Source: a virus
Lineage: Duplodnaviria > Caudoviricetes
DNA length: 36,953 bases
Strand: one strand, 5' to 3'
IMG/VR virus record: IMGVR_UViG_3300029891_000007
Location: 1 to 36,953 of that record
Shown: in pieces, positions 1 through 36,953 of the stretch
Layout: each line of letters starts with the position of its first letter
Position numbering within the stretch: position 1 is the stretch's first letter
The notes under the pieces: model-generated
What the model was told of the DNA's origin: nothing
What the model saw: the letters and a program-made list of their open reading frames with translations, nothing else
The model's database searches: none
Translations under genes and position numbers: made by a program

Positions 1-128
1 TGAACGCTGCCTGGAAAGACCTTCGTGCCCAAGGAGAGCTCCGCCTCCCTCCTTGGGTGATCTGGGAGGAGAACCGTGTTGTTGTCTCGGAGCGGGCTGA
101 GCAGCGACTCAAGGTGTTCCATGAGTGA
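1..128 (+). CDS. Hypothetical protein, 5'-truncated by the window edge
   Basis: Frame 3 is open from the window start (NAAWKDLRAQGELRLPPWVIWEENR...KVFHE*). TGA at 126-128 overlaps the next ATG at 121. Confidence 0.6.
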   Translation, partial: NAAWKDLRAQGELRLPPWVIWEENRVVVSERAEQRLKVFHE

Positions 129-303
129 ATGCTGCGCGATCCTCAAGGTGCAATCGCACTACAAGAAGCCGCTGATCGAGAAATGTCAGCAGAAGGCTAT
201 CACGAGGATTGACGACATTCCGCTCTGCGGCATCCATCTCAGGTCCCTGGACAACGGGGACCTGAAAGTCGTCACAACTCTGAAAAGGAACCCTCCGAAA
301 TGA
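121..303 (+). CDS. Small Cys/His-rich hypothetical protein (60 aa), possible Zn-binding
   Basis: ATG at 121 with AAGGTG upstream; C..C..C-G-I-H pattern; ATGA overlap with the next gene. Confidence 0.6.
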   Translation: MSECCAILKVQSHYKKPLIEKCQQKAITRIDDIPLCGIHLRSLDNGDLKVVTTLKRNPPK

Positions 304-1253
304 GTGGCAAACAGATCAAGACCATCAACCAGATTTTGACCAAGAAGATCGACAAGTGGCTCGCCTCCATCGAGGACGATCGTCTCCGCAAGATGGCGAA
401 GCGTGATGTCATCGTGACCGGCGGTTCCATCGCGTCCATGCTCCTGGGCGAAGAGGTCAACGACTATGACCTCTACTTCAAGACCTACGAGACCACGCTG
501 GCGATGGCCCATCACTATCTCGAGGTCTTCAAGGCTGGCCGCGTGGCGAAGCAGGGCGGGATCGAATATGACATGTCGGTCCAGGAACTGAAAGACACGC
601 TGGGCAGGAACCGCATCCGCATCGTGGTCAAGTCGGCTGGCGTCGCCGGCGACCAGCAGACCAAGGACTATCAGTATTTCGAGACCGGCGGCAGCGATAC
701 CCCCGAGGCCGGCGAATATCTCGAAGAGGCCTACGCCAATCTCCCGGCCGAAGGCAAGGTGGACGAGGAAGCCCAGAAGCAGAAGCCGGACTATCATCCG
801 GTGTTCCTGTCCTCGAACGCCATCAGCCTCAAGGGCGGGGTGCAAGTGATCATCCGCTTCTATGGCGGGCCAGAAGCGATCCACGAGAACTTCGACTTCG
901 TGCATTGCATGAACTACTGGACGCCGGATGAAGGCGTGGTCGTGAACCAGGACTCGCTTCTCGCGCTCATGTCAAGGACGCTGGTTTATCGCGGATCGCT
1001 GTATCCGGTGTGCTCGGTGTTCAGGGCGAAGAAGTTCATCCTGCGCGGCTGGACGATCAACGCCGGGCAGTATCTCAAGATGTGCTTGCAGATTTCCAAG
1101 CTCGATCTGGAGAACCCTGTCATCCTCGAGGAGCAACTCACCGGGGTTGATGTCGCCTACTTCTCGGAGGTCTTGAACAAGGCCAAGGAGAAGGACAAAG
1201 ATCACATCGACACTGCCTATCTGGTGGAGATCATCAACCGTATGTTCGGCTAG
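300..1253 (+). CDS. Phage nucleotidyltransferase (Pol-beta superfamily)
   Basis: N-terminal GGSIAS...VNDYDLYF (GG-x-DxD) motif and downstream FDFVHC motif; typical codon usage. Confidence 0.8.
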   Translation: MSGKQIKTINQILTKKIDKWLASIEDDRLRKMAKRDVIVTGGSIASMLLGEEVNDYDLYFKTYETTLAMAHHYLEVFKAGRVAKQGGIEYDMSVQELKDTLGRNRIRIVVKSAGVAGDQQTKDYQYFETGGSDTPEAGEYLEEAYANLPAEGKVDEEAQKQKPDYHPVFLSSNAISLKGGVQVIIRFYGGPEAIHENFDFVHCMNYWTPDEGVVVNQDSLLALMSRTLVYRGSLYPVCSVFRAKKFILRGWTINAGQYLKMCLQISKLDLENPVILEEQLTGVDVAYFSEVLNKAKEKDKDHIDTAYLVEIINRMFG

Positions 1254-1262
1254 GAGAACGAA

Positions 1263-1475
1263 ATGGGAGACAAAGCTCGCGGTCTGTATCGGAAGTTCGA
1301 GGTCAATCGCACTGACGGAACTTCTGGTCCTGGACAGAAGCACTATGGCTGCGAATACTTCGTGCTCGATCTTTCACATGACAAATTCGCTGCTCCTGCT
1401 TTGAAGGCATACGCAGATGCCTGTGAACAGGAGTATCCGCTCCTCGCGGCAGACATACGGTCGAAGATCAGCTGA
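1263..1475 (+). CDS. Conserved small phage protein (GLYxKFxVxRTDG...EYFVLDLxHD...ALxAYA type)
   Basis: SD AGGAG; motif recalled from many phage proteins; function unknown. Confidence 0.75.
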   Translation: MGDKARGLYRKFEVNRTDGTSGPGQKHYGCEYFVLDLSHDKFAAPALKAYADACEQEYPLLAADIRSKIS

Positions 1476-1873
1476 TGATCGACTGGGGAACCATCTATAA
1501 TCGTCATCTCGCAAGGGGTGACGATCATGGATATGCAGCTTTCGCAGCAGATCAGTGGGAAGCAAGAATGAACAGAAAGACCGCTGATAAGAAACTGGCC
1601 GCAGCGATTGACAAAATCGGTGCAGAGCCGCTTCACAAGGTCGTTGTCGGCAACCTGTATCCCTCCAAAGGAGGACGTGATACTCGTTTCTGGTATGTGA
1701 TTTCTATCAAGAGATCGACGTCCAGGATACGAGGAGACCGTGCCATCCTTCTTGGGCTTGATGAGGACTGGAACATCGTCTCGTCACAGACGTATGGCGT
1801 CCATGCTCTTGAGGAGCGAGAGCTTCTCGGGCATTATCCCTTGTCTGAGGTATCGTTTAGCGACGACATATAG
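1475..1873 (+). CDS. Hypothetical protein (possible internal start at 1568)
   Basis: TGATG coupling to the previous gene; 132-codon ORF. Confidence 0.65.
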   Translation: MIDWGTIYNRHLARGDDHGYAAFAADQWEARMNRKTADKKLAAAIDKIGAEPLHKVVVGNLYPSKGGRDTRFWYVISIKRSTSRIRGDRAILLGLDEDWNIVSSQTYGVHALEERELLGHYPLSEVSFSDDI

Positions 1874-1876
1874 AGC

Positions 1877-1926
1877 TTTTCTTCAGGACCCTCGCGGGGT
1901 AGGCTGTAGGTAGGGCAATGGTGCCC
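1877..1926 (+). promoter_or_regulatory. Repeated phage promoter, copy 1, plus 5' hairpin GGGCA-ATGG-TGCCC
   Basis: TTCAGG(1882)-12 nt-TAGGCT(1900), then hairpin 1913-1926; matches copies at 3784, 5853 and 9752. Confidence 0.7.
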
Positions 1927-1943
1927 AAAGAAGAGGCGATGCT

Positions 1944-2200
1944 ATGACGACTTTCACTGGGAAGGAGCAGGTCAACACCTTCGTGATGATCACGCTCAAA
2001 TCCGCCATCAAGCTGTATGTCCAGACGGGCATGAAAGCGAACCGGGCCTACACGCCGGCGAACTCCTCGGCAAGACCTACAAGCGCGGTCAGCTCCAGCA
2101 GGCGCACGATGATCTCGCCGCCAAGCTCGAGGAGATCAAACAGCAACGAGAGGTCGATCACAAAGTCGATTTCCAATACCACAGGCTCGGCCATGACTGA
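1944..2200 (+). pseudogene. Small phage protein interrupted by a frameshift at ~2064
   Basis: MTTF...RAYTPAN continues in the -1 frame as LGKTYKRGQLQQAHDDLAAKLEEIK...HD* (stop 2198-2200), with normal codon usage and an ATGACTGA overlap to the next gene. Confidence 0.65.
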
Positions 2201-2432
2201 TCCCGTTCGCTACCTCAGCGCCGAGAAGATGACGCATGATGACTTCGGCGTCCCCTTCACCAACCAGAAGGGCGAGGTCGTCTACGACGCCAAGACCATC
2301 CATCGCGGCGGGTGCTGGGCGACCATGACCGAGGAGAGCTACAGGCTCCACTCGATCAAGCGACTCGGTCAAGGGTTCGGCCAGAAGTATGTCCGCCAGC
2401 AGAGCGGTCAGCTTCACAAAGTGGAGGGCTGA
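2193..2432 (+). CDS. Hypothetical protein (79 aa)
   Basis: MTDPVRYLS...; ATG overlaps the repaired stop of the upstream gene. Confidence 0.7.
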   Translation: MTDPVRYLSAEKMTHDDFGVPFTNQKGEVVYDAKTIHRGGCWATMTEESYRLHSIKRLGQGFGQKYVRQQSGQLHKVEG

Positions 2433-2435
2433 TCA

Positions 2436-2669
2436 ATGCACGTCTTCGAGTTTGATGGCTGGGACCACATGCTCGTGAAGGTGTTCCTGGAACCTGATGG
2501 TGATCTCTACATCGGTGATATTGTCCCAGTCCACACGGTTCACCATGTGGAACTTCACCTGATGGACGAGATCACGTTCATGACCGAGGAGCAATTCATC
2601 GCTGCGTATTCTGAAGAGGCACACGATATCCTCGGCAACGCTATGGAGGATGCCGCAAGTGGGAACTGA
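2436..2669 (+). CDS. Small, highly acidic hypothetical protein
   Basis: SD GGAGG; about 17 D/E versus 1 K/R in 77 aa. Confidence 0.7.
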   Translation: MHVFEFDGWDHMLVKVFLEPDGDLYIGDIVPVHTVHHVELHLMDEITFMTEEQFIAAYSEEAHDILGNAMEDAASGN

Positions 2670-2967
2670 AGTCGCCACTGTCAAGAACCACGAGATGACG
2701 TCGGAGTTTCCGAGCCTCAGGAAACTGTGCGATCGGCACGGTTTCGCCGAAGTCTCTCGCATGTTCGGCCTGTCTGATTCTGCTGTGAACCAGATGATCA
2801 CGGCAGGCCGGTGCCGACCGGTCTACGAATTGGCTGCAACCCTGATCCTCGAGAAGGAGGAGAAGACTGAAGCCATGCTGGTCATGAAGGTGAATGCCCA
2901 GCAGAAGACCGCCATGCTGCCCATTCTGGCAGCGATGAACATCACCTACATGGACCTCGATCTATGA
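2650..2967 (+). CDS. Putative HTH DNA-binding protein
   Basis: FAEVSRMFGLSDSAVNQMI helix-turn-helix pattern. Confidence 0.65.
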   Translation: MPQVGTEVATVKNHEMTSEFPSLRKLCDRHGFAEVSRMFGLSDSAVNQMITAGRCRPVYELAATLILEKEEKTEAMLVMKVNAQQKTAMLPILAAMNITYMDLDL

Positions 2968-3479
2968 ACCTGTTCGTGCTCGATGAAGACCCCGTGGTCG
3001 CTGCCGCTGGCTTGGATGACAAGCGCATCGGCAGCGCCTTGCGCGAGGCGAACCAGATGATGTCGACCGCAATTCTGCGCTTCGGAGAGGGCGTGGAGAC
3101 CGGCGTGGGGCTGGCTACCCTGCCCAGCCATGAACACCATCCAGTGACGCTCTGGGTGGCCTCGACAAGCGGGAATTTCGCGTGGTGCCTTGCCTATGCG
3201 CAGGCGCTGGTGAAAGAATGGGGAATTCGCTACGGAACTCACCATTCGTCCGCAGATCGTGTGCCCTACATCGCAACCTTTTCCAGTTGTCTTCCAGCCG
3301 GGCCGCTGCTACCGTTCCAAAATAGTGCGAGACATGAAGGTCTGGGAGTCGACTTCACACACCTTCCCGTCCCGGAGTCGTATCGTGCGTATCTCCAGGA
3401 ACGTTGGAAGACAGACAAGCGAGCCCCGACCTACTCGAATCGAGGGTGGCCGGAATGGGCGCAGAGGTCAAAGCCGTGA
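2964..3479 (+). CDS. Pyrimidine-dimer DNA glycosylase family protein (DenV/endonuclease V-like)
   Basis: MNLFVLDEDP..AA..LDDKR...EANQMMSTA, HHPVTLWV, NFAW, SYRAYL and W-rich C-terminal motifs. Confidence 0.75.
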   Translation: MNLFVLDEDPVVAAAGLDDKRIGSALREANQMMSTAILRFGEGVETGVGLATLPSHEHHPVTLWVASTSGNFAWCLAYAQALVKEWGIRYGTHHSSADRVPYIATFSSCLPAGPLLPFQNSARHEGLGVDFTHLPVPESYRAYLQERWKTDKRAPTYSNRGWPEWAQRSKP

Positions 3480-3772
3480 GAGTGACAGCAGGACTCCGTG
3501 TCGGGTTCTGGGACCAGAACGGAACCCAGTGGAATGGAGGTCCCTTCAAGCCGAAGGGATACTACAACGGACCGGAACTCGGTGATCATATCCCCGGGAC
3601 GCTTCTCGAACAACAACTGATGGAAGGAACGCTGCGCTTTCGCGTCGGCGTTCTTTTCCGTCCTGATCTGAACGTGAAGCAGCGTTTGGAGACAATCCTG
3701 ATCCTGGAGAACTGGATACCTGAGATGTTCGACTATCAGGACTGGGAACAGGAACTCGCAATAGGCGAGTAA
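3476..3772 (+). CDS. Hypothetical protein (98 aa)
   Basis: GTGA overlap with the previous stop; SD GAGGT. Confidence 0.6.
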   Translation: MRVTAGLRVGFWDQNGTQWNGGPFKPKGYYNGPELGDHIPGTLLEQQLMEGTLRFRVGVLFRPDLNVKQRLETILILENWIPEMFDYQDWEQELAIGE

Positions 3773-3778
3773 TAGAGC

Positions 3779-3831
3779 TTTTCTTCGTAAACGTCGCGGG
3801 CTACTGTGTAGGTGGGCAATGGTGCCCCTAC
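3779..3831 (+). promoter_or_regulatory. Repeated phage promoter, copy 2, plus 5' hairpin
   Basis: TTCGTA(3784)-12 nt-TACTGT(3802); GGGCA-ATGG-TGCCC at 3814-3827; shares AGAGCTTTTCTTC with copy 1. Confidence 0.7.
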
Positions 3832-3844
3832 AGAGGTGAATGTA

Positions 3845-4177
3845 ATGTCCAATCGCTACAATGAGTCCACCGTCCATCGGGCGAACTGCAACGGTGTGAT
3901 CATCACCATGCAGAAGGTCTGGGCCAAGACCGAACCCGAGACCGATGCCTACTTCCTGGTGTCCATCGTCGACCGCTACGATGAGTTCGGTGGCGAGGAC
4001 GACCCGTATGACTACGAGACCGAGGCGGAGGCCAAGGCCGCGTTCGACGGTTTCGTGGAGGAGTATCGGGACAAGCCGAACTGGAACGCTCAGGCCGCGT
4101 ATGACGAGGCTCACGGCACCATCAACGGCGAAGACCCCGGTGTGGTCGCCATGCGGGAGGCGTGGGGCGAATGCTGA
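3845..4177 (+). CDS. Acidic hypothetical protein (110 aa)
   Basis: SD GAGGTG and ATG at 3845, directly after promoter copy 2; D/E-rich. Confidence 0.75.
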   Translation: MSNRYNESTVHRANCNGVIITMQKVWAKTEPETDAYFLVSIVDRYDEFGGEDDPYDYETEAEAKAAFDGFVEEYRDKPNWNAQAAYDEAHGTINGEDPGVVAMREAWGEC

Positions 4178-4329
4178 GGTTCATTCCGCACCTGATCATG
4201 TGCATCCTGTTCTCGGTGCTGGTCGCCTTCGTGCTGGTGAACTTTCTCACCGGCTGCGAGGACTGGTCCAAGGACAACTGCATCACGCCGAAACAGATCT
4301 GGCAGGAGATTTTCGTCAATGTTGATTGA
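4171..4329 (+). CDS. Small membrane protein (52 aa), not in the ORF track
   Basis: MLRFIPHLIMCILFSVLVAFVLVNFLTGCEDWSKDNCITPKQIWQEIFVNVD*; SD GGGAGG; one TM segment ending LTGC (possible lipobox). Confidence 0.65.
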   Translation: MLRFIPHLIMCILFSVLVAFVLVNFLTGCEDWSKDNCITPKQIWQEIFVNVD

Positions 4330-4619
4330 CATGCTTCCGGAGGAGAACTCCGGCTTCACCGTCTACGCCGCTGTGACCGAGAACAACGAGGTCATCTGGG
4401 CTTATGACAATGGGTCCGCCTGTCGGCAGCCGAGCCGTGAGGATTGGAGCGGCGAGGCGATGATCGATCAGGATCGCTCGTTGTTCATGGTCTGGAAGCG
4501 CGGCAAGATCGTCATCGTCGGACTTCCACTTCCGCTTCGAGGTCACCATCGACAAGCCCTTCAAGGCTGTGATCCTCGCGCACGAACTGGCAGGTCTCAT
4601 GGATGCTGCCCATGAATAA
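4319..4619 (+). pseudogene. Hypothetical protein with a +1 frameshift at ~4520
   Basis: After ...KIVIV the +1 frame reads DFHFRFEVTIDKPFKAVILAHELAGLMDAAHE* with preferred codons and ends in an ATGAATAA overlap with the next gene. Confidence 0.55.
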
Positions 4620-4818
4620 ATATCCGCCGTTCGACAACCGACCCGAGGCTGTCGCATGGCGGAAGGCGAACAAGAGGAGAGTGCGCAAACGAAAGCCACT
4701 GATCGGCAAGTTCACCCTCCTGTGGGTGTTCGCTGGTGTGATAGCCCTGATCAGCCCGCTGCTGGGGCTGGGGCTGGTGGCCTTGATAGTGTTTCTGAAG
4801 CGCTCAGAGGCCCCTTAG
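4612..4818 (+). CDS. Small membrane protein with a basic N-terminus and a hydrophobic C-terminus
   Basis: MNKYPPF...RKRKPLIGKFTLLWVFAGVIALISPLLGLGLVALIVFLKR. Confidence 0.65.
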   Translation: MNKYPPFDNRPEAVAWRKANKRRVRKRKPLIGKFTLLWVFAGVIALISPLLGLGLVALIVFLKRSEAP

Positions 4819-4825
4819 AGGGCCA

Positions 4826-4854
4826 TGGACAGCCCAGCCGGGGGTGGCTATGTA
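4826..4854 (+). promoter_or_regulatory. Sigma70-like promoter
   Basis: TGGACA(4826)-17 nt-TATGTA(4849). Confidence 0.5.
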
Positions 4855-4859
4855 ACACC

Positions 4860-4976
4860 GGCAGCGGAGGCTCTGGCAGCATGGGATAGGGCTGGCTTCC
4901 CCTGCGAAAGCAGGGTTCCGGAGTGTCTCTCGCACCGCGAGGGCGGTGGTTCGCTGCCGCCCTCGCGTGACATTTT
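4860..4976 (+). ncRNA. Candidate structured small RNA (~115 nt)
   Basis: Promoter upstream; stem GGAGGC/GCTTCC with inner CAGC/GCTG; CCTGC-GAAA-GCAGG; terminal 14-bp UUCG hairpin followed by a T run. Confidence 0.45.
4936..4976 (+). terminator. Probable intrinsic terminator
   Basis: CGCGAGGGCGGTGG-TTCG-CTGCCGCCCTCGCG followed by TGACATTTT. Confidence 0.65.
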
Positions 4977-4981
4977 GAGAC

Positions 4982-5010
4982 TGTTCGCAGCCCTTCTCTT
5001 GGGCTATACT
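4982..5010 (+). promoter_or_regulatory. Variant phage promoter
   Basis: TTCGCA(4984)-15 nt-TATACT(5005); shares TTCGCAGCCCT with the copy at 5853. Confidence 0.55.
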
Positions 5011-5036
5011 CAGGCTAAGGCTACCTCAAGGAGTTT

Positions 5037-5324
5037 ATGATGGAAGACCTCAATTCGGTCGTTCGGCTGTGGCATGTCGCGCCCGACGGTAAGCGGCGGC
5101 TGTTCAACACGATCAGCTCCGGCTCGAAGTTCTTTGGATTCCGGACCCCGAACAACATGCACCTTCTGGAGAGCCGGATCAAGTGCGCGGAAATCCTGCG
5201 CGACGGCTGGGTCCAGTGCAACCAGTATCCTGGGAAGTGGGAGATCGAGGTCGGCAAGCCCGATCCGACGGTGTTCTCGCAGATGACCAGCGATATCATC
5301 GCCAAGAGCAGGGAGAACAGCTGA
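5037..5324 (+). CDS. Hypothetical protein (95 aa)
   Basis: SD AAGGAG; preferred codons. Confidence 0.75.
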   Translation: MMEDLNSVVRLWHVAPDGKRRLFNTISSGSKFFGFRTPNNMHLLESRIKCAEILRDGWVQCNQYPGKWEIEVGKPDPTVFSQMTSDIIAKSRENS

Positions 5325-5539
5325 AGAACGCAATCCGTGATGTCTCCGGCATGATTGCCGGGGAACTTCAGGTCGGCGAGGACGAGGATTTCGCCTTGAT
5401 CCTTGCTGAGACCACGCTGGACGCTGGACGTCTGGCGATGAACGGGCATCGTGAAGCCCAAGAGGAACTGCGGTCCCTGCTCGACACGTCGTCGTGGGAC
5501 GAGGTCCTGGAGGAGGCGAAGAAGTATGTCTGCTATTGA
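5321..5539 (+). CDS. Acidic hypothetical protein; probable CTG start at 5321 (alternative ATG at 5351)
   Basis: SD AGGGAG at 5310-5315, then CTGA overlapping the upstream stop. Confidence 0.55.
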   Translation: MKNAIRDVSGMIAGELQVGEDEDFALILAETTLDAGRLAMNGHREAQEELRSLLDTSSWDEVLEEAKKYVCY

Positions 5540-5843
5540 TCAGTTCCCGACTGTCAAGAAAGCAGCCTTGCTCATTGCTCTGGACAATGGGCTGATCAAC
5601 CGCTTCTGTTCGGAGCAGACCTGGATCGGCAGGGTGGAAGGAGCCATCTTCGCTGACGGTGTTCCTCAGCATGACGTTCGGATGCTGGAGAACTTTCTCC
5701 TGACCCTCAGCGAGGAAGACCTCGAGACCCTGTGCTGTGGCGAGCATATGGAGATGGTCGCAGTGGAGGAGAATGCACCGATGTCTGTGGTCGAACCCGA
5801 CATGAAGGTCACGCGTCTGCTGAATGACATCTTTGAAGCGTAG
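5526..5843 (+). CDS. Acidic hypothetical protein (105 aa)
   Basis: SD GGAGGAGG; MSAIDQFPTV... Confidence 0.7.
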   Translation: MSAIDQFPTVKKAALLIALDNGLINRFCSEQTWIGRVEGAIFADGVPQHDVRMLENFLLTLSEEDLETLCCGEHMEMVAVEENAPMSVVEPDMKVTRLLNDIFEA

Positions 5844-5847
5844 ACTG

Positions 5848-5890
5848 TGGTCTTCGCAGCCCTCCCATGCCATGCTTGCGGTAGGGTAAA
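5848..5890 (+). promoter_or_regulatory. Repeated phage promoter, copy 3 (hairpin degenerate)
   Basis: TTCGCA(5853)-12 nt-CATGCT(5871), then GGTAGGG. Confidence 0.55.
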
Positions 5891-5908
5891 CCGTGAGAGG
5901 CTACTGAA

Positions 5909-6262
5909 ATGAGAGGCATTCTGATCAATCCCTGGACCAAGGAGATCACCGAGGTCCAGGTGGTAAGCGACTACCGGGAAATCTACCGGTTCCTTTCCAA
6001 CCCGCTCGGCCCCAAGGTGGAGACGTTCTGCGTCGGGGTCAAATGGGACAATGGCGATACGCTCTACGTCGATGACGAGGGCTATCTCAAAGCGGGGATG
6101 CGACTGTTCGACATCGGTCGGACGGACGACTGGAAGCTGGCCGGGAACGGTCTGATCCTCGGGTGTGACAATGAGGGCGAGTCCCAGGATGCGAAGATGC
6201 TTCTCACTGATCTGCAGACGCAGGTCAAGTGGACCAACCTCGTGACGGCAGGAGCGAACTGA
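5909..6262 (+). CDS. DUF3846-like phage protein
   Basis: ILINP..., LYVDDEG and LAGNGLILG motifs. Confidence 0.65.
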   Translation: MRGILINPWTKEITEVQVVSDYREIYRFLSNPLGPKVETFCVGVKWDNGDTLYVDDEGYLKAGMRLFDIGRTDDWKLAGNGLILGCDNEGESQDAKMLLTDLQTQVKWTNLVTAGAN

Positions 6263-6528
6263 TGTGCGTCGTGTGTGAAACCCGCAAGAAGCAGATTGAG
6301 CTCATGAAAGAGCTCATGATGGACGTGGAGAAGCGAGAGATTGCCATCCTCGTTCGGAAGACCGATGAGGTCGCTCGTCTGGGAGACGAGGTCAACCGCA
6401 AGATGGCGAAGATGCTGGCCTTGCAGGACGAACTCCCTGACGCTTTCAGTGACATGGACGTGCTGATGTGCGTCCTGTCCAAACTCGGTGGCAAGAGAAA
6501 GGATGCTGTCCATGTCAAGACCCTCTAA
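6262..6528 (+). CDS. Helical protein starting MCxxC
   Basis: TGATG coupling; SD AGGAG; MCVVCETRKK. Confidence 0.7.
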   Translation: MCVVCETRKKQIELMKELMMDVEKREIAILVRKTDEVARLGDEVNRKMAKMLALQDELPDAFSDMDVLMCVLSKLGGKRKDAVHVKTL

Positions 6529-6739
6529 TGATTGGGTCGTGAAGCTCCTGTTCCGCCTCGCCGTCGGGCTCGTGCTTTGTGGCGCGATCCCGGCGGCGCT
6601 TCTCTACTACGTCCTCCACAATCTGGAGGTGACGTGGCTTCACATCTTCATGGTGTCTGGCTCGGAAAGCCTCTGGGTCTACCTCTGCTACGACATCACT
6701 CGCTGGGTAAAGGAGGCGTGGGATGCACGCAATGATTGA
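6512..6739 (+). CDS. Small membrane protein
   Basis: Two hydrophobic segments; SD AAGGA. Confidence 0.6.
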   Translation: MSRPSNDWVVKLLFRLAVGLVLCGAIPAALLYYVLHNLEVTWLHIFMVSGSESLWVYLCYDITRWVKEAWDARND

Positions 6740-7277
6740 CATCGAGACCCTCGGGATCGGACATAACGTGCCGATGTTCGAGCTCGGTCTCAAGCTGTTC
6801 CGTGTCAATGAAGACATGAACGGCATGGGGTTCTCATTCGCTCTTGAAGAGCGAATGGTCTGGCACATCGATCTGCTGGACGTCGTGCTGTCGACTGGTT
6901 TCGTGCCTCAGCAAGAAACCATTCGCTGGTGGCAGCAGCAGAGCTATGATCCGAGGGTGATGCCGAGAGTGCATCTCAAGGATGCTTTGTTTGAAGTATT
7001 CCAGAAACATCAAGTCGAGTTCGTCTGGGGCAATTCTCCCTCGTTCGATCTGGTCATCCTCGAGCAGCACTATTCTGCTCTTGGGCTGGACAAGCCCTGG
7101 AACTTCCGGATGGAACTCGACTATCGCACCATCCGCTGGCTCTACAAGACCCGGTATCGCGGTGAGACGCCCAAGGAGGTCGCGGGGCTCGTGGCTCACA
7201 ACGCGGCGGACGATGCCGAGGGTCAGGCCACCACTCTGATACAGATGCTGAAGGAGGGACTGCTCAATGCTGAATAA
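6723..7277 (+). CDS. DEDDh 3'-5' exonuclease (RNase AS/Rv2179c-like)
   Basis: MIDIETLG (ExoI), WGNSPSFDLVIL (ExoII), ELDYRT, HNAADDA (ExoIII). Confidence 0.85.
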   Translation: MHAMIDIETLGIGHNVPMFELGLKLFRVNEDMNGMGFSFALEERMVWHIDLLDVVLSTGFVPQQETIRWWQQQSYDPRVMPRVHLKDALFEVFQKHQVEFVWGNSPSFDLVILEQHYSALGLDKPWNFRMELDYRTIRWLYKTRYRGETPKEVAGLVAHNAADDAEGQATTLIQMLKEGLLNAE

Positions 7278-7464
7278 GCTGCTGGCGATATGGCTCGCAG
7301 GCGGCATCTTCCTCTGGGGCTTCGACCTCGGAACACAAGAATTCTGTGCCGAGAAGGAGTATCACAATCCAGTGATATTCCTTGGCTGGCCCATCGCAAT
7401 GATCGCTCTGTCTGTTGGGGCGACTGTAGAGGAGAGACCGCAATGTGTGAAGTCTGTAAAGTGA
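7267..7464 (+). CDS. Small membrane protein
   Basis: SD GGAGG; two hydrophobic stretches with a GWP motif. Confidence 0.6.
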   Translation: MLNKLLAIWLAGGIFLWGFDLGTQEFCAEKEYHNPVIFLGWPIAMIALSVGATVEERPQCVKSVK

Positions 7465-7727
7465 GAGAGGAGTGCGATCTCCTGGCCGAGGAACTCGAAT
7501 TTCTGTTCCTCGAATACCAGAAGAAAACGCGCTTCAAGCAGTTCGGTGAGGCCGACAAGGCGCGTGACCGGGCGCTCGTTGTTACGAAGATGATCTTCGA
7601 TCGTCTGTCCACCATCCCTCGTCTGCAGGGGGAGATTGCTTCTCGTGATGAGAAGCAATCTGTTGGCGGTCTCTTCGAAATGCTCCGTCGTCAGGGCGGA
7701 GGCGAAGGCTCCGGTGGTCTTCACTGA
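7443..7727 (+). CDS. Helical protein starting MCxxC
   Basis: SD GAGGAG; MCEVCKVREEC. Confidence 0.7.
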   Translation: MCEVCKVREECDLLAEELEFLFLEYQKKTRFKQFGEADKARDRALVVTKMIFDRLSTIPRLQGEIASRDEKQSVGGLFEMLRRQGGGEGSGGLH

Positions 7728-7876
7728 CGAAGCCACTTCCCGTCCTTGTAGGTGAACTGACCTTTGCCTACAAGGGCGACCTTCTCAGCGAAGGATATCT
7801 TTCTGCGATTGACCATCTTCCACTGATCAAGTTGTGCGACGAAGGATGAGACAGCTTCGTTCCTTTCCTGTGTCAT
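7721..7876 (-). CDS. Small hypothetical protein (51 aa), not in the ORF track
   Basis: MTQERNEAVSSFVAQLDQWKMVNRRKISFAEKVALVGKGQFTYKDGKWLRQ*; ATGA overlap with 7873..8511. Confidence 0.55.
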   Translation of the reverse strand: MTQERNEAVSSFVAQLDQWKMVNRRKISFAEKVALVGKGQFTYKDGKWLRQ

Positions 7877-8511
7877 TGAAAGCTCCGTGGCTTCTTGCCC
7901 GTGATTTCTACCTTCGGAGACGGAAGCTCATCCTCGTGATTTCTCTCCAGAATTGCTTTCCAATCTGGCTCGTCTCGCACGAATTTCCACAATCTAGTTT
8001 CGTAGATATCTAGATATTCCGTGTCCTCGGAGTTACCCAGCGCGTCCAGCTCACCCTCCAGTTCACCCATGGACCCAATAGGCTCCTCGGGCGCGACAGC
8101 TTCGTTGAAAAAATCGGTGAACCATGTGCAGATCATCCATTCCAATCCATACTGGAGGTCCAAGATATGGCGGAATGTGTAGGTCATGGTCGGTTTGCCG
8201 ACTACTCTGTTGTTCACCATCAAGCGTGGCTCATACAGGATTGCTCCCGTAACGATGTATCCCATCTGTGTCTTGCTGATGATCTGCTGCAAATCTGGGA
8301 AACAGTAATCATAGAGGTCAGAGATTGCGACCTGTTTCTCAATCATTCCTCGCTTAACTGCACGATACAGTCTTGCTTGGGCGATCATTGAAGCAGTCTC
8401 ACAAACGCGGAACAGCTTCTTCCCTCTCTTGGGCAAAGTCGCATACTGCAGAACCTCCCCTGTAGATGGATGGATGCGGGGTCTTGTGGGCTGATTGGGA
8501 TTTACGGGCAT
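7873..8511 (-). CDS. Hypothetical protein (212 aa) adjacent to the origin-like element
   Basis: Only long ORF in the interval; lower GC than neighbours. Confidence 0.7.
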   Translation of the reverse strand: MPVNPNQPTRPRIHPSTGEVLQYATLPKRGKKLFRVCETASMIAQARLYRAVKRGMIEKQVAISDLYDYCFPDLQQIISKTQMGYIVTGAILYEPRLMVNNRVVGKPTMTYTFRHILDLQYGLEWMICTWFTDFFNEAVAPEEPIGSMGELEGELDALGNSEDTEYLDIYETRLWKFVRDEPDWKAILERNHEDELPSPKVEITGKKPRSFQ

Positions 8512-8522
8512 GATGGGCCTAT

Positions 8523-8806
8523 GTGATGTCAGGTGATGTCACTCGACTGCAAGTATACAAACATCTATAAACCGTAAGACGTTGTTTGAACACGGATAAT
8601 TGGCTGGAATTGACTTATTGTTTGATGTATAGGATGTTCGCCCAAGGGTTCTGAGCGCCAGCCTCCTGCGTAATTTACCGTAGGTCCTAAAGTAGTATAC
8701 AGACTTCTTAATACTCTATAGAGTAGTATAAAGAGTATAGTTTACAAGGGGTTGAGGGGTAAGGAGTTCGAACACCTTGACAGCCAGTGACATCACCTGA
8801 CATCAC
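8523..8806. repeat. AT-rich element bounded by a perfect 21-bp inverted repeat; putative replication origin
   Basis: GTGATGTCAGGTGATGTCACT at 8523-8543 and its exact reverse complement at 8786-8806; internal palindrome TACTCTATAGAGTA (8712-8725); AGTAGTATA twice. Confidence 0.7.
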
Positions 8807-8911
8807 TTAGCAATCGGGAGGATACAGGGATTGCGCTTCCTCCTTGGGCTGTGATAACCTCTTTAGCGGGAGATCTCTTCTGTTTCATCTTCGCACGAAT
8901 ACAGGTGACGA

Positions 8912-9580
8912 ATGCCGACTGACGACAATGAAGAAACTCGCGACTTCGGGCGAGACCCAGCGGACGACTATGACCGCGCCTTCCGGCTCGCGAAACGCCC
9001 TCGCTCTCTCCTCTGCAGAGGCTCCAAGCCTGTCCTCGTCGAATATCAGGATGAGGATGGAAACTGGAGATCGAGGATAAAGATGGAGCGGATAAAATTC
9101 GACGATAAAGCGAAGGGAGTTTTCCTCGACGAATATCGGAAGTGGGGTCGGATTGGTGAAGCTGCTGCAAAGGTCGGGATCACCACGGCAACCGTTCGTC
9201 GTCACATGGATGATGATGAAGACTTCGCTGTCGCCTTCCTCGAGTGTGAGAAGGAATACATCGAGAAGCTTATCGCTCATCACCAGGATCTCGTCTTCAA
9301 CGGCACCGAGAAGGTGAGCTACGATCGCAATGGGAACATTGTCTCCAAGGAGCAAATCTTCCCTATCAGGCTTATTGAGTTGGAACTCAAAAAGCATGAT
9401 AGCGGCTACCGAGAGAAGCAGGAGATCGCTGTCAATCACTCTGGTGGTGTTATGATCGCTCCTGCAGAGATGAGTTCCATTGAAGACTGGGAGAGCCGCT
9501 TCAACAAAGCGAAGGATGTCACTCCCGAAGCGGAGATCGTCCACGAACTCACGCAGCCTCCGGAAGAGGATGAGGATTGA
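8912..9580 (+). CDS. terS: Terminase small subunit
   Basis: HTH (GRIGEAAAKVGITTATVRRHM..D.DF), helical core, LLxxxLK..-like segment and beta-strand tail (EIAVNHSGGVMIAP); upstream of TerL. Confidence 0.8.
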   Translation: MPTDDNEETRDFGRDPADDYDRAFRLAKRPRSLLCRGSKPVLVEYQDEDGNWRSRIKMERIKFDDKAKGVFLDEYRKWGRIGEAAAKVGITTATVRRHMDDDEDFAVAFLECEKEYIEKLIAHHQDLVFNGTEKVSYDRNGNIVSKEQIFPIRLIELELKKHDSGYREKQEIAVNHSGGVMIAPAEMSSIEDWESRFNKAKDVTPEAEIVHELTQPPEEDED

Positions 9581-9746
9581 CCGAGTGAGTCTATCCGATG
9601 GTCCTCATCTGAGGCTCTTCTATATAATCCTCATCTTCTTCCTCGGATGGGAGGATGACGAGATGGGGATGGGAGGATAAAGAAGATGAAGATGCGGATG
9701 GAGAGATAAGATGTCCAGATAAAAGTCTGCGGAAGACAAATATGAC

Positions 9747-9796
9747 TGTAATTCGCAAACTCCCCGTGGTAGTGTGATGGTAGGGCAATGGTGCCC
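9747..9796 (+). promoter_or_regulatory. Repeated phage promoter, copy 4, plus 5' hairpin
   Basis: TTCGCA(9752)-12 nt-TAGTGT(9770); GGTAGGGCAATGGTGCCCAA identical to copy 1. Confidence 0.7.
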
Positions 9797-9817
9797 AAGA
9801 ACAGAAAGGCAAGTCCC

Positions 9818-10054
9818 ATGATCCGCAAGTCCCTGACCCTCTCCCACGCGGCTGGTCGCTCGGTGTTCACCGGCAAGCTGGCCGACGACAAGGCCTCGCT
9901 CCGCGCCGAGGTCGCCATGCTCACCGCCGCCTACTCGCGTGACAACAGCGTGATCCACGTGTGCCGCCCCGGTGTCGCGGTCGGCGCCTCCTTCACCCCG
10001 AACAAGCATCCGCGCAACAGCATCGTCGGCGCTCAGTCACCACTCACGGTCTAA
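9818..10054 (+). CDS. Small hypothetical protein (78 aa), monocistronic
   Basis: SD GAAAGG; strongly biased codons; own promoter and terminator. Confidence 0.7.
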   Translation: MIRKSLTLSHAAGRSVFTGKLADDKASLRAEVAMLTAAYSRDNSVIHVCRPGVAVGASFTPNKHPRNSIVGAQSPLTV

Positions 10055-10068
10055 GCAGAGCGCTGACG

Positions 10069-10110
10069 GCAGGCGGTCCTTCCCGACCCGAGGACCGCCT
10101 GCTCTTCTTT
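10069..10110 (+). terminator. Intrinsic terminator
   Basis: GCAGGCGGTCCT-10 nt-AGGACCGCCTGC followed by TCTTCTTT. Confidence 0.75.
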
Positions 10111-10170
10111 GGGCATCCCTCCTCATCATCTTCCGATCTTCTTCCTCGACCGACATCTTCAAATTCGTCC

Positions 10171-10470
10171 ATCGACCGAGTGACTTAATCCGACGACGAT
10201 GAAGAAGACGCCAATCGACCGAGTGACTTAACTCGAAGAGGAAGAAGAAGACGCGGTCCTCCCTCGATCGGTCCTCATCTTCTTCTTCGTCCGCCACGAT
10301 CCTGCCACGATCCTGCCACAATCGTGAAATCGTGTCGTTCGTGCAACACTCGTCATCTTTTTCGTCCGCGCCTCATTTCCGCCTTATTCTCGCCACAATC
10401 GTCGTGTCCGTGTCGTTTTGACCACACTCCTCAAAATCTTCTTCTTCCGCCTTATTCTCGCCACATTCTT
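10171..10470. repeat. Cluster of short direct repeats
   Basis: ATCGACCGAGTGACTTAA at 10171 and 10214; GCCACRAT-like at 10293, 10304, 10315, 10392 and 10460; TTCCGCCTTATTCTCGCCACA at 10377 and 10445. Confidence 0.8.
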
Positions 10471-10542
10471 CGGCTAGTCGCGCTCGCCCCCGCCGTTCGC
10501 AAACAGGCAACAAACTTTTTATTTTCCGGTCGCAATTAGGGC

Positions 10543-10604
10543 TTGCAGTCGTTGCGGGGTGGGCGTATATATATATAGGTCATAGGCAGCGCGGTGCTGC
10601 CTAC
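10543..10604 (+). promoter_or_regulatory. Strong sigma70-like promoter with AT-rich upstream tract and 5' hairpin
   Basis: TTGCAG(10543)-17 nt-TATATA(10566); A/T tracts at 10501-10525; hairpin TAGGCAGC-GCGGT-GCTGCCTA. Confidence 0.7.
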
Positions 10605-10626
10605 CAACCCAAGAAGGAACTTCCAA

Positions 10627-11013
10627 ATGGCTACCACCAAAATCGCCCCCGCCGCCACCGTCGCCAAGAAAATCGCGCCGGTCGCCGCCCCCGCCGCCGC
10701 CCCCGCCGCGCCGACCTACATGCTGCGCAGCTACGACCCGGCGATCAAGCAGGGCTGGCCGGTCAAGGCCCAGACGGGCAACTCCATCCGCGCCTATTGC
10801 TACACGGTCGCCAAGAAGCTGGCCGAGCAGCACAAGGGCGGGTTCACCGCCGCCCAGTTCGCCAGCGCCCTTGCGGCCAACGCGGCGGGGTCCACCTACA
10901 AGCAGCCGAGCACCGGTTGGGGCACCGAAGCCAAGCCCAACGGCGCGGCCCACTCCCACGCCAACTGGTTCGTCAACGCCAAGCAGGCGTGGCTCGTGCC
11001 GGTCAGCAAGTAA
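10627..11013 (+). CDS. Basic Ala/Lys/Pro-rich protein (128 aa), candidate immediate-early DNA-binding or host-takeover factor
   Basis: SD AAGGA; optimal codons; PAA-repeat N-terminal tail; only 3 acidic residues. Confidence 0.75.
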   Translation: MATTKIAPAATVAKKIAPVAAPAAAPAAPTYMLRSYDPAIKQGWPVKAQTGNSIRAYCYTVAKKLAEQHKGGFTAAQFASALAANAAGSTYKQPSTGWGTEAKPNGAAHSHANWFVNAKQAWLVPVSK

Positions 11014-11020
11014 GCCCAAC

Positions 11021-11043
11021 GGGCGGGGGCACCACCCCCGCCC
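11021..11043 (+). other. GC-rich stem-loop after the gene (no U-tail)
   Basis: GGGCGGGGG-CACCA-CCCCCGCCC. Confidence 0.55.
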
Positions 11044-11044
11044 A

Positions 11045-11203
11045 CCCCCCCGCCGCTCCTACGCCCGCTCCTGCGCCGCCCCTGCCCTCGGCCTCGTGGC
11101 CTTGCGGGCGGCCCTTGCCATCGGCTCGGTGGCGCTCGCATACGAGATGCTCGTCCCCGTGGTGGCCCACATCGGCGAGGTCCTGACCCACGCCATGCCC
11201 TGA
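11045..11203 (+). pseudogene. Membrane-protein reading frame lacking a start codon and SD
   Basis: ..RRSYARSCAAPALGLVALRAALAIGSVALAYEMLVPVVAHIGEVLTHAMP* in preferred codons; no initiation signal after the hairpin. Confidence 0.4.
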
Positions 11204-11397
11204 CTCGTGCTGCGCTGCGGCGCTCGGCCTGCTGCGCTGCGGCAGGCCACCCCCCACCCCACCCCAAGGCCGCGCCGACCCGACCCGGCCACCCAGCCCG
11301 GCCTCGAGCGGACCTACCTGGAACTCATTCAGATCGCTATTAGCATATCAACATCCAAAATTAGAAAAGAAACCATCCACCAAGGGGGATCGTGACA

Positions 11398-11620
11398 ATG
11401 ACAGTCTACGTGGACCAAGCTGTTCATCCATACCGCAGGATGATAATGTGCCATATGGTCGCTGACACCCGAGAGGAATTGATCGCTATGGCGGAAGCCA
11501 TCGGGGTCAATCCAAGTCCCTCTCTCTTCCCGTGAGCTCGTCAGAAAACTTCGATCACGAGGAGTTGCTGCTGATGCACCTTCGTCTCTGCCCGGACTGG
11601 GACTACATGGCGATCCATGA
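11398..11620 (+). pseudogene. DUF4031-like gene with an internal deletion and frameshift at ~11515
   Basis: MTVYVDQ...MCHMVADTREELIAMAEAIGVNP, then the +1 frame VPLSSRELVRKLR; the central W.Q...HxD segment of the family is missing. Confidence 0.65.
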
Positions 11621-11672
11621 GGGTTCGCCGGAATTTGAGTGTTGCACTTGCGACAAGTCCCAGCTACAGTGA
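11574..11672 (+). CDS. Cys-rich microprotein (32 aa), not in the ORF track
   Basis: SD GAGGAG; MHLRLCPDWDYMAIHEGSPEFECCTCDKSQLQ*. Confidence 0.55.
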   Translation: MHLRLCPDWDYMAIHEGSPEFECCTCDKSQLQ

Positions 11673-11740
11673 CCAAAGACACCCCTTGATCTTTTGGTGA
11701 GTTCTGTCACGCGCAGGCGCTATTTGGGACCCTCGACGGC

Positions 11741-13249
11741 ATGAAATATCCTGATAATGTCATATGGAAACCGATGGCTGGCAGTCAGGAAGCGTTCCTG
11801 AGTGCGACGCCCATCTTCGAAGTGTTGTTTCAAGGGACGCGAGGCGGCGGAAAGACCGACAGTCTGCTGATGTCGTTCTGTATGCACGTCGGCAAGGGTT
11901 TCGGGGCTGCCTGGAAAGGGATCCTTTTCAGGCAAACCTACAAGCAGCTTACGGACGTCATCACCAAGACGAAGAAATGGATCCCGCAGATTTGGCCGGA
12001 GGCGAAGTTCAACCACTCGGAGCATGTGTGGACGTGGCCGAGCGGAGAGAGCCTGCTGCTGCGCCAGTTCGCCAAGCCTGACGACTACTGGAACTATCAC
12101 GGCCACGAATACCCGTGGATCGGCTGGGAGGAACTCTGCAACTGGGCGACCGACGAAGGCTACAAGCGAATGTTTTCCTGTTGTCGATCTTCGACAAAAG
12201 GAATGCCTCGTATGGTTCGTGCCACGACGAACCCGTATGGCCCCGGTCACAACTGGGTGAAGCATCGCTACAAGCCGAACACGATGAACATGATCGTGCG
12301 TCGGGACCTTGTAGACGAGGAGGGACGCAAGGAACCTCCTCGTCTCAGCATTCACAGCCACATCAACGAGAACAAGGCTCTGCTCGAGAGCGATCCGGAC
12401 TACATCGATCGTATCGCTGCTGCTGCGCGGAACGAAGCTGAGAAGAAAGCGTGGCTCGAGGGTTCGTGGGACATCGTCTCCGGCGGCATGTTTGACGATG
12501 TGTGGAACCCGAAATACAACCTGCTCTCGCCGTTTGAGATCCCCGAGTCGTGGAAGATCGTTCGGAGCTTCGACTGGGGCGCTTCCAAGCCGTTCTCCGT
12601 CGGCTGGTGGGCGATTTCGGACGGCAGTGACGTCTCTCTTGGGCAGAACCTCTGGCGATCGACTGTTCGCGGCGATGTATTTCGCGTTCGTGAGTGGTAT
12701 GGCTCCACTGGGAAGCCCAATGAAGGACTGGACCTGCTCGCCTCCGACATCTCGGAAGGTATTGTGAAGAGAGAACTGGAGTGGGGCTGGCGTCGCCGGG
12801 GTGAAAACTGGTGCCGAGTGAAGGCTGGTGTCGCTGACAGTCAGATTTTCGCTGCTGAGAACGGCAACTGCATCGCCACGGACATGAAAGTTCGCGTTCG
12901 ACTGGACGATGGCTTCAAATATCCCGGCATCATGTGGAACCCGGCTGACAAGAGACCCGGTTCGCGGGCCACTGGCTGGACCCAAATGAGGCAGAAGCTG
13001 AAAAACGCATGGCCGAACATCAAAGAAGTGAATGGAGAGAAGCGACTTTACCCTCGTGAGAAGCCTGGACTGTTCGTCTTCGACACCTGCAAGTCGTTTA
13101 TTGAGACAATTCCGGTCCTTCCTCGTGATGAGAAGGACATGGACGATATCAACACGGACGCTGAAGACCATATCGCTGACGAAACCCGATATCTGGTTCG
13201 CTGGGTGGGTTCGCCGGGTTCTTCTGGTGTGACGACAGGACATTATTGA
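11741..13249 (+). CDS. terL: Terminase large subunit
   Basis: Walker A GTRGGGKT, Walker B WIGWEEL, ATTNP coupling motif, nuclease motifs SFDWG and EDHIADETRY. Confidence 0.95.
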   Translation: MKYPDNVIWKPMAGSQEAFLSATPIFEVLFQGTRGGGKTDSLLMSFCMHVGKGFGAAWKGILFRQTYKQLTDVITKTKKWIPQIWPEAKFNHSEHVWTWPSGESLLLRQFAKPDDYWNYHGHEYPWIGWEELCNWATDEGYKRMFSCCRSSTKGMPRMVRATTNPYGPGHNWVKHRYKPNTMNMIVRRDLVDEEGRKEPPRLSIHSHINENKALLESDPDYIDRIAAAARNEAEKKAWLEGSWDIVSGGMFDDVWNPKYNLLSPFEIPESWKIVRSFDWGASKPFSVGWWAISDGSDVSLGQNLWRSTVRGDVFRVREWYGSTGKPNEGLDLLASDISEGIVKRELEWGWRRRGENWCRVKAGVADSQIFAAENGNCIATDMKVRVRLDDGFKYPGIMWNPADKRPGSRATGWTQMRQKLKNAWPNIKEVNGEKRLYPREKPGLFVFDTCKSFIETIPVLPRDEKDMDDINTDAEDHIADETRYLVRWVGSPGSSGVTTGHY

Positions 13250-13259
13250 AACAAACCGC

Positions 13260-13288
13260 TTGCCAAGAGGCAGGCGCTGGAGTAGCTT
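13260..13288 (+). promoter_or_regulatory. Sigma70-like promoter, likely giving a leaderless portal mRNA
   Basis: TTGCCA(13260)-17 nt-TAGCTT(13283); ATG at 13296, 7 nt after the -10; no SD. Confidence 0.55.
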
Positions 13289-13295
13289 GACCGCC

Positions 13296-14834
13296 ATGAG
13301 CACCAATCTTTCGTCCCAGCACCCGTCCTACGCTCTGGTTTCACCGGACTGGACCCTCATGCGCGATGCGTATAAGGGTGAGAGGCAGGTCAAGTCGAAA
13401 AATACGACCTATCTGCCCTTCACGAGTTCGCAAGTGGCTGATGGTGCGATCACGAGCACGACCTCGATCGGTTTCAAGGCTTACGAGGCCTACAAACTGA
13501 GAGCACGTTTCCCGAACTTTGTCCGGGAAGCGGTTCAGATGGCGATCGGCATGATGCACTCGCAGCCAGCCGAGATCAAGCTGCCCAAAGCGATGGAGAA
13601 GATCACCTCTCGCATGGGCGAGCCTCTGCAAGTGATCCTGCGCCGCATCAACACCGAGCAGTTGCTGACTGGTCGCATCGGTCTGATGGCCGATATGCCG
13701 ACAAATCCTGCCCTCGGTGAAGATTTGCCGTATCTGGCGACCTACAACACCGAACGACTGATCAACTGGGACGATGGCAGGGTCGAGCAGCTTGTTCCGC
13801 AGAAACTGAACCTCGTTGTGATCAACGAGAGCGAGCAGAAGCGCAGCGATGGCTTCAACTGGAGCCTCGACACGAAGTATCGCGTCCTCGTTCTGGGCAA
13901 GACCGACGAGAACGTCCCCTCCGGACAATACCGCCAAGGCGTGTTCGCGGAAAGCGAATACAGCGAGGGTGGCCTCAAGGTTCCGACGTGGCGTGGCCGC
14001 GAACTTCAGGAAATTCCTTTCGTCTTCATCAATTCCTGTGACATCACACCGGAAGTGGACGATCCTCCCCTGCTCGATCTCGGCAATGCCTGCATGACGA
14101 TCTATCGCGGTGAGGCAGACTATCGCCAGAACCTGTTCATGCAGGGTCAAGATACTTTCGTCACCGTTGGCGGCGGCTTCGATGAAACTGATGCGGTGCG
14201 AACCGGCGTCGGTGCTCGAATTGATGTGCCTCAAGGTGGTGACGCGAAATACGTCGGCGTCAATGGCAGCGGCCTGAGCGAACAGCGTCAGGCACTGGAA
14301 CGGCTCGAATCTCGAGCCGGATCAATGGGCGCTCAAACGCTGGACAGCACGTCCAGACAGCGTGAAAGCGGAGACAGCCTTCGCATTCGGGTCGCTGCAC
14401 GAACTGCGGACATGAACCAAATCGCCGATACGGGCGCTGCCGGTCTCGAACAGGTCCTGAAGACCTGTGCGAAATGGATGGGCGAGAACCCGGACGACGT
14501 GAAGGTCCTTCCGAACAAAGAATTCGGCGAAATGCCGCTCACCGGCCAGACGATGGTCGAAATCGCAACGGCTCGCAACCTCGGCTGGCCGATCAGTGCG
14601 AAATCGATGCACGACCTGTCCCGCAAGCGGCGGCTCACGACCAAGACCTTCGATGAAGAGCTCAAGGAAGCCGAGAAAGAACAGAAGGACGAGAACTTCG
14701 TCTTTTCGAAGCCTGCGACGGGAAGTCAAGCCCCCGTCCAGCCCAACGACCCGAACAATCCCAATGGGAGAGACACGGGCGGTGGGAAACCCAAGGGACA
14801 GACGACCAATCCCTCTGGGAGAACGCCCAAGTAA
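13296..14834 (+). CDS. Portal protein (DUF4055-like)
   Basis: Follows TerL; HP.Y...W...RD...G...VK...YLP, Y..Y..RA.F.N, IPFVF and PPLLDL motifs. Confidence 0.9.
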   Translation: MSTNLSSQHPSYALVSPDWTLMRDAYKGERQVKSKNTTYLPFTSSQVADGAITSTTSIGFKAYEAYKLRARFPNFVREAVQMAIGMMHSQPAEIKLPKAMEKITSRMGEPLQVILRRINTEQLLTGRIGLMADMPTNPALGEDLPYLATYNTERLINWDDGRVEQLVPQKLNLVVINESEQKRSDGFNWSLDTKYRVLVLGKTDENVPSGQYRQGVFAESEYSEGGLKVPTWRGRELQEIPFVFINSCDITPEVDDPPLLDLGNACMTIYRGEADYRQNLFMQGQDTFVTVGGGFDETDAVRTGVGARIDVPQGGDAKYVGVNGSGLSEQRQALERLESRAGSMGAQTLDSTSRQRESGDSLRIRVAARTADMNQIADTGAAGLEQVLKTCAKWMGENPDDVKVLPNKEFGEMPLTGQTMVEIATARNLGWPISAKSMHDLSRKRRLTTKTFDEELKEAEKEQKDENFVFSKPATGSQAPVQPNDPNNPNGRDTGGGKPKGQTTNPSGRTPK

Positions 14835-14891
14835 GTCCGCGCTGTGGACATAACAAAACCGAGGTGATCTCGGTGCAGATAGGAGACGGAT

Positions 14892-15728
14892 ATGGATCCG
14901 CTTGAACTTTCCTACGACAAAATGGACGCAGTGCCTGAGGCCTTCCGTCCGCTCTACGAAGAGAAGGACGGGAAAGCTGTTCTCACCCGCATCAACGGGA
15001 TGAAGACGCAGCAGGACGTTTTCAACGTCCAGGAAGCGCTCCGCAAGGAGCGTGAAGATCACGGCAAGACGCGTGATGCGTTCAAACCGTGGAAAGCCTT
15101 CGGCGACGACCCGACTGCTCTGCAGTCCAAGCTCGATCGCATCGCTGAACTCGAGGCTGCCGCTGGCGGCAAGCTCGACGACGCCGCGATCAACAAGCTG
15201 GTGGAAGCTCGTCTTGGGCAGAAGACTGCCCCGCTCGAACGTCAGCTCAAGGACATCGCCGGCGAACGTGATACCGCAGTTTCGGAGCGTGACGCTCTGC
15301 GCTCGGCCATCCAACGCCGTGACATGAACGATGTCGTCCGGGCTGTGGCTACCGAGATGAAGGTCCTGGCGACCGCCATCCCCGATGTGGAGATGGTTGC
15401 TGCCTCCTACCTCGAACGCGATCCGACTTCCGGCGAATTCATCGTGAAGGCCGACGCCAAGGGTGTGACGCCCGGCAGCGATCTCAAGGGCTTCATGAAA
15501 GAGATGCAGAAGCTCCGTCCTCACTGGTGGCCTGCTTCGCAGGGCGGTGGTGCTGGCGGTGGCGGCGGGTTCGACAACGTCGACGACAACCCGTGGTCGG
15601 CGAAGGGCTGGAACCTCACGAAGCAGGGCGCCTACGTGAAAGAGCACGGCATGGCGAAAGCTGAACTGGCCGCGAAAGCTGCGAACTCGCGTGTCGGTGC
15701 AACTCGGCCGACCCAGCCGAGCAAATGA
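14892..15728 (+). CDS. Capsid scaffolding protein
   Basis: VPEAFRPLYEEKDGK N-terminus, coiled coil, Gly-rich linker and NPW...WNLTKQG C-terminus; position before the major capsid gene. Confidence 0.8.
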   Translation: MDPLELSYDKMDAVPEAFRPLYEEKDGKAVLTRINGMKTQQDVFNVQEALRKEREDHGKTRDAFKPWKAFGDDPTALQSKLDRIAELEAAAGGKLDDAAINKLVEARLGQKTAPLERQLKDIAGERDTAVSERDALRSAIQRRDMNDVVRAVATEMKVLATAIPDVEMVAASYLERDPTSGEFIVKADAKGVTPGSDLKGFMKEMQKLRPHWWPASQGGGAGGGGGFDNVDDNPWSAKGWNLTKQGAYVKEHGMAKAELAAKAANSRVGATRPTQPSK

Positions 15729-15731
15729 GCC

Positions 15732-15760
15732 TTGCGCCCCGCGCTGTCGGGGCGTATATA
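15732..15760 (+). promoter_or_regulatory. Sigma70-like promoter for the intergenic ncRNA
   Basis: TTGCGC(15732)-17 nt-TATATA(15755); shares GGGCGTATATA with the promoter at 10543. Confidence 0.7.
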
Positions 15761-15764
15761 GGCA

Positions 15765-15970
15765 GGGCAGGGGCGGGGTGTGGTAGCCGACCGCCGCTGT
15801 GCCCGGCAGGAAACTGCCAGTCCCCCGGTTGAGCACACCGCGCTCCCGGGGGACACTTCTACCGAGCCCAGCGGACACTGGGTATACTCTCACGTGGACC
15901 CGGCTGTCCGGCTGGCGAGGAGAGTGGTAGGTGCCCCGGCGACTTCCTCCTCCCTGTCGCCGGGGCATTT
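15765..15970 (+). ncRNA. Candidate ~205-nt structured RNA with two loop-loop pseudoknots and a terminal CCUCCUCCC hairpin
   Basis: Seven contiguous helices, a GAAA tetraloop, complementary loops, its own promoter and a terminator-like 12-bp hairpin. Confidence 0.65.
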
Positions 15971-15986
15971 CGCAACAAAAACACTG

Positions 15987-16015
15987 TTGCCATTCCTGCA
16001 AGCTCCAGCTATGTT
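15987..16015 (+). promoter_or_regulatory. Sigma70-like promoter of the major capsid gene
   Basis: TTGCCA(15987)-17 nt-TATGTT(16010). Confidence 0.65.
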
Positions 16016-16027
16016 GACACTGTTTTC

Positions 16028-16070
16028 TGATGGCATGGGTCATCACCCGAACCGGCGAACGTGGGTTCGC
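16028..16070 (+). promoter_or_regulatory. Twin C-RUGG-G hairpins in the capsid 5' UTR
   Basis: TGATGGC-ATGG-GTCATCA and GCGAAC-GTGG-GTTCGC. Confidence 0.55.
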
Positions 16071-16096
16071 GATCCCCAACTCGAAAGGAACACACA

Positions 16097-17161
16097 ATGG
16101 CCGCAGGTCCGGCAGTTCGGGTGAGCGACGTCATCGTCCCCGAAATCTTCACTCCCTACACGCAGACCCTCACCGAGCAGAAGTCGCGTCTGGTCCAGTC
16201 CGGCCTCCTGGCTCGCTCGGCCACTCTCGACGAGAAACTCGGTGGCGGCGGCATCACCTTCAACGTGCCGTCGTTCAACGACCTGGACAACGATGCCGAT
16301 CGCATCTCGACCGACACTTCGGTGCCGTTCGCCGATGCCGACGCTTCGCTCCCGGCCGGTGTGGCGCGTCCGCCCAATCCGCTGAAGATCGGCAGCAAGA
16401 AGGAAATCGCTGTTCGTCTGAACCGGAACAACTCCTGGTCGAGCACCGACCTCGCTGCGATCCTCGCCGGCGTCGATCCCATGAACGCCATCGCGGACCG
16501 CGTCGCGGCCTACTGGACCCGGCGTCTGCAAGCCGCCTTCATCGCCACCTGGAACGGTGTCATCGCGGACAACGCCGCGAACGACTCGGGCGATTACATC
16601 AACAACATCTCGGGCGGCGGCTTCGTCGACGGTGTGACCAACTTCTCGGCGGAAGCCTTCCTCGATGCGGCCCAGACGATGGGCGACTCGCAGGAAGACC
16701 TCGTCGCGGTGGCGGTCCACTCGGTGGTCTACAACCGGATGCTGAAGAACAACCTGATCGACTTCATTCAGGACAGCATCAACGGTCAGGCCATCTCGAT
16801 CCCGACGTTCCTGGGCCGTGAGGTCATCGTCGACGACGGTCTGCCGCGCACCGGCTCCGTCTACGATACGTGGCTGTTCGGTTCGGGTGCGACCCAGTTC
16901 GGCGTGGGCACTCCCCCGGTCCCGACCGAGATGGATCGCAAGGCTGGTGGCGGCAACGGCGGCGGTCAGGACGTGCTCTACTCGCGCGTCATGTGGTGCA
17001 TCCACCCGACCGGTCACGCCTGGATCGGCACCGCCGACGATGGTGGCCCGGCGAACACCGGCACGGCCAACGACGACCTCGACGAGGCCGCGTCGTGGAA
17101 CCGGGTCTACACCGAGCGGAAGCAGATCAAGTTCGCTCGCCTCGTCACCCGCGAAGCGTAA
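16097..17161 (+). CDS. Major capsid protein
   Basis: SD AAAGGA; SDVIVPEIFTPY, DPMNAIADRVAAYW, VHSVVY, IPTFLGREVIVDDGLP and W.RVY..KQI motifs; strongest codon bias. Confidence 0.93.
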   Translation: MAAGPAVRVSDVIVPEIFTPYTQTLTEQKSRLVQSGLLARSATLDEKLGGGGITFNVPSFNDLDNDADRISTDTSVPFADADASLPAGVARPPNPLKIGSKKEIAVRLNRNNSWSSTDLAAILAGVDPMNAIADRVAAYWTRRLQAAFIATWNGVIADNAANDSGDYINNISGGGFVDGVTNFSAEAFLDAAQTMGDSQEDLVAVAVHSVVYNRMLKNNLIDFIQDSINGQAISIPTFLGREVIVDDGLPRTGSVYDTWLFGSGATQFGVGTPPVPTEMDRKAGGGNGGGQDVLYSRVMWCIHPTGHAWIGTADDGGPANTGTANDDLDEAASWNRVYTERKQIKFARLVTREA

Positions 17162-17163
17162 TC

Positions 17164-17183
17164 GGGAGGGCTTCGGCCCTCCC
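17164..17183 (+). terminator. cUUCGg hairpin after the capsid gene (stabiliser or partial terminator)
   Basis: GGGAGGGC-TTCG-GCCCTCCC; no U-tail. Confidence 0.55.
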
Positions 17184-17206
17184 TCCAACTTCTGGAGGAC
17201 GAAGAC

Positions 17207-17722
17207 ATGAGCAAAGGACTGCCCCGCTCTCTGGCACGAGGCAACCAGTCGCAGGAAGCTGTGACCAAGTTGCGTCTGCCGATCAAGCATCAGATCACCG
17301 TCACTGCGACCGGCGCTGCCATCGGCTTCGGTTCGGTCGTCATCGGTGGTTTGCCGGAAGCCTATCTGAAGATCCTCGCGGCTGCTGTCGTGGTGAACTT
17401 CACTGGTCCCGGCAGCGCCAATCTCACGGACACGTGGGATGGTGACTTCGGCCTCGGCTCCACCCCCGCCAGCGATGCGACCATCACGGGTGGTGACGTG
17501 GACCTGATCGCCAGCACTGCTCTCGGCGCCGCGACGGCCGAGGTCTCGCCCACGAAGACCGTCATCAACAACACCGGGCTCAACCTGGACAATACCGATG
17601 GCGCTCTCGAAGTGAACCTCAACCTCCTCGTGGACGCGGCCAACATCGTCGACGATACGGCGGTTGTGATCACGGCCAACGGGTATGCGGAAATCACTCT
17701 GCTGACCCTTCTGGACGACTAA
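17207..17722 (+). CDS. Virion protein, probable capsid decoration protein
   Basis: SD GGAGG; beta-rich and T/A/G-rich; directly after the capsid gene. Confidence 0.6.
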   Translation: MSKGLPRSLARGNQSQEAVTKLRLPIKHQITVTATGAAIGFGSVVIGGLPEAYLKILAAAVVVNFTGPGSANLTDTWDGDFGLGSTPASDATITGGDVDLIASTALGAATAEVSPTKTVINNTGLNLDNTDGALEVNLNLLVDAANIVDDTAVVITANGYAEITLLTLLDD

Positions 17723-17771
17723 TGAGGCGAGCCCTCTTGGGCTCCCTCACCAAACCCCGATGAGGTAGAAA

Positions 17772-18437
17772 ATGGATATCAAGGAAGCACTCTCGCAACT
17801 CGACACTCTGGACGACAACCTGTGGACCCAGGATGGTTCGCCCAAGATCGAGGCGGTCAGTGACCTCGTCGGGAACAAGGTCACGCGGGCCGAAATCCTC
17901 GAAGCCGCGCCGAAGTTCTCCCGGGAGAACCCGGACACGTCCGCTTCGGACGATGAAACCAAGCCGAACGACGAGACCAAGCAGGACGAGGCCGAGGTTG
18001 CCTCCGACGAAGACTTCTCGCTGCTGGATGATCTGGAAGCCAGCAAGCCGATGTCGCCGACCGATCTCGCCGAGAAGGTGCTGAAGAAACTGCCGCCCAA
18101 GCAGCTTCCGATGGCCGAGGAAGTGCTGAAGAAACAACTCGCCATGCTGGAGGCCCACGAGAAGGAGGTCGCCGAGGCGAAGCGCAATCTGAAGCTCGGT
18201 CTCGCCACGACCCGCACCTGGATCAAGTCGCTGATCCCCGACATGTCGAACCAGGAAGCGATCCAGGACTACATCAAGAAGTCGCACGAGGCGCGGGCGC
18301 GGAAAGCCAACGCCATCCAGACGGCTCTCGGTGGTCTGCGTCCGTCGGACATCGCCAAGCTCGATCCGCGCGCTCCGATCGACAAGGCGTTCGCTCGCAA
18401 GGACTCGCGTGGCACCGCTCGTCCGACGGGACGGTGA
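17772..18437 (+). CDS. Hypothetical protein (small N-terminal helical domain, acidic linker, coiled coil)
   Basis: SD GAGGT; LD..DD..WT.DG.PK...V......VTRAEI motif. Confidence 0.7.
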   Translation: MDIKEALSQLDTLDDNLWTQDGSPKIEAVSDLVGNKVTRAEILEAAPKFSRENPDTSASDDETKPNDETKQDEAEVASDEDFSLLDDLEASKPMSPTDLAEKVLKKLPPKQLPMAEEVLKKQLAMLEAHEKEVAEAKRNLKLGLATTRTWIKSLIPDMSNQEAIQDYIKKSHEARARKANAIQTALGGLRPSDIAKLDPRAPIDKAFARKDSRGTARPTGR

Positions 18438-18440
18438 TCC

Positions 18441-18821
18441 ATGGCACTCGGTCGTCAACCCACGGAACGGCGTAGGGAGGCGGCTCGCAAGAGCCGCTTT
18501 TCGAGCTTGATTGCTTCGCCGTTCGATATGGGAACGGTCGGTGCAACCAATCCTTCGCCGAACGCTCTCGCTCTCCCCGCCGCAGGGGTGATCGGTATCT
18601 CATTCAGCACTGGCATCACTGCTGGACAGATCACCATCGAGACAGGCGCTGGTCGCTCCTTGGGTGTCCCTGACCTCGCTGCTGATGCCATTCACCGCTT
18701 GGGGTTCTTCGAACCTGGAGTGACGCTCACTGTCACTGGTGCAATCGCCGGCACTGCGACGCTGCACTATCTCGATGACTGGCGTCGCTCTGCAGCAATC
18801 GCAACCGGAGTGTTCACATGA
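18441..18821 (+). CDS. Hypothetical virion protein
   Basis: In operon; ATGA overlap with the adaptor gene. Confidence 0.6.
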   Translation: MALGRQPTERRREAARKSRFSSLIASPFDMGTVGATNPSPNALALPAAGVIGISFSTGITAGQITIETGAGRSLGVPDLAADAIHRLGFFEPGVTLTVTGAIAGTATLHYLDDWRRSAAIATGVFT

Positions 18822-19699
18822 CTTTGATCGTTGAAAATGGCTCCGGCATCTACGAGGCGAATGCTTACGCTGGTCGCGGTTTCATCCGCGACTATTTGAC
18901 GAGACGCAATCGCGCAACGTCCTGGGACGCAGCCAGTGAAGCCCAGAGGGACGCAGCCTGCATCGCGGCCACCGATTATATCGATCGTCGCTTCGGTCAC
19001 CGTTTCAAGGGGCAGAAGCTCTATTCGACTCTCTCGGTCTATGCCAGCAACGTCCTGCAAATTCGCACGACCCCTGCGGACGGTGATACTGTCACAATCG
19101 GGACTGTCACCTACACTTTCCGCGCTGCCGCAGCCACGGCCAATGAAGTGACCATTGGTAGCGACTCCTCAGAGGCCGCTGGAGCCCTTGTGGCGGCTGT
19201 GCTGGGCACGGGTGGGGGTGTGGGCACGGTGGCCCATCCAAGCGCCTCTGCGGCCCTTCTGGACGCTCCGGGGGACGTCATTGTGCGGGCGCTGGTGGCC
19301 GGTGCGCTGGCTGACCCCATTGCCACCACTTCGAGCACTGCCAATCTGGCCTGGGACTATGCTGAGCTGACTGGTGGAGACGATGATGCCGAGCAAGTTC
19401 TGCAATGGCCTCGCGACTATGCTTATTCTCGTGATGGCAATCTCGTGGAAGGCATTCCGCTTCAACTCAAGCAAGCCGTTGCCGAATATGCGGAAAGGGC
19501 ACTCACCGGGGCGTTGATGCCTGATCCCACGGTCGATGAGAGTGGTGCCTCTCGCACCTATGCTCGTGAAAAGGTCGGCCCGCTCGAAACCGAATATCGG
19601 TATGCTGGCGGTTCGTCCATGCAGATCTTCCAGAAGTATCCTGCCGCTGATCGTCTGCTGATCGATCTGCTGGTGGACGTTGGAGGGGTCTATCGGTAA
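18818..19699 (+). CDS. Head-tail adaptor (DnaT-like family) with an inserted domain
   Basis: LIVENGSG...ANAY, ATDYID...FKG, Q.L.WPR, IP..LK.A..E.A and EKVGPLETEY motifs. Confidence 0.8.
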   Translation: MTLIVENGSGIYEANAYAGRGFIRDYLTRRNRATSWDAASEAQRDAACIAATDYIDRRFGHRFKGQKLYSTLSVYASNVLQIRTTPADGDTVTIGTVTYTFRAAAATANEVTIGSDSSEAAGALVAAVLGTGGGVGTVAHPSASAALLDAPGDVIVRALVAGALADPIATTSSTANLAWDYAELTGGDDDAEQVLQWPRDYAYSRDGNLVEGIPLQLKQAVAEYAERALTGALMPDPTVDESGASRTYAREKVGPLETEYRYAGGSSMQIFQKYPAADRLLIDLLVDVGGVYR

Positions 19700-20094
19700 T
19701 GGCTGTCAACTATGCCAAGCTCGCGCTGACTGCCAAGCGTCTTATCAGTGAGAATGGTCGGACGGTTCAACTCGTCCGCCCTTCCGAGACGCCTGCTGAC
19801 GTCAATGCCCCTTGGAATGGAAGCCTCAGCACCGAGACGACGTATGACGTTCCGGCGGTCCAGCTTCTGCCGAACGCTGTGCGTGTCTTTGGGCTTTCTG
19901 CCCTCGGTGAAGCTGGAATGTTGCAAGGGCTCGTTTCGGTTGCTGAACTTGTCTACGTCGTGTTCCAAGAGGAACTCGATCTCAAGCAGTTTACGTTCGT
20001 TCGTGACGGTGGCGTCGATTTCACTATCGAGGCTGTTCAAATGCTGAAACCTGCGAACACCACAATTCTTGGCTTCATTGGGGTGAGACGATGA
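19699..20094 (+). CDS. Head closure (stopper) protein
   Basis: Y..L...A.RLI...GR.V N-terminus; ..KPA.T.I... C-terminus; position. Confidence 0.7.
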   Translation: MAVNYAKLALTAKRLISENGRTVQLVRPSETPADVNAPWNGSLSTETTYDVPAVQLLPNAVRVFGLSALGEAGMLQGLVSVAELVYVVFQEELDLKQFTFVRDGGVDFTIEAVQMLKPANTTILGFIGVRR

Positions 20095-20510
20095 GCAACC
20101 TCACTTTCACCCAAGCAGCCGACGATATTCTCAAGCTCCTGAAAGCCGCGTGGGACCCGACCGGGTATACCATGTTCTACGAGGACACACGGGATCAACG
20201 AGATGAGGATCAGTCGCCGTGGGCGGTGGTCGTTGTTCGCCATGCGGCGGGTCAGCAAGATAGTCTTGGCGGTGTCGGTGGCAGGAGTTTCCTGCGCCTC
20301 GGCGTTGTCATTGTCACCATCCACACTCCATCCGGTTCTGGCTTGTCAACTGCCTATGCCTTGGCTAAGGTAGTGGCCGACGCCTATGAGGGCGTTTCTT
20401 CACCCAACGGAGTTTGGTTCCGCAACGTTCGTATCAATGAGCTTGGCCGGGATGGCACTTTCTTCCAGACCAACGTCCTCATTGATTTCGAATACACTGA
20501 AATCAAGTAA
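20091..20510 (+). CDS. Tail terminator protein
   Basis: PW..V.V.H, G.V.V.I.TP.G.G and FFQ.NV...FEY motifs; precedes the tail tube gene. Confidence 0.75.
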   Translation: MSNLTFTQAADDILKLLKAAWDPTGYTMFYEDTRDQRDEDQSPWAVVVVRHAAGQQDSLGGVGGRSFLRLGVVIVTIHTPSGSGLSTAYALAKVVADAYEGVSSPNGVWFRNVRINELGRDGTFFQTNVLIDFEYTEIK

Positions 20511-20521
20511 GGAGGCCATTG

Positions 20522-22084
20522 ATGGCTACGGTCCCGAAGATCGACTCCAATATCACCGGCCTCGCCTATGCCGAAGAAGCGGCACTCGGCTATCTCCCCG
20601 GTGAAGGCGGCTATGGTGGAACCCCGAAGTGGTATCGCCTCAATCCCAACAGCTACAGCGATTTCGGCGGCGAAGTCGTGACCGTGGCTCCGAACCCGAT
20701 CAACCCCTCCCGCCAGCGGCGCAAGGGTGTGACGACTGACCTGAACGCGAACGGTGGTTTCAACCACAACATCACGTTCGAGAACCTGACCGATCTGATG
20801 CAGGGTGTCATGTTCGCCGATATCCGGGCCAAGGGCCAGGAAGCGGTGACTGCCGTTGATGCTTCCGGTGCTCCCGATGTCTATGAAGTCGCGGCGACTG
20901 CCGGGTTCGTGGTCGGCAACCTGATCAAAGGTCGCGGTTTCAGCAACTCGGCGAACAATGGCGTCAACGTCGTGACTGCTGTCACGCTGAACACGTCGGT
21001 CGGTGTCGCTGATGCCTCGCTCACCACGGAGGCCTCGCCGCCCAGTGATGCGGACATCGTGGTCGTCGGCTATCAGTTCGGCGATGCGGATGCTGAAATC
21101 GACGCCACGGGGAACCTGCCCAAGCTGGTCTCCAACGGCGGCGGTCTCGCCGACTTCACCACGCTCGGTCTCGTGGTCGGTCAGTGGGTCTACATCGGTG
21201 GTGATGTCTCGGCCAACAACTTCGCCGGCGCGACGAACAACGGTTTCAAACGCATCCGCTCGATCGCTGCTGATGGCATCACGTTCGACAAGTCGGACGG
21301 CGTGATGACCAACGAAGTCGCTGCGGCTGGCAAGACGGTGCGCCTGTTCTACGGCGATGTGCTTCGCAACGAAACGGGCTCGCTGATCAAGCGCCGGACC
21401 TACAACGTCGAACGGACCCTCGGTGCTCCCGACGACTCGCTTCCGGCGCAAATCCAGTCCGAAGTGCTGATCGGTGCCGTGCCGAAAGAGTTCACGCTCA
21501 ACATTCCGCAGGCAAACCTTGCGAACGTTGATCTGACCTTCGTCGCCACGGACAACGCTCAGCGCGATGGCGCGACCGGCCCGAAACAGGCGAGCGTCGC
21601 CGAATTTCGCGCGGCTTCGGAATACAACACTTCCAGCGACATCGGTCGTATCCGGCTGGCGGTCGTGTCCGATGTCAACGAAGCTCCGTCTGCGCTGTTC
21701 GCCTACGTTACCGAAGCGACGATCACCATCAACAACAACGTCACGCCCAACAAGGCGGTCGGTGTTCTCGGTGCATTCGACGTGACGGCCGGGACGTTCA
21801 CCGTCTCGGGGAGCCTGACGGCCTACTTCGCCAGCGTCGCCGCGACCCAGCAGGTTCGCAACAACGGCAGCGTGACCCTGGACGTCTCGTTCGTCAAGGA
21901 CAACACGGCGATGGTCTTTGACATGCCGCTCATCTCCTTGGGCGATGGGCGTCTCAAGGTTGAAGTCGATCAGCCGATCACCCTGCCGCTCAACACCGAT
22001 GCGTCTTCGGGTCAGGACGTGGACGAGAACCTCGATCACACACTCCTGGTCACCTACTTCCATTATGTCCCGAACGCGGCGTAA
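20522..22084 (+). CDS. Major tail tube protein
   Basis: KIDSNITGLAYAEE, W..LNPNSYSDFGG, PINPSRQR.KG..TDL and F.VSGSLTAYF motifs; strong codon bias. Confidence 0.88.
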   Translation: MATVPKIDSNITGLAYAEEAALGYLPGEGGYGGTPKWYRLNPNSYSDFGGEVVTVAPNPINPSRQRRKGVTTDLNANGGFNHNITFENLTDLMQGVMFADIRAKGQEAVTAVDASGAPDVYEVAATAGFVVGNLIKGRGFSNSANNGVNVVTAVTLNTSVGVADASLTTEASPPSDADIVVVGYQFGDADAEIDATGNLPKLVSNGGGLADFTTLGLVVGQWVYIGGDVSANNFAGATNNGFKRIRSIAADGITFDKSDGVMTNEVAAAGKTVRLFYGDVLRNETGSLIKRRTYNVERTLGAPDDSLPAQIQSEVLIGAVPKEFTLNIPQANLANVDLTFVATDNAQRDGATGPKQASVAEFRAASEYNTSSDIGRIRLAVVSDVNEAPSALFAYVTEATITINNNVTPNKAVGVLGAFDVTAGTFTVSGSLTAYFASVAATQQVRNNGSVTLDVSFVKDNTAMVFDMPLISLGDGRLKVEVDQPITLPLNTDASSGQDVDENLDHTLLVTYFHYVPNAA

Positions 22085-22162
22085 TGGTCCAAGGCACGGG
22101 CTGAAATAACGCCCCGACCGGGGAAGAGCCGGTCACCACCCACCTAGAATAGGAGATGCAAG

Positions 22163-22591
22163 ATGGGTATGTATGATATCTTCGAAACCGACGAAGATCT
22201 CGAAACGACTGGCATCTGGCTCGACTACGGCGACTTCCGCCTGAAAGTCGCGTCGGCTGGTCAGGGGAACAAGAAATACGTTCGCTACGCCGAGAAAGCT
22301 CTGAAGCCGATCCGTCGCGCCATGCAAGCCGGTGCGGTTTCCAACGAGCGCTCGCTGGCGATCATGTCGGACATCTTCGCCAAGACCATCGTGCTGGACT
22401 GGCAGGTGAAAGTCGACGATGCCTGGAAGTCCGGGATCGAAGGTCGGGACGGCGACATTCTCCCGTTCAACTACGACAACGTCATCGCGACGTTCTCCGC
22501 TCTTCCCAACCTGTTCATGGACATTCAGGAGCAGGCTCAGTCCATCGCCAACTTCCGGAAGGCCGAACTCGAGGACGACTCGGGAAACTAA
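22163..22591 (+). CDS. Tail assembly chaperone (lambda gpG analogue)
   Basis: MYDIFETD..LE..G.W; ends in slippery G GGA AAC TAA. Confidence 0.85.
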   Translation: MGMYDIFETDEDLETTGIWLDYGDFRLKVASAGQGNKKYVRYAEKALKPIRRAMQAGAVSNERSLAIMSDIFAKTIVLDWQVKVDDAWKSGIEGRDGDILPFNYDNVIATFSALPNLFMDIQEQAQSIANFRKAELEDDSGN

Positions 22592-22914
22592 CCGAAGTGC
22601 TGGAGTATCAACTCCAGCAGGGACACGTAGAGCAGCAGATCATTGAGCAGGCCGTGAAAGCTGGCCTGCCCATACCTGCTCGCATTGAAAATGCCCCTAG
22701 CATTATGCCCGGCCTGGAGCTATACTATCTAGGGTTTCTGGAGCTTACCTCGTCGCGTCAAATCGGCATGGGTGTAGGTCCAATCCCTTGGCTCGCGATC
22801 GAGCAATACTGCGTAATGAAAGGTCTGGACGAAGAACAATCTGAGGCAATGCACCATCATATCGTCCAGATGGACACGGTGTATCTCAGATATCAAGCCG
22901 CGAAGAGTAAGTGA
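22582..22914 (+). CDS. -1 frameshift extension of the tail chaperone (gpGT analogue)
   Basis: GGGAAAC at 22582-22588; the -1 frame reads KLTEVLEYQL... into ORF 22597..22914 (F.EL.SSR..GMG.GPIPW.AI..Y). Confidence 0.8.
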   Translation, partial: GKLTEVLEYQLQQGHVEQQIIEQAVKAGLPIPARIENAPSIMPGLELYYLGFLELTSSRQIGMGVGPIPWLAIEQYCVMKGLDEEQSEAMHHHIVQMDTVYLRYQAAKSK

Positions 22915-23390
22915 TGCCCACCCTCCAATTCTCCAAGAATATGTTCCGCAGGGGCCGTCAGGTGGAGAACTCCGCCTCGAAGCTCGTGCGGAGTATGGCG
23001 AAGAAGACGTTGGCATCACTCGTGGTGAACACCAAAGTCGATACCGGTGAAGCTCGTTCCAACTGGCGTGTCGGTGTCGGCAATCCCACTCGTGCTGTTA
23101 TCAAGCCATATGCTCCCTATCCCAAGCACTCCAAAGGTGCTGGACAAGGGGCCTCAGAAACCGCCAATGCTCAGGCAACGATTGCCGCAGGCAACGCTCG
23201 CATCGACAGTGTGCGAGGGAAGTCCGGTGTCGGTCTGACCACCAGCATCTATATTTCGAACAATGTTCCTCACATCGACAAAGCACTGATCGCAGGCGGC
23301 GTTGAGGTTTCCATTCGTGAAGCCCAAGCAGTTGTCCGTGGTTTCAGGGTCTTCGATCCCAGGAACGATGATGAGGGTGGTGACATCTGA
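22914..23390 (+). CDS. HK97 gp10-like neck/tail completion protein
   Basis: T.VDTG.ARSNW.V and IYISNNVP.I motifs. Confidence 0.75.
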   Translation: MPTLQFSKNMFRRGRQVENSASKLVRSMAKKTLASLVVNTKVDTGEARSNWRVGVGNPTRAVIKPYAPYPKHSKGAGQGASETANAQATIAAGNARIDSVRGKSGVGLTTSIYISNNVPHIDKALIAGGVEVSIREAQAVVRGFRVFDPRNDDEGGDI

Positions 23391-26300
23391 TGGTGACTGA
23401 AAACGTCAACATTCGCTTCGTAGAGAGCGGTGCCCGCGTTGTCAAACGCAAGATCGACGAAATTGGTGAAGCAGCGAACAACGCCACTCGTGGCCTCTTC
23501 CTCCTCAAGCGGGCTCTGTTCGTTATCGGCGGTGCTGGTCTGGTGTCGACGCTGGCGAGCTATGCTGATGCTCTCACCAATATGGAGAACCGTCTCCGTC
23601 TGACTTCCTCGAGCACTCAAAATCTCGAGGCAGTTCAAGACGCTCTGTTCGCTTCTGCCAATCGTTCCCGCTCTGCGGTTGAAGCGACTGGCGAAATCTA
23701 CACCCGCGTCGCCCTGTCTGCAAGGAACCTCGGGGCGAGCCAGCAAGATGTGATCAGCGTCACCGAGACGCTCCAGAAAGCTGCTGTTATCTCCGGTGCG
23801 TCTGCTCGAGAAGCCAACGCTGCCCTGATCCAGCTTGGGCAGGGCCTCGCCTCGAACCGCCTGAGCGGCGACGAACTTCGTTCTGTTCTGGAACAACTGC
23901 CTTACGTCTCCGACCTCATTGTGGACCATCTGAACAAGACCGGCCAGTTCGGCAAGGTCAGCCGTGGTGAACTCCGTCAACTCGGCAAGGAAGGGAAGCT
24001 GACTGCGCAGATCGTGTTCGACGCGATCAAGAACTCTCAGCAACAGGTGGACGCTCTGTTCGCCCAAACGAACCCGACCATCGAGCAGGCGTTCAACGTC
24101 GCACGAAACAACATCTTGAAGTTCATTGACGACTTCGATGATGCCACTGGTGCGAGTGCTCTGTTCGCAAGAGCGATCATCACTCTTTCCGAACACATCG
24201 GGACGTTGGTGAACCTCTTGGGCGTTCTCGCCGGGGTGGCCGTCGCAGTGTTCTCTGCGCGGGCAATCAACAGTGCTTTGGAGTTCGCGAACACGCTGAC
24301 CAAATCTGGTGAAGCGGTTGCGCGATACTTCTCCATCCAGACCGCCAGTGCGAGGTCGTCTGTCGCTGCTGCTGAGGCTACCGCGATCGACACCCGTGCA
24401 AAACTGGAGAACATTCTGGTTCGCCAGACCGCAATCAGAACAACTCTTGCCAATGCTCAGGCTGAATATGTAGAGGCTACTGCCTCGTTCCAGAATGGCC
24501 GTGCTCGCGATCTTCAGACTGGTCGGTTCATTGCCAACGAAGCTGCTCGTGACAGGCTCACCGCAGCGACCATCCGTCTGACCGCTGCTGAACGTGCTGA
24601 AGCGATTGCTGCTGGTCGTGTCACTGCTCTGCGTGGTGAGCTCGCACTTGCAGAGAACGCCCAAGCCGCTGCGACCACCCGCCTCGCCACGGCTCAGGTT
24701 GCTCAGACTGGTATGGTGGCTCGGCTGGCTGGCTCCTTCCCGCTGCTCACGGGTGTCATCAGGCTGGCTGGCAGTGCCCTCTCTGGGCTGTGGGCGCTGC
24801 TCCTTGCCAACCCCATCACCGCTATCGTGGTGGCCGTCGGTGCCCTCGTGGCGGCGTTCTTCACTTGGGGCAATGAGATCAAAGTCACTGCTGACGGTGT
24901 TGTCGGTCTGAAAGATGCTGTGATCGCAGCTTTCCAGCTTATGTGGGAAGTAATCTCTCCGTTCTTCAGCACTGCCTGGGAATATATTGTCAAGGGTCTC
25001 GATTATGCCCGCGACGCGATTGTCGCTGGCGCTGCAATCATGGGTGATGCAATCCTCAGTGCTGCTGAGGCAATGATCGATGCGTTCACCTTCGTTCCTC
25101 GCGTTGTGATTGGCGTGGTGAACGGCATCATCGCTGCATTCCAAGCTCTGCCCGGTCAGGCGGCTGCTGTAGCTCAAGGGATCGCCAACGTCCTTATCGA
25201 AGGCTTCGAGGCATTCGCCAATGGAGCAATCGCTGCAATCAACAAGGTGATCGGTGCGTTGAACGCTCTGCTGGCCTTTGTCGGTGCTGACAAAGCCGCT
25301 GAGTTCTTTGGCATCAAAGGACAGATCACTGAACTCAGCGAAGTCACGCTGCCTCGCTTCAAAGGTGCTGCTGCCGATGCTGGCAAAGCGGCTGGCGACG
25401 CATTCGTCAATGGCTTCAATGAAATCTACGAAGGCGGCAAAGTCGCGAACGTGATCGACGGTCTCGCCAATGCTCTTGCCCCTGTTGGGCAGAAGATCAT
25501 TGATCGTGCCCGTGAGAACATCGCAAATCAACCTGCACCCGGTCAACTCGGTCCGCTCGCTGGTGGAACTGGCACCGGCACCGGAAGCGGAGGCGGGGGT
25601 GGAGGCGGTGGTAAGAACGAGAAATCGTTCGCTCAGGAGATCGCCGAACTTCAAAAGAAGATCGAGCTCGAAAAGCAATACGGTCTTCAGAAAGAGATCA
25701 CCAACAATATTCTCAGCATTGAGAAGTCCATCAAGCGCGAGCTGACTGATGCAGAGAAAGAGCAGGTCGCTACTCAGACCGCTCTGTTGGAGATTGCGAA
25801 AATCCAAGGTGAGACCCTCCAGGACATTCTCGGTCCTCAGGAGCAGTTGAAGCTCGGACAGATCGCTCTGAACCAACTGTTCGAGCAGGGCGCAATCTCG
25901 CTCGGACAATACAACGACAAACTCCGCGAACTGCAAATCAACGCAGACAAAGCCTCCGGAACTATCGGTGGTGGGTTCCGTGCAGCGATTGCTGGAAGCA
26001 TCCAGTCCGCCAGCCAATTCGGTGAGGCGCTTGGTGGAGTGCTGGTCGACGCGGCTGGCAAGGCCGCCGATGCGATCGTTGAGTTCGCCAAGACCGGTCG
26101 GCTGAACATTCGTCAGTTCTTTGCTGACCTATTCGCTCAGCTTCTCAAGCTGGCAGCGCAGCGTCTCCTTCTGTCCTTCCTCGGTGGCTTCTTGGGCATT
26201 CCTGGCGCTGGTCTTGGTGGTGCTGGTGGCGGACTTCACTTTGCGACTGGCGGCTCCATCCTTCCAACAGGTCCAGGGTCGACCGATTCGCAACTGGTTG

Positions 26301-26542
26301 CATTTGCCAAGAGGCCTGATGAGCGTGTAGACATACTCACGCCGGGTCAGCAGCAAGCCCAGAAGGACGGTCAGGGGAATGGTGGCGGAACGACTGTCGT
26401 TCAGTCTCCTCCGGTCAATGTGGCGGCTGTGCTCAGCCCGGACGATATCATCGGCGTGTTCAACAATGGTGGTGACACGCAGATCATCAATATTCTCCAG
26501 CGGAATGCCTCGACGGTAAGGCAGATCGCTGGGTCTCGGTAA
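23390..26542 (+). CDS. Tape measure protein
   Basis: 1050 aa, Ala-rich; ALIQLGQGLAS..L.GDEL.SVLEQ.P N-terminal domain; FATGG near the C-terminus. Confidence 0.92.
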   Translation: MVTENVNIRFVESGARVVKRKIDEIGEAANNATRGLFLLKRALFVIGGAGLVSTLASYADALTNMENRLRLTSSSTQNLEAVQDALFASANRSRSAVEATGEIYTRVALSARNLGASQQDVISVTETLQKAAVISGASAREANAALIQLGQGLASNRLSGDELRSVLEQLPYVSDLIVDHLNKTGQFGKVSRGELRQLGKEGKLTAQIVFDAIKNSQQQVDALFAQTNPTIEQAFNVARNNILKFIDDFDDATGASALFARAIITLSEHIGTLVNLLGVLAGVAVAVFSARAINSALEFANTLTKSGEAVARYFSIQTASARSSVAAAEATAIDTRAKLENILVRQTAIRTTLANAQAEYVEATASFQNGRARDLQTGRFIANEAARDRLTAATIRLTAAERAEAIAAGRVTALRGELALAENAQAAATTRLATAQVAQTGMVARLAGSFPLLTGVIRLAGSALSGLWALLLANPITAIVVAVGALVAAFFTWGNEIKVTADGVVGLKDAVIAAFQLMWEVISPFFSTAWEYIVKGLDYARDAIVAGAAIMGDAILSAAEAMIDAFTFVPRVVIGVVNGIIAAFQALPGQAAAVAQGIANVLIEGFEAFANGAIAAINKVIGALNALLAFVGADKAAEFFGIKGQITELSEVTLPRFKGAAADAGKAAGDAFVNGFNEIYEGGKVANVIDGLANALAPVGQKIIDRARENIANQPAPGQLGPLAGGTGTGTGSGGGGGGGGKNEKSFAQEIAELQKKIELEKQYGLQKEITNNILSIEKSIKRELTDAEKEQVATQTALLEIAKIQGETLQDILGPQEQLKLGQIALNQLFEQGAISLGQYNDKLRELQINADKASGTIGGGFRAAIAGSIQSASQFGEALGGVLVDAAGKAADAIVEFAKTGRLNIRQFFADLFAQLLKLAAQRLLLSFLGGFLGIPGAGLGGAGGGLHFATGGSILPTGPGSTDSQLVAFAKRPDERVDILTPGQQQAQKDGQGNGGGTTVVQSPPVNVAAVLSPDDIIGVFNNGGDTQIINILQRNASTVRQIAGSR

Positions 26543-26554
26543 GGAGAACTCTGA

Positions 26555-28042
26555 ATGCCTTTCACGACTGGCACCGCCGCTACTCCCACCGAGTTGCTGA
26601 ACAAGATCAATACCCATCTCGTCGCGAATGGCTGGACCAGACTTCGCGGCGAGACTGATCTCGCATGTGCCAGCCCGAAAGCTGCTCGCTACTGGCGTTT
26701 GATCTGCTGGAGGTCGGTAACCGTCAACTTCCGTGGTATTCAACTCTTTCATCTTCGCACCACGGCTGGTGGTGCGAACCAAGCGACGGTTGGAGCGAAC
26801 TTCTCGTCCTCGTCGACCGGAACTGGTTCTCCCGGCAACCTCGTCGCTGGTGGTTCGAACTTCCGCTCTGCAAATATCAATCAGGGTGTCTGGACTGTCA
26901 CTTATGATTTCGGAAGTGCGACCACCATTCGCGAATTCGTGATGCAGGGTGATACGACTGCCAACAACTCGCCTCAGAACTTCGCTTTCCAATGGTCAAA
27001 TGATGGTCTGACCTGGACCACGCTGATAGAATACTCTGGCATCTCTTGGGCCTCTGGTGAAACCAAGACTTTCACTGTCACTGATGGATATCTTCATACG
27101 AACCATGTTTCGTCGACCCAACCGCGTCGTTCTGGCAGTGCGGAAGAACTTCCGTTTGACATAAAATGGTCGTCCAGTGATTTTCGCGCATTCTCTGAGG
27201 ATTACTGGGCATGGCAGGGACCGGGCTATGACTCGAGCCGCCGCGTCTATGTTCATGCTCGTTCTCAGTGCAGACCGAACTCTTCGACCCACGTGATCGA
27301 GTGGGACTTCTCCATCGGCTATGACAGCAACATCAAGGTTTGGAATACCCAGGAAGGAAACACCGCTCGAGCTATGAGCCATCTCATGGATGCTGGCACC
27401 GTGACGTTCTGGCTCTATTCCAACTCGAAACGCATCGTTCTGGTCACCCGTTCTGGTGCTCAGGACTATACGTCCTCCTATGTCGGCTTCATGAGTGCGT
27501 TCGGCACTCCGGATGATTATCCGTTCCCGCTGTGTGCTCTCACTACGATGAACAACCGTTCCTCGTATACTTCGATTTCTACGAATGCTCAACTATCCTC
27601 GTGTGCTGATCCAGGTTTCGGTGCAGGTATCGCTCGTCTTTGGAATGGAACTTTGGTATACCCAGAGAACCGTCCGAACAACAACGCCTCCAATCTGTAT
27701 CTCAACACACCGAACACTGCTTGGGTCTGGCCGTATCATTTCGGATCGACGAACAGTCCTGTCTGGCCCTTTGGTATGGGTTCGGATTATGTGGACTATG
27801 ATGCGAACCATATCTTCGACTATATGAGAGCAACTGCCCAGAACGAGCTTCCGCTCATTCCCTGTATCGTCATGACCGATCCATATGGGAACATCGGCGT
27901 TCTCGATGGTGTGTTCGCAATCCCTTCCGGGAGCATCCTTACTCCTACCCAAGTGATCACCATTGGCGGTCAAGACTATCGTGTCTTCCCCAACAGAACA
28001 AGGCGTGAACCGATTGCTTGGTTCTGCGTGAGAGAGGACTGA
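26555..28042 (+). CDS. Tail structural protein with an inserted F5/8 type C (discoidin-like) domain
   Basis: MPFTTGTA...L...L..NGW, Y.S.Y.GF, YP.PL and G.LDGVF core; ARYWRL...P.NF.FQ.S.DG.TWT insert. Confidence 0.7.
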   Translation: MPFTTGTAATPTELLNKINTHLVANGWTRLRGETDLACASPKAARYWRLICWRSVTVNFRGIQLFHLRTTAGGANQATVGANFSSSSTGTGSPGNLVAGGSNFRSANINQGVWTVTYDFGSATTIREFVMQGDTTANNSPQNFAFQWSNDGLTWTTLIEYSGISWASGETKTFTVTDGYLHTNHVSSTQPRRSGSAEELPFDIKWSSSDFRAFSEDYWAWQGPGYDSSRRVYVHARSQCRPNSSTHVIEWDFSIGYDSNIKVWNTQEGNTARAMSHLMDAGTVTFWLYSNSKRIVLVTRSGAQDYTSSYVGFMSAFGTPDDYPFPLCALTTMNNRSSYTSISTNAQLSSCADPGFGAGIARLWNGTLVYPENRPNNNASNLYLNTPNTAWVWPYHFGSTNSPVWPFGMGSDYVDYDANHIFDYMRATAQNELPLIPCIVMTDPYGNIGVLDGVFAIPSGSILTPTQVITIGGQDYRVFPNRTRREPIAWFCVRED

Positions 28043-28045
28043 CCC

Positions 28046-29110
28046 ATGAGCTACTCCACAGGTTCCGGAAACTATGTCGCGCTGATGGCGGCGGTGCTGG
28101 CCCATGCTCAGGCTGACGGCTGGTCTGACACTGGCGGGACGTGGCCGATCAGCAAAGGCAACGTTCGTGGTGTCGACTGGGCGACCTACACGGCAACCGA
28201 GTTCGATCGCACGTTCACCAACGCGAACCGGACTGTTCGCTATATCAGGATCGCCGTCGGGACCAGTCCTGCGAACGCTACCGCGAACGCTGCACTAACC
28301 GCCAACTCCGCTCAAGTCGCGAACATGCACTATACGTTCACGACGTGGCACATCTTCTCCGACCCTTCCCTGTGCGACTATATCCATGTCGTTGCGAACT
28401 TCTCCAACGGTGTGAACGGTGACTGCTATGTTCACTTCTCGTTCGGTGAACTGAACAAGAACGGCATGGCTCACACTGCGATCGTCTATGCGACTGGCTC
28501 CGCAAAGCGTGGCTATTCGATCAGCACTGCTGCTAACAATATTTGTGATGACTGGAACTGCGCTCACTATGGAAGATCTCTGTCCCCATTCAATGGGACT
28601 GCTGGTTTCTCCAGCCCATGGATGAACTATCATGGGCTGAATGCTCTTTCGTGGATCGTCGATCCCACTGTCAATCCGTTCCCCGGCGCTGGGTGGTTCT
28701 CTCCTGATACTGTCTACAATGATGATCAGGTTTTCAATACGATCATGAATTCCTCTTCGCTTTGGACTGGCATTGGAACGAACAATCGTGTTCAATCTAC
28801 CGATTTCTACTGGGGATCGTATCAACCATTCGCAATTCCTGCACCATACTCCGGCGCTTTGTCGATGGGTCCACTCCCGTTCATTGCCCTGCAAGGTTTG
28901 ACCACGAGTTCTCAGTGCATGTATCTCGGGGCTTTCCCGAATGTCAGAACCTGTGGAATGGAGAGCTATGTGCCGGGTTCGGTGGTGACCTACGGTGGTG
29001 AAGATTGGATGATCTTCCCGATGCTGCGCTCCACTCCTTGGGCTCAGACGCAAGTCCTTGATCTCGTATCCTCTGGAAGGGCTGCGTTCGCATATAAGAA
29101 AGTCGTGTAA
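28046..29110 (+). CDS. Tail structural protein (related to the upstream gene)
   Basis: MSY.TG, HFSFGEL.K, Y.G.FPNVR, ..TYGGEDW.IFP and AYKKV motifs. Confidence 0.7.
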   Translation: MSYSTGSGNYVALMAAVLAHAQADGWSDTGGTWPISKGNVRGVDWATYTATEFDRTFTNANRTVRYIRIAVGTSPANATANAALTANSAQVANMHYTFTTWHIFSDPSLCDYIHVVANFSNGVNGDCYVHFSFGELNKNGMAHTAIVYATGSAKRGYSISTAANNICDDWNCAHYGRSLSPFNGTAGFSSPWMNYHGLNALSWIVDPTVNPFPGAGWFSPDTVYNDDQVFNTIMNSSSLWTGIGTNNRVQSTDFYWGSYQPFAIPAPYSGALSMGPLPFIALQGLTTSSQCMYLGAFPNVRTCGMESYVPGSVVTYGGEDWMIFPMLRSTPWAQTQVLDLVSSGRAAFAYKKVV

Positions 29111-30822
29111 TGCCTGTCATCGCTGACGCACCTATTGCCGCTGTCTGGTCCTCGGATGCAACCGGGGATCGGATCGTCTTAAGTGGTTCCCAAATTCCAC
29201 ATCAGGGAGCAGGATTTCCTGACAACATCGAAGGCATTGCTTTCGGTGGTGATCCCGTTATGGGCGACAACTATACTGTCGTTGATGAAACGTCGTGGAA
29301 AGGAGCTGGCTCGTGGAACAGGGTCGCAACTCAGCATGATGACTTCCACTATCGCTTCTGGGTAATTCCTGAAGAGCTTCGCCTTCAGAACCCTCTGGTC
29401 GATACTGACATTCCGTTCGTTATCTGGAATACCTATCCGAAGATCGATACCCTCCAGGACATTCTCGTTGCTGGATCGAGTGTCCTGACTTTCAACAAGA
29501 CCCCTCTGATTAGCACGATCAGGGACTTTGAGTATCAGACCATCCTGATGCGGATCGGACCCGGCGAACCCAACGTGGACGCGCTGGTCGACTTCGTGTA
29601 TCAGAATGGCGATGCAATCTTCCCTGTTATCGCTATCGTGTCGGAAACCTTCAACTTCATTCCGGACGTTCCGGTTGATGAGACGTGGGAATATCTGACC
29701 GATATCATGACTTCTTACAATGGATCTGAACAACGTATCAGTCTGCGCGATGATCCTCGTCGCACGTTGAATTTCACTGTCGATATCATCGATATGCAGG
29801 ATCGTCGTGAACAATATGAACTCCTGTTCAAGAACATGGCTTTGCAGGCTATCGTTCCGAACTACCATCATGCTGCGAAGCTGACTGCTCCTTCACCGAT
29901 CGCTTCCAACAGACTCTACTTTGATACCTCGCAAACTCAAATGCGACTGGGTGAAGGTATCGCGATCATCAACGTTCAGACCAAGAAGGCTTTCATCTTC
30001 AACGTGACGACCATCTATTCGGACGGCGTTGATATCGGCTCTTCCTTGGGTGAGGCCCTCACGACTGGGAACTATGTCTATCCTGCCCACGAGATGATCC
30101 TCAAGGCAAATTCCGGCATGACGATGCAGACTGTCACCGGAAAGTTGGAAATTCAGGCTGAGAGCTTCGGTGCTTACACTCTTCCGAGGCCCAATGCAAC
30201 GCCGACCATCGAAACTCTCGATGGCTACAATATCATGACCATCCGTCCTCTGGCTGGAGCAGAAGAGTTGTTTACTCGCGATGCAGAGGTCATGGACTTC
30301 GAGACTGGTGTAAAAACCATTCTCAGGACTGCGAACCCTCATGTCATCATTTCTGGTCAACGTCAGTGGCTGATCAATCGCTATGGTCCTTCTGCGAAGG
30401 AGGACTATATGCGAGAATTCATCAATCAGGTGAAGGGTGCCCAGAAGGCATGGCTGATACCGACGTGGTTCCCCGATCTCACGCTTGCACCGATCGCAGC
30501 CCCCACTGCTTTGAACGGTGTTATCCAGATCAACGAAATCAACTATGGGACTCTTCTCTTCCCGTATGATACGTGGAAGCGGATCATGATCCAGTATGAT
30601 AATCTTCCTGCGACTTATCACACAGTCACCAGCGCGACCACTCGTGATGATGGCTATGTCGATCTCGCATTCTCTCCTCCTCTGCCCGATGATCCTGAAG
30701 TTGCCAACATCAAGATGATCAGCTTCTTGCTGAAAGTCCGTGGTGATGATACGATCCGTCGGCGTCACGATCACCGTGACACGACCTACTCCTGGGCTGT
30801 CACCACAACGGATGCAGGCTGA
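29110..30822 (+). CDS. Tail tip/distal tail-like protein
   Basis: DDFHYRFWVIP, V.ETWEYLTDI..S..G.EQR..LR..PRR and G....W..PTW..DL motifs. Confidence 0.7.
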   Translation: MPVIADAPIAAVWSSDATGDRIVLSGSQIPHQGAGFPDNIEGIAFGGDPVMGDNYTVVDETSWKGAGSWNRVATQHDDFHYRFWVIPEELRLQNPLVDTDIPFVIWNTYPKIDTLQDILVAGSSVLTFNKTPLISTIRDFEYQTILMRIGPGEPNVDALVDFVYQNGDAIFPVIAIVSETFNFIPDVPVDETWEYLTDIMTSYNGSEQRISLRDDPRRTLNFTVDIIDMQDRREQYELLFKNMALQAIVPNYHHAAKLTAPSPIASNRLYFDTSQTQMRLGEGIAIINVQTKKAFIFNVTTIYSDGVDIGSSLGEALTTGNYVYPAHEMILKANSGMTMQTVTGKLEIQAESFGAYTLPRPNATPTIETLDGYNIMTIRPLAGAEELFTRDAEVMDFETGVKTILRTANPHVIISGQRQWLINRYGPSAKEDYMREFINQVKGAQKAWLIPTWFPDLTLAPIAAPTALNGVIQINEINYGTLLFPYDTWKRIMIQYDNLPATYHTVTSATTRDDGYVDLAFSPPLPDDPEVANIKMISFLLKVRGDDTIRRRHDHRDTTYSWAVTTTDAG

Positions 30823-31625
30823 TGGCATATCAAACTGATGAAACGAGTATTCAGGGTGGACGTCCCAGAGAAGTGTATCGCTTCACTGGAACCTACAACA
30901 CCTATCGCATGACGAGTTTTTCTACCACTCTCGTTGTGAATGGTGAAACATATTCTCCCATCACGATCAGTCGTGATGCACTCAAGGTGGGGACCCAAGA
31001 GGAGGACCAACTGGCCCTCGAAATCAGTATGCCGTTCACGCATCCTATGGTTCGTGAATATGCCTACGATCAGGCTCCGCCAACTCTCGTTTGCGAAATT
31101 TTCCGTGTCCACGCAACTGATCTCAATGACACTGTTCTCCTGTGGAAAGGTCGCGTCACCTCTTTCACGGTTGAAGGGCAGTTGGCAAAGATCAGGGTGC
31201 CAGCCATCTTCGGCTATATCATGGCTGGCTCTGCCCCTACGCCGCGCTATCAGGGGCCGTGCAACCATCTGCTATATGACGCCCGCTGCGGCGTCTCTGA
31301 GGCCCTGAACAAGCACTCCACAACGGTCACTGGCTTCTCGAACAATATTGTCAGCGTTGGCAGCAATCCTTATGGACCTGCCGATATTCTGGCTGGAATG
31401 ATCAGGCTTATCTCTTCTGGTGAAAGCCGAATGATCACCAACGTCACTGCAACTGATATCACTGTGAGCTATCCGTTCTCGAAGCTGGAGATCGGAAACC
31501 CTGTCGAAATTCTTAGGGGTTGCGCACATGACTTCGATACGTGTAAGGTGAAATTCGCCAATGGTCCACGCTTTGGCGGCACCCCACTCGTCCCTGGACG
31601 CAATCCTTTCACGGGTAAGATATGA
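30822..31625 (+). CDS. Tail hub protein, DUF2163/BR0599 family (Fe-S-binding Cys motif)
   Basis: P.E.Y.F, YQ..CNH.LYD..C, GC.H....C..KF.N...FGG.P..P..NPF. Confidence 0.85.
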   Translation: MAYQTDETSIQGGRPREVYRFTGTYNTYRMTSFSTTLVVNGETYSPITISRDALKVGTQEEDQLALEISMPFTHPMVREYAYDQAPPTLVCEIFRVHATDLNDTVLLWKGRVTSFTVEGQLAKIRVPAIFGYIMAGSAPTPRYQGPCNHLLYDARCGVSEALNKHSTTVTGFSNNIVSVGSNPYGPADILAGMIRLISSGESRMITNVTATDITVSYPFSKLEIGNPVEILRGCAHDFDTCKVKFANGPRFGGTPLVPGRNPFTGKI

Positions 31626-34600
31626 TCTGGTTCACGCTCGCCCTCTTTCTCGTGTCGTTTGTCATCACGGCTCTTCTGGCTCCCAAGCCGGAATTCGAAA
31701 ATGCCCGTGCTGATGAACTTGATCCGAACAACTTTCCGATGGCGAGTGAAGACTCTCCCATCCCTCTCGTCCTTGGGCGTGTCCGCCTCAATGCGCCGAA
31801 CACTCTCTGGTATGGAGACTTCGAATCGAAAGCAATCACCGAAAAGGTGAAGACTGGTCTGTTCAGTTCGAAGAAAGTCACGGTCGGCTACAAATACTAT
31901 CTTGGCCTCGACATGGGTCTTGCGCTGGGACCGGGTGTCGTCCTGCGCGAAGTCTATATCGATGAGACTCTGGTCTGGTCTGGTGATACGACTGGTGGCA
32001 CTGAGACTGTGATCAATATCAGCGACAGCGAACTCTTCGGTGGCTACAAGAGCGGCGGTGGCTGGGGAAGCACCGGCAAGTTCTACAGCGGCGCTTTCAC
32101 ACAGAACGTTGATACCTACGTTGAGGGCCAAGTCGGCTCGGGGAATGTCCCCGCATATAACGGCATGGCCCACATGGTCTTCGAACATGCCTATATCGGT
32201 GAGAGCGCATCTCTCCGTAAAATGGCGTTCGTTCTGGAGTGCTACACGAACTCTCTCGACCTGCCTGATAGCGGCACTATCAATGATGGTGTTGATATGA
32301 ACCCTGCTGAGGCGATCTATCAGATCATGGTCGATACATGGCGGGGCCTCGGCATTGCCGTTTCTGACATCGATCTCGTGGCTTTGCAGACTGTCGGTCA
32401 GGTTCTCTGGGAAGAACAGAATGGTGTTTCCATTCTCGTCACCTCTGAGTCTGATGGTGCTCGTCTAATCAGCGAAATTCTGCGCCAGATCGACGGCATC
32501 ATGTATCAGGATCCTGACAGTGGCAAAGTCACGATCAGCCTGATCCGTGATGACTATGATGTCGATCTGATCCCTGAATTCGATGAGAACGATATCGCTA
32601 TCGTTCGCAGCTTCACCCGCACGTCGTGGGACGAAGTTCAATCGCAAGTGAAGGTGTCCTTCCCGCAACGTGATAGTGAAAGTGAAGCTGTCGCAATCTC
32701 CCAGGACATGGCAGTTGTCGCCACTCTGGGCAAGCTCCGCACTACCACGCTCAGCTTCCCGTTCTGCTACGATCCTGATACGGCGAATGAGATCGCATCT
32801 CGGGAGAGAGCCCAAAGGTCCGTTCCGCTGTTCCGTGCGACGATCGAGGTCAACCGCAACGCGAACACTCTTCGTCCTGGATCGCCCTTCAAGTTCTCTT
32901 GGGCAGACTATGGCATCGTTGATCTGGTCATGCGGGTGCAGCGTTTCGATCTTGGTGAACTGACCAAGGGCAAGATCGTTATCGAAGCTCTTCAAGACAA
33001 GTTCGCACTGAGCGATGTGGTGTTCTCTTCTCCGCAAAGCAGCGGTTGGACCCCTGTGTCTCTCACACCCTCCGATGTCATCACGGCTCGTCTCGTTCAA
33101 ATGCCGAGGTTCTTCACGAACAAGTTGGAGACGCCGATCACTTACGAACGTGTCGGCTTGCTTGGCGTCGCTGCGAAACCGAGTGGCGTGTCGACGACCT
33201 ATTCGATCAACGTCCAGCTTCCTGGAGAAACTCTGGACGAAACGTCTGATGATCCGAAAGATGTGATCTACCAAGGCTCTGGTCTGCTTTCTGTTGCATA
33301 TTCGAAGAGCGCTGGTTTCGTCACCGGCAAAGACACCACTATCGGCATGTCTCTCGGCTCTGTGGTTGGAACTTTCGAGAGCGCGGTCACGAGCGATGTG
33401 ATCAACGGCTACGAAAACATCATTCTCGTGAACAATGAATTCATGGCTTTCGAAACCGCAGTCGATGGAGGCAGCGGGAACTGGACGCTGACCAACGTCT
33501 ATCGCGGACTGTTCGGTAGCCCGATCGAAGATCACAGCATCGGCGCTCGTGTCTATTCTGTTCCGACGGCTGCATTCAACTCTGGTGCGATTGACATCTT
33601 CCCCGATGGGCAGACTTACAACCATCGCTTCCTGGACGGCGCTGGCAGCGTGAGACAGTCCCCTGATCAAGTGACCCCGATTGCCTATGTCGGTGCTGCT
33701 ACCTATCACAATAACAAACCTCTTCGGCCGGGGAACCTCAAGCTCGGCGGTGTCCGTCAGTATGATCCGATCATCACGGCGGCTGTGGCAACTGCTCTCA
33801 CTTGGGCACCCAGAGACCATCGTGTGCTGCCGATCCCTACCGAAGTCGATGCAGCGCAGACGCCTCCGAACGCAGAGAGCTACAAGATCGATGTCTACGT
33901 CGGCGGCGTGAAGAACACCACTCTGTCTGGCACGGTTGCGGCTGGTGTGACGACCTACAACATTCCCTTCAACCTCACGACCATCAACAACACTGATGTG
34001 GAAATTCGTGTCACTGCGACTGACACAGTTCTTGCTCAGGACAGCCCTTACTATTCGATCTATCCGATCGATCTTTCGCAGTTCTTCCTGCGTGGGTCGC
34101 TCGACTATTTCGATACGTGGGACGCTTCTCCTATCGGCGATTTCGTGTCTGTCTATTCTCTGGTTCGTCGTATCTCGACCTACAACGGTCCCGCTATCCG
34201 TATCCGTGATACGAACGACAACTCGGAGCAAGACGTCTATTTCAACACTCAGGGCAACCTAAACTCCTATACGGTGGTCGGTGAAGCTCGTGTTGTGACT
34301 TGGTATGACCAAGGACCCGCTGGTCTGAACCTGACCCAAGCAACGGCAGGCCTCCAGCCTCGTCTGGACTTCACTGGTTCTCCGAATGGTCTGCGTCCTG
34401 CAATCAACTTCACTGGGTTCGGAAAATATCTTGATGGACCCAGCTTCTCCAACGGTGCGCCGAATGCTCATCTGTTCAACCGACCGCTGATCTTCGGTTG
34501 CCATTCTCGCAATGGCACTGGTCTGCAATACATCTGGACTATTCCTCACCAGATCGGCGCTCTCACATCACCATACTATCGTCATGGTATCCTTCAGCTC

Positions 34601-35641
34601 AGCAGCACGACTTTCGAAACTCGTTGGAATGGCACCGCATACTCTTATGGTGGAAACGGAACGGGTCTGCAGACTTGGACTGTTGACCCGCTCAGTGATA
34701 CTGCTGTGATCAACAAATACACGAACGAAGTTGATCGTGGAAACAACTCGGACTCGTCCAACTTGTCTGCTCCGAATACGACCAAATGGCGTCTCGGTGC
34801 GAACATGGCTGGTGCTGAGAGCTTCGATGGCAAGTTCTATGAAGCGATCATCTGTAGCGGTTCTCCCGATCCTCGTGCGAAAGCTCTCTGGGGCACCGAG
34901 CAGCGTCGTGCATACTCCGATGCCCAAGCGGACTTCGATCCTACCTTCGCGACCTATGTCAAGGGTCTCTTTGGGTGGAATGGCGCTAACGGTGCCACGT
35001 CTTACACTGAAGAAAGCCCAAGCGCGGCAGTTGCGACCTTCACGTCTCCGGCTGCTCTCACGACTGCCACCAAGAAGTTCGGGTCGGCTGCTCTGAACCT
35101 GACTGGTGCGAATACTGCGAAGGTTGATTTCCCTGACAATGCGAACTTCGAGTTCGGTGCCTATGACAAGACCATCCGCTTCTGGTATAAGCGGAACGGT
35201 GCTGGCGGTGCGAATGGACAAATGCTTCTCAGCAAGTGGCTCACCACTGGAAACCAGAGAAGCTGGGCGTTCGTTCTCAACTCCACTGGCAGCGGCAACG
35301 ATCTGACGTTCCAATATTCGACCAACGGCACGGCTGTCACCTACAAGGGCGTCGAAGTCCCCAACGATGCTCATAACGATACAAGCTGGCACGAGGTCGC
35401 TCTCTGCTTGAAGAACTCCACGAATACCTATACTCTCATGTTCGATGGTATTCCGCTTCTGAACTGGACTGACAGCGGACGACCCTTCAATGGGACCGCG
35501 AAACTCACGTTCGGCAACTATGATGGAGGCGGAACCGCCGACTGGTTCAACGGTATCATGGACGAAGCTCGCATCACTGATTACCTGTCCCTGACTGGTG
35601 CCCAGTATATCCCGCGTCGCCAAGAGTTCCCGAGGTCTTAA
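31622..35641 (+). CDS. Central tail fibre/tip protein with C-terminal lectin-like receptor-binding domains
   Basis: P.A.E..PIP.V.G, VGYKYYLG, VPAY.G, DMNPA..IY and V.RG.FG motifs; C-terminal ConA/LamG-like domains (..FNG.MDE.RIT). Confidence 0.85.
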   Translation: MIWFTLALFLVSFVITALLAPKPEFENARADELDPNNFPMASEDSPIPLVLGRVRLNAPNTLWYGDFESKAITEKVKTGLFSSKKVTVGYKYYLGLDMGLALGPGVVLREVYIDETLVWSGDTTGGTETVINISDSELFGGYKSGGGWGSTGKFYSGAFTQNVDTYVEGQVGSGNVPAYNGMAHMVFEHAYIGESASLRKMAFVLECYTNSLDLPDSGTINDGVDMNPAEAIYQIMVDTWRGLGIAVSDIDLVALQTVGQVLWEEQNGVSILVTSESDGARLISEILRQIDGIMYQDPDSGKVTISLIRDDYDVDLIPEFDENDIAIVRSFTRTSWDEVQSQVKVSFPQRDSESEAVAISQDMAVVATLGKLRTTTLSFPFCYDPDTANEIASRERAQRSVPLFRATIEVNRNANTLRPGSPFKFSWADYGIVDLVMRVQRFDLGELTKGKIVIEALQDKFALSDVVFSSPQSSGWTPVSLTPSDVITARLVQMPRFFTNKLETPITYERVGLLGVAAKPSGVSTTYSINVQLPGETLDETSDDPKDVIYQGSGLLSVAYSKSAGFVTGKDTTIGMSLGSVVGTFESAVTSDVINGYENIILVNNEFMAFETAVDGGSGNWTLTNVYRGLFGSPIEDHSIGARVYSVPTAAFNSGAIDIFPDGQTYNHRFLDGAGSVRQSPDQVTPIAYVGAATYHNNKPLRPGNLKLGGVRQYDPIITAAVATALTWAPRDHRVLPIPTEVDAAQTPPNAESYKIDVYVGGVKNTTLSGTVAAGVTTYNIPFNLTTINNTDVEIRVTATDTVLAQDSPYYSIYPIDLSQFFLRGSLDYFDTWDASPIGDFVSVYSLVRRISTYNGPAIRIRDTNDNSEQDVYFNTQGNLNSYTVVGEARVVTWYDQGPAGLNLTQATAGLQPRLDFTGSPNGLRPAINFTGFGKYLDGPSFSNGAPNAHLFNRPLIFGCHSRNGTGLQYIWTIPHQIGALTSPYYRHGILQLSSTTFETRWNGTAYSYGGNGTGLQTWTVDPLSDTAVINKYTNEVDRGNNSDSSNLSAPNTTKWRLGANMAGAESFDGKFYEAIICSGSPDPRAKALWGTEQRRAYSDAQADFDPTFATYVKGLFGWNGANGATSYTEESPSAAVATFTSPAALTTATKKFGSAALNLTGANTAKVDFPDNANFEFGAYDKTIRFWYKRNGAGGANGQMLLSKWLTTGNQRSWAFVLNSTGSGNDLTFQYSTNGTAVTYKGVEVPNDAHNDTSWHEVALCLKNSTNTYTLMFDGIPLLNWTDSGRPFNGTAKLTFGNYDGGGTADWFNGIMDEARITDYLSLTGAQYIPRRQEFPRS

Positions 35642-35657
35642 TGCGTAAAGTTACGAC

Positions 35658-35799
35658 CTCTAGGGACGTCCAGGAGCGCCGGGGCAGGCTGGCGGGTGGT
35701 AGGGTAGCGGCCCACCCCCGCCCGGTGCCCTGTGGCCGCGCCTGTGGCCGCGCTGGGTGGGCTGTGGCCCATGCCCCCGGCACCAGCACGTCCATAGAG
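35658..35799. other. GC-rich, self-complementary intergenic element free of GA/TC
   Basis: CTCTA/TAGAG, GGACGT/ACGTCC and GCCGGGG/CCCCGGC nested pairings; CCTGTGGCCGCG twice. Confidence 0.55.
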
Positions 35800-35818
35800 C
35801 TCGCAAGGAGGTAGTCAC

Positions 35819-36160
35819 ATGCTACTTGGGGTTGTCTTTAGGCGCTATTTGCCTTATATCCTTATCGTGGTGCTGCTCGTGGGAGCAGAGTTCTATATCT
35901 GGTGGAATGGCTACAACCATGGAGTTGCTGTCACCACCCTGAAATATGAAACTGCAATCCAGAACGAACGCGAACGGCTAACCAAGGCGAATGAAGATGC
36001 CTTAGAGGAAGCTCGTAAACGTGAGGCAGAATTGAACCGGCTACTGCGTGAACGAAATGCTACCATTGCAGATCTTGAAGCTGGTGCAGATGCCGATCCG
36101 AACGCTGCTCGTCCCGCTGTCTCTGTTGACGGGGTGCGCAGACTCAATCGGGTCCGTTGA
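35819..36160 (+). CDS. Rz: Inner-membrane spanin (Rz-like)
   Basis: SD AAGGAGGT; N-terminal TM, coiled coil, C-terminal ..S.DGVRRLN; overlapped by a lipoprotein gene. Confidence 0.8.
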   Translation: MLLGVVFRRYLPYILIVVLLVGAEFYIWWNGYNHGVAVTTLKYETAIQNERERLTKANEDALEEARKREAELNRLLRERNATIADLEAGADADPNAARPAVSVDGVRRLNRVR

Positions 36161-36362
36161 GCCGCCCAAGCTGGCTCCTGCACCTGTATCGCTCACGGAG
36201 CCATGCGCCCGTCCTGTTCTGTTGCCTGATAGGGAACTCTCCCAATCTGAGGTTGAGCGTTTCTGGCTTCGTGATCGTGGTAGCTTGATCACATGCGCCG
36301 AGAGACAGCAGGCACTGAAAGACTTCTACGCCTCGCGCGATAAGAAAATCACGGGAGGTTGA
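36090..36362 (+). CDS. Rz1: Outer-membrane spanin lipoprotein (Rz1-like)
   Basis: Lipobox LTG-C, Pro-rich linker, PC.RP...W..DR..L..C; starts inside Rz in the +1 frame. Confidence 0.8.
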   Translation: MPIRTLLVPLSLLTGCADSIGSVEPPKLAPAPVSLTEPCARPVLLPDRELSQSEVERFWLRDRGSLITCAERQQALKDFYASRDKKITGG

Positions 36363-36363
36363 C

Positions 36364-36588
36364 ATGGAAGCATTTCTCGATTCCATCGGAAGCGTTCTGG
36401 CGGGCTACGGTGTCCTCGGTGTCTGGGCGCTATACCTTATCTATCAAAACAATCAAAAAGACAAGATCATCGAGTCTCGTGATGTCAGGATCAACGAGCT
36501 GATAGATCGTGCATCGGACCGTGAAATCGAGACTACCAAAATCCTGACTGAGCTCACCATCTTGGTCAGGGCTCTTGGAGGTAAGTAA
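36364..36588 (+). CDS. Holin-like membrane protein
   Basis: SD GGGAGG; single TM (YGVLGVWALYLIY) plus charged coil; lysis context. Confidence 0.55.
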   Translation: MEAFLDSIGSVLAGYGVLGVWALYLIYQNNQKDKIIESRDVRINELIDRASDREIETTKILTELTILVRALGGK

Positions 36589-36589
36589 G

Positions 36590-36775
36590 ATGCAGATTTT
36601 CGGTCTCACCTCAAAAGCAGTCACAGCTACCAGAAAAGTGGCAGATGAGAAATTCGATCAAGCCTCGAGGCATCTGGATCGTCTGGCCGCACAACGAGAG
36701 GCAATCCGTGAGCAGCTATCGCTCGCACTGAAACAAGTAATCGAGGACGGCAAGAGCGATGAACGTAATCACTGA
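36590..36775 (+). CDS. Small coiled-coil protein
   Basis: SD GGAGGT; ATG at 36590. Confidence 0.6.
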   Translation: MQIFGLTSKAVTATRKVADEKFDQASRHLDRLAAQREAIREQLSLALKQVIEDGKSDERNH

Positions 36776-36953
36776 CTGGCTTCACAAGGCCACCATCTGG
36801 GACTGGATGACCAACGTCACTGGTTTCATCGCCATCGGAATGCTGGCACTGCTCATCTTTGGGTTTCGTCGGTATGTCCGTCGTCCGCGTGAAGCATCCA
36901 TCGATTTCATCGGGACCGGCATCTGGATGATGGCGCTTTTCCAAATGATGCGA
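36759..36953 (+). CDS. Membrane protein, 3'-truncated by the window edge
   Basis: SD GAGGA; MNVITDWLHK...GFIAIGMLALLIFGFRRY...; open to the end. Confidence 0.6.
   Translation, partial: MNVITDWLHKATIWDWMTNVTGFIAIGMLALLIFGFRRYVRRPREASIDFIGTGIWMMALFQMMR

Follow-up and report, generated by a model that had tools for sequence, protein, structure and literature searches.

What does a strongly folded segment do between the head scaffolding and major capsid genes of a tailed phage: does it serve the head, the neighbouring message, or genes elsewhere? The window, i.e., the whole stretch of 36,953 nucleotides that was analysed, is a 37-kb tailed-phage fragment, 59% complete, in which family matches place the small terminase, large terminase, portal, scaffold and capsid genes all on the + strand. 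A sequence-only reading of this locus had proposed a stand-alone, independently promoted RNA with two loop-loop pseudoknots and had drawn an analogy with phi29 prohead RNA. Judging from sequence comparison, we assign a probability of roughly 0.7 to another explanation, namely that this is a modular sRNA gene of the phage, whose product represses small non-structural genes of the same phage in trans via pairing between a seed in the RNA and a tag at translation starts.

By capsid, the closest isolates (59-62% identity) are NP1-like Pseudomonas phages, Sphingomonas phage MMDA13 and phiJL001, and a blastn search of the window against isolate phages gave a single 25-nt match that was read as chance. 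From the promoter style and a cuckoo RNA motif, we infer that the host is an alphaproteobacterium. No tRNA or tmRNA was found in the window. Elsewhere in the window, a pyrimidine-dimer DNA glycosylase-like gene (PF03013) lies at 2964-3479, and two long regions with few convincing + strand genes (7730-8900 and 10100-10530), which hold short repeats and divergent-looking promoters around the small terminase gene, are likely an origin or packaging region.

Layout and conservation of the RNA

Relatives were collected by capsid and scaffold protein (70 + 10 viral and 80 metagenome loci). Comparison with them split the element into two parts: unit A (15765-~15860), which comprises a promoter directly 3' of the scaffold gene's stop codon, a hairpin whose loop reads GG-NN-UGGUAG-CC and a hairpin resembling a terminator, and an accessory unit B. 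The features of unit A and its surroundings are listed here.

14892..15728, + strand: head scaffolding protein gene, the upstream neighbour (PHROG 206, E 1.9e-30)
15732..15760, + strand: predicted sigma70-type promoter of the RNA, with -35 TTGCGC (15732-37), 17 nt and -10 TATATA (15755-60), from the sequence
15765..15804, + strand: unit A hairpin 1, a variable stem presenting the seed loop (stem covariation, folds)
15781..15788, + strand: seed UGGUAGCC, complement of the tag GGCUACCA (TGGTAG-C invariant in 17 aligned loci; tag enrichment)
15805..15818, + strand: small GAAA hairpin, unconserved (missing or different in relatives)
15820..15854, + strand: unit A hairpin 3, with a variable loop, terminator-like in relatives (relatives' sequences)
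15987..16015, + strand: separate promoter-like site of the capsid gene (consensus scan)
16097..17161, + strand: major capsid protein gene, the downstream neighbour (PHROG 247, E 5.9e-101)

All the promoter boxes, helices and loop complementarities listed by the sequence-only reading are present where it had placed them. Its helices are as described, but the element consists of two parts, and what it called domain 2 is an optional add-on. It had overlooked the invariant motif UGGUAG(C/U)C in loop 1 and CCUCCUCCC in the last loop. The promoter that it proposed, TTGCGC-17-TATATA, stood in part: the boxes are in the sequence and a promoter-like pattern, defined more loosely, lies right behind the scaffold stop in 13/18 unit-A loci, but a strict consensus scan reported neither the TATATA promoter nor any terminator for the RNA. 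The separate capsid promoter that it had placed downstream corresponds to the promoter-like site at 15987-16015.

The spacer of the RNA promoter contains a 7-bp inverted repeat. More generally, promoter spacers or the -35/-10 pair are often inverted repeats behind scaffold genes and before capsid genes (window 15735-15754 and relatives), as in TTGCACC...GGTGCAA of L013, L017 and L021; a role as operator, terminator or hairpin-promoter is possible. Capsid leaders (window 16023-16096 and most relatives, L002-L083) hold two short hairpins with (A/G)UGG-type loops, e.g., GAACATGGGTTC, and these are retained even in NP1, MMDA13 and phiJL001. A similar hairpin sits before the winged-helix gene discussed below, and the (A/G)UGG-loop leader hairpins are possibly sites for a translational regulator.

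The proposal of a stand-alone structured noncoding RNA, outside any described family, was borne out. The segment 15760-15970 folds at -123.1 kcal/mol (z -4.2, better than 200/200 shuffles), there is no conserved peptide, as an overlapping 114-aa ORF is not kept (0-48 aa in other loci), and Rfam gave no gathering-level match in the window. An RNA-library contig spans 15569-15832, although contigs cannot show transcription; all 18 runs with matching sequence are contigs, which cannot yield RNA ends or strand.

Unit A was found in 18 distinct loci (17 aligned and G171). On a quick tree of 81 capsid rows, the carriers all fall within a single clade (22 rows, support 100), in which 18 rows carry unit A and 4 lack it, the seedless members sitting at two or more places on the tree. 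In the stem of hairpin 1, 6/7 pairs tested show two-sided changes in one or more of 17 sequences, and 77% of cells are paired, as judged with a shuffle control that ignores relatedness. The loop stays UGGUAG(C/U)C throughout while the stem varies, and the single seed variant (G013) still pairs with the unchanged tag through G-U. RNAalifold recovered only the 3 loop-closing pairs of hairpin 1 on unit A because the stems are out of register. Hairpin 3 is followed by T-rich bases in relatives and by a weak T run in the window. As for the two loop-loop pseudoknots proposed earlier, the second is supported in lineage G017 (see below), but the first, GGTGT (15777-81) with ACACC (15835-39), is unconserved; this 5-bp match occurs in 1/18 unit-A loci, the window itself, and is thus a chance match.

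A scan of IMG/VR with a 14-mer of the seed context returned ~330 stretches, near a rough chance estimate; 120 of them were viewed by eye and included 2 true unit-A loci, both L002-type. Behind unit A lies an insertion hot spot (L009:345-2400, L026 and L358-L359), with 2-kb and larger extra-gene blocks in G006 and G019. The scaffold-capsid gaps of seedless relatives (L164, L101, L037 and L011) hold other hairpins: one in L164 has a CTCCTCCC loop, and those in L101 and L037 are promoter-led, with different loops that may be alternative seeds.

The seed complement at translation starts

Start regions were defined by an ATG, an SD-like word and an ORF of at least 35 codons, and the enrichment set contained 10 unit-A contigs, G001 and G010 having been dropped as near-copies. 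Among 8-mers with at least 3 start-region matches, the tag GGCTACCA ranked first, with 22/37 sites in start regions against a background of 3.8%; 9 of the 37 sites are the RNA genes' own antisense copies. Once G017 was removed, the tag ranked 4th (10/21 sites). In 10 contigs without the RNA, 0/8 sites fell in start regions, and the comparison of 22/28 with 0/8 gives a Fisher p of 1e-4, with kinship ignored. None of 16 single-base variants of GGCTACCA equals it, the nearest being GGCTACAA (5/14).

Both where the tag lies and which way it points follow the start codon. In 37/42 start-region sites, the ATG lies between -2 and +11 bases relative to the tag's start; the distance from tag to -10 box ranges, by eye, from ~10 to 50 nt. 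In G017, 12/16 sites are in start regions, marking ~10 small genes that are nearly all without known family and mostly first behind promoter-like sites, and 15/16 sites are on one strand (p 5e-4). The one minority-strand tag of G204 is located at a start on that strand. Three unit-A fragments of 20-26 kb (G002, G022 and G023) have zero start-region tags within those fragments, and the window has one 8-mer tag at a start in its 59% of a complete genome. Seed and tag are both nearly invariant, which accounts for the lack of two-sided seed/target covariation, and their flanking bases match inconsistently (by eye). Separately, a non-coding hairpin behind a tagged gene of G017 (44423-44430) has the tag itself in its loop, on the coding strand, and is a possible sponge or processing site.

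The window's tag lies at the start of one gene, the predicted main target.

10627..11013, + strand: predicted main target gene, 128 aa, with an Ala/Lys/Pro-rich N-terminal tail and a winged-helix-like domain
10629..10636, + strand: predicted target site GGCUACCA at the beginning of the 128-aa gene, whose start codon it overlaps; sole seed complement on the + strand of the window

This gene stands behind its own promoter-like site (TTGCAG 10543, TATATA 10566), and its leader contains a second CUACCA at 10601. The seed-target duplex is predicted to involve 10 bases at -17.3 kcal/mol, against opening costs of 2.4 kcal/mol for the seed, some bases of which are partly paired in the predicted ensemble, and 2.5 for the target. 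The protein is modelled as a winged-helix-like domain preceded by a disordered Ala/Lys/Pro tail (pLDDT 79), and its best fold match is weak (Z 5.8). It could be assigned neither to a Pfam or PHROG family nor to a named Atlas cluster, and Foldseek gave no match at E up to 0.001. From the winged-helix-like model and the disordered tail, we consider it likely to bind nucleic acid.

The target gene is tagged in 11/11 seed-bearing lineages with a visible start (10 exactly, G204 by a U-G wobble) and in 0/4 seedless records (G005, G008/L372, G021 and G166), a count restricted to loci in which both the scaffold end and the start of the gene are present. Of the seedless records, G021 and G166 are complete and were scanned over their full length; G005 and G008, being fragments, could hide a seed at a second locus. 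The tag lies on the target ATG in the window/G001, L380, G006, G010/G020, G019, G171 and G238, and with one wobble in G204. In G013, G017 and G229, it lies between the Shine-Dalgarno sequence and the ATG, and the protein start is different. This shift relative to the ATG, together with a different protein start, indicates that the tag is not an amino-acid effect. It should be noted that 60/97 target-protein homologues start with Met-Ala-Thr, so the tag could partly ride on protein sequence in those lineages. By eye, the winged-helix proteins of G013, G017, G204, G229 and G238 share a common variant C-terminal motif and their capsids differ widely, a pattern that suggests exchange of an early module among these phages.

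An out-of-sample scan for SD + tag + ATG gave 120 loci, and tags were counted in 98 records; the scan used a tag-containing 15-mer only, which guarantees one tag per contig. Six contigs were examined, five whole and G202 over 20 kb, and G225 (9 sites in 117 kb) was left out. Start-region tags numbered 5 in G171, 4 in G204, 4 in G229 and 7 in G238, and all four carry the seed hairpin. Pooled, these four have 20/36 sites in start regions, rank 2 of 2904, with one tag each built in. G239 and G202 (20 kb) have one tag each, and the seed hairpin is absent from them. In G171, the seed hairpin is at the scaffold-capsid site. In G204, G229 and G238, it is found in the early region, on the coding strand and with different flanking hairpins; capsid identity to the window is 56% for G204 and 49% for G238. 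The presence of the seed hairpin in the early region of tagged phages ties the seed to the tag and not to the head module.

This second-locus RNA (G229:7700-7950, G238:~18000 and G204:~22850; L570, L571 and L574) is on the same strand as the early genes and consists of a pair of 5' hairpins followed by a long stem that bears the seed loop and by a terminal hairpin. In G229, the loop of the terminal hairpin is again CCTCCTCC, the leader of the next gene has a 7-base seed match, and a comparison of this RNA with Rfam gave nothing at E up to 1. G171 has a second seed-loop copy in a long hairpin (527-570, L565), besides its scaffold-capsid copy.

The accessory 3' module

Unit B adds a junction and a final hairpin to unit A.

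15859..15930, + strand: domain 2, predicted three-way junction (joiners GAG and UAU), accessory (covariation with G017)
15872-77 / 15905-10, + strand: kissing loops CGGACA / TGTCCG of domain 2 (identical in G017)
15894-98 / 15917-18, + strand: K-turn-like bulge of domain 2 with tandem GA (from the sequence)
15932..15970, + strand: final 12-bp hairpin with a short T tail, cuckoo-like, accessory (below-threshold Rfam likeness)
15946-54, + strand: CCUCCUCCC, anti-Shine-Dalgarno loop of the final hairpin (from the sequence; motif kept in G017)

Domain 2 and the CCUCCUCCC hairpin occur together in one other lineage, G017/L023. Between the two sequences, 7/28 pairs of domain 2 change on both sides, and P1 and both kissing loops are identical. 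This covariation supports the three-way junction that the sequence-only reading had drawn and, through the surrounding helices, its CGGACA/TGTCCG pairing; the six loop-loop pairs themselves never vary and hence show no covariation. The 3-nt bulge with tandem GA pairs, which we take to fit the K-turn consensus, is retained in G017. For domain 2 of the window, a rod is predicted as the fold of lowest energy (-34.5), compared with -26.5 for the junction before K-turn or kissing terms; in G017, the junction is the lowest-energy fold and the window's rod is impossible. The final 12-bp hairpin (15932-67) followed by TTT is present as originally described, and in G017 its stem is rewritten and its loop motif kept.

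Close strains differ in this module. A contig of run X1, from a near-identical wastewater strain, joins 15860 to 15974 and is missing unit B. In runs X3 and X18, 15856-15925 is replaced by other bases and the final hairpin is kept; X3 additionally contains the window's form. By eye, the 34-base replacement in X3/X18 resembles a simple hairpin keeping a kissing-pair-like helix. L023:2105-2255 (G017) holds ~150 extra bases between unit A and domain 2 that form several hairpins with C-rich loops, for which neither an Rfam match nor start-region complements were found.

Pattern scans for homologues of domain 2 yielded G017 only, and among 83 sources, the matches of model R2 were confined to the window, its near-copy and G017. 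Scans of GTDB for domain 2 gave 0 and 13 matches, none with both stems. Models R1 and R2 had no match in 121 and 141 genomes of the class of a Sphingobium genome, in searches with candidates partly scored and no positive control, from which absence does not follow, and an ar14 family search matched nowhere, its controls being equally silent. Below the Rfam thresholds, the final hairpin scored 28.2 vs 65.3 bits for CcsR1 (E 7.8e-5) and 21 vs 58.8 for ar14, and G017 scored 33.6 vs 58.8. CCTCCTCC occurs once on the + strand of the whole window.

At starts, complements of the kissing loops show no enrichment (0-1 of 20-28 sites). Nor did the cuckoo loop yield an enriched target in the phages, with one GGAGGAGG before the window ATG at 5526 and none by rule in G017, so host messages are likelier partners of this anti-Shine-Dalgarno loop. 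The 5' strand of domain 2, CUACCG, is a complement of the seed and would permit gating, though the folding model gives this pairing no weight (predicted seed-CUACC pairing in the full RNA, 0.0). From two sequences, we favour domain 2 as an intramolecular fold protecting or spacing the 3' hairpin.

Alternative explanations and known RNAs

The same seed-tag pairing might serve superinfection exclusion or a carrier state, in which RNA made by a resident phage shuts off the first genes of a relative that enters the cell. The seed is indeed common to phages with capsids 49-56% identical to that of the window, tagged genes of G017 are mostly first behind host-type promoter-like sites, and RNA-based precedent is given by BTP1 STnc6030 and P22 sas in the available part of PMC12197685. 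However, no tyrosine integrase was detected in 5/5 records (4 of them at least 90% complete; the control matched 14/14 genomes), the genomes encode their own DNA polymerase, primase, helicase and nucleotide metabolism, and tags on the phage's own genes would be costly unless self-regulating. The integrase result favours lytic timing over immunity without settling it, and we regard exclusion as unlikely. A protein might instead recognise GGCTACCA, as a DNA operator or translational-repressor site, with the unit-A copy acting as a reversed operator or decoy. We find this quite improbable, even though tagged genes lie directly behind promoter-like sites and the main target, with its predicted winged-helix fold, could itself bind nucleic acid. 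Tag orientation follows the coding strand of each gene, the tag tracks the ATG rather than the promoter, in unit A the sequence occurs without exception as the complement and within a hairpin loop, the variant seed of G013 and the variant tag of G204 remain compatible with G-U pairing, and the winged-helix gene persists untagged in seedless phages.

A mainly cis-acting RNA, forming the scaffold message's 3' end or a capsid attenuator, with domain 2 as a ligand-sensing or folding switch, appears very improbable. Lysine and SAM-I riboswitch aptamers have a K-turn and kissing loops, and domain 2 resembles them in joining a junction, a K-turn-like bend and a loop-loop contact within ~72 nt. This riboswitch-like architecture, the two competing folds in the window and the seed complement CUACCG in the 5' strand of domain 2 would suit a cis role. 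Unlike riboswitches, however, domain 2 has no Rfam match and no host homologue in the genomes searched, and every downstream gene has its own promoter; domain 2 is not in a leader, as a hairpin and T tail follow it, then the capsid gene's separate promoter-like site. Moreover, domain 2 is dispensable, the seed-CUACC pairing is predicted at 0.0, and tags kilobases away would be left unexplained. A YuA ncRNA candidate in the 5' UTR of the YuA major head (capsid) gene, reported without function in the available part of bioRxiv 2023.10.13.562163, is a further point for a cis role. The analogy with a prohead RNA multimerising on the portal through loop-loop contacts, as drawn in the sequence-only reading, is hardly credible after these comparisons. 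pRNA is essential to the phi29-like motor, according to the available part of PMC5340915, and the likeness lies in the head-module position between scaffold and capsid genes and in a predicted three-way junction whose two 6-nt loops are fully complementary, a feature conserved in G017. Yet one near-identical strain has a clean deletion of domain 2 and two others carry a replacement, which shows that domain 2 is not an essential packaging RNA; it is rare, being found in only two lineages, the phage is of the terminase type and encodes TerS, TerL and portal, and the conserved part of the RNA, the seed hairpin, is also found away from the head module, other phages having it in their early region. 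Pairing with tRNA 3' ends, raised by a tRNA-like end in G166, was rejected, as G166 is without the seed and the start tags would be unexplained. The tRNA-like 3' end in question, GGCTACCA, lies at reverse-strand offset 6861 of G166 (L561-L564) and was uncalled by ARAGORN.

Repression in trans by seed-tag pairing has partial counterparts. According to the available part of PMC12197685, the phage or prophage sRNAs PreS, VpdS, 24B_1 and DicF act mainly on host genes or on a single phage switch gene. The window RNA is like trans-acting phage sRNAs in being short, with a predicted promoter and terminator and a short seed for several remote mRNAs. Unlike PreS, VpdS, 24B_1 and DicF, its predicted targets are the phage's own gene set with one exact tag, and the phages of these four RNAs are temperate, whereas those with the tagged regulon are without detected tyrosine integrase; no sequence or Rfam likeness to known phage sRNAs was found. 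The c4 RNA of P1/P7 and the CI RNA of P4 are phage RNAs that control phage genes through short complementary stretches, as immunity factors acting on one operon adjoining their own gene. In contrast, the predicted targets of the window RNA are many separate translation starts kilobases off, and the c4/CI family had no Rfam match in the window at E up to 10.

Cuckoo RNAs (CcsR1-4, ar14/NfeR1) are described, in the available parts of PMC4615179 and PMC8034643, as two to four consecutive motif-bearing hairpins, and the Rhodobacter CcsR RNAs as acting on flhR mRNA (PMC8034643). The final hairpin of unit B is like them in showing the CCUCCUCCC anti-Shine-Dalgarno loop. It differs in being a single, phage-borne module with sub-threshold Rfam scores, with scaffold and capsid neighbours and no DUF1127, fused to an unrelated seed hairpin and junction. 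In the literature, mostly outside subscription journals, we found no description of a phage sRNA whose regulon consists of tagged genes of the same phage. The seed motif is absent from seven supplementary files of PMC10690425 and may still be listed among the 10,000 candidates of that source. We conclude that this is a genuine phage RNA family, hitherto unlisted, whose best reading is a repressor in trans of the phage's tagged genes, with an optional structured 3' module.

In the mechanism that we propose, host RNA polymerase would transcribe the RNA from the promoter at 15732, and the stable RNA would build up during infection. The seed would pair with 8-11 bases at the Shine-Dalgarno/ATG region and block 30S loading, so that early, host-takeover-type genes would be wound down as head assembly begins. 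The tag marks the winged-helix-like gene in every seed-bearing lineage and up to ~10 further genes in some lineages. The promoter-like sites of the RNA, capsid and target genes resemble one another, and the proposed timing is accordingly tentative. In the window strain, read-through of the weak hairpin-3 terminator would extend the RNA into unit B, whose final hairpin would contribute a second, host-like anti-Shine-Dalgarno loop, probably for host or strong-SD messages. The K-turn/kissing-loop junction would most likely fold intramolecularly, shielding or spacing the 3' module.

A broader reading, which we hold to be doubtful, is that of an RNA-only gene-class switch in a virulent lineage combined with a plug-in chassis. 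As a switch, one locus-movable 8-base seed would silence any gene acquiring a matching start tag, and genes could enter or exit the regulon, of 1 to ~10 genes, by point change. As a chassis, the RNA would accept exchangeable parts in different strains, namely an anti-Shine-Dalgarno hairpin that mimics the host and a new K-turn/kissing-loop fold; this fold could lock the seed conditionally, gated by a ligand or protein.

The shutdown of the first genes in phages that use host-type promoters is a largely open question, and here sequence alone supplies an RNA, its exact seed, predicted targets, natural controls that are seedless and tagless, and three 3'-end alleles. The locus adds an RNA family and a compact K-turn/kissing-loop fold, both outside Rfam 15, as well as a phage-borne copy of an alphaproteobacterial sRNA motif. 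The tag could also pick out co-regulated genes among unknown ORFs.
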